From Bacteriovoracia bacterium (GTDB lineage: Bacteria > Bdellovibrionota > Bacteriovoracia > Bacteriovoracales > Bacteriovoracaceae): DNA of 64,000 bases. The notes beneath the pieces are model-generated. The model searched no databases, was not told where the DNA came from, and worked only from the letters and a program-made list of their open reading frames with translations. The stretch is from NCBI GenBank assembly GCA_046570105.1, contig JBKHVI010000003.1, positions 48,807 to 112,806 of the forward strand. The letters run 5' to 3'. The position numbers and the translations under genes are program-made. Below are positions 1 through 64,000 of the stretch, in pieces; within the stretch, counting starts at the first letter, position 1, and each line of letters begins with the position of its first letter.

Positions 1-4
1 CCAG

Positions 5-655
5 TTGAATGTAAACTATTTAGATTTTTTTGACCTTAAACTGATTAAGGAACTGAGAAACAAAATCAAAAGAAAAGAATCACATTTCAAACCTATCGAA
101 GCCAAATTTGGCTTCAACCTTCCACTAAGTTTATTAAACGGTATTGAAATTCGAAAAAACTTTCCAGAAATCGTTTCGTTTGCTGAAACGAATATCAAGG
201 AATTAGTTGAACGCGAAGTAGGGACGCCAATCAACCTGATGAGAGATAATCTGCGCTCAATTCGTATCCAGCGCTATACTTCTCCCAAAGAGGGTTTCCT
301 CTGGCATATTGATGGAGCCGACTACACTGTCTTTATCACCTTAAGTAACACTCTCAAAGGTGGAACAGAGTACATCTCTTTTAAACGCAGTTTGCTGCTA
401 AAACCCTTGGTGTATTTCTATCCTTTTCTCGTGCTATTTAATCGATGCTCCTGGGCCATTCGTCCCTTCGCTCCACGAAGGATGCTGGGCGAACCAGGTG
501 ATCTTATTCTGTTACAAGGAGGAAAATCGGCCCATAGAACTTATTGTGAGAGTGAGAGCGGCGAGAGACAGATTCTGGCCATAAGCTTTGATCGAGTGAC
601 AAAACCTAAAAACCCTATCTGGGATTTTATTGCGCAAAAGCTTGTGCACCAGTAG
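5..655 (+). CDS. 2OG-Fe(II) oxygenase-like protein (may be 5'-truncated by the window edge)
   Basis: WHID (HxD), distal AHR and ERQILAISF (RxxxxxS) motifs of the DSBH dioxygenase fold; TTG start at the window edge. Confidence 0.6.
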   Translation: MNVNYLDFFDLKLIKELRNKIKRKESHFKPIEAKFGFNLPLSLLNGIEIRKNFPEIVSFAETNIKELVEREVGTPINLMRDNLRSIRIQRYTSPKEGFLWHIDGADYTVFITLSNTLKGGTEYISFKRSLLLKPLVYFYPFLVLFNRCSWAIRPFAPRRMLGEPGDLILLQGGKSAHRTYCESESGERQILAISFDRVTKPKNPIWDFIAQKLVHQ

Positions 656-2051
656 ATTTATCTTTAGACACTTTGCTGACATCTTTCGGTACCTCATTGC
701 CTGCACCGAAATAGACAGGCACGATGCCGCGACGAACTTTGTACATATAATAAAGATTCGACAGCAGATGGTAGTGCTTTAATTTATACTTCCCTCTCCA
801 AAGTCGAAGTAAAATTGATCGCAGAGAATAGAAGCGACGAAGCGCTCGCCAATAGCCACGCTGAATCTCATCCGCCGACATATGGGGATGCTTAAAGACC
901 ACATAAGACTCTCGAAAATGGCTCAAATCTTTATCGACGATCATTCCGCTATCAAATACTTTCTTTCCGAGAGGAGTCTTAGGATAAGGCGTATAAAGAA
1001 AGAATTCAGCAATAGACACACCCATCTTCTCTAACCATTCAACAGTCTCATCAAAAGTTTCCTGAGTATCCTCTGGAAATCCGAAAACAATCAATGCATG
1101 GACAGCAATTCCACTTGCATGAATTTTCTGAATAGCTTTTTCAAAATCGCTAACACGATTAAACCCCTTAGCGACTTGATTCAAATTCTTTTGCGAGAGC
1201 GATTCAAAACCGACGGCAACAAAAACACAGCCGGCCTCTTTCGCAAGCTGTAATAATTCTGGATCTTTGGCAATGTTGACTGTGCACTGTGTTCCCCAGC
1301 CCACCTTAAGATCTTTCATCGCTCGAAAGAGTTCTTTAGAATAGACGACGTCTTCCATTAGATTATCGTCAACGAATGAAAGCTGTCGCGACTTACTGGC
1401 CTTAATATCTCTTACGACATCGGCAACTGGACGTAAGCGATAGCGCTTTTGATAAAACTCAATGATCGAACAATATTCACAAACGAAAGGACATCCGCGA
1501 GTTGCCTGGACAGGTAGCACGGCCATGCGACTTTTGTCTGCCAGGTCATAGCGAGGCACCGGAAGATCTTCGAGGGGAAAAGGTTTGTCCTGTTGGTAGC
1601 TTTTTTTGAGTTGCCCATGCTCTATATCGTGAAGCATCTGAAGCCACACTCCTTCCGCTTCACCAACACAATAGGCATCGACATAATCTTCAATTAATTC
1701 CGGGTGCATGGTAGGAAGGAAGCCTCCCATGATGACAATCTTTCCTCGTTTCTTAAACTCTTTGGCTATCTCTTGAGCGCGTTTGAGCTGCATAACCTGG
1801 GCATGAATCCCTATGACATCCGCATCTGTGTTAAAATCGACATCTTGGAAATATTCTTCAATCTTTTCTACTTTGATATGACTGGGTGTCATCGCTGCTA
1901 AAATAAGCAAACCCAACTTCTCCACGTTGACTGTCGTCAGACGATTCCACCATCCCTTGGATTGAACGAGTCTGCCCTTGTCGTCATAATGGGCACTGTG
2001 AATAAACAGTACCTTTTTGATTTTAGGATGAGCTGTCACAGGTTGATTCAT
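627..2051 (-). CDS. B12-binding radical SAM protein
   Basis: RGCPFVCEYC (CxxxCxxC); N-terminal cobalamin-binding-type segment (IMGGFLPT...VGEAE); FVDDN and GFES motifs. Confidence 0.9.
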   Translation of the reverse strand: MNQPVTAHPKIKKVLFIHSAHYDDKGRLVQSKGWWNRLTTVNVEKLGLLILAAMTPSHIKVEKIEEYFQDVDFNTDADVIGIHAQVMQLKRAQEIAKEFKKRGKIVIMGGFLPTMHPELIEDYVDAYCVGEAEGVWLQMLHDIEHGQLKKSYQQDKPFPLEDLPVPRYDLADKSRMAVLPVQATRGCPFVCEYCSIIEFYQKRYRLRPVADVVRDIKASKSRQLSFVDDNLMEDVVYSKELFRAMKDLKVGWGTQCTVNIAKDPELLQLAKEAGCVFVAVGFESLSQKNLNQVAKGFNRVSDFEKAIQKIHASGIAVHALIVFGFPEDTQETFDETVEWLEKMGVSIAEFFLYTPYPKTPLGKKVFDSGMIVDKDLSHFRESYVVFKHPHMSADEIQRGYWRALRRFYSLRSILLRLWRGKYKLKHYHLLSNLYYMYKVRRGIVPVYFGAGNEVPKDVSKVSKDKSTGAQAFAQ

Positions 2052-3004
2052 TTACTTAAATCTTCGCTTGGAAAAGTTATCTCAAATCTCAGCCCACCTA
2101 GCGAGGACTGTCCTAACTTGAGCTCTCCTCGATGTTCATCCAAGCATGCTTTTACCGAGATAAGCCCTAGCCCCGTCCCAGTAGACTTAGTCGTATAGAA
2201 AGGCTCAAAGATTTGATCGTACTTTTCTGGTGGAATACCTTTGCCATTGTCCTCGATAGAAAACTTTATCGCTTCAGCCTTATCTTGAGCCAAAGTGATT
2301 CTTATCTCAGGATTTACAGTATGAGCATTAGCCGCTTCAGCTGCATTCAAAATGAGATTCAATATCATTTGATGTATTAAAACGGAGCGACCTTTAAAAC
2401 TGAAAGAGCCCGCTGATACCTCAGTGTCAAGCTTGCATCTCATCAGTGCCTTATGATGAGATGCGATCTCGACACATTCGCTCAGTACAGAAGAAAAATT
2501 GAAACTCTCAATGCGCCCCATTTCGGAATTACTGGCGGTTTTTAACTTTTTCATCATTTCGATGAGACGATCTGTAGAGGCGCGCAGTTTAACTAGCGCA
2601 TCTTGTGTCTCAGTACTATGGCCATTTAAGCTCAGCACATGCTCCACACGCAGCGTGATGATACTTAAAAGATTATTCGCATCATGGGCCAGACATGAAG
2701 CCAGCATCCCCGCAGCGGCCTTGCTCTCGGACTTGAGTAATGCCTCTCTCTCGCGCATAAGACGAAGGCCATCTTGGAAAATCTTTTGAAAAAGGATGTA
2801 GCAGAAAATAAAAAGACCTAAAGAGGAAAAGAACATGAAGCCTAGTCCCTTATACATCTCTAACTTTTCAAGCACCTCTTTAGTAGGCGCCATGCTGGCA
2901 ACAATCTTTCCAGAAGTCAGAATATAAAGAGAAGCGAGGATGAAATATCCCACTGAGATGAACACAGTATATTTTAGGGGCTTACTCATGGCTAAATTCT
3001 TCAC
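2048..3004 (-). CDS. Membrane sensor histidine kinase
   Basis: Two N-terminal TM segments; H-box LAHDANNLL, N-box NLILNA, DNGKG, FEPFYTTK, GTGLGL; ATGA overlap with the radical SAM gene. Confidence 0.9.
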   Translation of the reverse strand: MKNLAMSKPLKYTVFISVGYFILASLYILTSGKIVASMAPTKEVLEKLEMYKGLGFMFFSSLGLFIFCYILFQKIFQDGLRLMREREALLKSESKAAAGMLASCLAHDANNLLSIITLRVEHVLSLNGHSTETQDALVKLRASTDRLIEMMKKLKTASNSEMGRIESFNFSSVLSECVEIASHHKALMRCKLDTEVSAGSFSFKGRSVLIHQMILNLILNAAEAANAHTVNPEIRITLAQDKAEAIKFSIEDNGKGIPPEKYDQIFEPFYTTKSTGTGLGLISVKACLDEHRGELKLGQSSLGGLRFEITFPSEDLSK

Positions 3005-3054
3005 CGCACAAGCTTAGTTCATGAATGTGGATGGAGACAATTAAAGGTCAGCGC

Positions 3055-3086
3055 AAAAAAAAAGCTCCCTGGTGAAGGGAGCTTTT
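3055..3086 (-). terminator. Intrinsic terminator downstream of tRNA-Leu
   Basis: AAAAGCTCCCT-ggtga-AGGGAGCTTTT hairpin with a 9-A run on + (U-tract on -). Confidence 0.85.
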
Positions 3087-3123
3087 CATTTTAACAATCG
3101 CCAGAGGCGATTAAATTAAAAAG

Positions 3124-3206
3124 TGGTGCCCGGTGAGGGACTCGAACCCCCACGATCACTCACCAGATCCTAAGTCTGGCGTGTCTACCAATTCCACCAA
3201 CCGGGC
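3124..3206 (-). tRNA. tRNA-Leu (anticodon TAG)
   Basis: Reverse complement GCCCGGT...ACCGGGC-ACCA acceptor stem; anticodon arm CCAGA-CTTAGGA-TCTGG; T-loop TTCGAGT; long variable arm; encoded CCA. Confidence 0.97.
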
Positions 3207-3218
3207 AATTAGGGAGCC

Positions 3219-3247
3219 AGAATAAAGGGAAGATGAGATTTAGGCAA
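3219..3247 (-). promoter_or_regulatory. Sigma70-type promoter of tRNA-Leu
   Basis: TTGCCT-N17-TATTCT on the minus strand, 12 nt upstream of the mature tRNA. Confidence 0.6.
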
Positions 3248-3259
3248 GAGTAAGGCGCT

Positions 3260-6200
3260 TTAAGCTGCTTTTTTGCCCGGAGCAGCAGGCTTCGCTTTGG
3301 CCTTTTCCATGTCTTTTTTAAGCTTTTCCAGCATGTTTTTGAGGGCGGTATTCTCCGCGCGGGCCTTGTTAATCTCTTTTTTAGCTTCACCCAACTGATT
3401 GGTTGCTGCAGCAAAATCAGCAGAAAGCTTTTTAACTGTCGCATCCATTTGGGCCATTTTGCCTTTGGTGGCCTGGTCACCTGCACCACCACCTGCTGCC
3501 GACTTGGCCAGCATGCCTGTGAGTTCAGCTACTTTTTGCTCTAACTCTTTAATGTTTAACTCGTACTTACCGGCCTTCTGAGTTTGTTGCTTCAAATCTT
3601 CCTGCAAACCGGCAATCGCCTTCTCATGGGCATCGTTCTTAGCGATTGGTGTCGCCATCACTGGACCAGTTGTCGAGAGAGCAGATTTGAGGGCCTCTTC
3701 AAGTCGTTTTCTTTCTCCGCGCAAGCGTGCAAGCTCAGCTTGATCAAGATCAATCCGACTCTTCATCTTAGTCATTTCTTTTTGAGTTGTCTGCAAAGCG
3801 ACTTCAGCACGCTGTTTCTCCAGCATGACTTTTCTCACATCTTCATCTTTTTTAGGATTAGCGCCACCGTTTTGCTTTTCTAGGTTTGTCGCCATCGACG
3901 TGAGTTTGTTCTTATAGACTTCAACTAAGCGAGTAAGCGATTGCTTCTCTTGCTCAAGAGCACGAAGTTTTTGTGCTTGAGTAGCTTGTTGTGTATTGGC
4001 CTGTGAACCAATCAAATCGGAAATCTTCGTATTTAGATCTTTGATCTCTTTGTCTTTTTTGACCAAGATTATAGAAAGACCATCTTTGGCTTTTTGCACA
4101 ACTAGATCACGAGATTTAAGTGCACGATTGGCCTTCTCAATTTCTTGGGCAAAGAAAGCATCTTTCTTCTGCATTTCAATTTTAGCTTTCTTGATATCTT
4201 GTTCTGCTTGCTTGGCAGCTGTGATGATTTTTTGTTCACGCTCAAGAGCCTCTTTCAAGCGTTCGGTATCGCGAGGATCAATTTCTTTTCCGCTGGCAAG
4301 ATCTTGGATGATCTGAATTTTTTCTGCAACCGGAATAATCTCTACTTCTGGTACCACCGCTGATTCGGCCATTTCTTTAGCTTCAATACGCGCTGATTCC
4401 TGGGCTTTCTGCTCCAATTGATGGACTTGAATTCGAGAGTCTTTGAGCACTCTGATTTCCGTTTTCGCCGCTTCTAACTGTCCCTTAGTCGCATTGAAAT
4501 CTGCTTCTACTTGACGTAATTTCTGGATTAAAATGGCATTGGCCGCATCGTTTTGCACCACTTGCTCTTCACCTGCTTGCGGCGCTGGAGCAACAAACAA
4601 GCGCTGAATAACTTGCTCCCCTTCCATCTTCTTCACTTCTTCATGTGAGCTATGAAGGATCGTTTTAACTTCTTCTTCACTTTCATGCAGTGTATGTGAC
4701 AGGGCCTTGATAAGGCTTTCCTCTCCTACGCCTGAATTATTTTGCACTGCTGAGCGCACTGATTCTTTCACAACAGTTCTAAGTAATTTTTCTTGTTCCT
4801 CAGGAGTGATTATTCCTGCCACTTCATCAGGAGTTTTCCCCGGGAACATGGTGGCCATTTTCGTCTTGAGTGACTCTTGGAAATTTGCTCTGAACTGATA
4901 ATCGGGCAGCTCAGGTAAAACCGTTTCCGGAATAACAAATGCCTCATCAACGGTTACAAAATCTGCAATAACTTTTGGTAATTCTGTTTGACTGAAAAGT
5001 TGCAAATCACTCGATGTGAGTCGATCAAGAGTTTGACCCATCTTGCTAGCAAATCTCTCGAGGCTATGTTTAATTTTATCAGGAGCGGCATTTTGCACGA
5101 GACCCGTTTTGACTTTCCAGTCACCCTTAACTTCTTCTCCGATACCTTGACTCACACGCATGATGAAGTCATTAGCACTCATGGGTGATCCCTTAATCAC
5201 CTGATCGCCCACTTCTTCTTCAATACCACCTGTTACACGTTGAATAAGTTCATCGCGAGCAGCTGCTCCTTTGACCATGATGGCAGCTTCGTCTTCACCC
5301 TCTCCACCACCCACGACAACTGGTACATCAGGAGCTTCGACTCCACCTTTAACCAATTGAGCAAGATCGGCTTCATCTAAGCTGCCTGAGATTTTCTCGG
5401 CTACTTTTTCTGCAAAGCTATCACTCAGTTTCTTTTGGAAATCATCGTCATGTTTGAGATCACCACGGACTCTTTCAATTTGCTGTTCATAGGCTTTTGA
5501 AACGTTATTTTTTCTGACTCGATCAATGACGTGTTGAATGTCACTCTCTACGAGATTCGCAATTTGTTCAGAGTCATAAAACTCAGTCAGCAGATCCATC
5601 ATCTGGTTTTCTGAGACTTCAGCAATTTCTTTTTCAGGATAGCGAACTTTCCATTGATCAATTACAAATCCAACCAATTGTTTAGCCAAATCTGGATGAT
5701 CTTTTAGATAGCCCTCATGTCCTGTTTCAGGCATGACCATTTCAAGCAAATGTCCTGGTAATGGCTTATCTTTAATTTGCTCAGCATTGAGTTCCATCCC
5801 CGCGACAGTTTCACGTGGGACTTGGTGCAATTGATACTCAATTTGGCGCTCGATCTGGGCAGTGGTCTGAATATGATTCATCATGAGGCCACTAAATCTC
5901 AGAGTGCGAACACCTTTGCGATTTTGCCAAAGACCAGTGATGACCAGCTTAGATGCCGTCTGAATATATTGGATTTCAGTAAAGTCAGCGCTGTGCATAC
6001 AGATTGCCAAGAGATAGCGCAATGGATCCTGTCCATTAGGTTGTCCGAAACTGTCCATCAAGTACTCGGCCACGTAGTTTTTAACCGGCAAATGAATTTG
6101 CACAATTGTTTCATGGCCTGTGTGTCCACAATCGACTTCAAACGGGGCCCCAGCAATGCCGGCCTGTTTTAAATACACTAGATAATAAATAGCATGATCA

Positions 6201-6688
6201 ATAAAGGTACGAACGTTTACGACCGCTCCATCCCGAGAATGAACGAAATGAGCTAAGCGATCCAGCTCTGAGCCAATACGCATATGATTGGTAATCTTGC
6301 AGCTCATGCCCTCTTTGATACTTGGGAAATTCTCTGCAAGCTGAACACTCGCTTGTCCTTGGAAGAATTTCTCCAAGGTCACCTGGCCCATCTTTTCAGT
6401 CAGCCATTTCTGATCCAAAACGAAACGGCCATTGTTGGTAATAAAAGAAGGAAGATCCTTAACTGCTGTTAGGGCGATGATCTTGATGTCATTTTCAAGA
6501 GTATTAAACATGCGATTCATGGCATGGAAATCTTGATCGCCTGAAGCACAAATATGTGTGATCTCCATATTCATTTCAAATTCAGCAAGACCAACCGTTT
6601 TGGCGTTAATTTTCTCAAAGAACTCCATGAGTTCCCCAGAGGCTTCACCCGAATGGAGGAGAACGATTAGTGGACGCGTGACGCTCAT
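3260..6688 (-). CDS. Large hypothetical protein (1142 aa) with long C-terminal coiled coil
   Basis: Long ORF; start moved to ATG 6688 (ATGA overlap with the upstream stop, GGAGGTGG RBS); heptad-rich K/E/Q/A C-terminal third. Confidence 0.85.
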   Translation of the reverse strand: MSVTRPLIVLLHSGEASGELMEFFEKINAKTVGLAEFEMNMEITHICASGDQDFHAMNRMFNTLENDIKIIALTAVKDLPSFITNNGRFVLDQKWLTEKMGQVTLEKFFQGQASVQLAENFPSIKEGMSCKITNHMRIGSELDRLAHFVHSRDGAVVNVRTFIDHAIYYLVYLKQAGIAGAPFEVDCGHTGHETIVQIHLPVKNYVAEYLMDSFGQPNGQDPLRYLLAICMHSADFTEIQYIQTASKLVITGLWQNRKGVRTLRFSGLMMNHIQTTAQIERQIEYQLHQVPRETVAGMELNAEQIKDKPLPGHLLEMVMPETGHEGYLKDHPDLAKQLVGFVIDQWKVRYPEKEIAEVSENQMMDLLTEFYDSEQIANLVESDIQHVIDRVRKNNVSKAYEQQIERVRGDLKHDDDFQKKLSDSFAEKVAEKISGSLDEADLAQLVKGGVEAPDVPVVVGGGEGEDEAAIMVKGAAARDELIQRVTGGIEEEVGDQVIKGSPMSANDFIMRVSQGIGEEVKGDWKVKTGLVQNAAPDKIKHSLERFASKMGQTLDRLTSSDLQLFSQTELPKVIADFVTVDEAFVIPETVLPELPDYQFRANFQESLKTKMATMFPGKTPDEVAGIITPEEQEKLLRTVVKESVRSAVQNNSGVGEESLIKALSHTLHESEEEVKTILHSSHEEVKKMEGEQVIQRLFVAPAPQAGEEQVVQNDAANAILIQKLRQVEADFNATKGQLEAAKTEIRVLKDSRIQVHQLEQKAQESARIEAKEMAESAVVPEVEIIPVAEKIQIIQDLASGKEIDPRDTERLKEALEREQKIITAAKQAEQDIKKAKIEMQKKDAFFAQEIEKANRALKSRDLVVQKAKDGLSIILVKKDKEIKDLNTKISDLIGSQANTQQATQAQKLRALEQEKQSLTRLVEVYKNKLTSMATNLEKQNGGANPKKDEDVRKVMLEKQRAEVALQTTQKEMTKMKSRIDLDQAELARLRGERKRLEEALKSALSTTGPVMATPIAKNDAHEKAIAGLQEDLKQQTQKAGKYELNIKELEQKVAELTGMLAKSAAGGGAGDQATKGKMAQMDATVKKLSADFAAATNQLGEAKKEINKARAENTALKNMLEKLKKDMEKAKAKPAAPGKKAA

Positions 6689-7725
6689 GCCGCCACCTCC
6701 ACTGCTTTGGGAATTCTGAACCAAAGTTTAATTTTCGCAAGAATACCTTTCACCGGTAGATTCTCAACAGGCTTAGCTTGATAACGGGCCCAAAGATGAC
6801 CAAAGCTCTGACTTAAATCCTTTTCAAGAACTTCTTCTTGGTAATCCACCATATTGTCGGCCAACATCATTAATGTCTGCCAATCTGAGAGCACCGAGAA
6901 TGTCATGCCTTCAGGAAAACCAGTTCCATCAGCTTTTTCATGATGATGAAGGATGCTGGTAATGAGTTCAGGAAAAATATACTGAGCTTCAAATTGCTCT
7001 CTGACTCGATCGTAACCCATACGCGGATGTTCTAAGAAAAGTTCAACTTCCTCTTTGCCCGCATTTTTCTCTTTTAACAAAAGATCACCTGCGCCAGGAG
7101 AGAACTTCTCTGCTTGGCAAGCAAGTGCAACCCAATAGCTAAAATGCTCACTCAGTAAGCCAATATCTAATAGCCAGCCCGTGAGATAAATATCTTTCAA
7201 AAACTGTGTATCTTCATAACCAGCAGCGATACTTACCAACACTGCCAAAGAAGAAACCATCAAGCCACGACGATAGAGCACCACATGGCCCGCTTGAAAT
7301 TCTTCAATAATATTTTGATCAACAGGGAAAAGAGAATAACAAGCAAAAGCCCAATCGAGCATGCACAGCCCACCATCAGGACGCAGACCTAGCCGAAGAG
7401 ATGAAATAAATTGTTCGCGCTTATGTTCAATCTCGTTTGGATCTTGAGCAAGATCCCACTGATTGAATAGTTCTTTAAGATTTTCAACTGCCGCAAGATT
7501 GATCAGTGGTTTCCAGAGCAGATTTGCTGAAGTGGCAAACTTCTTTTTCCAATTCTCTTCTAAAACATCCCCAGCACGTTTAAGTCGAAGAGTTTTTCCT
7601 GAATGTGTTTTTAAAAATATATCTCCGGGCGCAATTTTCCATTGCGACAACACTGCACCCTCAATCGGATGCAACGAACTTTCATTTACTGAAAGCTGAG
7701 TTTGATTTTTAGTTGAGGTCGACAC
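6685..7725 (-). CDS. Degenerate HD-GYP domain protein
   Basis: LLDIG (HD His replaced), HP, HHHEKADGTGFP, LAD; GTG start at 7725 follows a GAAGGAGGG RBS. Confidence 0.8.
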   Translation of the reverse strand: MSTSTKNQTQLSVNESSLHPIEGAVLSQWKIAPGDIFLKTHSGKTLRLKRAGDVLEENWKKKFATSANLLWKPLINLAAVENLKELFNQWDLAQDPNEIEHKREQFISSLRLGLRPDGGLCMLDWAFACYSLFPVDQNIIEEFQAGHVVLYRRGLMVSSLAVLVSIAAGYEDTQFLKDIYLTGWLLDIGLLSEHFSYWVALACQAEKFSPGAGDLLLKEKNAGKEEVELFLEHPRMGYDRVREQFEAQYIFPELITSILHHHEKADGTGFPEGMTFSVLSDWQTLMMLADNMVDYQEEVLEKDLSQSFGHLWARYQAKPVENLPVKGILAKIKLWFRIPKAVEVAA

Positions 7726-7752
7726 AGTGCCTGACCCTCCTTCACTCAAAGC

Positions 7753-7780
7753 TTTTCGGTAAAAAACCTAATAAAATCGA
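7753..7780 (-). promoter_or_regulatory. Putative sigma28 (FliA) promoter
   Basis: TCGATTTT-N12-ACCGAAAA versus consensus TAAAGTTT-N11-GCCGATAA. Confidence 0.4.
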
Positions 7781-7885
7781 GGAAAACTTAACTCTTGAGT
7801 AGACAGCTACAGTATGTGTGTTTGTGAATAGACGAGTGAGTCCCTGAGATTTATCATTAGCAAAACGCTAACCTTTAAGGCCTCG

Positions 7886-9316
7886 ATGACTCCTTTAGAT
7901 TCGCTTATTATAGCCGCTTATATCTCTCTGATTTTCTATATGGCCTGGCGAGTGGGACGCGGAAATCATAAATCAACGAGCACTGCCGAGTCTCAGTATC
8001 TGGCGAATCGAAGCCTCAGCTTTACCGAATCAATTTGCTCCATTATTGCTACCGAGGTTTCTGCTCTGACATTTTTAGGCATTCCCGCCTTCGCTTTTAA
8101 TCAAAATTTCAGCTTTGTTCAGATTTATTTTGGCGCGATTGCAGGACGCCTACTCGTGGCGCTTTTCTTTCTACCTAAGATTTACGGCAAGGGACTGACG
8201 ATTTATGAAGTGATGGCACAGGGTACACAAGGAGCCACCGGCCGACGTGTGGTGGGAATTTTCTATGCTATCAGCAAAGTTTTTTCTGTCGGTGTTCGCC
8301 TCTTCTCCGGCTCAATCTTAGTCTCTACATTTATGGGAGTGAACGTTTATATCGGACTTGCTGCTGTTACGTTTATTACTTTTTTCTACACACTGATTGG
8401 CGGACTTAAAGCAGTCGTACGAACTGATATTTTACAGATGTCTTTATTCATTCTCGGTGGCATCGCGGCTCACTATTTGATTCCCAATGTCGCCAATCAA
8501 TCTTGGGGTGAGATGATGTCGCTTGCCCATGCTGCTGGCAAAACAACAATATTTGATATCACTCAGCCATGGAGTATTGTAGCGGGCCTTTTAGGTGGTA
8601 TTTTGTTTGATATGTCGACTCATGGTGTGGATCAGGACTTTGCTCAACGCCTCACCGCCAATGCTTCTCTTAAGCGTGGTCAGCAAGCCATCTTCTTCTC
8701 ATCATTTATTTCTATCAGTGTGGGTTTATTATTCTTAGGTGTGGGAGCTTTGTTATGGAGCTACTACCAAACTCATCCCTTCCCTAGTGATATTCCCAAT
8801 GCCGATCATTTATTCGCGCATTTTATTGTGAATTATTTTCCTCAAGGCATGAAAGGCCTGATGGTCGCAGGTGTCTTGGCCGCCACCATGAGTACTCTTG
8901 ATTCAACTATCAACGCACTCTGTGCCACGCTTTATAATGATATTTTGCCTAAGCGCTCTAAGCTCTCTATTGGCCAATATTTTATGATCGATAATATTGC
9001 TATCACATTATTGCTCTTTAGCGTTGCTGTCGTAGCTTCTCAAAATGATGGTCTCTTAATGCTCGGTCTTAAAATTCAATCTTGGACTGCCGGCGCTCTT
9101 TTAAGTCTCTTTATGTCTTATGTGATTTTCAAGCGTCATTTCCACTCTCCGTTTGATAGCGGCACAGTCGTTCTCGCTTATGTTTTTGGCGTCGGGGGCG
9201 TGGCACTCAATACCATGGTGATCCAAGGTAACTGGAACTGGAATACGTACTATGGTTGTGGTTTTGGCATGCTGGCGCTCTTTCTTTTAGGAAAGCTGCG
9301 CCAGCAAAAAAATTAA
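7886..9316 (+). CDS. Sodium:solute symporter family transporter
   Basis: About 13 TM segments; [35 protein letters not shown] motifs. Confidence 0.92.
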
Positions 9317-11037
9317 GATAGGAATGACTCGAGATTTTTCGGAAGGCCCTTAGGGATCGCTCCCAAAAGAGTCTTGGTGTATTCTTCGCGAGGTTGGCGA
9401 TAGATACGATCGGCATTACCCATCTCAACCAAACGACCACCGTTCATCACGCCCACTTCATCAGAAATGAAATTCACCACACCGAGATCGTGAGAGATGA
9501 AAATATATGTGAGCTTGAACTCTTGCTGAAGATCCAAAAGAAGATTCAACACTTGCGCCTGAATCGACACATCAAGAGCAGAAACTGACTCATCACAGAT
9601 AACAAATTCCGGACGAAGCATCAGGGCACGAGCAATACAGATACGCTGACGTTGACCACCTGAGAACTCATGAGGATAACGATTAAGTTGGTTGGCCTTA
9701 AGACCCACTTTCTCCATCAACTCTTTCGCTGCTGAGAGGCGCTCTGATTTTCCACCACCCAAACCGTGAACCACCAAGGGCTCAGTCAAAATCTCACCCA
9801 CTGTCATACGAGGATTGAGCGATGAGTAAGGATCTTGGAAAATGATTTGCATCTTACGACGCAACAAACGCATTTCTTCATGCGTCGCTTTAGTAATATC
9901 TTTGCCGTCATAAACGATGCTGCCAGAAGTTGGCTCCACCAGACGAAGAATGGTGCGACCCAAAGTTGTTTTTCCACAACCTGACTCACCCACGAGACCC
10001 AAAGTCTTGCCGCGCTTTAATTGGAAGCTGACTCCGTTAACCGCCTTCACTTCGCCCACCTGACGACCTAAGAGGCCACCCTTAATAGGGAAATGCGTGT
10101 GAATATCTTTAACTTCTAAAAGAATTGGATTGTTGTTTTTGGCTTCGTAGTCTTTTTCGAACACCTGAACGCGCTCACGAGTCACTTTAAGACCGTTGCC
10201 TTCTTCATCCATAAAATCACTAACAGTCAAAAGACGCTTAGGATTGGCCCCAAGATCCGGACGGCAAGCGATTAGGCCCTTTGTGTAAGGATGATGAGAG
10301 CTCTCAAAGATAGAGCGAGTTTTATCTTTCTCCACCATTTTTGAGCGATACATCACAACCACATCATCCGCGATATCAGCGATAACGCCGAGATCGTGAG
10401 TAATGAAGAGCATGCTCATTTTGTGTTTTTCTTGCAGGTTTTTGAGAAGCTCAAGCACTTGCTTTTGAATGGTCACATCCAAAGCAGTCGTTGGCTCATC
10501 ACAAATCAAAAGTTTTGGATCACAGGCGATCGCCATGGCAATCATCACGCGTTGTTTTTGACCGCCACTCATTTCATGAGGGTAAGCCATCACTTTTTGA
10601 GATGGATTAGGAATTCCGACTTCATTGAAGAGATCGATGGCTTTTTCCCAAGCGACTTTTTTATTCATCCCACGGTGAAGCATAAGAGTTTCTGCCACTT
10701 GAGCACCTGTTCTAAAAACTGGATTCAAGCTGGTCATCGGCTCTTGGAAAATCATGGCGATTTTATCACCACGGATTTTTCTCATAGCATCGTCTGAGAG
10801 ATTGAGAAGATTAGTGCCATCAAACAGGATCTCGCCACTGATACGCGCTGGTGGCTGGGGCAAGAGGCGCATGACTGCAAGCGAGGTCACACTCTTTCCA
10901 GAGCCCGACTCTCCCACGATCCCCACGGTTTTACCCATCGGAACGTCGAAACTTATATTATCAACTGCACGCATCTGATTATCAGGCGTGATGAAGTCAA
11001 CAGTGAGGTTCTTAATCGATAGTAAAGGACGGTCCAT
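9313..11037 (-). CDS. Oligopeptide/dipeptide ABC transporter ATPase (fused double ABC domain)
   Basis: Two Walker A motifs ([16 protein letters not shown]), two SGGQ signatures, ICDE Walker B; start at MDRPLL. Confidence 0.95.
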
Positions 11038-11038
11038 G

Positions 11039-11899
11039 TCACTTCCCTTTGAGTTTCGGATCAAGGGCATCGCGTAGAGCGTCCCCTAGAATGTTAAAGG
11101 CCAAAACAACTACAAACATCGCCGCCGTTGCACCGGCGAGCTGCCACCAAACTCCGCGTGCGAGTTCCATACGAGCATCATCAATCATGGTGCCCCAGCT
11201 TGGCTCACCCTGAACGCCCAAACCTAAATACGAAAGAATGACTTCCGACTTAATCGCAGTTTGGAATTGCAAACTGGTGTTAATAATCACCAAGTGAGTG
11301 ACGTTAGGAAGAATGTGAATAAAGAGCTTACGGAAGTGACCGCCGCCAATAGCATCGGCCGCTTGGACATACTCGCGCTCTTTGTGCTTCATAACTTCAC
11401 CACGAATCAAGCGCGCCAGCCCCACCCAACCAGTCATCCCGAGAGCGAGATAGACTGAAGTAAGACCTTTACCCAGGATCAAAGTGATCGAGATCAAAAG
11501 CATGATATTGGGAATTGAAGAAAATGTTGTAATGAACCAAGTGATAAGATCATCGACCACACCACCGAAGTAGCCCGCCACAGCGCCAAGACAAACACCA
11601 ATAGGAATCGCAATAAGAGAAGTCACAAGACCCACACTCATAGCAATCTTCGTTCCGTGAATAACCTTAGCTAAAACATCACGGCCGAAAAGATCTGTTC
11701 CGAACCAAAACTGACCACTCGGTGGTAAGTACTCTACGCCTTGGCTGGAATGCCAATCTGGAACACCAATACCGAATGTTGCTAAGACAGCAACGAGAGC
11801 ATAGGTAACCACTATTACGAGAGAGATGAGTGCCCAACGATCTTTTACCAATCGGCTAAAAGCATCGGCCCACAGTGATTTTGTGTCTTGTCCTTGCAT
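11039..11899 (-). CDS. Oligopeptide ABC permease (OppC/DppC-like)
   Basis: [25 protein letters not shown] loop, [10 protein letters not shown]. Confidence 0.95.
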
Positions 11900-11906
11900 G
11901 ATATTC

Positions 11907-12842
11907 CTACTTCAACTTTACGCGTGGATCAGCGAGTGTATAGAGCACATCAGTTAACAGTGAGAAAAGGATATAGGCGACTGATGAAAGTACCGCCATC
12001 GCTTTAATCACCGGGAAATCTGACGAGTTCAGAGCGTTAAGAGTAATTCCACCAAGACCTGGGATTGAGAAAAAACTCTCCAAGAGGAGCGCACCCAAAA
12101 TCAAAAACGGAATTTGAATCACAACATAAGTAATAATCGGAATCATGGCGTTGCGAAGAACGTGCTTTAACAACACCGTCACTTCTCCAAGACCTTTGGC
12201 GCGAGCCGTACGAACATAGTCCTGATAGATCTCGTCCAAGATCACCGTACGGAAGAATCGCACATCAGGGCCTAAGCTCAAGACAATCCAGATAATCCCC
12301 GGAAGCGCGACATAACTAAAGAAGATAGGAAACTCCGGCTCATAGCCGCTAATTTCAAACCATCCCATTTTGTAAGCAAAGAAATATTGAAAGAACAAAA
12401 TATAAGCCACTGAAGAAATCGACATACCGGCGATACAGAGGAAGCGAATAAATAAGTCGATTCCTTTGCCACGGTAGAATGCCACCACGAGGGAGAGCAA
12501 AATCGACAGTACTGTTGAGATAGCAAAAGCAGGAATAGTAAGAGTTAATGAAGGCCAAGCTCCCTGGCGGATCATCTCAAAAATATCTTGGCGAGTCGCC
12601 CACGAACGACCGAAGTCGAGCGTGAAAGAACTTTTCACAACATCTAGATATTGCGCAAACAGTGGTTTATTCAAACCAAGTTGTTCGCGAAGCTCATGAA
12701 TCTGTTGAACTGTCGCATGTTTGCCCAAAAGCAGCGGGGCCGGATCACCTGCCACCACGTTGAACAAGACAAAGATAATAAAGCTCACCCCGAAGATTAC
12801 GGGGATGAGATATAAGAGCCTACGGAGGATGTAATTCGTCAT
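11907..12842 (-). CDS. Oligopeptide ABC permease (OppB/DppB-like)
   Basis: YILRRLL, DFGRS, DYVRTARAKG, DVLYTLADPR. Confidence 0.95.
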   Translation of the reverse strand: MTNYILRRLLYLIPVIFGVSFIIFVLFNVVAGDPAPLLLGKHATVQQIHELREQLGLNKPLFAQYLDVVKSSFTLDFGRSWATRQDIFEMIRQGAWPSLTLTIPAFAISTVLSILLSLVVAFYRGKGIDLFIRFLCIAGMSISSVAYILFFQYFFAYKMGWFEISGYEPEFPIFFSYVALPGIIWIVLSLGPDVRFFRTVILDEIYQDYVRTARAKGLGEVTVLLKHVLRNAMIPIITYVVIQIPFLILGALLLESFFSIPGLGGITLNALNSSDFPVIKAMAVLSSVAYILFSLLTDVLYTLADPRVKLK

Positions 12843-12854
12843 CCTGATCCTTCT

Positions 12855-14615
12855 TTAGAACTTCTTCAGTAATTCTTTTTTAGCTTCCAAATCAACATTC
12901 AAATACTGAGGTTGAGAGTTATCGAACTCAGTGTACTTGTAGTTTTTCATCCAGCCGTGAGACACAGAAACTGTTGTACGGTGAAGACCATAAATCCATG
13001 GAACATCATCGCCTACCATTTCATAAAGCTTCTCATAGAGAGCGGTACGCTCAGGGCCGTCTTGCATAATCGCTGCTTGAGCAAAAATTTTATCAAACGC
13101 CGCATTCTTGTAGTTTGAAGAGTTCGAACCTGGAGCTCCGTTTGGACCGTACATCAAACCAAGGAAGTTTTCTGCATCTGGATAGTCCGCGCCCCACGCC
13201 ATACCAAACAACTGAGCTGTTTTAGTATTCGTCTTCTTCACGAGTTCAGGCCAGGTGTTGGTGCTGATTTTGATTTTGACACCAATCGCAGTCATATACT
13301 TAGCGAAAGCTTCTGCCATCTGACGAGAAACCGTTGAACCAAGTGTTTCGTAAGTAAGTTCTGGAAGACCTTTGCCTTCTGGGTAACCAGCTTCAGCAAG
13401 AAGTTTTTTGGCGAGTTCAATATTACGACCGACGTAAGGATTTTTGTAATCCTTCTTGTGGCCAGCAATACCCGGTGGAACGACTGAGTGAGCGACTTTA
13501 CCAGTATTGTTATAGAACAACTTGTTCGACTCTTCATGATCGTAGGCCAGAGACATCGCTTGGCGAAGTTTCAAATTATTTTTGAAGAGAGGATCTTCGT
13601 GGTTAAACGCTACATAAGTTACGTCAAGAGCAGGAACCATAGAAAGACGAATACCTTTCTTTTCCATGTCTGGAGCAAGCTTGCCGTTAACAATCGCTTG
13701 ATCGAAGTTATCTTTTGGAATGCTCATCAAATCCGCAGCACCCTTCTGGAAGTTCAACCATTGAGGTTGAGACTCGATGATAATGTTCACGATGATCTTA
13801 TCAACCAAAGGAAGCTTCTTGCCGGCATCAGCGAGTAAACCCAATGCCTCATCTCCTTCCTCGCCTTCTGTCGGATAGAATTTGTCGCGGAAAGTTGGGT
13901 TGCGAGTGTAAACGATACGGTTTGAGTTATCGAAGTAAGGAAGAATGAACGGGCCTGTTCCAACCGGATTGTTTTGGAATTCTTGGCCAAAAGTTTCCAC
14001 AGCTTCTTTCGCAACGACGAAAGTGAAAGGCATCGCTAAAGCGTAAAGGAACTGAGGGAAAGGCTTCACCAATTTAAATTGAACAGTGTAGTCGTCAATT
14101 TTCTTGAGGCCTTCGATCGCATCGTCGTAGTTCACTTTATCAGCAGAAGCATATTTATCGCGCCATTCATTGAGGCCTGCGATTTTACCATCCATCAACC
14201 ACCAGCCTGTCGACTGAAGTTTTGGATCGGCTAAACGACGAAGTGAATAAACCACATCATCAGCTTTCATCTCGCGGCCTTTGCCATTCGGGAAAGCTTT
14301 ACTGTCGTGGAAAACCACGCCCTTTCTTAATTTAAAAGTATAAGTAAGACCGTCTTTAGAAACTTCCGGCAAACTTTCTGCAAGATTTGGTGTGAGTTCA
14401 TAAGGACGCTTGAGATAGTGGAACTCCAATAGACCTTCGTAAATTTTACTAATTTCACGAGAGGCATAGAGATCGGCTGCGAAGATAGGATCAAAGCCTT
14501 TGATTTTTGCCGTACCAACTTGGTTGAGTACTTTTTCATCAAAGTTTTGTTCGCGTGTGCAACCAATCATGGTTAGGGCGAAAGCAAGAACACTAATTAA
14601 TAAACGCATGGACAT
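12855..14615 (-). CDS. ABC transporter substrate-binding lipoprotein (family 5, peptide)
   Basis: Lipobox MIGC; YTFKLRKGVVFHD, PVGTGPF, WGADYPD. Confidence 0.93.
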   Translation of the reverse strand: MSMRLLISVLAFALTMIGCTREQNFDEKVLNQVGTAKIKGFDPIFAADLYASREISKIYEGLLEFHYLKRPYELTPNLAESLPEVSKDGLTYTFKLRKGVVFHDSKAFPNGKGREMKADDVVYSLRRLADPKLQSTGWWLMDGKIAGLNEWRDKYASADKVNYDDAIEGLKKIDDYTVQFKLVKPFPQFLYALAMPFTFVVAKEAVETFGQEFQNNPVGTGPFILPYFDNSNRIVYTRNPTFRDKFYPTEGEEGDEALGLLADAGKKLPLVDKIIVNIIIESQPQWLNFQKGAADLMSIPKDNFDQAIVNGKLAPDMEKKGIRLSMVPALDVTYVAFNHEDPLFKNNLKLRQAMSLAYDHEESNKLFYNNTGKVAHSVVPPGIAGHKKDYKNPYVGRNIELAKKLLAEAGYPEGKGLPELTYETLGSTVSRQMAEAFAKYMTAIGVKIKISTNTWPELVKKTNTKTAQLFGMAWGADYPDAENFLGLMYGPNGAPGSNSSNYKNAAFDKIFAQAAIMQDGPERTALYEKLYEMVGDDVPWIYGLHRTTVSVSHGWMKNYKYTEFDNSQPQYLNVDLEAKKELLKKF

Positions 14616-14747
14616 AGTCCGCTCCTCTCAAGGTTACGAATTGATCGTATTGAAATCGCTCTATTTTATGAGCTGTTGTGCTAACTGACTATAAAAAGAA
14701 CGACATCGCGACAAGAGGTGCAGTTTGGCACTCTGAGCTATTGAGGC

Positions 14748-15419
14748 TTAGCGAAAAAAGAACTCTTGGCGCATTTCAACAAACTGCTTTGACTCGCTTT
14801 CTCGAATGATCTCGAGAGTGACGCGTTTGAAATTTTGGTCTGTAAGATTTTTAAACACGACGCGCATAAGCCACTTGGGACGTAAAATAAATTCACCTGT
14901 GAACTCTTCTTTGCGCTCATTCCATGTCCAAGAAGAGTTCAACTTATCCCACCGACAGGCCCATTGGTGCGTTGATACTGCGTCGCAGCTTCGAATTAGG
15001 CCCCACTTTTCAGCGTTCGACCAGCGCAAGATATGGTGAAGGTGGTAAACAAAATCTTGGCCGAGTTGGGGATAATGCAACTTTCTTTCTGCCGAAGCGG
15101 CTCGAAGTGATTGCACCACTCTCCAGCGAAAATCATCCGCCGCAGGTACGACTTCAGCTTGGGGTTTATCCAGACCCGGAAAACTAAAAACCTCTTCACC
15201 ATGAAGAGGAATCGTAATCGCCGTCACCCAATCATTGTTTTTAAGTTCTGCTTCAAAGGAAAAAACCCAACTCTCAGGCGGGACTTCTAAGCGCGCCTTA
15301 CCCTTTCCTTGCATTGAGACTTTTTGCCACAGCTCAGAGAACTGAGCATCTTTAATGGGCTTCGTCGCGCAAGCCGCCAAAAATAGAAGTGCTAAAAAAC
15401 GAAACCCCATGATGATCAA
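14748..15419 (-). CDS. Hypothetical lipoprotein
   Basis: Lipobox LAAC; follows the TPR lipoprotein gene; exact start uncertain. Confidence 0.7.
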   Translation of the reverse strand: MIIMGFRFLALLFLAACATKPIKDAQFSELWQKVSMQGKGKARLEVPPESWVFSFEAELKNNDWVTAITIPLHGEEVFSFPGLDKPQAEVVPAADDFRWRVVQSLRAASAERKLHYPQLGQDFVYHLHHILRWSNAEKWGLIRSCDAVSTHQWACRWDKLNSSWTWNERKEEFTGEFILRPKWLMRVVFKNLTDQNFKRVTLEIIRESESKQFVEMRQEFFFR

Positions 15420-15454
15420 TCATGGGGTGCTTTGGGGCCTTGGGCAAGTAGAAA

Positions 15455-17314
15455 TCAGTCTTGAGTTACTGGAAATGACGCCGGGATACGTTCGCCATCT
15501 AAAAGATCAAGCACCGTTTTAATTTCTTTTTTCTCTGAATTCATACGTGCGTGCTTGAGAGCATGTTGCAGATAGGTGCGCGCTTTAGCGTAATTTTTCA
15601 TGTCTTTATGTATCAGCGCCAAATGTTTTGCGATGACCACATCATCAGGCACTTTCTTGAAAGCGTAAGTGAGTTCAGTGAGCGCTTCTTTCACGCGGCC
15701 AGTTTTAAAATAATACCAGCCCAACGAATCACGGATGTAACCATCGTCAGGAGAGATTGCCAAAGCCTTCTCTATATAAGGAAGGGCCTCAGCTGGAGCG
15801 TGGCCGCGCTCAAGAAGTGAGTAGCCCATAAAGTTCCAGGCGTGAGCGTTTTTAGGATCTTTATCCAAGATCGCCATGATTATCGCTGTAGAGCCTTCGT
15901 AGTCTTTAATCTTCTCTAAGAGACCTGCCAGATAGTATTGGTGCTGCAAACCGAAATTCTTTTCTTTCTCAATCGACTGCAAACTCTTAGCAGCCATAGC
16001 ATCTCTTTCAGAAGCTTCAAAAAAGCCGGCTTCAAGAACACGCAGCTCTACTTTCAGATCTGGAATCTCTTTAACCTTTGTCTCAACCAATTTTAAAAAG
16101 CGTGCCGACACTTCTCCATCACGGCCCGTTTGCGCGTGCTCTAACTGGGCCAGGGCCCCGAGCATATTCGCCATCTGAAAACTCGAGTCCTGATAAAGAC
16201 CGCTGGAAGTAGGAATGCGGGCAAAATAATCAATCGCAGATTCAAATTTTTCTAACTCTTGGTGAATAGCACCTAGATAATAGAGGATTTTATCTGACTG
16301 AGGCGCTTGTTCTAAAAGCTCACGAAAAACCGAAATGGCTTTGTCGTAATCCTTAGCATCCGTATAAAGGATACCCAGCTTCACGCGCATATTAAGATCT
16401 TCAGGATCCAAATCCACTAAGCGCTCAGCATAAGGAATCACTTCAGCAAATTTTTCTTTTAAAAAGAGTGCTTGAACCAAGCGACTCAAAATCGCTGGAT
16501 CGTGCGGTCTCTTAGCAAGATGTCTTTGATAAACTTCAATCGCTTTGTCCGACTTTTCCCACTGCTCATAGATAAGTCCAAGTGCCGCAGCTGCTTGAGT
16601 CGAACTTGGATCACGCTTGTGAGCTTCTTCAAATGCACCGACAGCACTTTTGAGATCTCCGCGATCAACATACATTTTGCCGAGATAATAAGAGAAAATT
16701 CCGTTTTTCTGATGATGACGCTGGCAAGTGTTCAACTGCATCTCTGCTTCTTTCCACTTGTGCTCAACCGCCAGGGATTTACCTAAAAATAAACAGGCTT
16801 CTTCTTGCTTGGGATTTTTAACTAAAATTTGTCGATAGACCTTTCGTGCTTCAATTGGTTTTTCGAGACCGGCGTAAACTCCTGCCAAAATCAGCGCCAC
16901 ACCTTCGTCCTGCCCTTTGCCGTCTTGGTAAAGACGTTGCAAAACATTCTTGGCCTCTTCCATCTCTCCAATACGAATGAGCGCGACAGCATATTTTTTA
17001 TGAACAAACGGATCTTCCGTCATTGTTGCAAGGTGCTTAAACAAAACAGCACCAGTGACATAGTCACCTTCCATCAATGAAGAGTTACCTTTCAAAAACA
17101 ATCCAGTTGAAAGGTATTGCACTGACGCGGGGCCTTGTTTTTTTGACTCTTCCACCAGCAACTCAAGTCGCTTGGATGCCAACTCCAAAGCCTCTTTGTT
17201 GAGACGCTCTGTTTGTTCTTCAGTGAGAATTATTTGATCGACTTTTTGATGTGCGCAGCTCGCAAATAAACAGGCCAAAACAATAAGAGGAATTGTGCGC
17301 AATGAGTGTTTCAT
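15455..17314 (-). CDS. TPR-repeat lipoprotein
   Basis: Lipobox FASC; many TPR-like helical repeats; C-terminal NFMGYS...DSLGWYYFK. Confidence 0.9.
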   Translation of the reverse strand: MKHSLRTIPLIVLACLFASCAHQKVDQIILTEEQTERLNKEALELASKRLELLVEESKKQGPASVQYLSTGLFLKGNSSLMEGDYVTGAVLFKHLATMTEDPFVHKKYAVALIRIGEMEEAKNVLQRLYQDGKGQDEGVALILAGVYAGLEKPIEARKVYRQILVKNPKQEEACLFLGKSLAVEHKWKEAEMQLNTCQRHHQKNGIFSYYLGKMYVDRGDLKSAVGAFEEAHKRDPSSTQAAAALGLIYEQWEKSDKAIEVYQRHLAKRPHDPAILSRLVQALFLKEKFAEVIPYAERLVDLDPEDLNMRVKLGILYTDAKDYDKAISVFRELLEQAPQSDKILYYLGAIHQELEKFESAIDYFARIPTSSGLYQDSSFQMANMLGALAQLEHAQTGRDGEVSARFLKLVETKVKEIPDLKVELRVLEAGFFEASERDAMAAKSLQSIEKEKNFGLQHQYYLAGLLEKIKDYEGSTAIIMAILDKDPKNAHAWNFMGYSLLERGHAPAEALPYIEKALAISPDDGYIRDSLGWYYFKTGRVKEALTELTYAFKKVPDDVVIAKHLALIHKDMKNYAKARTYLQHALKHARMNSEKKEIKTVLDLLDGERIPASFPVTQD

Positions 17315-17365
17315 CCGTTAGACGTCCTTGGCCTTAAGAGGTCATCCGGTGACCCCTATAAATGC

Positions 17366-17393
17366 TTGTCGGACGAAAAAGAGTGAAATTTTA
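17366..17393 (-). promoter_or_regulatory. Putative sigma28 (FliA) promoter
   Basis: TAAAATTT-N12-TCCGACAA upstream of the TPR lipoprotein. Confidence 0.5.
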
Positions 17394-17739
17394 AGGCTTC
17401 TTATATTTGTAGGGGCTTATTTCAAACCCAGCATAAGTCACTGTTTTTTGAGGAAATGGGTGGCATTTTTTGCCTTCACTCAAAGTTTTTTTGCTAATTA
17501 GGCCTTTTTTTTGACGGACCATGTTGACAGTATTCCGACGCGTTTAGTATCTATGCCCACGATTAACGTTTTTGACTGACCCGTTCACTGCGTCACTTCC
17601 GTAGCTTCGATCTTGCGGAAAGATTTAGACTCAGTTGGCCGAAAGCCGGGAAAAGCCGTTAGACAAAATACAACTTATTGACAATAGTACCTCGGTCTTT
17701 ATCGACAGGTAGGAAACCAAATCAGATAGGGGAAACGAC

Positions 17740-18123
17740 ATGAAAGAAGTTCGCATCATCAAGCGCTACCAGAACCGCAAGCTGTACGACACGTTTCAGT
17801 CTTGCTACGTGACCCTCGAGGAAATCGCTCAGATCATCCGTGAAGGCCATGAAATCCAAGTGATCGACAACAAGTCTAAGAACGACATCACTTACATGAC
17901 TCAGATCCAACTTTTGTTTGATCAAGAGCGTAAAGCTTTGAAGCCAGGTGACACTGAGCTCTTGAAGCGCGTTATCCGTTCTGAAGAAGGCACATTGACT
18001 GGCTACATCAAGACCCTCGAAGGGAAACTTGGTATGGAAGTTTCTGTTGCCGTTGAAGAAGAGTTCAAGCCTTTCGCGGCTTCTATGACTTCTTCAGTTG
18101 AGAACACAGCTACTTTGAACTAA
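17740..18123 (+). CDS. PhaR-like (PHA synthesis regulator) DNA-binding domain protein
   Basis: IIKRYQNRKLYDT..SCYVTLEEI...IREG..IQVID.KS..DIT motif; AGGGGA RBS. Confidence 0.88.
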   Translation: MKEVRIIKRYQNRKLYDTFQSCYVTLEEIAQIIREGHEIQVIDNKSKNDITYMTQIQLLFDQERKALKPGDTELLKRVIRSEEGTLTGYIKTLEGKLGMEVSVAVEEEFKPFAASMTSSVENTATLN

Positions 18124-18133
18124 TATCCTCTTC

Positions 18134-18856
18134 ATGAGGAATCCGATTCAATTGAAAGTCGCGGCTTCGGTCGCGACTTTTCTTTTTTCAGCATCATTAT
18201 TGGCCCAAACCCAACAGAAGCCTTTTGCGCCGAAGATACAAACACCTTCGACCAAAGAGGAATTGGTAACCAAAGAGCCTGCCAAGGTTGAAGCAGAAGT
18301 GAAAGCTCCTGCCAAAGAAGCTAAAGCCGAAACTGAAAGCAGTTCTGCCCCAGCACCACGCAGACTTCAACTCCACACTTTCGGTGTGGGTCTCGGTGAA
18401 ACTTTCCTCATGGGCAACTACGCAAAGCACGGCGAAGACAAGATCACGATGGATCTCTTCTACGCCTACGCCGCCAGCTATTCATTTGATGTGTTGGTGA
18501 ATGCTCACTGGAGTACTCACGAAGACAAGCGTGAGCGAATGAGAGTGGCGGGACTCAATGCTGCTATCAAGAGCCGACTCTTCGAATTTGATAATTTCTC
18601 ACCCTTTGTGATGGGTGGACTTGGTTTCTACGTTCCGCGCGCTAAGCGATTTGTTGGCGGGGATCTAAAAAAATCAGAACAGAAAATTACTTTTGGACCA
18701 AACTTTGGTGGTGGCGCCGATTTGCGCCTGAATGACCAATGGACGATTGGTGCTCTTGGACAACTACACTGGCCGTTTAGTATTAAACAAGACGATCAGT
18801 CAGATCTTAAAGGCTACTACTTTAAGCTTCTTCTTACTCTCGCCTACTCTATTTGA
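18134..18856 (+). CDS. Outer-membrane beta-barrel protein
   Basis: Signal peptide, A/E/K/P linker, alternating amphipathic strands (SPFVMGGLGFY, NFGGGADL), C-terminal LAYSI; alternative in-frame TTG start at 18152. Confidence 0.75.
   Translation: MRNPIQLKVAASVATFLFSASLLAQTQQKPFAPKIQTPSTKEELVTKEPAKVEAEVKAPAKEAKAETESSSAPAPRRLQLHTFGVGLGETFLMGNYAKHGEDKITMDLFYAYAASYSFDVLVNAHWSTHEDKRERMRVAGLNAAIKSRLFEFDNFSPFVMGGLGFYVPRAKRFVGGDLKKSEQKITFGPNFGGGADLRLNDQWTIGALGQLHWPFSIKQDDQSDLKGYYFKLLLTLAYSI
18155..18188 (+). terminator. Intrinsic terminator-like hairpin inside the start of the beta-barrel CDS
   Basis: AAAGTCGCGGC-TTCG-GTCGCGACTTT followed by TCTTTTTT. Confidence 0.75.
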
Positions 18857-18863
18857 GGGACCT

Positions 18864-19685
18864 ATGGGTTCTCTTCCCAAGCGTCTCTATATTTTTACGG
18901 GTAAAGGTGGTGTTGGTAAAACATCACTCGCTCTAGCGTTTACTCGCTATCTCAAAGAGCAAGGTCATCACGCAAAATACGTCTCACTCTCACAACAATC
19001 TCTCAATGAAGAAGAAGTAAAATCGGACCAACTTCCTAAGGGCTGGGATGATATTCCCCATCTTCATCTCGAACTAGAAGACTGTGCTCATGGCTACATC
19101 ACCAAAAAGATGGGCTCACAAATGATCGCCAAATGGGTGGTCGGAACAGCTTATTTCCGAGCGCTAGTGAATATGTTGCCCGGCTTTGGATATGTCATTT
19201 CCATGGGGAAAATGCTTGAGCTTTTGCACGAAGACCCAAAACTTATTTTGGTACTTGATGCTCCCGCTTCGGGGCACGCTCTTACCATGATGGAAGCGAC
19301 CAGTAATTTTCGTGAGATTTTTCAATCTGGTCTCGTGTTTGAAGACACTGAAAAGATGCTTTCGAAACTTTATGATCGTCAGCACACCGGCATTCGCATC
19401 ATGACGCTCCCGACGGTGTTGGCAATGCAAGAAGCACTTGAACTTAAAGCGGCTCTCGAAAAACTCTCCAATTTTGATACGACTATTTCACTGAATCACT
19501 CACTCCAAAAATGGCAAAAAACTATCGCTGAAGCTCCCCTCGCGCTTCAACAAAAGCTCAGCTTGGAAAATGAAGTTCAGCTGCTACATCCTCAAGATGT
19601 CAAAACGAGCTTTGCTTTTTCCGCGGCTCAAAATGTGAATGAATTCTATCAAGATCTACTCCCGCAACTACCGGAGCTCGTCTAA
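18864..19685 (+). CDS. ArsA/Get3-like P-loop ATPase, subunit A
   Basis: GKGGVGKTS deviant Walker A, LDAPASGH switch II; ATG 18864 after GAGGGA. Confidence 0.85.
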   Translation: MGSLPKRLYIFTGKGGVGKTSLALAFTRYLKEQGHHAKYVSLSQQSLNEEEVKSDQLPKGWDDIPHLHLELEDCAHGYITKKMGSQMIAKWVVGTAYFRALVNMLPGFGYVISMGKMLELLHEDPKLILVLDAPASGHALTMMEATSNFREIFQSGLVFEDTEKMLSKLYDRQHTGIRIMTLPTVLAMQEALELKAALEKLSNFDTTISLNHSLQKWQKTIAEAPLALQQKLSLENEVQLLHPQDVKTSFAFSAAQNVNEFYQDLLPQLPELV

Positions 19686-20752
19686 TGAGTCTCCCATTAA
19701 AATCATTTGACCTCTTTTTTGGCACTGGTGGTGTGGGTAAAACGACTCTTGCCACGGCACGCGCGATTGATCTCGCTCGACAAGGCCATCGTGTACTCTT
19801 GATGACGATTGATCCGGCCAAAAGACTCAAAGATATTTTAGGACTCGATGATGCGGCCGCTGGATCGGTTAAGGCCATCCATTCGCTTCCTGAAGTAGGA
19901 GATTTACCTACTCCACTGCATGCACTGCTGATGTCGCCCACACACACTATTCAACGAATGGGCGAAGCCGTCGGTGTTAAAGAATTATCGCAGAATAGAA
20001 TCGTGGCGATTTTAGCGAAACCCAATGGCGGAATGAATGAAATACTCGCGCTGATTGAATTACAAATGCGTATGAATGAAGGCAAATACGATTGCGTAGT
20101 GCTTGATACGCCTCCTGGCCCTCATTTTCTCGACTTCCTCGAGGGGCTCGACAAGATTCGTAAGTTTTTTGATCAACGTTTTGTGGAAATTTTCACATCA
20201 CTCGGTCGCAAAGCGATGGATAACACCCAAAAAACTTTAGTCAAAAATCTCTTTGATAAAGTCGTCAATGCTGGCGTGAATAAGCTTTTGTCCTACTTGC
20301 AGAAAGTGACAGGTGAGCATTTTGTTGAGGACTTCCTTGAGGCGCTCGAAGTGATTTATCGTTCACGCTCGTCTTTCATGCAGGGTCTAGCGATGGAATC
20401 AAAACTCTCTGATCCGGCAGCGGCGAATTGGTTTTTAGTGACTTCTGTTGAGCAAGGGAAGTTCCATGAGGCCCTTGAGATTCAACGGATGGCCAACAAA
20501 CTTAGAAAACGTGAAATGTTCTTGGTTTTAAATAAGACCTTGGGCCATGAACTCGATTCTTGGCAACCGGCCCCTCAAAGTGAGGGCGAAAAACTGAAAA
20601 ATGCTTTCGTGCAAAAAGAAAAAAACCTTCTTGAAAAGACTAAGCCTCACTTCTTAGCGATCTATGCTTTTCCGGAAGTCTTTGCTTCATCACCACTTAA
20701 ACATGTCACAGCATTGGCTGCGACCTGGAGAAAACATGTCGATTCAAACTAA
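19685..20752 (+). CDS. ArsA/Get3-like P-loop ATPase, subunit B
   Basis: GTGGVGKTT, TIDPA switch I, LDTPPG switch II, VLNK; TAATG overlap with subunit A. Confidence 0.88.
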   Translation: MSLPLKSFDLFFGTGGVGKTTLATARAIDLARQGHRVLLMTIDPAKRLKDILGLDDAAAGSVKAIHSLPEVGDLPTPLHALLMSPTHTIQRMGEAVGVKELSQNRIVAILAKPNGGMNEILALIELQMRMNEGKYDCVVLDTPPGPHFLDFLEGLDKIRKFFDQRFVEIFTSLGRKAMDNTQKTLVKNLFDKVVNAGVNKLLSYLQKVTGEHFVEDFLEALEVIYRSRSSFMQGLAMESKLSDPAAANWFLVTSVEQGKFHEALEIQRMANKLRKREMFLVLNKTLGHELDSWQPAPQSEGEKLKNAFVQKEKNLLEKTKPHFLAIYAFPEVFASSPLKHVTALAATWRKHVDSN

Positions 20753-21953
20753 GCAACAACTTGAAGAGTTTGTGAGCAAAAATTGGGAGACGATCAATCG
20801 TCAGCTCGATGAATGGCAAAATGAACTGGTTCAACCAATTTATTCAAGCGTAGATATCCGCGAGAGTTCGCACAAATACGCACCGGTTGATCATAATCTT
20901 TATCCGGCAGGCTTTAATAATATTTGCCAAAAAGATCTCAAACGCGCCTCTCAGTTGTTCAAAGATGCACTTGATAAAATTGCGCCAGGTACAAAGCGCG
21001 TCGCCCTTCTGCCTGAGTCACATACAAAGAACAAGTGGTATCTCGATAATGTTTATCACTTACGCCATACCCTAGAAGTGGCGGGCTTTGCCGTTGATGT
21101 CGTATCTCCTGACAAATCCCTCTTTGAAGAAGGACCTCTTTTAAAACTCGAATCTCAATCTGGACATGCCATTGAACTCATTCAAATTGAGGTAAGTGGT
21201 GATCAAGTGAAACGTGTCGACGGTGGTGTCACCGGATACGGTGCTATTATTCTTAATCACGATCAATCCATTCCTTTGAATATCGATTGGAAAAACGTTG
21301 CGATTCCTGTCATGCCATCACCATTTGCTGGCTGGACTCGCCGTCAAAAGAACAGTCACTTTAGTCACTACCAAAAAGTCGCTAATGCCTTTTGCGCCAA
21401 GTTTGATATTAACCCGGATCTCATTCAAGCGCGCTTTCGAGCGGTCGACGGGGTGGACTTTGAAACGAAAGAAGGAGTCGACAAGTTGGCTTCCGAAGTA
21501 GGAAGCCTGTTGGCCGAGTTACCAGCTGGCTCAAGTGTTTTTGCTAAGGCTTCTCAGGGAACTTACGGCATGGGGATTTCAGTCTTCACCAGTAAAGACG
21601 AAGTGCTGGCGATGAATCGCAAGACACGCAATAAAATGGACATCGGGAAAAACAACATTAAATTTACCAGCGTACTAGTGCAGGAAGGTGTTGAAACGAT
21701 CATTAAAGTTGAAGATGCACCAGCTGAGATCACCATGTATCTCATCAATGGTCGCGGCATGGGTGGATTCATGCGCTACAACCCCCAGCGCGGTACCAAT
21801 GCTAATCTCAACTCACAGGGCATGCTCTATCAGAAATTCTGTATCAGTGATATTTGCCAAGACACCGACACTCATTGCAAAGAAGCGGTCTATTGTATGA
21901 TCGCTCGCTTGTCTGTGTTAGCGGCTTCTAAAGAACTCAAAGAATTGCATTAA
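20736..21953 (+). CDS. gshA: Glutamate--cysteine ligase (ATP-grasp-type GshA family)
   Basis: PIYSSVDIRES..K.APVD.NLYPAGFNN, PESHTKN.WY, GTYGMGI, QEGV, GGFMR, NLNSQG; ATG 20736 after GGAG. Confidence 0.85.
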   Translation: MSIQTKQQLEEFVSKNWETINRQLDEWQNELVQPIYSSVDIRESSHKYAPVDHNLYPAGFNNICQKDLKRASQLFKDALDKIAPGTKRVALLPESHTKNKWYLDNVYHLRHTLEVAGFAVDVVSPDKSLFEEGPLLKLESQSGHAIELIQIEVSGDQVKRVDGGVTGYGAIILNHDQSIPLNIDWKNVAIPVMPSPFAGWTRRQKNSHFSHYQKVANAFCAKFDINPDLIQARFRAVDGVDFETKEGVDKLASEVGSLLAELPAGSSVFAKASQGTYGMGISVFTSKDEVLAMNRKTRNKMDIGKNNIKFTSVLVQEGVETIIKVEDAPAEITMYLINGRGMGGFMRYNPQRGTNANLNSQGMLYQKFCISDICQDTDTHCKEAVYCMIARLSVLAASKELKELH

Positions 21954-21965
21954 CAAGGAAATTTT

Positions 21966-23129
21966 ATGGCCAAGAAAACTAAACCAGCTGCTTTTTCAAC
22001 TCGCGCGATTCATGTTGGCGGAGAACCTGATCCAACAACAGGCGCAATCATGCCGCCTATCTATCAAACATCTACCTATGTTCAAAGTTCTCCAGGTGAA
22101 CACAAAGGTTACGAATACACTCGTACGCATAACCCGACTCGTACACGCTTAGAAGAATGCTTGGCCTCTCTCGAAGGTGCTGACCATTGCTTAGTCGCTT
22201 CTTCAGGTCTTGCGGCTTCAACTCTCATCATGCACGCTCTTCCTGCCAAGAGTAAGATTCTCTGCGGTGATGATGTGTATGGTGGAACTTATCGTTTGTT
22301 CACCAAGGTTTTCCAAGACATTCATCAAATTGAATTTGCCGATACTACCGATCTTAAATCTCTCGGTGCAAAAATTCTTAAATTCAAACCAGCTCTCGTA
22401 TGGCTTGAAACACCCACAAATCCAATGTTGAAAATTTCAGACATTGCTGCTGTGGTGAAACTTGCCAAAAAAGTGAAGGCGCTCGTCGTTGTCGATAACA
22501 CCTTCATGAGCCCTTACTTTCAAAACCCCATCGCTCTCGGTGCAGATATTGTGGTTCACTCCATGACCAAATATATCAATGGTCACTCTGATGTGGTGGG
22601 TGGAGCTTTGATGATTAACAAAGGCGCCTTCTATGAACGTTTGCGCTTCTTGCAAAATGCCGCCGGCCCATGCTTGGCCCCGTTTGATTCTTGGCTCGTG
22701 CTACGTGGAGTTAAAACCCTTGCGGTGAGAATGGAAGCGACCGCTAAGAACGCGCAGAAAGTCGCCGAGTACCTTGAGAAACATCCGAAAGTGAAAAGCG
22801 TTATCTACCCCGGCCTCAAATCTCATCCGCAACATGCTATTGCTAAAAAACAAGCCAGTGGCTTTGGCGGGATGATTACTTTCTTCATTGACGGTGGCAT
22901 CAAAGAATCGCGCGCGTTTTTAGAAAATGTAAAATTGTTTGCCTTGGCAGAAAGCTTGGGTGGTGTTGAAAGTCTCGTCGAACATCCGGCCATCATGACT
23001 CATGCTTCGATTCCCGCCAATATCCGCAAGCAGCTAGGGATCCATGATAATTTGATTCGTTTGAGTGTAGGTATTGAGCATATCGATGATTTGCTCAATG
23101 ACCTCGATGTGGCATTTAAGAAAGTTTAA
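21966..23129 (+). CDS. Cystathionine gamma-lyase/synthase family PLP enzyme
   Basis: PPIYQTSTY, YTRTHNPT, ETPTNP, VDNTF, HSMTKYINGHSD (PLP lysine), AESLGGVESL. Confidence 0.95.
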   Translation: MAKKTKPAAFSTRAIHVGGEPDPTTGAIMPPIYQTSTYVQSSPGEHKGYEYTRTHNPTRTRLEECLASLEGADHCLVASSGLAASTLIMHALPAKSKILCGDDVYGGTYRLFTKVFQDIHQIEFADTTDLKSLGAKILKFKPALVWLETPTNPMLKISDIAAVVKLAKKVKALVVVDNTFMSPYFQNPIALGADIVVHSMTKYINGHSDVVGGALMINKGAFYERLRFLQNAAGPCLAPFDSWLVLRGVKTLAVRMEATAKNAQKVAEYLEKHPKVKSVIYPGLKSHPQHAIAKKQASGFGGMITFFIDGGIKESRAFLENVKLFALAESLGGVESLVEHPAIMTHASIPANIRKQLGIHDNLIRLSVGIEHIDDLLNDLDVAFKKV

Positions 23130-23755
23130 GGCGTTTTAGTTTCTACAGCAGTGCCTGGCGCAACAACCGGTGTAACCGGAGCGACAGGTGCTGCTTTTTC
23201 CACTTCCACAACAGCTTCTTTGCCACCCTTCTCGAAGATATTGGCAACCTGAGTGTAGCGACTGAACATGATCTCATCAGTGAGATAGCGCTCAAGTAAC
23301 AAGTAAGAGCAGTAGATACGGCCATGCGGAGTCCCGAGGCTATCACGATCACCTTCAGCAAAAATCAAACCATCGTCTTGCAGCACATCGACGAGATCAA
23401 AGTATTGGCCACAGAAGTTAGACGTATTTTTTGATTTATCCGGCTTCACGCAGCTATCAGTTTTTTTAGCGACGTCTGTTCCAGTAGCAGAGGCGACCTT
23501 AATGTGTACAGGCTCGCGACAAACATCAATCGTCCATTCTTTCGGAAGATAGCGACGATACTGAATATTTATCAGACAGCCTTTTTTCTCAATGGTGAGT
23601 TCGTGAGGCAAAAGACCAAATAAAGGTCCTCGGTGAGAAATTTTTGTTTTGTAATTTGCGTCCAAGCAAGATTTTGGCATGAAGCGAGTAAGCGCCTCAG
23701 CCGAAGTCGACACCATCAAAACCAGAAACAGAAAACTAAACTTGCTGAATAGCAT
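23126..23755 (-). CDS. Hypothetical secreted Cys-containing protein
   Basis: Signal peptide ending AEA; six Cys; Pro/Val/Ala-rich tail. Confidence 0.7.
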   Translation of the reverse strand: MLFSKFSFLFLVLMVSTSAEALTRFMPKSCLDANYKTKISHRGPLFGLLPHELTIEKKGCLINIQYRRYLPKEWTIDVCREPVHIKVASATGTDVAKKTDSCVKPDKSKNTSNFCGQYFDLVDVLQDDGLIFAEGDRDSLGTPHGRIYCSYLLLERYLTDEIMFSRYTQVANIFEKGGKEAVVEVEKAAPVAPVTPVVAPGTAVETKTP

Positions 23756-24905
23756 GACGGTGAACCTCCATCATCACGGCCGTCGCATCTTTTGCGAGGA
23801 AATCTCCGGATGACTCTTTTTTCAATTGAAAGAACAATTCCATTAACAGCTCAGACCCAGGCAAGGATTTTTGAGACTCAATAAAAGCCCCTCGCTCGAC
23901 CGCAGTATGTGCCTCATTCCAATTAAATATGAAGCCAGGAGAGAAAACAACGACTTTCTCCCCTCGATTGAGTCGAAAGCTAAAGCGAGACTCTTCTAAA
24001 CGATTAATATCAAATCCATTCAAGCGAGGCAGCGCATAGAGACCATTTTCCTGACTGAACAGCTCGAACGTCCCAAAGGCAAATCCTTCACATTGCAGAG
24101 TATGCTGCTCAATCTTCAAGAGCATAATCTGTACATCGACCTGTTTCTTTTTATTTGCATTGATAGCACTGATTTCTAGCGCAGCTTCCTGAATAAAGAG
24201 CTGAGCATCAAAGCCAGCTGGACCGCCCTTGTACTTGTTCAGAAGGCCCATCAAACAGCTTGAAGCCAGGTAAGACGAGGTGTGAACAAAGATCAGATGG
24301 GCCTGGGTCTGCCCTCTTATGACATCGAAATACTCTGAACCAGGTCCCTCACCCACCGCATACTTACTTAAAAGCTGCATCGCCTTGAAGTCTTCAATTC
24401 TTTTAGGAATGACTCCCTCATGAATCTTTTTCGCCTTCATCATCTCAGACTGAGCGCCACGAATAAGCTCATCCATTTCCTGACTAAAGCGCACCATCTG
24501 TTCTTTGAAGCTGATACGCTCTTGGCGTTGACGCCAAAAATAGAGCAATTGATTGCGCAGTAAACCCCACTGAGCGGGCGCCATGGAAAGTGTTTGTACG
24601 GAAATGACTTTATCTGAGAGCGCTAAAACTTTTTGCAGCCACTCTTCCCAATCCTTTTGCACCAACGCAGGCATGAACATAATCACAGCGCTATGAGTGT
24701 TAAGCAGGGACAAAAAATCATCATTCACAGCAATTTGGCTCATTGAAGGTACATCAATTAACAATGCATCCGATCTTCCTTCGAGAGGAGACTTCATAAA
24801 TGCATCAGGAGTAATCACTTCGAGATGAGGAAAGAACTCCTCAAGATCAAGTTTATGTTGCTGCATGGCCGGCAGCAGTCGGTTGTGTAAATCAATAATT
24901 CTCAT
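23736..24905 (-). CDS. Hypothetical protein with degenerate SpoIIE/PP2C-like C-terminal domain
   Basis: Coiled coil then AKKIHEGVIP, GSEYFDV, LNRGEKVVVFSPG, KDATAVMMEV, which mirror the SpoIIE layout with catalytic Asp residues missing. Confidence 0.55.
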   Translation of the reverse strand: MRIIDLHNRLLPAMQQHKLDLEEFFPHLEVITPDAFMKSPLEGRSDALLIDVPSMSQIAVNDDFLSLLNTHSAVIMFMPALVQKDWEEWLQKVLALSDKVISVQTLSMAPAQWGLLRNQLLYFWRQRQERISFKEQMVRFSQEMDELIRGAQSEMMKAKKIHEGVIPKRIEDFKAMQLLSKYAVGEGPGSEYFDVIRGQTQAHLIFVHTSSYLASSCLMGLLNKYKGGPAGFDAQLFIQEAALEISAINANKKKQVDVQIMLLKIEQHTLQCEGFAFGTFELFSQENGLYALPRLNGFDINRLEESRFSFRLNRGEKVVVFSPGFIFNWNEAHTAVERGAFIESQKSLPGSELLMELFFQLKKESSGDFLAKDATAVMMEVHRHAIQQV

Positions 24906-24912
24906 GGCTAAC

Positions 24913-24939
24913 TTTTCGGGTGTTTAACCAATTACCTTA
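24913..24939 (-). promoter_or_regulatory. Putative sigma28 (FliA) promoter
   Basis: TAAGGTAA-N11-CCCGAAAA, 7 nt before the ATG at 24905. Confidence 0.5.
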
Positions 24940-24966
24940 GCATTTTCAGATACTTATCTTTAGTAC

Positions 24967-24993
24967 TCAATTTTTAATCCCAACCGCCGACAA
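24967..24993 (+). promoter_or_regulatory. Putative sigma28 (FliA) promoter
   Basis: TCAATTTT-N11-GCCGACAA upstream of the HD-GYP gene. Confidence 0.65.
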
Positions 24994-25050
24994 GTCCTTC
25001 TACATGGGGACATATGTGGCCCCTCTCATGTTGATTTTGGGAATTACGTA

Positions 25051-25776
25051 ATGAAGAAAACCAACAACGTCTTTCAAATACCGAGCTTCACAACGGCACA
25101 AGCTATTCTTACGCTTGCAGCTGAAGGCGAAAGACTTAAGGTTGAAAATCAGAAGATGGCCGAAATGATGGCCAGAACTATTCTTAAAGCTCTCGACTGC
25201 AAAGATCACTATACTTTCGGGCACAGCATGCGTGTGGCCTATTTCTCTCTTGTCACTGGCAAGGAGCTAGGTTTGTCGGACGAAGAAATGAAGGAACTAG
25301 AACTTTCAGCTATCTTCCACGACATTGGAAAGATTGGAACCCCAGATCAGGTGCTCAACAAACCGAGTCGCCTAACAGAAGAAGAGTTCTTGGTGATGAA
25401 ACAACACCCAGAACAGTCTTATGAAATTCTGAAGGAATATCCCATCTTTGAAAAGATCGCACTCAATGCTCGCTATCATCACGAACGTTACGACGGTCGT
25501 GGTTACCCGGAAGGGATGAAAGGCGAGGAGATTCCACTCTTCGCCCGCATCATTCTGATTGCTGATACTTTCGATGCGATGACTTCGACTCGTCCTTACC
25601 GCAAAGGTTTGGACTATAGTGTCGCCTATGAAGAATTGAATCAATTCTCAGGAACACAATTTGATCCAAAATGTGTCAAAGCTTTCATTGCGGGAATGGC
25701 GAAAGAAGCCACCAAAGGTGAAGAGGAATTTTTCATTCCCCTTCTCGATCGCAAATTCACTAAGAATGCAGCTTAG
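25051..25776 (+). CDS. HD-GYP cyclic-dinucleotide phosphodiesterase
   Basis: YTFGHSMRV, FHDIGK, HP, HHERYDGRGYP, ADTFDAMTSTRPYRK all intact. Confidence 0.93.
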   Translation: MKKTNNVFQIPSFTTAQAILTLAAEGERLKVENQKMAEMMARTILKALDCKDHYTFGHSMRVAYFSLVTGKELGLSDEEMKELELSAIFHDIGKIGTPDQVLNKPSRLTEEEFLVMKQHPEQSYEILKEYPIFEKIALNARYHHERYDGRGYPEGMKGEEIPLFARIILIADTFDAMTSTRPYRKGLDYSVAYEELNQFSGTQFDPKCVKAFIAGMAKEATKGEEEFFIPLLDRKFTKNAA

Positions 25777-25779
25777 ATT

Positions 25780-26985
25780 TTACTGACAGAAACCGGTTTT
25801 GGTACCGGCAGTGATTCTTTCTTTTTGCATCCAAATACAAGCTTTATCCGTCTGGAACACGCTATCAGGATAACATTCCTTAGGCTTGGTCGTTCCTTTC
25901 AGTGAGCTATAGTTTTGTTCGCAAACGCGATAGCTCGCTCCATCCACACAGGCCCAATGTTTACCGCGACAGTTATAAACAAGACCGCGCCCGAAGTTTT
26001 CATATTCAGGTGGTTCAATATAGGCCGCCCCAGTGGCAGGTACACTGTCTTTTTTATCCTGAATTTGCTTCTCTAAATCTTTCAAGATCTGTTCAGTCAT
26101 ATCTGGATTGTCAGTCGCAGGTTGCCCATCAGTCACTTGATCTGTTCCTGAAGCTTCTTCTCCACCCACTTTCGGCTCAGTATTCTCTGGCGGAATTAAA
26201 TCTGGTGCCGGCTCGACAAAATTATCTGGAGCGGTGGCTTCGATAGGAGCCGAGTCTTCAGAAATCGGCGTCTCATCTCCAATCGGTTCAACAGGGATAT
26301 CCACACTCTCCACTGGAGGTGGGACTTGTTCTGGTGGAGCGTCTACCACCGGCTCAACTGGCGGAGGAGGAGTATCAGTAGGTGCAGCAACTGTCGGCTC
26401 AGTTGGAGGTGTCACAGCTGGATCAACCGGTGCCGGTTCTACTGGCGCGGTATCAACTGGTGCCGCTACAACAGGATCAGTGGGTGCTGTAGGATCAACC
26501 GGAGCCGCTCCTTCTGCTGGTGGAGCTGCATCTGGTGAAGCGGAAGCAGCCTCCCCCGGAGGAGGACGTTTTTTCTTATTTTTCTTCACTGGTGGATCAA
26601 CCGGAAGCTCTTCAGCGACCTCAGTGGGTTCTTCTGTTGGATTCAAATAATCGTAAGCAAAATAAAGTGCGCCCAAGACCAATGCAATACGAATTATTTT
26701 TTGGCGCTGATCATTTGCGCCGGGCGCTTTCACTCCAATATCCGTCTTATCACCAGACGATGCAGCTTTGGCTGAAGGCTTGTTGAGAACTTTTGCTAAG
26801 AACGGTAACTGTTTAGCGAGAGCTTGTTTCCATTTTGGCTGATCTGCTTCAGCAAGCTCATCAACTTCTTCTATGCCTGTTGAATCTTCATCAGAAGAAA
26901 CTTCTTCCGATTCTTCAACTTCTTCATCAGTTTCTTCTTCATTATTTTTGGCAGAACGAGACAAGAAAGGAATCTTTCCCTTCAA
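25780..26985 (-). CDS. Single-pass membrane protein with Pro-rich linker and Cys-rich C-terminal domain
   Basis: Acidic N-terminus, TM IALVLGALYFAY, PVDP/PVEP repeats, C-terminal domain with six Cys; true start may be 27018. Confidence 0.8.
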   Translation of the reverse strand: MKGKIPFLSRSAKNNEEETDEEVEESEEVSSDEDSTGIEEVDELAEADQPKWKQALAKQLPFLAKVLNKPSAKAASSGDKTDIGVKAPGANDQRQKIIRIALVLGALYFAYDYLNPTEEPTEVAEELPVDPPVKKNKKKRPPPGEAASASPDAAPPAEGAAPVDPTAPTDPVVAAPVDTAPVEPAPVDPAVTPPTEPTVAAPTDTPPPPVEPVVDAPPEQVPPPVESVDIPVEPIGDETPISEDSAPIEATAPDNFVEPAPDLIPPENTEPKVGGEEASGTDQVTDGQPATDNPDMTEQILKDLEKQIQDKKDSVPATGAAYIEPPEYENFGRGLVYNCRGKHWACVDGASYRVCEQNYSSLKGTTKPKECYPDSVFQTDKACIWMQKERITAGTKTGFCQ

Positions 26986-27081
26986 TTGTTCAAGCTGCTC
27001 TTTGAGTTTATCGATGATAACTCACCCCAAGTTTGCTCTTTCTTATTATATCACCTAGACTTAAGTATAAGGGAGGATGTC

Positions 27082-27777
27082 ATGATGCTCAATGCAAACG
27101 CGTCTTTAGATGTCCTTCACCCCCCAATAATTAATGCTGAAAAGGCGATTCCTGTGATGGACGATGGGGTCACCAAGTTCAAACTTACCCTAAAAAGGGC
27201 CCCGGCCCCCCAGGCCACTGAGGTCATTCCCCTCGAGAAATGGCGTGCTATCCTCTGGCGATTACGTATGGTCGGTGAGTATCCGAATGAAAAGATCGGT
27301 TACGGAAATCTCTCAGTGAGGCTGCCCCTATCTAAAGGTGGATTTTTGATTACCGGGACCCAGACCGGCAACAAACCCCATCTTCGACGGGAACATTATG
27401 CCCGGGTCGTGGGTTGTGACCCACAAAAAAATATCGTCAAAGCCGAAGGTGCCATTGGCCCTTCGAGCGAGAGCCTTACTCATTTTGCAATCTATGAATC
27501 TAATCCGCAGATTGGCGCGATCTTTCATATTCATCACCAAGTTATTTGGCAAAAAATGATCGATCAGAAAGCTGAATCAATTGATGAAACAATAGCCTAC
27601 GGCACGAAAGAAATGGCGGAAGCAGCTCGCGAAACCATTCAAGGTAAAGAACAAGGCGTGTTTGTGATGAAGGGCCATCAAGACGGCATCATTGCCTATG
27701 GTGCCAACCCTGAAGCGGCTGGAAAAATTCTACTTAAACTCTATCGCGAGCTGGGGCCACAAGGGGAAGTGCTTTAA
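27082..27777 (+). CDS. Class II aldolase/adducin family protein
   Basis: GNLSVR, FLITGT, PSSESLTH, AIFHIH, GHQDG; start at 27082 or 27157 (MDDGV). Confidence 0.85.
   Translation: MMLNANASLDVLHPPIINAEKAIPVMDDGVTKFKLTLKRAPAPQATEVIPLEKWRAILWRLRMVGEYPNEKIGYGNLSVRLPLSKGGFLITGTQTGNKPHLRREHYARVVGCDPQKNIVKAEGAIGPSSESLTHFAIYESNPQIGAIFHIHHQVIWQKMIDQKAESIDETIAYGTKEMAEAARETIQGKEQGVFVMKGHQDGIIAYGANPEAAGKILLKLYRELGPQGEVL
27766..27774. repeat. Target-site duplication, left copy (GAAGTGCTT)
   Basis: Identical to 28816-28824 and abuts the IS terminus. Confidence 0.9.
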
Positions 27778-28815
27778 ACTGCCCCCTTATAATGGTGTTA
27801 ACTCAGGGGGCAGTAGCCTCTGATTATAAAACCACGCGAAAATTTCCAAATGGTCTTTTAGCCTATCTACTCTTTTAGTTGTATTCCATGTTTTACGTAT
27901 CAATCGACTTACATTTGCACGCAACATAGCGCATGAATGGTTCACCGTGAAGATCGGATCAAAGCCTCCTTTTTTTAGTTCACCTTGTCCTGCCACTGTT
28001 GCACGTTCACTTTTGTAAGTTAGATGTTTCGCCTGTGGCAGATGCTTTCTAATCACAGCACCATAGCGCTGATGTTCATCACTTTTTATCACTGCGTGTG
28101 AATGTATGAACGGCGCCATTTCCTTGAACATTCGTTCAAGAGAATCCGGATGCTCATCTGCTCGCTTACCATATTTTTTTACCGCTAATTTCGCTAAATG
28201 CCCAAATGCTGGAATTCTTGCAACCTCTAACGCCAGAATTCTCCTTGTTCCACTTTCAACCATCATCGTCACCGCCAGCGGCTTAAGCTTGGAGTTTTCT
28301 TTCGTGATCAAATCATCAAGCTGCACTTCTCTAATGGTACCTCGCCTTCTTTCGCAGTAACGACGATTTAGGCGTCCATATTTTTTGCCAAGAAACGCCA
28401 GCTTGCGCTCAACAGTCTTACGGTTCACGCGCAAGATCCAGGCACTTCGCCGCAAAGACACATTCGACGAAAGAAGCTTTGCTAGAGGTGAGTTGATTCG
28501 CCGCTTTTTCTGTCGATAAGTAGGTGTATTTGTCGCGAGAGAAAAGCGCGCCCCACATGAACGACAGCGAAGCCGTTGGATGAGTTTGCTATCCTCCTGT
28601 CGTTTGAAATATCCATCGCGAATGATATTTCCAGGGCAACCGTTGAGATGATTAGGACATGTGTATTTCATGCCAAGTTAGTTGCAAGAAGTTGGGTAAA
28701 TTTTTGAAAGTTAATCTCTTGAAATTAAAAGGTTCGTTTCTCAACATCTGGAGAAAATTTCCATCAAAATGGAAAAAAACTCCCACAGGCAACACCACTC
28801 AAGTCGGGCAGTTTA
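27775..28815 (-). mobile_element. IS1-like insertion sequence (1041 bp)
   Basis: Terminal inverted repeats TAAACTGCCC (10/10 identical, 19/25 over 25 nt); flanked by a perfect 9-bp direct repeat; single transposase ORF. Confidence 0.9.
27787..28671 (-). CDS. IS1/IS1595-like transposase (Zn ribbon, HTH and catalytic domain in one frame)
   Basis: CPNHLNGC...RLRCRSC zinc ribbon; SLRRSAWILRVNRKTV HTH; VQLDD, IKSDE and VNHSCAMLRANVSRLIRKT...TK core. Confidence 0.85.
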   Translation of the reverse strand: MKYTCPNHLNGCPGNIIRDGYFKRQEDSKLIQRLRCRSCGARFSLATNTPTYRQKKRRINSPLAKLLSSNVSLRRSAWILRVNRKTVERKLAFLGKKYGRLNRRYCERRRGTIREVQLDDLITKENSKLKPLAVTMMVESGTRRILALEVARIPAFGHLAKLAVKKYGKRADEHPDSLERMFKEMAPFIHSHAVIKSDEHQRYGAVIRKHLPQAKHLTYKSERATVAGQGELKKGGFDPIFTVNHSCAMLRANVSRLIRKTWNTTKRVDRLKDHLEIFAWFYNQRLLPPELTPL

Positions 28816-29806
28816 GAAGTGCTTTAAGAAAGTCCGCCTCTCTCTTCTGCAATTCCTCAATATTTGATCCCGTAACAAAATACCAAACGAACATATTATC
28901 TTCTGGAGATAACAGACGGGCAGATGAAGATTGACTCACTCTCATCCAATCTTCACTTTTTAAAACACAGGGATGCATCGCCAGCTTAAAAAACTGAGTT
29001 TTTTCTTTTTTCCATAGCTGGTAAGCGAGCCAGCCCATGGTTTTGCGTGGATTCATTTCAGAGCCGGGATGAAAAACTCGCTGGCCATCTTTCATATAGA
29101 AAAAAGCATCGACACTAAAAGAACCCTGATAACCACGGGCAAAAATATCTTTTTGCAAATCGCTTAAATTTTCACTCCAGCTACCAGTCCCCTCAGGCAC
29201 CTTATTAAAGGTAGCCGAATTAAGTATTGAGCCTCGCCACTGAAAACGTTGATCAATGATATTTTGATAATAAATATAGCGAGATTCCTCAGCTATCCAC
29301 AAGGCACTCACATCTGCAACGCGATCATAGAGTGGCTCAACCACAACGGGTGTCTTCCAATCAAGACGCGAAACAGCAGTTAAATCATCACGCTTTATTT
29401 TGATGTGCCCGCGGCCCGACATCCCATCACTCTTCTTAATGAGATACCACCCCTCGCCTATCGCTTTCTCAAGCATCTGAGGACTCTCACAAACTGCGGC
29501 TTCTAAGGGCCAGCGCTTGAGCCACCATTTAAGAAACTCAGTCTTACTACTTAACTCACGCATGAGAGAAAGATTCGCAGTCTCTCCCCACCAATCTATG
29601 GCGGCATCATTTTTAGTGATTTCAATTTTATGATCAGTGAGAGCAGAGACATATTCCAGATAGCGCGAAGAATAGTCACGATGGACTAGCACTCGCTCAT
29701 GGGTGACCCAAAAAGCAAAAAATTCGAGTGTAGCGATCAGATGAGGACGGGGTGGTTTGCCGCTTAAGACTTCTTCAAAATCGACATTGAATCTAAGACT
29801 CGGCAT
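28799..29806 (-). CDS. ATP-grasp-like protein (C-terminus supplied by the IS)
   Basis: IKKSDGMSGRG, VVVEP, GSFSVDAF, EMNPR (ExNxR). Confidence 0.65.
   Translation of the reverse strand: MPSLRFNVDFEEVLSGKPPRPHLIATLEFFAFWVTHERVLVHRDYSSRYLEYVSALTDHKIEITKNDAAIDWWGETANLSLMRELSSKTEFLKWWLKRWPLEAAVCESPQMLEKAIGEGWYLIKKSDGMSGRGHIKIKRDDLTAVSRLDWKTPVVVEPLYDRVADVSALWIAEESRYIYYQNIIDQRFQWRGSILNSATFNKVPEGTGSWSENLSDLQKDIFARGYQGSFSVDAFFYMKDGQRVFHPGSEMNPRKTMGWLAYQLWKKEKTQFFKLAMHPCVLKSEDWMRVSQSSSARLLSPEDNMFVWYFVTGSNIEELQKREADFLKALLNCPT
28816..28824. repeat. Target-site duplication, right copy (GAAGTGCTT)
   Basis: Identical to 27766-27774. Confidence 0.9.
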
Positions 29807-30629
29807 GCTCTTTCCAAGCTTTGCGATTTGTTATGCGAAAATCATCTTGGAACTCACCTAATTTCTCGACCCATTGAGGCTCAAGCCCCGCTGCCAATCT
29901 CGTCTCTGGAAGATAATTAGCACCTTTGGCGCGAGCGGGAGTGAGGGGCATCGGAAGTACTGAGCGATAATAATCCCACAGGTCTTGTTGACCCTTCCAC
30001 TGGCCTAACCAGTGCGCACCTAAAGCGACATGACTGATTTCATCATCAAAAACCGTTTTAAGCACATCGGCGGTTTCAATATCTCCGACAGAGCGGAAGA
30101 TTTTTTCGTACTCAAAAGCAAAGTCTAAGTTCGCTGACTCAAAGGTAAGGGCCATGAGAGCAAAAAAAGAAGATGGCGTTTTAAGTTTCTCCATCTGGCG
30201 CCAGAAGAAATCATTTAAAGCATAATCACCAAATTGCACGCCAAAAGATTTCATGCGCTGAACATAGAGGGCCAAGTGCTTTTGTTCGTCTCGAATCGCC
30301 GCCACAATTCCGCGCTTCATACGAATACTGGCGTCATCATTATGAGGATAAACCAAGAGGGCCGCCGCCATCATCTCAATGGCCAAGAGTTCATGATTGG
30401 CAAAGCTATGAATGGCAATGCCACGACTTTGGGGATTAACCAGTGAACCGCGCTTAGGAAATTTAATTTGGCGATCAGAAAATTGCAGCTTGTCCTCACG
30501 TCCAGGTCGCGTTGGAAGAACAAAATCCTGCCACTCTCCCATGGGAGCGGTGAGACTGACTGAGAGTAATTTATCTGCGTAGTGAGGTGACAAGAGAAGA
30601 GTCTTGGCCCATTCCATGATGGTCATCAT
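29793..30629 (-). CDS. DUF455-type ferritin-like di-iron protein
   Basis: HSFANHELLAIE, DEQKH, FESANLD, DEISH. Confidence 0.85.
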   Translation of the reverse strand: MMTIMEWAKTLLLSPHYADKLLSVSLTAPMGEWQDFVLPTRPGREDKLQFSDRQIKFPKRGSLVNPQSRGIAIHSFANHELLAIEMMAAALLVYPHNDDASIRMKRGIVAAIRDEQKHLALYVQRMKSFGVQFGDYALNDFFWRQMEKLKTPSSFFALMALTFESANLDFAFEYEKIFRSVGDIETADVLKTVFDDEISHVALGAHWLGQWKGQQDLWDYYRSVLPMPLTPARAKGANYLPETRLAAGLEPQWVEKLGEFQDDFRITNRKAWKEHAES

Positions 30630-30631
30630 GA

Positions 30632-33553
30632 CTAACCTTTTTTGGGACCAAAACCTGGGCCGCCTGATCCACCCCCGCCGCTTTTTTTGCGACGACGTTT
30701 CCCACCTGCAGGACCTCCGCCGACACCCGTAAAGGCGGCTGCGGCACGAGAGCCACCCGACTTAGGTCTGCGACTGCTGCCGCCGGAAGCCGCTGCTCTG
30801 AGTGCACGCAAATCCATACCACTGCCTTCGGGGCGACGAATTCCTTCACCACCACCGGCCGCAGCGGGTGCTTTTTGTTCCGGGCGAGGAGGCCTGCGAT
30901 CATTGCGGTCATCTCTCTTAGGCCCGCGTTCTTCGCGTGGCGGACGCCGATCATTCCGATCATCACGAGGAGCACGGTCATTTCTGGCCGGACGATCATC
31001 ACGCCCGCGGCTATCACTGCGAGGTGGACCTCTGCGAGAGTTTCGACGAGCGGTGAAACAATTATCACAAATAGCAAAACGAGAACTCATCGAGAGTTTG
31101 CAACCACAAGACGAGCACGTTTTTGTTGTTTTCTCAGAGAGGAGACTATTCAATTTTTCAACCGCACGGGCCTTATTCTCTAAAAGCTGAGCTTCGATAA
31201 AATTAAAATTCTTGCCATCAAAGTGACGAGCGAGCCATTGATAAAGCTCAACACACTTAATCGATGTCTCGAGATAATCAATATCATCACTACTGTAATC
31301 TATATTTTCATTCAGAATCGGTGCGCTATCGACGTAGTGCTTAAGAATCCATAGGAAGTATTGCACGTGCTCAACCAAACCTAGGTTAACTGGCGCACAG
31401 GAGAATCCGAAAATTTCTGTCGGTAAGAGCTTCACATGCTCATCCGTCTGCTCAACCATTTCGGTAATCTCAATCATCTCTTTCAAATCAGTACAGTAGA
31501 AAGGACGCTGGAAAGTCATGGTATTAAACAGACGCAAGAACTCTGAAAGAGTCAGGACCGGCAGACCATTAATATCGAGAGCACTATTCACGCTCTTAAA
31601 GATCTCAAGATCGGGACCGACCATCGCCTTATCACTTTGTCCAAGCGTGTGATCGAGTGCTTCTTGCAAACGATCAAGGCCTGCTTCTACCCGATTAAGC
31701 GTAGTCGTGTAGCCGATCGGAAAGCGACCAAAGCGCCCGGCGCGACCAGCAATCTGCTTGATCTCACTCATCGTGAGGGGATGCTCTTTGTTATCAATAA
31801 ATTTTGAAAGCGCTGAGAAGACAATCCGTTGCACCGGAAGGTTCATCCCCATGGCAATGGCATCGGTCGAAACAATAATATCAGTTTCACCGAAATCAAA
31901 TTTACGGGCCTGTTCGCGACGAACCTCTGGTGAGAGACGACCGTAAACAATAGAGACCTTGAAATCAAGGTTTTCGAGATCGGCTTTAAACTTCAGAGCA
32001 TTTCTGCGACTGAAAACAATCAAAGCATCACCACGTTCAAGCTCTGCTAAAGTGATCGTGCGATCCATCACCTGTAGTTCAGTCATGCGCTTATACTCAC
32101 GTACCTCGAGTGTATCACCGGTGAGTTTAAGAATTTGTTTCACGAGTTCTAAGACTGAAGCATCACCACACAGATGCACTTCATCGGCCTGCAAATTAAC
32201 TAGTGCTCGTGTCCATGCCCATCCACGTTGAGGATCAGTGAGCATTTGGATCTCATCAATGACAGCGCAATCAAAGCGCTCATTGAGGCGTGCCATTTCA
32301 ATCGTCGAAGAAAAGTGCGTTGAACCCGGAATCTCAATCACCTCTTCGCCCGTCAGAAGCGTCGTGATCGCTCCTTTCTGGTTCATGGTATCGAAGAGTT
32401 CAGCCGCCAAGAGACGCAAAGGTGCGAGGTAGCAGCCACGCTTAGATTTAACCAAGGCTTCAATGGCATGATAAGTCTTACCTGAGTTGGTGGGCCCCAT
32501 ATGGTAAATAATCTTGCGATTAATTTTACGGGCCTCAGCATGCACCCAGAACTGACCCAAGTAATCTCTTAGAATCGTGCTGGAAATATCTTTACGCTTT
32601 AAGAGCAAAACTGAGCGAGTGAATTTTTCGAATTCTTTCTTTAAGAATCCTTCTGGCTTCCAAATGCCTGTCTCTTGCTGCAAGAAGAAGCGCTCATACT
32701 CACCTGGGGTGATAATCTCAGGCTTTAAACCTTGTTCAACTAAGCAGGTGTTAAAAAACACCATCAACTTCTCGCGATAGAGTTTACCCAAAGGAGAAGT
32801 GCCCGAGAACTTGGCGCGAAAGACAGCTTTAACTTCACTCTCAATTTTATTCAGAGAGCTGCGCTTAAATTTATTACGAACCTGATTTATCCCGCGCTCC
32901 ATATTTTTGCGCAGATTAAAGACATAATTTGAAACATCAGTGATCGAGCGAGAAAGAACCATATCAAACAGACGCTCTTCGGCGTCGTTGATCATCTTCT
33001 CTTGCTGCTCCATCACTTCTTCACGCAGCTTGGTGCGATAATCCGCCAAACACTGCGTACACTGACAGGTAAGATCGCTGGTGGCGAGTTTTAGATCAAA
33101 GCGCTCTTTCAGTTGCTCTTGAGTTTTTTGGTGGAAGCTGAGAGCTTCCTTGCACCATTCTCTGAACCCCTCACGATAACCTTCTACCATTTCACGGTTG
33201 AAGCTCTCACCCACCGTCAAAGGCCATTGATCCGTGCGGGGAAAGAGATACTCATCTAACAGGGCCACTTCAAAAATGGCTTCGCGGTCATTGAGTTCTC
33301 TCACCGGACCGAAATATTTCTCGAAAACAGAATCGAGCGTGGGAGCGGCCGCTAGAAGTTTTGCCATTTCGCCATACACCACTTCAAGTGTACCGAGTAC
33401 AACAGTGGCATCTTCCAGCGAGCGAATAGAATCCGGTGAGTCACCGGATAGGCTCGTTGATACAAAAGCTTTGCGGGATAATTCGAGATTTTGTAACAGA
33501 TCCCCGAACATGGCCCGAGGATCTATTAAGAGAGAAGTCTGTGTGTCGTTCAT
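30632..33553 (-). CDS. Suv3-like SF2 helicase with Zn-ribbon and disordered R/D/G-rich tail
   Basis: GPTNSGKT, YLAPLRLLA, TGEE, DEIQ, RGWAW, TDAIAMGMNL, QIAGRAGR. Confidence 0.92.
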   Translation of the reverse strand: MNDTQTSLLIDPRAMFGDLLQNLELSRKAFVSTSLSGDSPDSIRSLEDATVVLGTLEVVYGEMAKLLAAAPTLDSVFEKYFGPVRELNDREAIFEVALLDEYLFPRTDQWPLTVGESFNREMVEGYREGFREWCKEALSFHQKTQEQLKERFDLKLATSDLTCQCTQCLADYRTKLREEVMEQQEKMINDAEERLFDMVLSRSITDVSNYVFNLRKNMERGINQVRNKFKRSSLNKIESEVKAVFRAKFSGTSPLGKLYREKLMVFFNTCLVEQGLKPEIITPGEYERFFLQQETGIWKPEGFLKKEFEKFTRSVLLLKRKDISSTILRDYLGQFWVHAEARKINRKIIYHMGPTNSGKTYHAIEALVKSKRGCYLAPLRLLAAELFDTMNQKGAITTLLTGEEVIEIPGSTHFSSTIEMARLNERFDCAVIDEIQMLTDPQRGWAWTRALVNLQADEVHLCGDASVLELVKQILKLTGDTLEVREYKRMTELQVMDRTITLAELERGDALIVFSRRNALKFKADLENLDFKVSIVYGRLSPEVRREQARKFDFGETDIIVSTDAIAMGMNLPVQRIVFSALSKFIDNKEHPLTMSEIKQIAGRAGRFGRFPIGYTTTLNRVEAGLDRLQEALDHTLGQSDKAMVGPDLEIFKSVNSALDINGLPVLTLSEFLRLFNTMTFQRPFYCTDLKEMIEITEMVEQTDEHVKLLPTEIFGFSCAPVNLGLVEHVQYFLWILKHYVDSAPILNENIDYSSDDIDYLETSIKCVELYQWLARHFDGKNFNFIEAQLLENKARAVEKLNSLLSEKTTKTCSSCGCKLSMSSRFAICDNCFTARRNSRRGPPRSDSRGRDDRPARNDRAPRDDRNDRRPPREERGPKRDDRNDRRPPRPEQKAPAAAGGGEGIRRPEGSGMDLRALRAAASGGSSRRPKSGGSRAAAAFTGVGGGPAGGKRRRKKSGGGGSGGPGFGPKKG

Positions 33554-34746
33554 CAGTTCGCTAACTCTACCATATAGGCGAGCGCGAGTTTAGCAAATTT
33601 TGCAGCATGCTGAGCATTCCCACCGGCCGTCTCAATCGTGTCTTTGTCCGAATGGATAGCGCGGTTACGATCACCCATGTCGGATTCAAAGGGAATTGAC
33701 GCAGGGAAACCGGCATTCGTCCAAGAGGCATGGTCACTGCAACCATAGCCACACTTCGAATAACCCCATGGAACCTTAACGTACTCATCAATCAATTTAC
33801 CCAAAAACGCGTTCTGAGTAGCGTTAGTGAAGTCCGACATCAAGACGATATCGCGATTAGCAGTACCCTTCTTGAGCGTCATATCGAATTGAATTTTACC
33901 AATCACCTTCTTACCTTGCGTCTTGTAGGCGTTAGCAATGTCTTTTGAACCCAACAAGCCGACTTCCTCAGCGGCATAGGCCATCAACTGAACCGTGCGC
34001 TTGGGACGAAAGTTATTGGCGACAGCAATACGAAGGGCCTCAGTAATAGTCGCGATTCCTGAAGCGTTATCATCTGCTCCTGGAGCACGCGAGCGCTCAC
34101 CGCCAAACCAGCCACCACCGATTGAGTCAGCGTGGCCGCCTAAAACAACGATCTCGCCATTTGAGTCAGATCCTTCGATGGTCAAAACAACCGAAGGTTG
34201 AGGCCAGCCATTGTGTTTGTAAAGTTCAACCTTGATATCACTGCGGTCTTTTGCGATCGCTTTCCACGTCTCCAAAATATAATTTTGTGACTCAACTCCA
34301 GTTGGCGCCTTGTAATAGCGATTATGGAAAGCCGACATACCACGAATGACTTCTTCGATCTTAGTCGCTTCTACCTGTTGAATCATCGCTGGCAGAATCG
34401 CCTGCTGATCAATCGTGTAATCAGAGAAAATCCCTTTCATACTGTAGAACATTTCACCATTCGGTTCAAAGGCGGCTTCCGCCTCATCAAAAGAATCGTG
34501 CGCCATAAATCCGCCACAGCGATGAAGCTCATGGTGAATAGCGTGGGAGAGCTGCTCAATCTGCGCTTCCTCAAGTTGAATAAGAGAAACACCGTTGGCT
34601 TCTTTTTCAACCATCAAGGCTTTTTGCATCGGAGCGAGAGAACCCAGAATTTTAGAATCGATGGTAACCCATCGTAGTGGACTTGCTGCTTGTGCCTCCA
34701 TGGCCAACACAGCTAATGCGATAATTAGCTTTTTCAACTTTTCCAT
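33553..34746 (-). CDS. Secreted M28 leucyl aminopeptidase
   Basis: Signal peptide; HRCGGF propeptide; GGHADS, GADDNASG, AAEEVGL, QFDM, CGYGCSDH; start MEKLKK. Confidence 0.92.
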   Translation of the reverse strand: MEKLKKLIIALAVLAMEAQAASPLRWVTIDSKILGSLAPMQKALMVEKEANGVSLIQLEEAQIEQLSHAIHHELHRCGGFMAHDSFDEAEAAFEPNGEMFYSMKGIFSDYTIDQQAILPAMIQQVEATKIEEVIRGMSAFHNRYYKAPTGVESQNYILETWKAIAKDRSDIKVELYKHNGWPQPSVVLTIEGSDSNGEIVVLGGHADSIGGGWFGGERSRAPGADDNASGIATITEALRIAVANNFRPKRTVQLMAYAAEEVGLLGSKDIANAYKTQGKKVIGKIQFDMTLKKGTANRDIVLMSDFTNATQNAFLGKLIDEYVKVPWGYSKCGYGCSDHASWTNAGFPASIPFESDMGDRNRAIHSDKDTIETAGGNAQHAAKFAKLALAYMVELAN

Positions 34747-34879
34747 CCTTGTGAAAGTTGTTTTGACTATTAGCCCACGTCCGAAACGCCTTGCCAAGAA
34801 GAGTGAGATTAAGTCAGACATTCGTAATTTCTCAATCTAACTATGCGCAGCAACCACAGAAGAGAATTATAATAAGCAC

Positions 34880-35869
34880 ATGAAAACATCTCTTACTAAA
34901 ATGCTTGGAATTGAACACCCTATTATCATGGCACCCATGTTCTTGGTGACCACACCCGAAATGGTGATTGCTGCAGGAAACGCTGGCATCACCGGCTGCA
35001 TTCCCGCTCTTAATTGGCGAACGATTGAAGAGCTCGAAGCAGGCATTAAACACATCAAAGCCAATTCTAAAGCTCCTATGGGCGTAAATTTGATCGTGAA
35101 TAAATCAAACCCGCTCTACAAAAAACAACTCCACAAGTGTCTTGATCTGGGCGTCGATTATTTCATCACATCGCTCGGCTCTCCTGATGAAGTCATCAAA
35201 GAATCTCACAAGCAAAACTGCAAAGTTTTTTGTGACGTGATCGATGGTGAATATGCACGAAAGGTAGAAGACCAAGGTGCGGATGCTCATATTGCTGTGA
35301 ACTCAGGTGCGGGCGGACATCTTGGCAACATCCCCGCCTCTATTCTCGTCCCTATGCTTAAAGCGCAAAGTAAAATTCCCGTCATCGCTGCCGGTGGTGT
35401 CGGTGAAGGCCATGGCCTCTTCTCCATGCTCGCCCTTGGAGCAGACGGACTCTCGATCGGCTCCCCTTTTATTGCCACTAAAGAAGCCAAGGTGAGTGAA
35501 GGCTATAAGAAGGCCTGTGTGGATTACAAAGCGCGCGACATTGTCGTCACCACCAAACTCTCTGGCAGCCGCTGTACCGTCATCAACACTCCTTATGTAA
35601 AAAAAATCGGCACCGATCAAAACTTAGTAGAAGGTTTTCTAAACAAGAACAAACAATTAAAAAAATACGCCAAGATGGTGACTTTCTGGAAAGGCATGAA
35701 GCTCTTAGAAAAAGCCGCCTTCTCTGCGAGCTACAAATCGGTCTGGTGTGCCGGTAGCTCAATTGAATTCACAGAAGACATCACGAGCGTTCAAGAAGTC
35801 GTGACTAAATTCACCACAGGTTACGAAGACGCCGTCAAAGAATTCGAAGCCAGAAGGAATGCAACATGA
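34880..35869 (+). CDS. Nitronate monooxygenase / FabK-like flavin oxidoreductase
   Basis: PIIMAPMFLV, AGGHLG, PVIAAGGVG, GSPFIATKEA. Confidence 0.88.
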   Translation: MKTSLTKMLGIEHPIIMAPMFLVTTPEMVIAAGNAGITGCIPALNWRTIEELEAGIKHIKANSKAPMGVNLIVNKSNPLYKKQLHKCLDLGVDYFITSLGSPDEVIKESHKQNCKVFCDVIDGEYARKVEDQGADAHIAVNSGAGGHLGNIPASILVPMLKAQSKIPVIAAGGVGEGHGLFSMLALGADGLSIGSPFIATKEAKVSEGYKKACVDYKARDIVVTTKLSGSRCTVINTPYVKKIGTDQNLVEGFLNKNKQLKKYAKMVTFWKGMKLLEKAAFSASYKSVWCAGSSIEFTEDITSVQEVVTKFTTGYEDAVKEFEARRNAT

Positions 35870-36375
35870 AAAAAGGTGCCGCACTCGTCAACATGCTCTT
35901 AAAGCGCCAAGACAAGCTCTCACTTATTGCGCTTGATAATGTCATGCGCGTCGCGATTCCTTTCAACGCTCCTCACGGCTTCAGCTTCAAAAAAATTACC
36001 GACGAAGAAGTGCAGATCTCACTTCCCAATTTTAAACTCAACCACAACCACCTCTCCGGCATGCACGCTTGCGCCATCGCCACCTTAGGTGAATTCTGTG
36101 CCGGCATGACACTCGTAAAACACTTCGGCATGACTCAGTACCGCTATATCCTTTCCGAGCTTTCAGTGAAATATCATCTCCAAGGCCGCACAGGCCTTGT
36201 CGGCATCGCCAAACTCGACAGTGAGCGCGTCGCTTCCATCAAAGAGCAACTCACCCAACAAGAAAAAGTCTTAGTCGACCACAACACCGAAATCATGAAC
36301 CGCCACGGCGAAAAAATCGCCGACGTTCGAACAGTGTGGCAGATGAAGGATTGGAATAAGGTGCAGTTGAAATAA
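35866..36375 (+). CDS. Hotdog-fold thioesterase-like protein (PaaI/YiiD/DUF4442-like)
   Basis: NHNHLSGMHACAIATLGE; ATGA overlap with the upstream gene. Confidence 0.75.
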   Translation: MKKGAALVNMLLKRQDKLSLIALDNVMRVAIPFNAPHGFSFKKITDEEVQISLPNFKLNHNHLSGMHACAIATLGEFCAGMTLVKHFGMTQYRYILSELSVKYHLQGRTGLVGIAKLDSERVASIKEQLTQQEKVLVDHNTEIMNRHGEKIADVRTVWQMKDWNKVQLK

Positions 36376-36397
36376 AAAAGGCCCCATTCGGGGCCTT
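36374..36397. terminator. Intrinsic terminator between convergent genes
   Basis: AAGGCCCC-attc-GGGGCCTT with an upstream A-run (U-tract on -). Confidence 0.8.
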
Positions 36398-36417
36398 CAA
36401 ATTTTGGGGAATAGATC

Positions 36418-37290
36418 TTAGCGCAAGGTCTGAAGAGCTTTTATATTTGTGATATACGTTACGTCCTCACCGCTGCCACCGTCGTTACTTACTACATTCG
36501 ACACCCGACAATTGTCTGGGCCAGCCACATAGTCTTCATCGCCGCGAACAAGAATTCCCTCAACTTCTAATGTATTTGCATTGAAAACGGCCGAACCTGA
36601 GTTACCGCCGTAGGTATCTAGGTTGCCGACAAAAAAGCGCTCATCGAGCGTGCGCACGTTGGCGCCGCCAGCGATCTTAGTGGGTAGACCTGATGGATGG
36701 CCGATGACTAAGATGGGAGCGTTTTGTTCGATTTTTCCTTGAGTGCGAAACTTTAATGGATTGCGATCGAGCACCGGGCGATCAAGTTCGATCAAAGCGT
36801 AGTCTTCTTGCGTTTCATCGTTGAGTTCTTGCTCGATGATGCGCTTACAGTGATAGATGTTGGTTTTCTTCAACGTCACACTTGATTGGTTATTGGTTTC
36901 AGCTTTGTAATCAAAGGCCCACTGAAAGTTGGCGCAGTCGGCTTCGGTTTGCACGCAGTGACCGGCAGTGACGAGCCAGCGATCAGAGACTAAGAAACCT
37001 GAACAGTAAGCTGCTGTTGGTTGTTTAGCGAAGCGCTCTGTAGAACAGATACCCTGACTCTCCAGCGAAGGGCCTGTTACCTGGATAGTTTGATTTCCAC
37101 CGCCGCCTTTTTTGTTGGCGTCTTGAATTTCAGAAACTGAAATCATGGCGGCCGTTGAGTGGGCCAGTTTGATCCAAGCTGGTTCAGTCGTCATGGCGAC
37201 ATCATTACGGTTGTCATCACCGTAGATAATCTTAGGAGCTTGAATGGAAGCCCAAGAACTGGCGGTTAAAGCTAAAGCAACAAACAACAT
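36418..37290 (-). CDS. Secreted trypsin-like serine protease
   Basis: TAGHC, DYALIEL, DTYGGNSGS catalytic triad motifs; IIYG mature N-terminus. Confidence 0.93.
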   Translation of the reverse strand: MLFVALALTASSWASIQAPKIIYGDDNRNDVAMTTEPAWIKLAHSTAAMISVSEIQDANKKGGGGNQTIQVTGPSLESQGICSTERFAKQPTAAYCSGFLVSDRWLVTAGHCVQTEADCANFQWAFDYKAETNNQSSVTLKKTNIYHCKRIIEQELNDETQEDYALIELDRPVLDRNPLKFRTQGKIEQNAPILVIGHPSGLPTKIAGGANVRTLDERFFVGNLDTYGGNSGSAVFNANTLEVEGILVRGDEDYVAGPDNCRVSNVVSNDGGSGEDVTYITNIKALQTLR

Positions 37291-37298
37291 AGGAACTC

Positions 37299-38168
37299 CT
37301 ACAGGTTTTGAATCTCAAGAACGTTAGTTATCGCGGTCACAGCTTCTGTTGCGCGATCTACGCTGACAACATTAGAGCGTAAACAGCCTGATGAAGTTTC
37401 CACATAATCACGAGCGCCGCGCACGAGAATACCTTCTACTTCAAGTGTCTCAGCGTTGAATACTGCTGAACCTGAGTTGCCACCGTAGGTATCAAGATTG
37501 GTGCGGAAAAAGATATCGTTATTGTATTCCATGACTCTGGCACCGCCGGCAACCTTAGTCGGAAGACCAGACGGGTGGCCGATTACGACCAAAGGAGCTT
37601 CGAGCTGTATTTTGCCCGTTTTGCGGAAGTTAAGGGGACGGCGACCCGTCACCGGGCGATCAAGTTCCACCACAGCGTAATCGTTACGAGTCATTTCATC
37701 GAGCACTGAGCGAACAACGCGAGCACAACGGTAAACGTTTTCAGGTTTTAAAGAGATGCGATCGTTTAGCGGACTAGAGAGATTGTAATCAAACACCCAG
37801 TAGTTCTCACTGCAACCAGCAATTTCATTAATACAGTGACCAGCGGTTACGATAGTTTTCTCACCGACTAAGAAGCCTGAACAATTGGCGACGGCCGGCT
37901 GTTGAGCAAAGCGCTCGTCAGAACAAACATTCATGCTCCCTTTCAGGCTAAGCATACTGAGAATGCCTGAAGAGACGTTTTGGCGCTGAAAATAACCCAC
38001 TTTCCAAGTAGGAATCATGGCAGCTGTTGAAGCAGCCACTTCTAAAAGGGCGGCCTCTCTCACATCGTAAATGTCTAAACGATTGTCTTCACCATAAATG
38101 ATTTTTTCGGACGCAATAGCAGTAGCGATAGAAGCAACCACAAGTGTTGCAGCGATAGATTTTTTCAA
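37299..38168 (-). CDS. Secreted trypsin-like serine protease (tandem paralog)
   Basis: TAGHC, DYAVVEL, DTYGGNSGS; signal peptide; IIYG. Confidence 0.93.
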   Translation of the reverse strand: MKKSIAATLVVASIATAIASEKIIYGEDNRLDIYDVREAALLEVAASTAAMIPTWKVGYFQRQNVSSGILSMLSLKGSMNVCSDERFAQQPAVANCSGFLVGEKTIVTAGHCINEIAGCSENYWVFDYNLSSPLNDRISLKPENVYRCARVVRSVLDEMTRNDYAVVELDRPVTGRRPLNFRKTGKIQLEAPLVVIGHPSGLPTKVAGGARVMEYNNDIFFRTNLDTYGGNSGSAVFNAETLEVEGILVRGARDYVETSSGCLRSNVVSVDRATEAVTAITNVLEIQNL

Positions 38169-38257
38169 TGGCCCCCCAGGTCATTTTTAATTTGTGTCAC
38201 CGTAAACACTGGCGTGCGTTCTGAAAACAAAGGGGTCTTGAGTGTGTAAAAATTTAC

Positions 38258-40096
38258 TTATTTAAGTAGCTGAAAAGTGAGGAAAGCCATTATCCAAGCG
38301 AGTGCTAGAGTATAAATCGTCATAACAACAGGCGTTAAATAGCCGCCCGATTCTCGTCTCATAACGGCGAAAGTTGAGATGCATTGAGGAGCAAAAACAA
38401 ACCACACAATCAGGGCCGCTAAGGTCGCTAAGGAATACTGGCGAGCGAGGATGGTTGTGAGAGTTTCTGCTTGTTGATCCTCGTCACCTTCCACGGCATA
38501 CACGGTCGCAAGGGAGGCCACTAAAACTTCACGGGCACCAAAAGCTGGAATCAAAGCGGTATTGATTCTCCAATCAAATCCTAAGGGAGAAAAAATCGGC
38601 TCGAAGGTTCGGCCAATCATCGCAGCGTAAGAATTTTCAACCGTCGAGAGCTCACCACTCTCCTGGCGCGGAAAAGACACCAGCGCCCAAATCACAATTG
38701 ATAAAACCAAAATGACTTTACCGGCCTTACGCAAGAATATTTGCGCTTTATTCATCAGGCTGCGCGAGATGTGTTTAATCGTCGGCCAGCGATAAGGAGG
38801 AAGCTCCATCAAGAGCATGGAAGGTGCTTCGTGAGGCAATACTTTACGCAAGACGGCCGCTACTAAAATGGCGGCGATCATAGGAAAGACGTAGAGTGCC
38901 ATCATCATGAGACCTTGCATGGAAAAAGGTCCGACTTTTTGATCAGCGGAAATAAGGGCGGCGACCAAGAGAGTGAAGACCGGCAAGCGCGCTGAGCATG
39001 TCGTAAGAGGAATAACCAGCATAGAGATGAGTCGCTCGCGACGATCTTCTAGAATTCTAGTCGCCAGAATTCCGGGAATGGCACAGGCATGACTTGATAA
39101 GAGCGGAATCATCGCTTTCCCTGGAAGACCAAGCTTTCTCATAAAGCCATCCATCAAGAAAGCGGCACGGCCGAGATAACCCACGTCTTCAAGAATCTGG
39201 ATGAATAAAAAGAGCATGAGGATTTGCGGAAGAAATACCACGACACCGCCGACTCCCCCAATCACTCCATCAACGATAAGACTTTGGAGCATCGGTTGAG
39301 TGATGAATTGTTTGACGGTTTCACCTAAGAAACCACAGCCCGCTTCGATTAAATCTTGTAGTGGACCCGCCCAACTGAAGAGTGCTTGAAACATGAGGAG
39401 CAAGAGCGCAAATAAAACGACAAAACCCCAGACAGGATGAAGAGCGACGCGATCAAGCTTTTGTGTCAGAGTATCTGGCTTGAGTGGTGATTCAACTATT
39501 TCCTTGAGCCAACGATCAATCGTCGAGAATTTCTCACGCACATAATCGGGAGCTTTGATTTTCTTCTGATAATTCTCAGGGAGTACAACGGCACGAGGCT
39601 GATGAGCGCTTAGCTCTTGTTCGATAACTGCTTTGAGTTTATCCATCCCATCGCCCGTAACGGCCGAAACCGGCACGACTTTACATTCTGAAAGACGGGC
39701 AAAAGCGTCGATGGATAATTTCTGTCCCCGGCGAGTGGATTGATCCATTTGAGTCAGAGCAATCAAAGGCCTATGACCCAACTCTAAAATTTGTAATAGC
39801 AGGTAGAGTGATTTTTGTAAGTGAGTGGCATCCAGTACAAGAATGAGTGGTCCTGCTTCAGTTTTTTTTCCCGTGAGCCAATCTCGGGCGACTTTTTCAT
39901 CGAGTGTTGCCACATCTAAGGAATACAAACCCGGCAGGTCTATCAGTTCACAAGTCGAATTGCTAAGAATCATGCGCGCTGATTTTTTTTCGACCGTGAC
40001 ACCGGGAAAGTTGGCGACTTTTTGAAAACTGCCAGTCAGAGCGTTAAAGAGTGCAGTTTTTCCAACGTTAGGTGTACCGACCAAAGCGAAGTTCAT
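38258..40096 (-). CDS. feoB: Ferrous iron transporter FeoB
   Basis: GTPNVGKT, VANFPGVTVE, DLPG; Gate-domain CAIPG, CSARLPV, ELPPY, PQC motifs. Confidence 0.96.
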   Translation of the reverse strand: MNFALVGTPNVGKTALFNALTGSFQKVANFPGVTVEKKSARMILSNSTCELIDLPGLYSLDVATLDEKVARDWLTGKKTEAGPLILVLDATHLQKSLYLLLQILELGHRPLIALTQMDQSTRRGQKLSIDAFARLSECKVVPVSAVTGDGMDKLKAVIEQELSAHQPRAVVLPENYQKKIKAPDYVREKFSTIDRWLKEIVESPLKPDTLTQKLDRVALHPVWGFVVLFALLLLMFQALFSWAGPLQDLIEAGCGFLGETVKQFITQPMLQSLIVDGVIGGVGGVVVFLPQILMLFLFIQILEDVGYLGRAAFLMDGFMRKLGLPGKAMIPLLSSHACAIPGILATRILEDRRERLISMLVIPLTTCSARLPVFTLLVAALISADQKVGPFSMQGLMMMALYVFPMIAAILVAAVLRKVLPHEAPSMLLMELPPYRWPTIKHISRSLMNKAQIFLRKAGKVILVLSIVIWALVSFPRQESGELSTVENSYAAMIGRTFEPIFSPLGFDWRINTALIPAFGAREVLVASLATVYAVEGDEDQQAETLTTILARQYSLATLAALIVWFVFAPQCISTFAVMRRESGGYLTPVVMTIYTLALAWIMAFLTFQLLK

Positions 40097-40332
40097 TTTT
40101 GCGCCTGCTCAATTTGAATCTGCTGCGCTTCATGCTTAGCAAGCGCGATACTGAGCCCTCTGATGCGAACCAAGTAGGGATTTTTCACTAGTGGGGCCAC
40201 GGCAACACATTCAAATTCAATTCCAGAAACAAAACCTAATTGGCGCAAACGTGACGCGATGACGGAGTCTTCATCGGCGATCAGTTCTACGATGCGGTAT
40301 GAATTTGTAGGGATAACATCGGCTAAAGTCAT
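40093..40332 (-). CDS. feoA: Ferrous iron transport protein FeoA
   Basis: MTLAD...RLRQLGFVSG...APL..P..VRIRG..IAL...EA; ATGA overlap with feoB. Confidence 0.9.
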   Translation of the reverse strand: MTLADVIPTNSYRIVELIADEDSVIASRLRQLGFVSGIEFECVAVAPLVKNPYLVRIRGLSIALAKHEAQQIQIEQAQK

Positions 40333-40335
40333 GAT

Positions 40336-40368
40336 GTTTGGTATACCAAACGCGATGCTGCTCGGCAA
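40336..40368 (-). promoter_or_regulatory. feoAB promoter with overlapping palindromic operator
   Basis: TTGCCG-N17-TATACC; perfect palindrome GTTTGGTATACCAAAC (40336-40351) covers the -10 box. Confidence 0.65.
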
Positions 40369-40451
40369 TCGGATGCTAACGAAATCTTGACCTGGCCATT
40401 ACGCTTAACCTCTTGTTATCACCTTGCAAACCCTCATGCCTGGAGCTTTCC

Positions 40452-41981
40452 ATGTTACGTTCCCTGCTGCTTTTATTGCTCATAGTTTCTTGCGCGACCC
40501 CTTATCAAGCGGACAAGACTTATCAGCTCACGCTACTTCACACCAACGATCATCATGGCCGTTTTTGGTCAAATAGAGATGGCGAGTGGGGCCTGCCGGC
40601 ACGTCTTACATTGATTAATCAACTTCGTTCAGAGAGCAAGAAAGCCAATCGTGAAGTGCTCTTGCTTGATGCTGGCGACGTCAACACGGGCATTCCTCAA
40701 TCCGATATGCTAAAAGCTGAGCCCGACTTTAAGGGCATGGCAAAAATTGGTTACGACGCCATGGCGGTCGGTAATCACGAATTCGACAACACGCTTGAAA
40801 CTATTCGCAAGCAAGAGTCTTGGGCAGGTTTTCCTTTTCTTTCGGCCAATATTTATAAAAACGGCAAAAGATTATTCCGTCCCTACATCATCAAAAATGT
40901 CGGTGGACTTAAAATTGCTATTCTTGGTTTAACGACTAAAGACACTCCACTTAAATCAAAGATGGAAGGTCACCAAGGAACTGATTTCCGCGATCCGGTT
41001 GAAGAAGCAAAACTCATTGTTCCAGAATTAAAGAAGAAAGTGCATATCGTGATTGCCGTCACACACATGGGCCACTACCCCAATGAAAAACATGGGGCTG
41101 ATTCTCCGGGTGACGTGACACTTGCCCGCCAAGTTCCAGGCATCAATGTCATCATCGGCGGTCACACCCAATTGCCACTCTTTAAACCTGATGTGCAAAA
41201 TGGCACGATCATTGTGCAGGCCCACGAGTGGGGTAAATATGTCGGAAAAATCGATCTCTCGGTCAAAGGTGGAGTCGTTACACTTAACGATTACAAATTG
41301 ATTCCGGTTAATCATAAAGACCAGAAAGAAAAAATCGCAGAAGACGAAACGCTTAAAAGCTTTCTCGCTCCCTTCAAAGCTTTGGGTGATAAGACTTTAC
41401 TCGTTGATGTGGGTTATACCGAAGAGAGACTCGAAGGTGATCGTAACGTGATTCGAAATAAAGAAACCAATCTTGGTAATTTAATCACGGAAGCCTACCG
41501 CGCAAAATTTAATGCTGATATCGGCATTTCAAACTCAGGTGGTATTCGCGATAGCATTCAACCTGGCAAAATTAACTACGAAAGCGTTCTCACGATTCTT
41601 CCGTTTGGTAACGATGTCGTAACCGTGAAACTTTCAGGCGCTGAACTAAAAAAATATCTGACTCGCCTACTCTCAGAAATGCGACCTGGCAGTGGAAGTT
41701 TTCCTCAGTTCTCGGGGCTCTCTGCGCAATTTAATGCCAAGACTAAAAGCTTTTCAAAGTTAGTGGTTGCTAACAAACCGCTTGATAACAAGAAGCTTTA
41801 TACCATCGCCCTCCCAAGTTTCATCGCTGGCGGTGGAGATAAGTGGCCGGATCTACGAGGCTATACCATGCAAAACTACGGCTTTGTTGATGCCGATATT
41901 TTACGTGAGTACCTGACTCAAATAGGCTTAATTAAAAAAGGACAGTTTGGTCCCTTTGGAGCTGTGAAAGCTACCTACTAA
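40452..41981 (+). CDS. ushA: 5'-nucleotidase / UDP-sugar hydrolase lipoprotein
   Basis: Lipobox IVSC; HTNDHHG, DAGD, GNHEFD, THMG, GGHT, NSGGIR, GGD. Confidence 0.92.
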   Translation: MLRSLLLLLLIVSCATPYQADKTYQLTLLHTNDHHGRFWSNRDGEWGLPARLTLINQLRSESKKANREVLLLDAGDVNTGIPQSDMLKAEPDFKGMAKIGYDAMAVGNHEFDNTLETIRKQESWAGFPFLSANIYKNGKRLFRPYIIKNVGGLKIAILGLTTKDTPLKSKMEGHQGTDFRDPVEEAKLIVPELKKKVHIVIAVTHMGHYPNEKHGADSPGDVTLARQVPGINVIIGGHTQLPLFKPDVQNGTIIVQAHEWGKYVGKIDLSVKGGVVTLNDYKLIPVNHKDQKEKIAEDETLKSFLAPFKALGDKTLLVDVGYTEERLEGDRNVIRNKETNLGNLITEAYRAKFNADIGISNSGGIRDSIQPGKINYESVLTILPFGNDVVTVKLSGAELKKYLTRLLSEMRPGSGSFPQFSGLSAQFNAKTKSFSKLVVANKPLDNKKLYTIALPSFIAGGGDKWPDLRGYTMQNYGFVDADILREYLTQIGLIKKGQFGPFGAVKATY

Positions 41982-42062
41982 TTTAGGTTAAGATTTGATC
42001 GGCAAGCTAGACGAAGTTCACTGGAAAAAGAGAGCATTAATGAAAGCCAAGGAAGGTTTTCC

Positions 42063-42815
42063 ATGCTCAAAATTTTACTCTTCTTCATCCCCTCAATTGT
42101 TTGGGCACAGATCTGGCTTCCCACTGAACGCACCCCTTCCGAAATAGTCCGTCACAGCGCTATCACCATCGGATATAACGAATGGCACGAAACACCTCAA
42201 TGGGTCGGTCATGTGCTTCGTCGTGAACATCTGCAAGACTGTGTCGGACGATCGAATAGTTTTAAAATTGATCCGCTTCTTCGCACAGGCAGTGCTACAC
42301 CTGAAGATTATAAAAGTTCTGGATACGACCGAGGCCACTTAGCTCCTGCCGGAGATATGAAATGGTCGAAGGCCGCCATGCGCGAATCATTTTATATGAG
42401 TAATATTACTCCTCAGAGCGGCACCATGAATCGCGGCCGTTGGGCGCAACTCGAAACCCTGGTGCGTGCTTGGGCCAAAGAAGCCGATGAAACGATTATT
42501 TTTTCGGGGCCCATTCTCAAAGAGGGTCTTCCTCGTATTGGAGAGACCGGTGTCTCGGTTCCAGAAGAACATTTCAAAGTCATTCTGAGATCACGCGCTG
42601 GAAAACTTAAGGCGATCGCTTTCTTAATGAGTAAAACACCGGCTACGCAAGGGCTTGAAAGCTACGCTCTTCCCGTCCGAGAAATCGAGCGTCGCACAGG
42701 ACTTAATTTTTTCCCTCATCTAAGCCGCTCTACTCAAGACAGTGTGGAGAGAGATATTGATTGGAGTGCTTGGAACTTTAAAGCGAAGTTTGCCTATGAT
42801 CGCTGCTCAATTTAG
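42063..42815 (+). CDS. Secreted DNA/RNA non-specific endonuclease (NucA/EndoG family)
   Basis: YDRGHLAPAGD, SFYMSNITPQ, NRGRW..LE, VP..HFKV, IERRTGLNFF. Confidence 0.93.
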   Translation: MLKILLFFIPSIVWAQIWLPTERTPSEIVRHSAITIGYNEWHETPQWVGHVLRREHLQDCVGRSNSFKIDPLLRTGSATPEDYKSSGYDRGHLAPAGDMKWSKAAMRESFYMSNITPQSGTMNRGRWAQLETLVRAWAKEADETIIFSGPILKEGLPRIGETGVSVPEEHFKVILRSRAGKLKAIAFLMSKTPATQGLESYALPVREIERRTGLNFFPHLSRSTQDSVERDIDWSAWNFKAKFAYDRCSI

Positions 42816-44420
42816 TGGCAGCTCGATGACCATCGTGGTGTTGCGGCTATTCGTATCGAGAAATAATCGCCCGTTGTGAGTTTCCAAAATCTTCTTAGAG
42901 ATACTTAAGCCCAAACCAGTCCCCTGACCGATATCTTTAGTTGTGAAAAAAGGCTGAAAGATCTTTTCTCTAATATTGATTGGAATTCCAGGACCAGAGT
43001 CAATCACCCGTAATTCGAGCGTCTTAGCTTTTCTTTCAAGTTCAATTTTAACCCAAGCACCTTTCCCGTCCACCACAGCATAAAAAGCGTTAGTGAGAAG
43101 ATTTAGCAGGACTTGCGATATTTCAACAGGACGACAATTAACTTGAACATCATTCTTCAAACGAAGAACTTCTAAGTTAAGGCCTTTATCACGAAACTTT
43201 TCTTGGATGAAATCCAACGCATCATCGACTAAACCATTAGCACTATGAAGAGTGAGTGATTCGTTAGATGAATTTCTCGATATGCGCTTCATCGTCATGA
43301 TAATGCGTGAAATACGAGAAATCGTAGCCGAAGAGCGCTCTAAATATTGTTCAAAAGTTTTCAAATCAATTTGCCCACGACGAACACTCTTCTGCATAAG
43401 ATCGATAAAACCCTTCATGATACTTAAAGGATTATTGATCTCATGAGCGATACCGCCGGCCATTTCACCTAAAGCGGTCAGTTTTGTGGCATGACTTAGT
43501 TTTAACTCCGCTTCTTTTCGATAAGTAATGTCCTCACAAAGAATCACAACACCTGCAATCTCTCCTTGCAAATTTTGCCAAGGAACAAGTTTCCACGAGA
43601 TCCAAACATCTTCGCCATTAGGTCCTTTGACACATTCTTCATCCATGCCTTGAACGAAACCTTCTTGCGCTTTGAGAACTCGCACTTTCCATTCTTCGAT
43701 ATAGTTCGGATGACAGTCCCAGACTTTTTTTCCAAAAGGCTCGGGTTCAGTAAAGGTGTATTGCTCAATCCATGCATCCGACATCGCGAGATAACATGAA
43801 TCTTTGTCGAGCATCGCAATGGGTGTAGGCAAGGCGGTCAAAAGCGCTTTGAGTTGCGATTCACCCATTTTGAGATTTTCAATTTCAAGAAGTGCAGCTA
43901 ACTCACGGCGCTTTTCTGCTTCAATCACACGTCCCACAAAATCTGCGATCATGAGTGCAAAAAATTTATCTTCAGAACTCCACAAGCGGTTACTGCCAAC
44001 CACTTCACAACAAATGATACCCACCATCTCGCCGTCGATTAAAACGGGGACATCAACTAGAGAGCGGATATCGAGCGGAATACTATAATTATCTTTGAAT
44101 TCAGCTGTGTAAGGACTCGTGAAACAGTCTTCAACGGCGAGAACTCTTTCCTCGTTAATAACGGAAAAATAAACAGGGGCATTCTTTTTTTCTAAGACCG
44201 CACCATCTTCCCAACTATCCGACTTGCGATTGTAATTGGCCTCAACAGTCACTTTAGTTCTCTGTCTGTCAAAGGCCCAGAAACCAATATAATCTACCTG
44301 CATTGCCAACGCCGCTTCACGTGTAAGCGCCCTCATGGCCTCTTTGCGCTTACCTTTCGAGATCACCGGATGACGACTGATATTCGCTAAGAGTTGCTGG
44401 TAATGGGTAAAATTGCGCAT
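42807..44420 (-). CDS. GAF-PAS sensor histidine kinase
   Basis: GAF (DIRSLVDVP..GIICCE...R.W), PAS, AHEINNPL H-box, NLLTNA, DSGPG, GTGLGL. Confidence 0.92.
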   Translation of the reverse strand: MRNFTHYQQLLANISRHPVISKGKRKEAMRALTREAALAMQVDYIGFWAFDRQRTKVTVEANYNRKSDSWEDGAVLEKKNAPVYFSVINEERVLAVEDCFTSPYTAEFKDNYSIPLDIRSLVDVPVLIDGEMVGIICCEVVGSNRLWSSEDKFFALMIADFVGRVIEAEKRRELAALLEIENLKMGESQLKALLTALPTPIAMLDKDSCYLAMSDAWIEQYTFTEPEPFGKKVWDCHPNYIEEWKVRVLKAQEGFVQGMDEECVKGPNGEDVWISWKLVPWQNLQGEIAGVVILCEDITYRKEAELKLSHATKLTALGEMAGGIAHEINNPLSIMKGFIDLMQKSVRRGQIDLKTFEQYLERSSATISRISRIIMTMKRISRNSSNESLTLHSANGLVDDALDFIQEKFRDKGLNLEVLRLKNDVQVNCRPVEISQVLLNLLTNAFYAVVDGKGAWVKIELERKAKTLELRVIDSGPGIPINIREKIFQPFFTTKDIGQGTGLGLSISKKILETHNGRLFLDTNSRNTTMVIELPLN

Positions 44421-44421
44421 A

Positions 44422-46452
44422 CTAGCTCAATAGACCAGCTCTTCGTAAAAGAGCGTCGACTGAAGGCTCTTTGCCACGGAATTTTTTGTAAAGTTCCATC
44501 GGATGTTCGGTTCCGCCCTTCTCAAGTACGTTCTCACGGAATTTTAATGCGACAGTGGCATCGAAAATTCCCTTCTCTTTAAAATACTCAAAGGCATCAG
44601 CATCAAGCACCTCGGCCCACTTGTAACTGTAGTAACCTGCAGAGTAACCGCCGGCAAAAATATGTGAGAATGAGCACGACATGTTTGTGCCAGGCACGAC
44701 CGGCAAGATCGTCATGGGAGCCGTCACTTTATTTTCAAATTCAACAACATCTTGAATTCCACTTGGATTAGCCGAATGCCAGGCCATATCAAGTGTGGCA
44801 AAGGTCACTTGGCGCATCGTCGCCGTTCCTTCTAAGAAGTTGCCCGCTTTTTTAATTTGCTCAACCAATTCCGCTGGAATTTTAGCTCCTGTCTCGTAAT
44901 GCTTGGCAAATAAATCAAGACACTCTTTCTCTTGAACCCAGTTCTCCATAATCTGAGAAGGAAGTTCGACGAAATCCCAATAAACATTCGTGCCAGACAA
45001 TGCAGTATAGCGACACTGTGATAAGAGACCATGAAGGGCATGACCAAACTCATGGAAGAGAGTAGTCACTTCATTCAAAGTTAGTAGCGATGGCTTGGTC
45101 TTCGTTGGCTTGGTGAAATTACATACAATCGCCACATGGGGACGACGGACTTCACCTCGGATGAGACCTTGGTCTGAAAAACTAGTCATCCAGGCGCCAC
45201 CACGTTTTGTTTCACGTGGAAAGAAGTCCATATAGAACAAACCAATAAAGCCGCGCTTATCATCAGCTACTTCAAAGACGCGGACATCTTCATGGTAAAC
45301 CGGAAGATCTTTCACTTCTTTAAAACTCAAACCAAATAAGCGTTGAGCAACGGCAAAGACCCCATCAACCACTTTTTCAAGTTGGAAGTAAGGACGCAAA
45401 ATCTCTTCATCAAGACCAATCTCACGCTGCTTAAGAATCTCAGCGTAATAAGCACTATCCCAGCGTTGAAGCTGATCATCGATCCCATCGAGCTCTTTGG
45501 CGAGAGCAGCGATGCGCTCCATCTCTTTAGCGGCTTGGGGTTTGGCCTTCGTCTGTAACTCTCCTAGGAAAGCATTCACTTTTTCTGGTGTGGCGGCCAT
45601 ACGCTCTTCAAGAACGTAATGGGCGTGTGTGGTGTAACCCAATACATTGGCGCGCTCATGGCGCATTTTTGCTAGAGTGAGAACATGAGCACGGTTATCT
45701 AGCTCGCCAGCAATGGCCTTAGAGGAATTCGCCAAAAATACTTCACGACGAAGCTCGCGGTTTTTTGCGTAAGTGAGGAATGGAATCACCATAGGATAAT
45801 CGAGTGTCACAACCCATGAGCCCTTTTTGCCTTTCTTCTCGGCCATCTCAGCTGAGGCTTCGATGAATGAATCAGGCAAACCGGCTAAGTCTTCTTTTTT
45901 AGTGATAACGAGTTCGTAACTATTAGTCGCCTTCAAAACATTTTGTGAGAACTGCAAACTGGTCTTGGCGAGTGTCTCGTCGATTTCACGCAATCTCTCT
46001 TTGGCTTTTCCATCCAAGAGAGCGCCATTACGAACAAACCCACGGTAAGTTTTCTCCAAAATCATTTGCTCTTCGGTCGTGAGCTTTTGTTGATCGCGTT
46101 TTTCCCAGCATTCTTTCACGCGAGCAAAAACAACCGGATCAAGTGTCACATCATTACTAAATTTAGTCAGACGTGATGACATCTCAGGAGCGATTTTTTC
46201 CATCTCTTCCGGGCAATGGGCGGAGTGAAGATTATAAAAAATACCACTGACTTGTCCGACCGCTTCGCGAAGATCATCCAGTTTCACCAAGACTTCTTCA
46301 AAACTAGATCCGGTTTCTTTTTTCCAAATTTCCAAATCTGCACGCGCTTTCTCTAACGCTTTATCGAGAGCTGGCAAAAAGTCAGCGATTTGAACTTGAT
46401 CAAAAGCAATCGCACCATGGCGCAATTTTGATGGTTGTAGAAGTGCTTGCAT
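44422..46452 (-). CDS. M3 family metallopeptidase (Dcp / oligopeptidase A-like)
   Basis: KRGGAWM, FHEFGHALH, DFVELPSQ, FSHIFAGGYSAGYYSY. Confidence 0.95.
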   Translation of the reverse strand: MQALLQPSKLRHGAIAFDQVQIADFLPALDKALEKARADLEIWKKETGSSFEEVLVKLDDLREAVGQVSGIFYNLHSAHCPEEMEKIAPEMSSRLTKFSNDVTLDPVVFARVKECWEKRDQQKLTTEEQMILEKTYRGFVRNGALLDGKAKERLREIDETLAKTSLQFSQNVLKATNSYELVITKKEDLAGLPDSFIEASAEMAEKKGKKGSWVVTLDYPMVIPFLTYAKNRELRREVFLANSSKAIAGELDNRAHVLTLAKMRHERANVLGYTTHAHYVLEERMAATPEKVNAFLGELQTKAKPQAAKEMERIAALAKELDGIDDQLQRWDSAYYAEILKQREIGLDEEILRPYFQLEKVVDGVFAVAQRLFGLSFKEVKDLPVYHEDVRVFEVADDKRGFIGLFYMDFFPRETKRGGAWMTSFSDQGLIRGEVRRPHVAIVCNFTKPTKTKPSLLTLNEVTTLFHEFGHALHGLLSQCRYTALSGTNVYWDFVELPSQIMENWVQEKECLDLFAKHYETGAKIPAELVEQIKKAGNFLEGTATMRQVTFATLDMAWHSANPSGIQDVVEFENKVTAPMTILPVVPGTNMSCSFSHIFAGGYSAGYYSYKWAEVLDADAFEYFKEKGIFDATVALKFRENVLEKGGTEHPMELYKKFRGKEPSVDALLRRAGLLS

Positions 46453-46461
46453 AAAAACCTC

Positions 46462-47646
46462 TCAGTGATGAAAAATTCGACGGTATTGATTAAAGGTTAA
46501 GAATACGAGGGCGAGCCAGATAACAAGAGCGCCAATCATAACCCCGATAAGCATCGCTTCTGACTGAAAATAAATCAAGACGCCGGCCATAGCGGCCTTA
46601 GACGCACGATAGACCAACATATCAGTAAAGTACTTGGCCCCATATTTCTGCACTGGAGTGAGAGGATGGTAGAGCAATTCTTTACCTGCGCTAAAGAATG
46701 AGTAATCACTGGCCTTGAGATAGGTATAAAAAACGGCACTGGCCATCAAAGCGCCTGAATTAAGACCAAAAACCAGACAAAGAAGGTAGGACAGAGGAAT
46801 CAATAAATGCAGCGTACGCTCTTTGAGACGTTTGAGCATGAGCGGTAAAATGACGATTTGCAAAACGAAAGTAAGTGCATTGGTTGCGGTATAAATCTCA
46901 CCTAAATAAGCGGTTCGCTTGTTGGTTTCTTCAATCGCCGCTTCAAACAAGATTCCAAATTGAAAATCGGCAATATTAATCACGATCTGACTGAGCGCTA
47001 CGATCGCGGCCACATACATCACATACCGTTTAATCTCAGGACTCGAGAGTGATTTGAGTGGCGACATATTGTCGCTGTAGGTGGCTTCAGTGCCATCAAT
47101 TTTATCTAGAAAAAGCGCGATGAGTGCCGGCAAGAAAATAAAAATTTGTCCCACCATCAAAGTAGCGCCCGTGCCTTCAGTGCGAGCGAGCCATGACGTG
47201 GCCAATCCTCCCGCTACTCCGCCAAGACTTCCCAGTGCACCTAAAGGCCCCACCCATTTGAGAAATTCTTGGCGCTTAAGCCACGAGTTGGCGTAAGCGA
47301 GAATGAGATGGACTTGTAAAACGATGTAGACTTCTTTCCAAGCGAAGGCAACAAAAGCTCCCCAACTCATCCCTTGTTGGTAAGCCCAGTAGCTCACAGT
47401 AAAAAGAAAAATACTGGCACAACTGACGATGGCAAATGTCTTATGAAAACCCCAGCGAGCTTGCAGTCGATTCGAAATTGCGACGGCAGCGATGAGTAAA
47501 ATGACGGCCGCCAGCCAACCTTGCGGTGAAGCTTTAGCGCCAAACGCCTCGACAAAGAGTGTGGTGCTGCTGGCGCGGACAAATGGATAATTAAAGAGAA
47601 TAACGAAGTAACTAAACCCTAAAAGTGAAAAATTACGTGTGTTCAC
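46462..47646 (-). CDS. MFS transporter, NTT/TLC (nucleotide exchange)-like
   Basis: About 11-12 TM segments; K..DYS....KELLY.PL....KY.AK...D..VYR.SK motif typical of NTT-like proteins. Confidence 0.7.
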   Translation of the reverse strand: MNTRNFSLLGFSYFVILFNYPFVRASSTTLFVEAFGAKASPQGWLAAVILLIAAVAISNRLQARWGFHKTFAIVSCASIFLFTVSYWAYQQGMSWGAFVAFAWKEVYIVLQVHLILAYANSWLKRQEFLKWVGPLGALGSLGGVAGGLATSWLARTEGTGATLMVGQIFIFLPALIALFLDKIDGTEATYSDNMSPLKSLSSPEIKRYVMYVAAIVALSQIVINIADFQFGILFEAAIEETNKRTAYLGEIYTATNALTFVLQIVILPLMLKRLKERTLHLLIPLSYLLCLVFGLNSGALMASAVFYTYLKASDYSFFSAGKELLYHPLTPVQKYGAKYFTDMLVYRASKAAMAGVLIYFQSEAMLIGVMIGALVIWLALVFLTFNQYRRIFHH

Positions 47647-48161
47647 TTGAGGTAGCTATCGCCCTTCTGGGTATCAACAAACTCCGAAGGATGCTCGAAC
47701 TGATTAAAATCAAATGAGGTTTGATATTCACGTTTTTTGGCTTCCCCTTTACACAAATCCTTCATGAATTTGAAAAAGAGATTACGCGATTCTTCACTCA
47801 TCAAATGTTCCATCAAACAAGAATCTTTGTGAGCCGTTTCTTCGCTGACACCCACAATATCTTTGAGGAAATAAAACAAGAGTGTGCGTGATGAAAGAAT
47901 ATCGTGAACCGCCTCATGGCCGGCATGAGAGAGACTTAAGAATTTTGATTCATCTTCTATCACCAATTCGCGTTTACGAAGGTTGTTGAGTGCCGTTGAA
48001 ACAGAACCTTTCGTCAGACCCATTTCATGAGCAATATCAGTCACCCGTGCGTAGCCTTTGGTTTCCTTTAACTTATGGATCGCCAAAAGGTAGTGAACCA
48101 TCGAGTGAGTCAGGTCATTATCGTGGGTATGCTGAACGGGTGATTTCTTTTCATTCGTCAT
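47643..48161 (-). CDS. DtxR/MntR family metal-dependent transcriptional regulator
   Basis: YLLAI...GYARVTDIA..MG.TKGSVS.AL wHTH; DSCLMEHLMS metal site. Confidence 0.9.
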   Translation of the reverse strand: MTNEKKSPVQHTHDNDLTHSMVHYLLAIHKLKETKGYARVTDIAHEMGLTKGSVSTALNNLRKRELVIEDESKFLSLSHAGHEAVHDILSSRTLLFYFLKDIVGVSEETAHKDSCLMEHLMSEESRNLFFKFMKDLCKGEAKKREYQTSFDFNQFEHPSEFVDTQKGDSYLK

Positions 48162-48358
48162 GCCCCTACCCTATATCCCAGGCCAATTTAGCGTCAAATG
48201 ATAATTATTCTTTGCACTTAGATGGGCCTAGGAAACACCCAGGCAAACTCGCCAAATCCCTGTTATTTATGACTTTATGCAACATAGAAGACCTTGCCCA
48301 GGGTGGCCGCTCGCCCCTTCATGATAGAATGAGTGTAAGAATATCAAGGATTTGTCTT

Positions 48359-50146
48359 ATGAAGCATTTATGGGTTCTCTCGCTAGCCATTTTATTGCCA
48401 CTTGAGCCGCTTTGGGCGCAAACGCTTAATCAGGCGAACGAAGGCACTAAGCCTCTCACGGATAAAGAGGTTCATGAGGCCAACAATTATGTGCACCAAG
48501 GGCGCAAGCAACAGGTGATGCAAGAAGAGTGTGCGAAATTAAGTGCCAAGTACGACACACCCATGGGCTGTGACGACAAAAGCTCTAAGCCTGGCCAAGT
48601 TTTCAAAGGCACAACAGGCGTAGTGATTGAAGAAGTTCTACCTAAGCTTTACGCCATTATGGGAACAGCTGCCATGGCAGGTAGTGGTGGTAAAATCATG
48701 ATGAAGCCGGATGCAAAAGATAAAACTAAAACCGGTAATGTTAATAAAAAAACTGAAACTCCGGTAAAAGATTCTACTCAGCCGAATGGTACAGAAAAGG
48801 CTGGCACTGGTACAGAAACGGCTGGCACTGATAAAGCATCGACGACTGACACTAAAGCTGGTGATGCAAAAACTCAGGAACAAGAAGGCGAAGAGCGCTC
48901 TGATATCTGTGTCTACATCCCTATGGCCGGTGAACTTGTTGCTGCTGGGATGCAAGCGGCGCAAGAAAAAAATATTGCTGAAGCTCAGCCTGGAACAGAC
49001 GCTCAAAGAGAAGGTCTTCACGCTGTTGCTCGTACCCATGATTCACGTGCTAAAACGGCCACCATCCAAGGTGGTATCTACGCCGCGACAGCTGCTTGTT
49101 ATGTGACCTATATCGCTTCGGGTGCAGTAGTCGATTGGAAACTTGGTCTCAAGCTTGGTGCTGCTACAGTCATGAGTGGTATTTTCTTTAAGAAAGCTAA
49201 TAACCATAAAAAATATGCGTCAGATGTGCGCGCCATTGCCAACAAACTGCCGGGTCTTGGTGACTGTAATCCGCTTACACAAACTCAATGTTTCTGTTCT
49301 GAGCCGACCTCGCGTAACGTCGATATCGCAAACTTCCAAAAAGTCTGTGTGCCTCAACAACTCGCGGCCCGTGAAGGCAAGTTATCAGCCGTTCCCTGTT
49401 CAACCATCCAAAATGGAAATGCCGTTTTAGATATGGAATGTCGCTGTAAGCGCAACAACACTTGCTTGAACGGGCAACTTGCCTCGATGGGTGCAGAGAT
49501 TGGTTTTGGTGGCTATGACCTAGCTGACCCGCTTCGCCTCTTAGGTGAAATGAACGGTACATTAAACGAGGCCAACGTTTCTAATTTTGGTGGTCAATTA
49601 AATGCTCGCTCAAAAGCCGCTCTTGATAAAGAAAGCATTGCTAATGTTCCTTCTATGCGTGGTCTCAACGCTAAAGAAACAGGACTCGCTAAAGAGATGA
49701 ATAAAATGGGTCTGCCAGCACGTATGGCCGCCTTTGCAGCTCAGCAAGCAGGCAGCGCTCCTGCTAGTGCTTCATCACCTGCTATCGCGGCGATTAATTC
49801 AGGCTATGACAGTGGCTCATATAATGGCTCAACGAGAAGAGGTACAAGCTATAACTATGCCGGCTCAACAGGAAGTGCACGACGTGCAGGCCCCGGTTTT
49901 GCGCCATTCAAAAGCCCATTGGACAAGAATGGAAAACCGGCCTCAGTCCAAGTTGAAACATATTCTGAAGAAGCGCTTGCGGCCGCTGATATCAACAAAG
50001 ACACCACGAAAGGTATCTTCGATATCATCTCTCATCGCTACAGAAGTTCAGCGTGGCGCCGCTTTGAAATGGATAAAGCTGTAGAGGCTGCACCGGTGGC
50101 AGAACCAGCAGCAACAGTGCCGGTTATTCCCGTACCTGTTCAATAA
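48359..50146 (+). CDS. Large secreted Cys-rich hypothetical protein
   Basis: Signal peptide MKHLWVLSLAILLPLEPLWA; CNP...CFC...C...C...CRC....C cluster; C-terminal IFDIISHRY. Confidence 0.8.
   Translation: MKHLWVLSLAILLPLEPLWAQTLNQANEGTKPLTDKEVHEANNYVHQGRKQQVMQEECAKLSAKYDTPMGCDDKSSKPGQVFKGTTGVVIEEVLPKLYAIMGTAAMAGSGGKIMMKPDAKDKTKTGNVNKKTETPVKDSTQPNGTEKAGTGTETAGTDKASTTDTKAGDAKTQEQEGEERSDICVYIPMAGELVAAGMQAAQEKNIAEAQPGTDAQREGLHAVARTHDSRAKTATIQGGIYAATAACYVTYIASGAVVDWKLGLKLGAATVMSGIFFKKANNHKKYASDVRAIANKLPGLGDCNPLTQTQCFCSEPTSRNVDIANFQKVCVPQQLAAREGKLSAVPCSTIQNGNAVLDMECRCKRNNTCLNGQLASMGAEIGFGGYDLADPLRLLGEMNGTLNEANVSNFGGQLNARSKAALDKESIANVPSMRGLNAKETGLAKEMNKMGLPARMAAFAAQQAGSAPASASSPAIAAINSGYDSGSYNGSTRRGTSYNYAGSTGSARRAGPGFAPFKSPLDKNGKPASVQVETYSEEALAAADINKDTTKGIFDIISHRYRSSAWRRFEMDKAVEAAPVAEPAATVPVIPVPVQ
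48787..48828 (+). repeat. In-frame 21-bp tandem repeat, two copies
   Basis: TGGTACAGAAAAGGCTGGCAC / TGGTACAGAAACGGCTGGCAC (1 mismatch), encoding GTEKAGT/GTETAGT. Confidence 0.8.
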
Positions 50147-50572
50147 TTAATTTTCAATCATCTCGACACGTGTTTGATGGCGTCCGCCTTCAAATGCGGT
50201 CGAGAGAAACTTCTCCGCCATCGGAATCAATTCTTTCACTGGTGTTTTTCTACCAGCAAGACACATGACATTGGCATCATTGTGACGACGGCACATCTCT
50301 GCATCGTCGAGATCGCGACAGAGTGCCGCTCGAATCCCCTTGAAGCGATTAGCGGCAATTGAGACGCCAATTCCCGAGCCACACAAGAGCAGCCCACGAC
50401 TACCAGGAGCGGCCAATACCGCCTTAGCAAGCTTCTGAGCGTACTCTGGATAGTGAACTGAATCAGCGGTGTGAGTCCCAAGATCGGTGATTTGGTGTGA
50501 GGCAGACAAGGCTGCTTTCAAGGCCTCTTTAGCCTCGAAAGCAGCGTGGTCGCATGCGATAAAAATTTGCAT
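50147..50572 (-). CDS. rpiB: Ribose-5-phosphate isomerase B
   Basis: CDHA, LCGSGIG, ANRFKGIRAA, RRHNDAN, FEGGRH. Confidence 0.95.
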   Translation of the reverse strand: MQIFIACDHAAFEAKEALKAALSASHQITDLGTHTADSVHYPEYAQKLAKAVLAAPGSRGLLLCGSGIGVSIAANRFKGIRAALCRDLDDAEMCRRHNDANVMCLAGRKTPVKELIPMAEKFLSTAFEGGRHQTRVEMIEN

Positions 50573-51909
50573 TAGTAGCGGTAGTACTCAGGCTTAAACG
50601 GTCCTTCAGCAGAGATGCTGAGGTAGTCGGCCTGAGACTTAGAAAGTGTATCAAGCTCAACACCGATTTTTTTCAAGTGTAAGCGAGCCACTTTCTCGTC
50701 GAGAGTTTTTGGAAGCATATAAACTTGCTTCTGATACTTATCAGCGTTGTTCCAAAGTTCAAGTTGCGCCAACACTTGGTTGGTGAACGATGCCGACATT
50801 ACGAAGCTTGGGTGACCAGTCGCACAGCCCAAGTTCACCAAACGGCCTTCAGCAAGGATAATCACATCTTTTCCGTCGATGGTGTACTTATCAACTTGAG
50901 GCTTGATGACGTCTTTAGTGTGACCGTAGTTTTTGTTCAACCATGCCATGTCGATTTCGATATCAAAGTGGCCGATGTTACAAACGATCGCCTTGTCTTT
51001 CAAAGAGCGGAAGTGACGATCAACGATGATGTCTTTGCAACCAGTCGTGGTCACAACGATATCCGCTTCTTTAATCGCATCATCCATCTTCTTCACTTCG
51101 AAACCTTCCATCGCCGCTTGAAGAGCGCAGATAGGATCGATTTCAGTTACGATTACGCGAGCACCAGCACCGCGAAGTGAATCAGCAGAACCTTTACCCA
51201 CATCACCGAAACCAGCCACAACAGCAACTTTACCAGCGATCATGACGTCAGTCGCGCGGCGGATAGCATCCACACATGATTCACGGCAGCCGTACTTGTT
51301 ATCGAATTTTGACTTCGTGACCGAGTCATTCACGTTGATACATGGAACTGGAAGTTTGCCGGCTTTCGCCAACTCGTACAAACGGTGAACGCCTGTCGTT
51401 GTTTCTTCTGAAATACCTTTGATGCCCTTGTAGAGCTCTGGGTACTTAGAAAGAACCATCTCAGTCAAATCACCGCCGTCATCCAAAATCATGTTCAATG
51501 GCTTCTTGTCTTCGCCAAAGAAAATCGTCTGGTCGATACACCAGTTGAACTCTTCTTCGTTCTGACCTTTCCAAGCATAAACTGGAATTCCAGCAGCCGC
51601 GATCGCCGCAGCAGCGTGGTCTTGAGTTGAGAAGATGTTACAAGATGACCAAGTCACGTCTGCACCCAACTCAACCAATGTTTCAATCAACACAGCCGTT
51701 TGGATCGTCATGTGCAAGCAACCAGCAACACGAGCGCCTTTCAAAGGCTTTGATTTGCCGAACTCTTCACGTAGCGCCATCAAACCTGGCATTTCCGCTT
51801 CAGCGAGTTTAATTTCCTTGCGGCCCCAATCGGCCAGGCTAATGTCCTTAACCTTATATTTTACGCGGGTTGAGTTACCGTAAGTAGCTTCTGAAAAATT
51901 AGCTTTCAT
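50572..51909 (-). CDS. ahcY: Adenosylhomocysteinase
   Basis: [55 protein letters not shown]. Confidence 0.98.
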
Positions 51910-52028
51910 AAAGAGTCCTTTCCCTCAGGGAGGAGGTTTGATAGATATGCGCCAAAAGTTAACACTAATTCCCTTGGCCTTCAAGGTTGTCTACGTCTTT
52001 TTGAAGGCTTAACGAAAGGTACTCGCTC

Positions 52029-53264
52029 GTGGAAAAACATCTTACTGACTATTTTGCTTCCTGCCCGACCGGTCTCGAGGAGCTATTAGCTACCGAAATC
52101 ATGAAAGAAGGCGCGGAAACGACCACTCTGCAACGGGGCGGCGTCGCCTTTACGGCGCAAAACGCCATCGTTCCTCTCAAAATTATCCTGCAATCTCGCA
52201 CAGCTAGCCGCGTCTTCAAACAGCTCTACAGCTTCGAGTGTCATAACGAAAAATCGATGTACCAAGAGCTCGCCGATATTAAATGGAAGGCCCTGATGGA
52301 TGTCTTCCAGACTTTCCGTCTCACTACCATCTACGGCAAGCTCCCTTTTGATCGTGAAGTTTTTACTAATTCACAGTTCACTAACCTCAAAGCGAAAGAC
52401 GCTATCGTCGATTGGTTCAACCATAACCACAACCGTCGTCCAAGTGTTGATAAAGAACATCCCGATGTCTCTTATCTTTTGCGTGTCGATGATGCCCATG
52501 AAGGTCTCTATAAAGTTCAATTGATGCTCGATCTGTGCGGCAATCCCATGAGTAATCGCGGCTACCGTCGCGCACCCACGGAAGCTCCTGTGCGTGAAAA
52601 CTTGGCCGCCGGAATTTTGATGCTGTTAGGTTGGGATGCAAAAACCGAAGGCCTCGTTGATGGCATGTGTGGCTCTGGCACATTCTTGATTGAAGGTGCG
52701 CTCATTGCGGGAAATATCTCGCCGCAGTGGTTGAAGCTGAAAGATTGGAAAAAGAATATGCGTCCTTGGGCGTTTCTCTCGAATCAGTGGTTCACCCGCG
52801 ATCTGCCTTTGATGGATGCGTTTAAAGATTTAGCTGAACAGACCATCAAGGCCGATGCGGAAAACTTGAAAGCCCTTATTCTTTCTAAACCCACTCTCAC
52901 CGGTTCAGACATTGATGATCGTGTACTTGCGTGCACCAAAGAAAATTTGCGTGTTGCTGGCATGGGTGAACTCGTTCCCGTCTTTCAATCTTCGGCACTC
53001 ACCATTCCTGCACCATCGCAGAAAACACTCTTCATCTGTAACCCACCTTACGGTGAGCGTTTGCAGTCGGGCGAAGAAGCCGCGTTGAAAGAGCTCTATC
53101 ATGGCATGGGTGAGAACTGGAAAAAGAACTGGAAAGGCCATCGTGCCGCCGTCTTAACCGGCAACCTGCCACTTTTGAAATCTATTTCTCTGAGAAGTTC
53201 ACGTCGCTTGAGTTTATATAACGGCGATATCGAATGTCGGGTAGCGGAGTATCAGTTGTTTTAA
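52029..53264 (+). CDS. THUMP-domain RNA methyltransferase (RlmL/RlmKL N-terminal-like)
   Basis: GLEELLA.E, RGYR...EAPVRENLAA, DGMCGSGTFLIE, NPPYGERL, NGDIEC. Confidence 0.9.
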   Translation: MEKHLTDYFASCPTGLEELLATEIMKEGAETTTLQRGGVAFTAQNAIVPLKIILQSRTASRVFKQLYSFECHNEKSMYQELADIKWKALMDVFQTFRLTTIYGKLPFDREVFTNSQFTNLKAKDAIVDWFNHNHNRRPSVDKEHPDVSYLLRVDDAHEGLYKVQLMLDLCGNPMSNRGYRRAPTEAPVRENLAAGILMLLGWDAKTEGLVDGMCGSGTFLIEGALIAGNISPQWLKLKDWKKNMRPWAFLSNQWFTRDLPLMDAFKDLAEQTIKADAENLKALILSKPTLTGSDIDDRVLACTKENLRVAGMGELVPVFQSSALTIPAPSQKTLFICNPPYGERLQSGEEAALKELYHGMGENWKKNWKGHRAAVLTGNLPLLKSISLRSSRRLSLYNGDIECRVAEYQLF

Positions 53265-53266
53265 TG

Positions 53267-53298
53267 AAAAGGGCCTCGATTGAGGCCCTTCTTTTTTT
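53267..53298. terminator. Bidirectional intrinsic terminator
   Basis: AAGGGCCTC-gatt-GAGGCCCTT with A-run before and T-run after. Confidence 0.85.
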
Positions 53299-54327
53299 CT
53301 ACTCCGAAATCACCGCAACGACGCGACGATTTTTTTGTTTGCCTTCAACTGTCTTGTTATCAGCAATCGGCTTCTCAGAACCGAAACCGACAGCGCTTAA
53401 GCGGCGTGATTCGATGCCAAGTTTTGTGACGAGGTAATTCTTAACTGATTCAGCGCGAGCTTGTGAGAGCTTCTTATTCAACGCCTGGCCTCCTGAACTG
53501 TCAGTGTGACCTTCGATCACGGCCGTCGTTTGGGGATGCGCTTTCAAGAAACCAGCGAGGTCTTCAAGTTGTGAGTGGTAAGCAGCAGCGATATCCGTCT
53601 TGCCTGAAGCGAATTCGACATTGATGCGGATTTCAGCTTTCTCTTCGCGAGCACAACCGTAATCGTTCACTTCAACACCTGACTTAGTGCCTGGGCAGCG
53701 ATCAAGACGATCAACCACACCGTCATTGTCTGAGTCTTTGTCAGTTACAACTGGTGAAGTTTGTTTTTGTTGAGCTGGAGCTGTTTCGGTATTTTTTGGA
53801 GATCCGAAGTACCAAGTGAGAGCCACGCGAGCTGCGATGATGTGCATAGGATTGGCCTTACGAGCGTAATCACCACCGCCAGTGAGGCGCTGATCAACGT
53901 GTTGGTAATCAACTGCTGCACCAACAACGAGGTTAGTGAGAAGATCATACTCAGCACCAACGACACCTTTGTAGCTTGTGCGCCAAGACTCTCCGTTTTG
54001 CGCATCCACATGGCCCAAACCCAAAGCAACATAGGGGCTGAAGCGTGCTGTAGAGAAACGGTATTGAGCTGCAAGACCCGTCGTCTTCATGTTGAAAGAA
54101 ACATCATCGAACTCATGACGGCCGTAGCTCAACTCAAAACCCCACTTAGAGTTTAAGTGGTAGCGAGCATGGCCTGCCCAATTGTATCCACCATCAGCAG
54201 CATTGTTGAATGTATGGCCGAAGATAGGAGTGTTGTAACCGACACTGCCTCCGATACCGAATTGACCGGTACGATCAGCAGCGAAAACAGCAGTTGAAAG
54301 AAGAAGCATAAGAACGAATAAACGCAT
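53299..54327 (-). CDS. OmpA family protein
   Basis: Signal peptide, beta-barrel, DSDNDGV.DRLDRCP Ca-binding-type repeat, EGHTDS, LSQARAESV, NRRV. Confidence 0.93.
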   Translation of the reverse strand: MRLFVLMLLLSTAVFAADRTGQFGIGGSVGYNTPIFGHTFNNAADGGYNWAGHARYHLNSKWGFELSYGRHEFDDVSFNMKTTGLAAQYRFSTARFSPYVALGLGHVDAQNGESWRTSYKGVVGAEYDLLTNLVVGAAVDYQHVDQRLTGGGDYARKANPMHIIAARVALTWYFGSPKNTETAPAQQKQTSPVVTDKDSDNDGVVDRLDRCPGTKSGVEVNDYGCAREEKAEIRINVEFASGKTDIAAAYHSQLEDLAGFLKAHPQTTAVIEGHTDSSGGQALNKKLSQARAESVKNYLVTKLGIESRRLSAVGFGSEKPIADNKTVEGKQKNRRVVAVISE

Positions 54328-54391
54328 AAGACCCCTTGTATGTTGAAGGGGCCATGGTGAAGCTAACGCGGCGCTTCTATCAATCAAACAC

Positions 54392-55213
54392 TTAGAGTTT
54401 ATCCTCAAGCTTCATAGCGAGCTGCGGACTGGCAAAGCGTAACAGTGCAGACTTATTCGCGACCTTGTCATAGTGCTTGTCTGAGCGTGAGAAGAAATAG
54501 TTATGCACATCCTGATCTTTTAAAAAGATGGTGTGGCCTTTGCTATCAAATTTACGCAAAACAAAATCACTATCTAAGAGCAAGATGTCACGAATTGTGA
54601 AATTCTTCGCGACGTACATGATGATGATGTAGTCAGAGAGTTCAGCGAGACTCTTTTTGACTTTGACGCCTTTGGGGCTCGTCGTATCGTGAAAATCAAT
54701 TTTCACTTCCACCAATTTTCCGTCGGCGACTTTAAAATCAAAACCACGCTGACTGGAACTCTTGACTTGATGAAGACCAAAAATAATTTTGGCGTACCAC
54801 TCACCCAACTGCACCGGTAGATTCTTGCCGTTGATGACGACTTTATGTTCTTTGAGAATCTGGTGGGTTTTATGCACCACTTCGACGGTATCAAAAATGG
54901 CTTTTTGATCCGGCAGGTGCATGATGCCGATGGTTTTGATGTTCTTAGTAGGGATCTTCTTTTGGAACTGCTTCTGGTACCAATCATCAAAACTGGTGAG
55001 TTCTAAGAAATCAAACGAGCTATAAACAAAGCCCTCGGCCTTCAAGAGGTCGATGTCTTTGACTTCGCTGGCCTGTTTTTGAATGAAGCTCCAGGGAACG
55101 AACTCATTATCGTTTTGTCCCATGACATAGATATTATCTTTGTCATAGTCACTGGCGCCGTGAGTCTGGGCCGAGAATTCTCGGGCCAGGCTGAAGACTT
55201 TTTCTTTAAACAC
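54392..55213 (-). CDS. Hypothetical protein with PD-(D/E)XK nuclease-like motif
   Basis: LGEWYA...GFD......KLVEVK in the C-terminal half; GTG start. Confidence 0.6.
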   Translation of the reverse strand: MFKEKVFSLAREFSAQTHGASDYDKDNIYVMGQNDNEFVPWSFIQKQASEVKDIDLLKAEGFVYSSFDFLELTSFDDWYQKQFQKKIPTKNIKTIGIMHLPDQKAIFDTVEVVHKTHQILKEHKVVINGKNLPVQLGEWYAKIIFGLHQVKSSSQRGFDFKVADGKLVEVKIDFHDTTSPKGVKVKKSLAELSDYIIIMYVAKNFTIRDILLLDSDFVLRKFDSKGHTIFLKDQDVHNYFFSRSDKHYDKVANKSALLRFASPQLAMKLEDKL

Positions 55214-55260
55214 GTGAAACCTTTAAATCTAAAATTGGTATTAGTTTACCACTTACGATC

Positions 55261-56994
55261 TTAAAGCTCCAGCATGCTGACATCATCGCCGAAATCAGTG
55301 ATGGTTTTGGCGATAGATAAGTTGTGCACCAAGTAGTGGCCACAGTAAGTTTTAAAGTCGACTATTTTTGACTCGAGGTACTTCTTCTCGTCTCCCGAGG
55401 CTCCGGCAAGCTTCTTCTGAGCAATCTTCGCCGACTCCATCAAGCGCCAAGCGACCACCATTTGAGAGGCAAACTGCAAAAAGTCTGTGCAGTGTTGCAA
55501 AACTAAGTTGAACTGATTTTTTTGGGCGAGACCTGAGATGTGCTGCATAGTAGCTTGAGCACTCATCAATACTTTACCGAACAAGTCTTTTTCTTTTTTG
55601 AAAGTCGCATCATCTAGACTTGTGACACTGGCGATGATTTCCGCCGAAAGTGCACTGATGGCCTTACCGCCGTCTTTCAAAATTTTTCTCATCACGAAGT
55701 CGATGGCCTGAATGCCGTTGGTGCCTTCGTAGATGGTGGCAATTTTGGTGTCGCGCACGAACTGCTCGATGCCATATTCTGAACAGTAACCGTAACCGCC
55801 GTGAGCTTGCAGAGCTTCTACACCGACTTGGAAACCTTGCTCTGAGCAGTAGGCCTTACAGATCGGAGTTAAGAGACCAATCAGACCTTCATATTTGTGA
55901 TCACCCGTTTCATGAACTTTATCGAAGAGATCAGCGGTGTACATACAAAGCGCGCGCATGCCGCGGCTCATCGCTCTCATACGTAAAAGATTGCGACGAA
56001 TATCTGGATGGTGAACAATTTCTTTGCCGAACTGAATGCGCTCACCGACATATTTATTGGCCATAAGATAGGCCAGGTTTCCTTGGCTCTCGCCTTGAAT
56101 ACCGCAGTACAAGCGAGCTTCGTTCATCATGATGAACATGGTGCTCATGCCTTCAAACTCATCACCAATCAACCAGCCTTCTGTTTCACCGGTTTGACCG
56201 AATTGCATTTCACAAGTCGCCGAAGCGTGAATGCCCATTTTATGTTCGATCTTTGAGCACTGAACATTATTTGATCCGGCGTTGGTGCCGTCGGCAGAAA
56301 TTTTAAAACGTGGAACCACAAAGAGTGAAATTCCTTTCGTTCCTTCAGCCCCGCCCGGAGTACGAGCGAGTACCAAGTGAATATTATTTTCGTAAAGATC
56401 ACTCTCGCCTGAAGAGATGAAAATCTTCGAGCCCTTAATGGCATACTTTCCATCAGCAATGGGTTTCGCGGTTGATTTCAAAGCTCCCACATCTGAACCA
56501 GCACCGGCTTCCGTGAGACACATGGTGCCGCCCCACTCTCCGCTCATCATTTTAGGCACGATGACATTTTTCATGAAGTCATTGCCTTTCAAGCGAAGCA
56601 CGTTCATCGCTGCACGCGAGAGACCTGGATACATCATCCACGCACAGTTGGCACCCGTCGCCAGTGACATACAAGTTGTGTAGAGAGCTTCCGGAACAGG
56701 AGTGCCTCCCATTTCTGCCGGAAAGCCTAGAGCAAACCAACCATTTTCGTGAAAAGCTTTTTGTACGCCGTGAAGCACCTTGGGGACTTTCACTTGTCCA
56801 TCCACCATCTTCACGCCTTCAGCGTCGGAAGCTTCGCGAGTTGGAAAAATTTCGTTCTCAACGAACTTGTTATATTCTTCCAAAATTCCACGGTAATCAT
56901 TTTCGTTCAGTCCAAACTGAGGCAAGCGCTGAACTTGCAATACATCGAAGAGGTTGAACTGAATGTCTTTGAGATCAACTTGATACTTACCCAT
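55261..56994 (-). CDS. Acyl-CoA dehydrogenase
   Basis: MCLTEAGAGSD, GSKIFIS, EHKMGIHASATC, HGGYGY, IYEGTNGIQAID; start MGKYQV. Confidence 0.95.
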   Translation of the reverse strand: MGKYQVDLKDIQFNLFDVLQVQRLPQFGLNENDYRGILEEYNKFVENEIFPTREASDAEGVKMVDGQVKVPKVLHGVQKAFHENGWFALGFPAEMGGTPVPEALYTTCMSLATGANCAWMMYPGLSRAAMNVLRLKGNDFMKNVIVPKMMSGEWGGTMCLTEAGAGSDVGALKSTAKPIADGKYAIKGSKIFISSGESDLYENNIHLVLARTPGGAEGTKGISLFVVPRFKISADGTNAGSNNVQCSKIEHKMGIHASATCEMQFGQTGETEGWLIGDEFEGMSTMFIMMNEARLYCGIQGESQGNLAYLMANKYVGERIQFGKEIVHHPDIRRNLLRMRAMSRGMRALCMYTADLFDKVHETGDHKYEGLIGLLTPICKAYCSEQGFQVGVEALQAHGGYGYCSEYGIEQFVRDTKIATIYEGTNGIQAIDFVMRKILKDGGKAISALSAEIIASVTSLDDATFKKEKDLFGKVLMSAQATMQHISGLAQKNQFNLVLQHCTDFLQFASQMVVAWRLMESAKIAQKKLAGASGDEKKYLESKIVDFKTYCGHYLVHNLSIAKTITDFGDDVSMLEL

Positions 56995-57107
56995 AATGGC
57001 TCCTGGAAAAATAAAATTACTACCAGGATAACCCGTGCCCAAACTCTGGGAAAGACGCGATTAATAGGGAAAACTTGGACACTCTTGAGTGTGAATGTCG
57101 GATAAAT

Positions 57108-57134
57108 AAAAAAGGGCCCCGAATGGGGCCCCTT
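57108..57134 (-). terminator. Intrinsic terminator
   Basis: GGGCCCC-gaat-GGGGCCC preceded by an A-run on +. Confidence 0.8.
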
Positions 57135-57155
57135 AGTTGAGTAATGTCAGTCTTT

Positions 57156-57788
57156 TTAGTAGATCGAGATATAAGCGCCAATCACACCTTCGGTTACCGT
57201 CTGTGACTTACGCATCACCGGGTTAAGCATCAGTGGCATCGCTGGGCTGATAACAAACTGTTGGTTGTCATAAGTTTGAACCGAGTAAGCATCATACTGC
57301 TGACCCATGTACTCTACTTTACCAGCGCGAACACCGTTTGGAACGATCATGCCATCTGGAAGATCCAAGAAGGCGCGAAGGCTTGAGTCGTTATGGCCTT
57401 GGTAAGTTCCTGCAACACCCGTGTTTGACTTGTAGTTGTTACAGTTACCACTTTGCACATAAAGTGAAAGTGAACTAGTGTTTGTCATGCGCACAGATTC
57501 ACAGGTTGATGTTGAACTATAAGTTGTATAGTCAAAGATCCACCAGTTTCCGTTATTCGCTGAAACAGTTGTGGTGTAAAAATCGTAAGCTTGATGAGCT
57601 ACAATTCCAGTTGTTGCATTTTTTCCTAACAATTGAGCTTTCAATTGGGCCACAGATTGATTGGCCGGTTGATTAGTGTTGATCGCATCAAAATTAGATG
57701 AACCACCGCCGCCAGATTTGTTGTCTTTACCGCAAGCAGCGGCGAACGATAAAAGCGCAGCAAGCAAAACGAAGTTAAAAAGTTTCAT
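57156..57788 (-). CDS. Hypothetical lipoprotein
   Basis: Lipobox AAAC followed by GKDNKSGGGG linker; GGAGG RBS. Confidence 0.85.
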   Translation of the reverse strand: MKLFNFVLLAALLSFAAACGKDNKSGGGGSSNFDAINTNQPANQSVAQLKAQLLGKNATTGIVAHQAYDFYTTTVSANNGNWWIFDYTTYSSTSTCESVRMTNTSSLSLYVQSGNCNNYKSNTGVAGTYQGHNDSSLRAFLDLPDGMIVPNGVRAGKVEYMGQQYDAYSVQTYDNQQFVISPAMPLMLNPVMRKSQTVTEGVIGAYISIY

Positions 57789-57829
57789 ATGTCCTCCCCG
57801 GACGATAAGTCAGTGTTTGGGGACTTATA

Positions 57830-57903
57830 TCCAAGAAACGTGCCAAGTTTTGTTGTCTTATTTAGAGGGGTTAGCCACCCCCTACCTGTCTAAACTCTAG
57901 ACA
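57830..57903 (-). promoter_or_regulatory. Putative sigma54 promoter plus palindromic upstream activator site
   Basis: TGGCACG-TTTC-TTGGA (57830-57845) and TGTCTA-N5-TAGACA (57887-57903). Confidence 0.55.
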
Positions 57904-57952
57904 GTGGCCAAAAGCCCCGTACAAAATAGGTACATCCCTCTCAGGAGTTTTT

Positions 57953-58273
57953 ATGTCCTATATATTAGTCGGATCCTACGCCTCCCTTTTTGTTCGCCGA
58001 ATTCGTATGGCGATGGAGCATATCCCTTTCGAATTTAAAGTCGTTAATTTATGGGAAGAAGTGGGGGCCGCTGAAATCAAAAAGTTAAACCCCATCAATC
58101 AGATCCCCTGTCTCATTGATAATGGTGAAGTGATTTGGGATTCACGGATCATTCTTCAGCATCTGGCCAAAAAACATCAATGGCCTAGTTTAAGTCTAGA
58201 AGCTCAGGATTTTCTAGCCCTTCATGTCCATCGCCCGATTGTCCAAAACACTCATCCAAGTAAGGCCTCATGA
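57953..58273 (+). pseudogene. Glutathione S-transferase remnant (N-terminal domain only)
   Basis: GSYASLFVRRIR, NPINQIPCL, WDSRIILQHL; only 106 aa, helical C-domain missing. Confidence 0.55.
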
Positions 58274-58938
58274 ACTTCTCATCTTATATTGATCATACTC
58301 TTTTAAAACCCGATGCCACGCGCGCTCAAATTCATAAACTCTGCGCGGAGGCCCGCGATCACGGCTTTGCCAGCGTCTGTGTGAATCCGTTTTTCGTTCC
58401 ACAAGCCGCTAAGGAATTAAAAGATTCACAGGTAAAAGTTTGTACGGTGGTGGGTTTTCCTTTGGGTTGCACGCCCACCATGGTGAAGATCGCTGAAACC
58501 AAATGGGCACTCGAGCATGGAGCGCAAGAAGTGGATATGGTGATGAACATTGCAGCTGCCAAATCTGGTGAATGGGATGTGGTGGAAAAAGATATTCAGG
58601 CACTGGCCGAAGCCTGCCATAAATCAGGAGCGATCCTAAAAGTCATTCTCGAAACCTGTCTCTTAAATAATGAAGAGAAGATAAAGGCCTGCGAGTTGGC
58701 GTGGAAGGCGGGAGCTGATTTTGTCAAAACGTCGACCGGCTTCTCAACTGGTGGAGCAACGATTGACGATGTAAAACTCATGCGCCAAACCGTTGGTGAA
58801 AATCTAGGTGTCAAGGCCAGCGGTGGGATTAAAGATGCCGCAACTGCCGAAGCGATGATTAAGGCGGGGGCCACTCGCCTAGGCACAAGTTCGGGGGTGC
58901 AACTTGTGACTAAGGGAGTGGCGAATAGCGGTTATTGA
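58270..58938 (+). CDS. deoC: Deoxyribose-phosphate aldolase
   Basis: [47 protein letters not shown]. Confidence 0.97.
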
Positions 58939-59414
58939 AGAATTGCTTTACACAGGTCAGCTGACGTTTCACTCAAAACACCACTGCGGCGATGAGTGAA
59001 AGTTTGACCACGTAAAGTCATCGTGAGTGTTTCGACGAGTGAGCGGTAACAAGTATTGTTCGATTCATCGAGGTAAGCTTCTTCGGTGTGGACCACTTCC
59101 AATAGTACTTTCTCAACACCATTGCCTCCGGCCAAAATCAATTCGGGTGAGCGCTCGTTAGTACAACGTCCTGCAGTCATACATGGTTGGCCTTCACCAA
59201 AATTACGATGTTGAAAAGTAGCCGCCCAATCAAGTGCTGGCACATCGATTTTGAGTTCTGGTCTGCTGTAGCCAAGCGCCGAACAACGAACAGTTGTTTC
59301 ATCGACTTTCACTTCAATCTCTTGAACATGACGTGAGATCTCTTTAACGATTGGTTCTTGCGCCATAGCGCTGACAGAAAGAGTGACCATAAGAGTTGCC
59401 AATAAAAATTTCAT
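58932..59414 (-). CDS. Secreted hypothetical protein (paralog 2)
   Basis: Signal peptide ending AMA; conserved Cys pattern shared with 59437-59910. Confidence 0.8.
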
Positions 59415-59436
59415 AAAATCTCCTTATAGATAGTTG

Positions 59437-59910
59437 TTACTTTACGATTTCCAAACAGGCCTTCGCAGAAAGACCTGGGATGAGAACTTTTTGAATACTA
59501 TTAAATGGGACGCCATTGATAACAGTGCTTAGCTCCTCCACAAGAAGGAAGTCACACACATCACGTGTTTCATCGACCCAAACTTCATGGATGCGCTGTA
59601 CTTTTAACGGAACATTTTGGGCACCATTTTGACCTGCTAGCACGGTATTTTCATTGAAATCGGCCGTACACGTACCAGCTTGCAAATTAACTTCATTGTC
59701 GAATACGTGAATGTGATTAAGTTCTCCGTTAAAACGAGCCAGGGGAACTTTGATCTTGAGTTGATCGCCTTCAAAGCGACGTACACAGCGAACGGTATCT
59801 TCGCTAACGACAATATCAACTGTGTCATGGCGCTCATAAACGACTTTCGTTAGGGGCTGCGCCAACGCAGAAACAGAGGACATGGCCAAGATAAAAGCTA
59901 AATATTTCAT
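59437..59910 (-). CDS. Secreted hypothetical protein (paralog 1)
   Basis: Signal peptide ending ALA; GAAGGAG RBS; shared Cys pattern. Confidence 0.8.
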   Translation of the reverse strand: MKYLAFILAMSSVSALAQPLTKVVYERHDTVDIVVSEDTVRCVRRFEGDQLKIKVPLARFNGELNHIHVFDNEVNLQAGTCTADFNENTVLAGQNGAQNVPLKVQRIHEVWVDETRDVCDFLLVEELSTVINGVPFNSIQKVLIPGLSAKACLEIVK

Positions 59911-60010
59911 ATAATCTCCTTCAGAGGTGTGGGTCTCACTGGAGGCATCTTGCCTTCTTGGACTAAATTGATAAAATGAATCATGATGATCGGTCTAATA
60001 AGGAAAATGA

Positions 60011-60838
60011 ATGATATCAGCTAACGATTTGACCTGGTTTCTAGAACTTGCTGAGCGCGGCCACATGACAAGAGCGTCTGAACGCTTGGGAATCAGTCAG
60101 CCGGCCTTGAGTCACTGGCTGAAAAATCTCGAGCACGAGTTGGGAAAACCTTTATTTCGTCGTAGCCGCCAAGGGATGGAACTCACCTCGTTTGGTGAAA
60201 AGCTCAAAGGTGAGGCCCAGCATTTGGTGCAATCGTGGCAAGACTTCATGCAAGCAATTGAAACCGATGACCAAGAACTACGGGCGCGTTTTCGTTTTGG
60301 CATTCACGTTTCAGTGGCGCTCTTTGCTCTTCCTTCTATCTATAAAAAGCTGGCAGTACTTGCCCCGGGAATTCGACTTAATCTGCAACATGGTCTCTCT
60401 CGCCACATCACCGAAGATCTTATTTCAAAACGCTTGGATGCAGGCCTCGTTGTTAATCCGACGGCTCATCCTGATCTCGTCATTAAGGAGCTCTACAAAG
60501 ACCAAGTTCGTACGTTTGCCTTGAAAGGAAAAGTGAAAGAGAGATTGATTGTTCATCCTGGAGTCTTTCAGAGCCAAGAATTACAACAAAGACTTAAAAA
60601 CTTTCCCGAAGAAATTGTTGAAACAGAATCATTTGAAGTCGCCGCTTATCTAGCAATGGCCGGTGAAGGCACGGCAATCCTACCTGAGCGAGTGGCACGG
60701 GTGATTTCACAAGGCAAACTTCAACCGGTGGGAGATCTCGCGGTGACTGATAAACACTGTCTCGTTTATCGGCCAACTTTGCGTGAAACGGTGGCCGGAC
60801 AAATGCTAATTCGTGCTATTAAAGAAGCGAGTTACTAA
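60011..60838 (+). CDS. LysR family transcriptional regulator
   Basis: HMTRASERLGISQPALSHWLKNLEHELGKPLF.R...GMELT.FG. Confidence 0.93.
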   Translation: MISANDLTWFLELAERGHMTRASERLGISQPALSHWLKNLEHELGKPLFRRSRQGMELTSFGEKLKGEAQHLVQSWQDFMQAIETDDQELRARFRFGIHVSVALFALPSIYKKLAVLAPGIRLNLQHGLSRHITEDLISKRLDAGLVVNPTAHPDLVIKELYKDQVRTFALKGKVKERLIVHPGVFQSQELQQRLKNFPEEIVETESFEVAAYLAMAGEGTAILPERVARVISQGKLQPVGDLAVTDKHCLVYRPTLRETVAGQMLIRAIKEASY

Positions 60839-61671
60839 TGCAACTTCTCCCTTATGCCTCACTGGCCCTCGCTCACTTATCACTTTTAATTGGGCAAAGA
60901 GTGGTGGCCCTTGTCTTAATTGCAATCTCTGTGACATTAGGATTTTCTTTGGGGCGCATTGATGTGCTGGGCTTAGTGGGACTTGCATTTTTTGCAGGTT
61001 TTTCGTACTGCTGGAAAAACTCTCGTTTACTGAAATGGCAAAATGCTCTGGCGGGAGTTTTTGTTTTTGTCATCGCGATGCTGCTCTTAAGTCATCGAGT
61101 CCCCGGTTTTAATAATTGGAAGTATCTTGATGCGTATTACTTCTCTGCAAATGCTTTGCCCTTTACGCTTTTTTTGAATCTCGATAAGCCTTTTATTTTT
61201 TCCGTGCTCTTTTTCTTTTATACACTCACCAATCAATCTGATTTGAGTTCATGGAAGGCGATACTCCGCTATACTCTTATCAGTGCAGCCATTCTTTTGG
61301 TGCCCGCACTCATCGCTCGCTACATCGCGTTTGAGCCAAAGTGGGATATGAACATCATTGTCTGGGCGTTGAATAATTTCTTCTTTGTCTGTGCGGCAGA
61401 AGAGATGCTTTTCCGTGGATTCATTCAGACTGAGTTAGAAAAACTTACTAAGAAGCCAATTGTGGCGTTGGTCATCGCTTCAGTGTTATTTGGTCTAGTG
61501 CATTTTGCGGGTGGTGTGGTTTACGTGGGACTCGCCACACTGGCGGGTTTGGTTTATGGCATTTCTTATCAAAAAACTGGACGTCTCTTTGTTCCGATGA
61601 CGGTGCACTTTCTCGTCAATCTCTTGCACATTCTCTTGTTCACCTACCCGGCGCTTAAGGGATCTCTTTAA
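60838..61671 (+). CDS. CPBP/CAAX (Abi) intramembrane glutamic endopeptidase
   Basis: AEEMLFRG, FGLVH, HFLVN motifs; multi-TM. Confidence 0.9.
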   Translation: MQLLPYASLALAHLSLLIGQRVVALVLIAISVTLGFSLGRIDVLGLVGLAFFAGFSYCWKNSRLLKWQNALAGVFVFVIAMLLLSHRVPGFNNWKYLDAYYFSANALPFTLFLNLDKPFIFSVLFFFYTLTNQSDLSSWKAILRYTLISAAILLVPALIARYIAFEPKWDMNIIVWALNNFFFVCAAEEMLFRGFIQTELEKLTKKPIVALVIASVLFGLVHFAGGVVYVGLATLAGLVYGISYQKTGRLFVPMTVHFLVNLLHILLFTYPALKGSL

Positions 61672-62731
61672 GCGCGCGGATGGCTTCAGTCATGCCGTCG
61701 TGTGGGCCCAATTGTGCGTGAGGAGCATCCTTCCACCACTGAGCTTTTATTTCCATGCCTGCATTACGAGTGGGGTGAAGTGGGTAATGAATCTGATTTT
61801 CTTTCTTACTACTCTCGCCGCCGACTAGCAGTTTACAGAGATGCTGAGTATTGTTGAGGAAGGTATGAGCAATTCCGGTTCCAGAAGGAAGTGCGACAAA
61901 ATCTCCTGGATTTAACCTATAAAGCACTCCATCCAACCAAACATCGGGATGACCTTCTAGAACAAAAGCAAATTCCTCTTCATGACTTTCAGCGTGAGGC
62001 CACGAAGTTCTACGCCCGGGATAAAGTAGTTCAATATGGATGCCAATAGCTTTTAATCCGAGCTTATGCCCAATAGGAGAACCGTGAGAAAGTAGCTCCT
62101 CGCTATTTGGATATTTTGCATCGTCTTTTCCTAAATGCTCAGACCAATGCCCAATATTAGGATGTCTGGGTGAGACTTTTTCTGAGAAGTTTTTCAACTT
62201 CGCCCACACCATGGTGTCGCGCAATTTTCCATTGTGACGAGATTCATTCGCTAGAATCGCTTCGAGCTTATAACCTAAACGTCTAGGGACATTCGCTGAG
62301 CGCACATTAAGTGGATCACAGCGAACCTCGAGGCGCTCAAAACCCATTTTGAAAAAAGCCTTCTCGATGGCCGTTATCGCCTCCGCCACATAACCATGCC
62401 CTTCCCCTCGCTTGGTCATCCAATAACCAAACTCAGCTTTGGGAATCGCCCAATTGATTGAGTGCAGACCACCGCGACCTAAGAATTTTCCTTCATGAGT
62501 GTAGAAACCGTAATCGAAAAGATCACCTGACTCCCAAGAAGAGAGACAGATTTCGAGATTGAACTTGGAATCATTTTCGCTGTTGGTTTTATCCACCCAA
62601 GGCAGCCACTGGCGCAAACGCTCACGATCTTGATCGATTTCGCGAAACATCATCGCGGCATCACTCATACGATGTTTTCGCAGAATCAAGCGCTCAGTTT
62701 TAATTTCTTCTGGCGGAGTGGGACGATTCAT
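61655..62731 (-). CDS. RimL-like GNAT acetyltransferase fused to a cupin domain
   Basis: TERLILR, EFGYW....EGHGY, N.RS..VPRRLGY; then PHAESHEEEF.FVLEG...GIAHTF.N. Confidence 0.85.
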   Translation of the reverse strand: MNRPTPPEEIKTERLILRKHRMSDAAMMFREIDQDRERLRQWLPWVDKTNSENDSKFNLEICLSSWESGDLFDYGFYTHEGKFLGRGGLHSINWAIPKAEFGYWMTKRGEGHGYVAEAITAIEKAFFKMGFERLEVRCDPLNVRSANVPRRLGYKLEAILANESRHNGKLRDTMVWAKLKNFSEKVSPRHPNIGHWSEHLGKDDAKYPNSEELLSHGSPIGHKLGLKAIGIHIELLYPGRRTSWPHAESHEEEFAFVLEGHPDVWLDGVLYRLNPGDFVALPSGTGIAHTFLNNTQHLCKLLVGGESSKKENQIHYPLHPTRNAGMEIKAQWWKDAPHAQLGPHDGMTEAIRALKEIP

Positions 62732-63951
62732 TAGATCGCCTTGAGTTTCACCAAGCGCAGCTTACCGACTTTCAAAATGACTTCCGCCCCAGGTGAGAGC
62801 ACAAAGGTTTCAGCGGCGTGGGCCTTGCCATCAATCTTGACGGCGTTTTGTTTAAGCAAGCGACGGCCTTCACCGTTGGATTCAATGAACTTCAAGTCAC
62901 GCATCAAATCTAAAAGCGCCAAGGTGCCAGCGGCCTTCTCAACAATCTCTACATCATCAAGAACTTGTTTCTTAGAAAAGCGCGCTTCAAACTTTTCACG
63001 CTCATCTTTGCCAGCGTCGGCACCGTGATAATATCCGGTGATTTCCTCAGCTAAATCTTTCTTCGTCACCATCGGATGACGAGTGCCATCCACAAGCCCT
63101 TTGATAATCGCATCGACTTCAGATGCCGGACGACGAGAAAGGAGTAGCCAGTATTTTTTCATCAGCTCATCAGATATCGACATGAGCTTACCAAACATAT
63201 CCGTCGGTGAATCCGTGAGTGCAATGTAGTTATCCATCGACTTTGACATCTTATGAACGCCATCCGTCCCTTCAATCAAGGGCATGGTGAGAATACACTG
63301 AGACTCTTGCTCGTAAGCAGACTGGAGTGTACGGCCCATCATGAGATTGAAAGTTTGGTCAGTTCCACCAAGCTCTAAGTCTGCTTTCAGATGAACTGAA
63401 TCGAAACCTTGAAGGACTGGGTACACCATCTCATGCAAATAAATTGGCTCAGAGCTGTTGTAGCGTTTATGAAAGTCTTCGCGCTGAAGAATGGCACCAG
63501 CTGTCGTTTTGGCCATGAGTTGAATCAAGTCAAGGCCTGAGAATTTTCCAAGCCAGTCACGATTAAAGACGACATGAGTTTTACTCATATCAAGAATCTT
63601 ACCAACCTGCTCTTTGTAGGTGGCAGCGTTTTGACGAACATCTTCTTCGGTTAAAATAGGACGTGTTTTATTTTTGCCAGAAGGATCACCGATCTGGGCG
63701 GTGTAATCACCAATCAAGAAATAGATCTCGTGACCAAAATCCTGCAGGAGACGCAATTTTTGTAACACGACCGTATGACCTAAATGAATGTCTGGACGTG
63801 AAGGGTCAGCACCGAATTTAATTTTGAGTGGTTTCTGTTTTTCGTAACTCTTTTTGAGTTTTTTAAGGAAATCTTCTTCGGGGAGAATTTCATGAACTCC
63901 ACGACGAATTTCGCGGAGCTGGTCTTCAGGTAATACAGTAATTTTTGTCAT
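62731..63951 (-). CDS. tyrS: Tyrosine--tRNA ligase
   Basis: [38 protein letters not shown]-terminal S4-like domain. Confidence 0.98.
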
Positions 63952-64000
63952 GGCCCATGTTACTTGAAGGAGCGCTTTTCTTCTACCTTGAAAAGAGCAT

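Follow-up and report, generated by a model that had tools for sequence, protein, structure and literature searches.

A D-D-N insertion sequence, probably of the IS1 family, intact in the genome of a Bacteriovoracia bacterium

The window considered here, i.e. the whole stretch of 64,000 nucleotides analysed from a Bacteriovoracia bacterium, contains a transposase-like gene with asparagine where IS1 transposases have their catalytic glutamate, and the gene lies between two copies of a short direct repeat. This raises the question of whether the locus is an element that has truly moved, and if so, to which family of insertion sequences it belongs. Most likely the locus is an intact 1041-bp element that transposed recently and comes from an extensive IS1-family branch, with D-D-N instead of D-D-E. 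The same reading holds that this clade, called here the DDN family, is an IS1-family variant that has no name in Pfam, in NCBIfam, among the source names or in the literature searched. The insertion and its target duplication are as follows.

27766..27774, no strand: left copy of the 9-bp target-site duplication, GAAGTGCTT, present as a single copy in the empty site of the same-genus genome G007
27775..28815, minus strand: the entire 1041-bp insertion sequence, its transposase encoded on the minus strand; the duplication and inverted repeats stand at both limits
28816..28824, no strand: right copy of the 9-bp target-site duplication, GAAGTGCTT, read from the sequence

An exact 9-bp repeat at both borders had been claimed in a preliminary description of this DNA, and the sequence bears this out, with 1041 bp between the copies. 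The full exact direct repeat flanking the element is 12 bp (GAAGTGCTTTAA) rather than 9 bp, because the element begins with TAA and the target also went on with TAA. Symmetrical element ends are obtained only when the duplication is read as 9 bp. A duplication of 11 or 12 bp, with asymmetric ends, was considered and rejected; among the ten copies with a perfect duplication the extra bases match only here and at one other locus (L017). The empty site, ...GGGGAAGTGCTTTAAGAAA..., is found in G007, which is the kind of relative the preliminary description had suggested looking for, and the element is missing at this site in all eight same-genus genomes that have both flanks on one contig. An uninterrupted site in a same-genus genome signifies that the insertion is real and that it duplicated 9 bp of the target.

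The ends of the element show two inverted arms, one of which is part of a potential hairpin.

28782..28815, minus strand: IRL, upstream of the transposase gene, TA-AACTGCCC-GACTTGAG-TGGTGTT; its tip is 144 nt before the ATG
27775..27808, minus strand: IRR, at the 3′ end of the transposase gene; its tip is 12 nt past the stop codon
27778..27814, minus strand: hairpin with a 10-bp stem at the 3′ terminus of the transposase mRNA, in which the end core ACTGCCCCCT pairs with its complement AGGGGGCAGT

The arms (27775-27808 and 28782-28815) are 34 nt long and 71% complementary. Rereading the sequence gave the same figure as had been reported for their outer 25 nt, 19/25 identical positions (TAAACTGCCC, then 2/8, then TGGTGTT), and IRR contains the final transposase codons (LTPL) together with the stop codon. 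The termini had initially been given as TAAAC and as differing from the 5′-GG ends of IS1. The second part stands: the ends of E. coli IS1A are GGTAATG and GGTGATG, and the DDN-family ends do not begin with GGT. The first part needs to be amended, as the conserved end is nn-AACTGCC and the leading TA is particular to this copy. The family consensus reads nn-AACTGCC-N8/9-TGGTGTT, with the core kept in the 43 copies where both ends were found and with the two outermost tip bases variable among copies. That these tip bases are copied from donor flanks was rejected, since copies that are 97-99% identical and lie at different sites have identical tips. The hairpin has a folding energy of -23.5 kcal/mol (z -3.9), and the second genomic copy has the same stem (z -3.3). 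A scan for promoter and terminator consensus sequences performed no better than chance.

In the same genome, a second copy can be aligned from position 2 to position 1040 of the 1041; the two diverged intact copies in the genome show 77.5% DNA identity and a dN/dS of 0.033. Neither the second nor the third copy in this genome is accompanied by a duplication. Family-wide, a perfect 9-bp duplication is present exactly 2 nt outside AACTG in 10 of 43 complete copies, one more copy matches at 8/9 positions and one at 7/9, and 31 match at six or fewer. None attains 8/9 at any of five control offsets tested on the 43 copies. There are thus other copies with different 9-bp duplications and the same termini, the core being shared and the outer two bases varying. 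The initial assertion that a DDN-type element really transposed is therefore upheld twice over, by the empty site in G007 and by the recurrence of the 9-bp duplication, with differing sequences, throughout the family. A tblastn search of PLSDB plasmids gave no match.

27787..28671, minus strand: transposase gene, single frame, 294 aa, with residues D119, D198, N244 and R251

The transposase has a zinc ribbon (C5, C12, C36 and C39), a helix-turn-helix region at about residues 57-108 and an RNase H-like catalytic domain at about 113-286. Among 87 diverse members of the family, C36 and C39 never vary, C5 is kept in 84 and C12 in 80, and D119, D198, N244 and R251 are found in all 87. The Asn and the Arg recur in all 25 additional ORFs of the phylum sample that include this region. 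R251 is at position +7 from N244, the same spacing as that of Glu and Arg in IS1. The motifs QLDD, KSDE and VNH had been proposed as equivalents of the D, D and E of IS1; all three do align with IS1, but the invariant first Asp is D119 and not D120. It is the position of N244 and its invariance that suggest a catalytic asparagine.

An AlphaFold model of the transposase (pLDDT 93.8, pTM 0.90) has strands at 113-124, 131-139, 145-152 and 189-197 and a helix at 241-253, in the order beta1(D119)-beta2-beta3-alpha-beta4(D198)-...-helix 241-253(N244). The predicted fold is RNase H-like, with the catalytic residues placed on beta1, after beta4 and on the following helix. Foldseek matches of the model are to integrases and transposases, eight of them with E<=1e-3, and the best PDB structures are retroviral integrases and the ISCth4, Mos1 and Mu transposases. 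The likeness to RSV integrase (5ejk), ISCth4 (6xg8), Mos1 (4u7b) and Mu (1bcm) is in the catalytic fold and in the placement of the three active-site positions; identity to these solved DDE enzymes is 8-15%, and the relation is at the level of fold only. No IS1-family entry was found among the PDB matches listed. The sole match in a PDB sequence search, a multicystatin, was discarded as spurious.

The relation to IS1 was assessed with an alignment of the 87 diverse DDN-family members (A2) and one of 17 IS1 proteins that include E. coli InsAB′ (A3). Comparison of the two with hhalign gives a probability of 99.4% (E 2.7e-21, 221 columns) and pairs D119 with D107, D198 with D163, N244 with E188 and R251 with R195; E188 is invariant in the IS1 set. 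Against one true IS1 (L099) the probability for A2 is 98.3%, and against E. coli InsAB′ it is 95.7% (E 9.9e-9, residues 5-98), by which the region described earlier as zinc ribbon and helix-turn-helix is homologous to IS1 InsA. Another alignment (A1) gives 84% with InsA. Comparison with the single sequence of E. coli InsB says little about the catalytic domain: the hhalign probability is 3.6% with the first Asp mis-paired, and HMMER aligned just the N-terminus and a short helix. It should be pointed out that the catalytic alignment comes from the diverse IS1 set, and that E. coli IS1 by itself aligns confidently only over the N-terminal region. The full-length profile homology to IS1 transposases agrees with the original description of a complete IS1-related element.

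Similarities to IS1 comprise the N-terminal zinc ribbon and helix-turn-helix, homology over the whole catalytic domain with the same order and spacing of catalytic residues, including the Arg at +7, a size of about 1 kb, and the 9-bp target duplication, since duplications in the IS1 family are 8-9 bp. A single ORF is found as well in the true IS1 of G078:C65 (L099; 171.7 bits, 243-aa frame). The differences are that the D-D-E triad is absent, the catalytic Glu being Asn in all DDN-family members examined, that the catalytic domain has two insertions of about 17 residues each, that the ends are nn-AACTGCC rather than GGT, and that scores remain below the curated-model cut-offs. E. coli IS1 has the insA/insB arrangement with a -1 frameshift, according to an excerpt of PMC12428005, whereas the DDN element has one 294-aa frame and no such frameshift. 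The -1 frameshift arrangement belongs to classical IS1 only and is not universal in the IS1 family.

The DDN family is large, with 1748 clusters at 50% identity library-wide, mostly from Bdellovibrionota. The NCBIfam IS1 model NF033558 (cut-off 100 bits) matches 37 of 37 and 84 of 87 members (E<=1e-3, best 9.2e-18), and all listed scores are below 100 bits. Forty-five of 301 genomes of the phylum match the model at E<=1e-10 and only two are above the cut-off. Among the matches under the cut-off in the phylum sample, the top listed score is 94.7 bits and the top listed for a tested DDN-family ORF is 72.4 bits; 27 of 28 ORFs from such matches belong to the DDN family. PF03400 was not found for the family among the Pfam matches listed. 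The term ‘poorly described subgroup’, used at the outset, appears apt, as no curated model in Pfam or NCBIfam names the family.

How do other explanations compare? The repeat and the inverted repeats could have arisen by chance, with the gene being a domesticated and immobile relative of a transposase; the genome has just five exact occurrences of the end motif, all of them belonging to the two closest copies, and the three diverged copies are each single. This explanation is taken as already refuted by the empty site in relatives, and ten independent copies with different 9-bp duplications, as well as multiple near-identical copies in several genomes, further reduce its probability to almost nothing. 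Assignment to the IS1595 family rather than to IS1, in a subgroup with Asn for Glu, is very unlikely. Siguier et al. 2009 reportedly described some IS1595 subgroups with Asn or His instead of Glu at the third position, and the hhalign probability with IS1595 is still 92.9%. IS1595-family elements (ISPna2, IS1595, IS1016 and others) also share with the DDN element a single transposase ORF, an N-terminal zinc finger and an RNase H-type domain, as given in an excerpt of PMC8101967. However, the IS1595 model NF033547 matches one of the 87 members (E 7.9e-4) versus 84 for the IS1 model, and the hhalign score with 10 true IS1595 proteins is 56, over 152 columns that end after the second Asp, as opposed to 148 with IS1; IS1 itself scores 83 with IS1595. 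The nearest named Pfam-bearing ESM-Atlas clusters, among those listed, all carry PF03400 (DDE_Tnp_IS1). In addition, the duplication is 9 bp in all ten perfect cases and not the 8 bp that is usual for IS1595 elements in the excerpt of PMC8101967, and the ends do not begin with GG, unlike those of the IS1016-type ISApl4, which begins GGGGCTG in an excerpt of PMC12561309. By sequence comparison, IS1 is a closer relation of the element than IS1595 is.

Carrying somewhat more weight, though unlikely, is the proposal that this is an ordinary IS1-family or ISNCY element that has already been catalogued, and that ISfinder may have a close relative with these ends. The element is of the classical kind, with terminal inverted repeats, a 9-bp duplication and a transposase consisting of zinc ribbon, helix-turn-helix and RNase H fold, and JGI sources label some members ‘transposase-like protein’. 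Yet NCBI records, including that of a complete Peredibacter chromosome, have ‘hypothetical’, the IS1 model gives this transposase 36 bits where its cut-off is 100, there is no Pfam DDE family among the best 25 of 29 families matched by the 87 members, and full-text literature on IS1/IS1595 subgroups and on Bacteriovorax insertion sequences gave no description. The active site allows for another proposal, which we also consider improbable: the enzyme may functionally still be D-D-(D/E), with D238 or E231 completing the metal site and Asn244 having a structural or DNA-contact role only. Both residues are in the segment just before helix 241-253, position 238 carries an acidic residue in 86 of 87 members, and E231, present in 80, is within an insertion of about 17 residues that IS1 does not have. 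Neither is invariant, however, whereas N244 is (87/87), and N244 retains the exact +7 distance to the invariant Arg, as does the Glu of IS1.

If the element is an IS1-family member with a D-D-N enzyme, a possible mechanism can be outlined. The single 294-aa protein would bind both blocks of each end, AACTGCC (positions 3-9) and TGGTGTT (about 19-25), presumably by means of the N-terminal zinc ribbon and helix-turn-helix, given the homology to IS1 InsA. The RNase H-like domain would then cut 2 nt outside the AACTG core, and the ends would be joined to a target opened by cuts 9 bp apart. The duplication and where it lies are observed; the chemistry is conjectural. Asn244, at the helix position of the catalytic Glu of IS1, would presumably assist in holding the metal ions, standing in for a carboxylate. 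In copies whose duplications are intact, all four bases are seen at the transferred 3′ end. The target is no more than 6 nt from the stop codon of a gene in eight of the ten copies with a perfect duplication. Perhaps these elements form a distinct and abundant DDN lineage of IS1 that works efficiently with Asn, measures its cut from the internal block while the tips are free, and is targeted to stop-codon regions. As part of this tentative picture, which taken as a whole is doubtful, a weakly palindromic nAA-N3-TTn target, often between convergent genes, would be chosen, as opposed to insertions merely surviving there.

Predatory bacteria and their relatives commonly carry members of the DDN family. 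Since standard annotation calls the transposase hypothetical, mobile DNA is under-counted in these genomes, and a curated model of the family would mend this. The family also offers a natural and demonstrably mobile test case of an RNase H-type transposase that has no third carboxylate. The Glu-to-Asn change would have occurred a second time, on the IS1 side, besides the IS1595 groups that are said to have it.

The insertion point is where two convergent genes overlap at their 3′ ends.

26986..27777, plus strand: class II aldolase-like gene (PF00596, E 2.7e-14)
28799..29806, minus strand: convergent gene of 335 aa, with no Pfam match

A preference for gene 3′ ends, if true, would be a low-damage insertion strategy. 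The stop codon TAA of the aldolase-like gene is now the first three bases of the element, and its protein is unchanged. The last five codons and the stop codon of the 335-aa gene (LNCPT*) are now derived from the element; the relative of this protein in G007 ends in ...FLKALPLVAPARDRA*, and the last 10 residues have been exchanged for five that the element encodes.

The element spans 1041 bp between two copies of GAAGTGCTT and is filled by a single transposase frame. Its features are as follows.

27766–27774, left target duplication GAAGTGCTT, an exact repeat read from the window
27775–28815, the element, 1041 bp, the span between the two GAAGTGCTT copies
27775–27808 and 28782–28815, inverted arms of 34 nt each, 71% complementary (repeat finder)
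27787–28671, minus strand, transposase gene, 294 aa, single frame
28816–28824, right target duplication GAAGTGCTT, an exact repeat read from the window
27778–27814, stem at the mRNA 3′ end, z −3.9
about 1503–1540 of L002 (second copy in the same genome), stem at the mRNA 3′ end, z −3.3

The preliminary description had reported a 9-bp direct repeat and 19/25 identical terminal positions; the repeat is present at both coordinates, 1041 bp apart, and the same count is obtained over the first 25 nt of the inverted arms. The exact direct repeat returned by the repeat finder is 12 bp, GAAGTGCTTTAA, because the element starts with TAA and the target too ran on with TAA. The element ends are symmetrical only when the duplication is read as 9 bp. 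The transposase frame begins 144 nt in from one tip and ends 12 nt short of the other, and its last codons therefore fall inside the inverted repeat. In the two closest copies, which were the two looked at, the transposase mRNA has at its 3′ end a 9–10-bp GC-rich stem, made by the end core and its complement, with UUU after it.

When the region and its flanks were used as query against 40 related genomes, flanks joined without the element were found. The empty site in a relative that was proposed earlier as a check is present in the same-genus genome G007, where the overlap between the two flank matches amounts to exactly the 12 shared bases and the uninterrupted site reads ...GGGGAAGTGCTTTAAGAAA.... 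By match coordinates there is no space for a 1-kb insert in any of the eight same-genus genomes with both flanks on one contig (G001, G002, G004, G005, G006, G007, G008 and G010). Two convergent genes overlap at their 3′ ends, and the insertion point falls within this overlap. One of them, class II aldolase-like (PF00596), retains its C-terminus after insertion because the element provides an in-frame TAA; the 335-aa gene on the opposite strand ends ...FLKALPLVAPARDRA in G007 and ...FLKALLNCPT here. Elsewhere in the window (25780–26985, minus strand) is a 401-aa frame with a long Pro/Ala/Val-rich low-complexity middle of repeated PVDP/APV motifs and a C-terminal part containing Cys.

When one genome per species was scanned, 80 loci that encode relatives came up, most of them in Bacteriovoracaceae, Halobacteriovoraceae and other Bdellovibrionota; distant relatives (33–49% identity) are found in Bdellovibrionaceae, Pseudobdellovibrionaceae, Granulosicoccaceae, Marinamargulisbacteria and Fibrobacteria assemblies. 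Sixty-three copies were examined, and the 43 in which the two ends were located and the flank measured 20 nt or more were retained (in 17 the two ends could not both be located, and three had flanks that were too short). Their end consensus is nn-AACTGCC-N8/9-TGGTGTT. Ten of the 43 (W1, the window copy, and L017, L020, L023, L025, L027, L028, L033, L050 and L058) have a 9/9 duplication exactly 2 nt outside the AACTG core, its sequence different in every one. One further copy matches at 8/9, one at 7/9 and 31 at six or fewer positions, and no copy reaches 8/9 at control offsets of 0, 1, 3, 4 or 5. Ten perfect duplications at one offset establish, for the family, where the tips lie and that the stagger is 9 bp; the survey also shows many of the copies to be old or rearranged.

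Across the 43 copies the outermost two base pairs vary (ta, ga, ag, ca, aa, gt, gc and others), and all four bases are represented at the 3′ terminus of the ten validated copies. Copies 97–99% identical at different sites retain the same tips, so the tips travel with the element. L023 and L028, on one complete chromosome, share 95.2% identity and each has a perfect duplication, but one of their tips differs at both bases (TA versus CT), a hint of faster change at the tips than in the remainder of the element.

The second copy in the genome under study, on contig 11, is 76% identical over positions 2–1040 and has an intact 294-aa frame. Between these two copies dN is 0.080, dS is saturated and dN/dS is 0.033, so selection has maintained the protein. 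No target duplication is found at this copy. Its end upstream of the transposase gene is doubled in tandem (L002, about 2497–2584) as two identical ~43-bp units, each finishing ...AAGGCAGTTTT, and it thus gives three end-motif hits. At L037, in another genome, three staggered partial copies of the terminal 13–14 nt (AACTGCC...) stand in tandem at the upstream end (about 650–700) of a family copy, so duplication of an end in tandem is seen more than once. The third copy (L095, contig 38, 1258–2347; about 1089 bp, 291-aa frame) is more diverged and has no target duplication; an OmpR-type response-regulator gene upstream takes its final three codons and its stop from the end of this copy.

D119, D198, N244 and R251 of the window protein are invariant in 87 diverse members (31–51% identical to it), position 120 is D or E, and N and R are always kept in 25 further open reading frames with the region present. 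An AlphaFold model from the 87-sequence alignment (pLDDT 93.8, pTM 0.90) has D119 in strand 113–124, D198 right after strand 189–197 and N244 in the first turn of helix 241–253. In the PDB it matches retroviral integrases and the transposases of ISCth4, Mos1, Mu and Hermes best, with no IS1-family entry among the matches listed. Just before helix 241–253, D238 is acidic in 86 of the 87 members and E231 is present in 80; both are possible substitute carboxylates. The family is a natural D-D-N test case.

Asn reportedly occupies the third catalytic position in some IS1595 subgroups. Excerpts of the literature confirm general IS1595 features only (PMC8101967) and give a D-D-E motif for the IS1016 type (PMC12561309). 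Confident alignment of E. coli InsA and InsAB′ to the family covers the N-terminal zinc ribbon and HTH; alone these proteins are too distant to align over the catalytic domain, and therefore a broader IS1 alignment was built. It was seeded with one true IS1 of the same phylum (171.7 bits, single 243-aa frame, NCBI name IS1 family transposase) and comprises 17 sequences, E. coli IS1A and IS1B included, in which D107, E108, D163 and E188 are invariant and R195 nearly so. Profile–profile comparison of the 87 members with these 17 gives a probability of 99.4% (E 2.7e-21, 221 columns) and pairs D119/D107, D198/D163, N244/E188 and R251/R195, which bears out the earlier suggestion that Asn stands in place of the IS1 Glu. 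Against ten true IS1595 proteins the score is 56 (probability 92.9%) and the alignment stops after the second Asp, versus a score of 148 for IS1; on these scores IS1595 membership was rejected. IS1 and IS1595 score 83 against each other, and these comparisons make the family a divergent sister to IS1 proper.

Homology over the whole length places the element in the IS1 lineage, and it would work like an IS1. It is not a new kind of mobile element but a variant within the IS1 kind. Four features usual in IS1 are missing: the catalytic Glu, the frameshift, scores that reach the curated IS1 thresholds, and ends with GG, where E. coli IS1A starts GGT. Compared with IS1, the family also carries two insertions of about 17 residues. 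One IS1A end (L098, 1225–1264) contains CTGCC and, further in, TGGTGTT, the two words that make up the conserved blocks of this family's ends (window 28791–28815), at wider spacing; the likeness may be coincidental or reflect a common binding motif. Another genome of the phylum has a short contig (L099) with two adjacent canonical IS1-family genes (59–777 and 891–1622), one broken into a pair of overlapping frames and one a single 243-aa frame.

The family is a solid annotation gap. Pfam lists no transposase catalytic-domain family for the window protein and 37 close members, nor for the 87 diverse members among 25 of the 29 matched families. The NCBIfam IS1 model scores the window protein at 36 bits (cut-off 100), matching all 37 close members and 84 of the 87 diverse ones (best E 9.2e-18); the IS1595 model matches one of the 87. 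Source names are ‘hypothetical’ or ‘transposase-like’. A profile search of 1.84 billion representatives finds 1748 clusters at E≤1e-3, 984 at ≤1e-10 and 362 at ≤1e-30. In a phylum sample the IS1 model matches at E≤1e-10 in 45 of 301 genomes, a count that leaves out the window genome's own copies (about 1e-8), and above cut-off in only two; the family profile matches 27 of 28 open reading frames from below-cut-off loci (E≤5.5e-55). In a language-model atlas the window protein is in a 962-member ‘hypothetical’ cluster, and the nearest named clusters with a Pfam family, among those listed, are all PF03400 (IS1 catalytic domain). Full-text literature searches returned no description of this group.

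In IS1, according to an excerpt of PMC12428005, binding to the inverted repeats is the task of the zinc ribbon and HTH, and catalysis that of the C-terminal domain. By homology the same division of labour may be proposed here, around the observed duplication, tips and empty site. The protein would bind both conserved blocks of each end, cut the DNA 2 nt beyond the AACTG core and link the ends to a target site cleaved with a stagger of 9 bp. Asn would presumably coordinate metal, and the mode may be replicative or conservative.

Target choice was analysed by removing the element and one duplication copy in silico from the ten validated loci. In eight of the restored sites an open frame of 100 aa or more has its stop codon 0–6 nt from the 9-bp target, which often lies between convergent genes; at the other two the distances are 44 nt and 479 nt. 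An inward-facing long frame ends within 19 nt of the boundary in 36 of the 43 copies (on both sides in 13; control positions 5.2%), a count inflated because element ends carry stop codons in some frames. On these data the proximity to stop codons may reflect either targeting or the survival of harmless insertions. The ten targets show a loose fit to nAA-N3-TTn.
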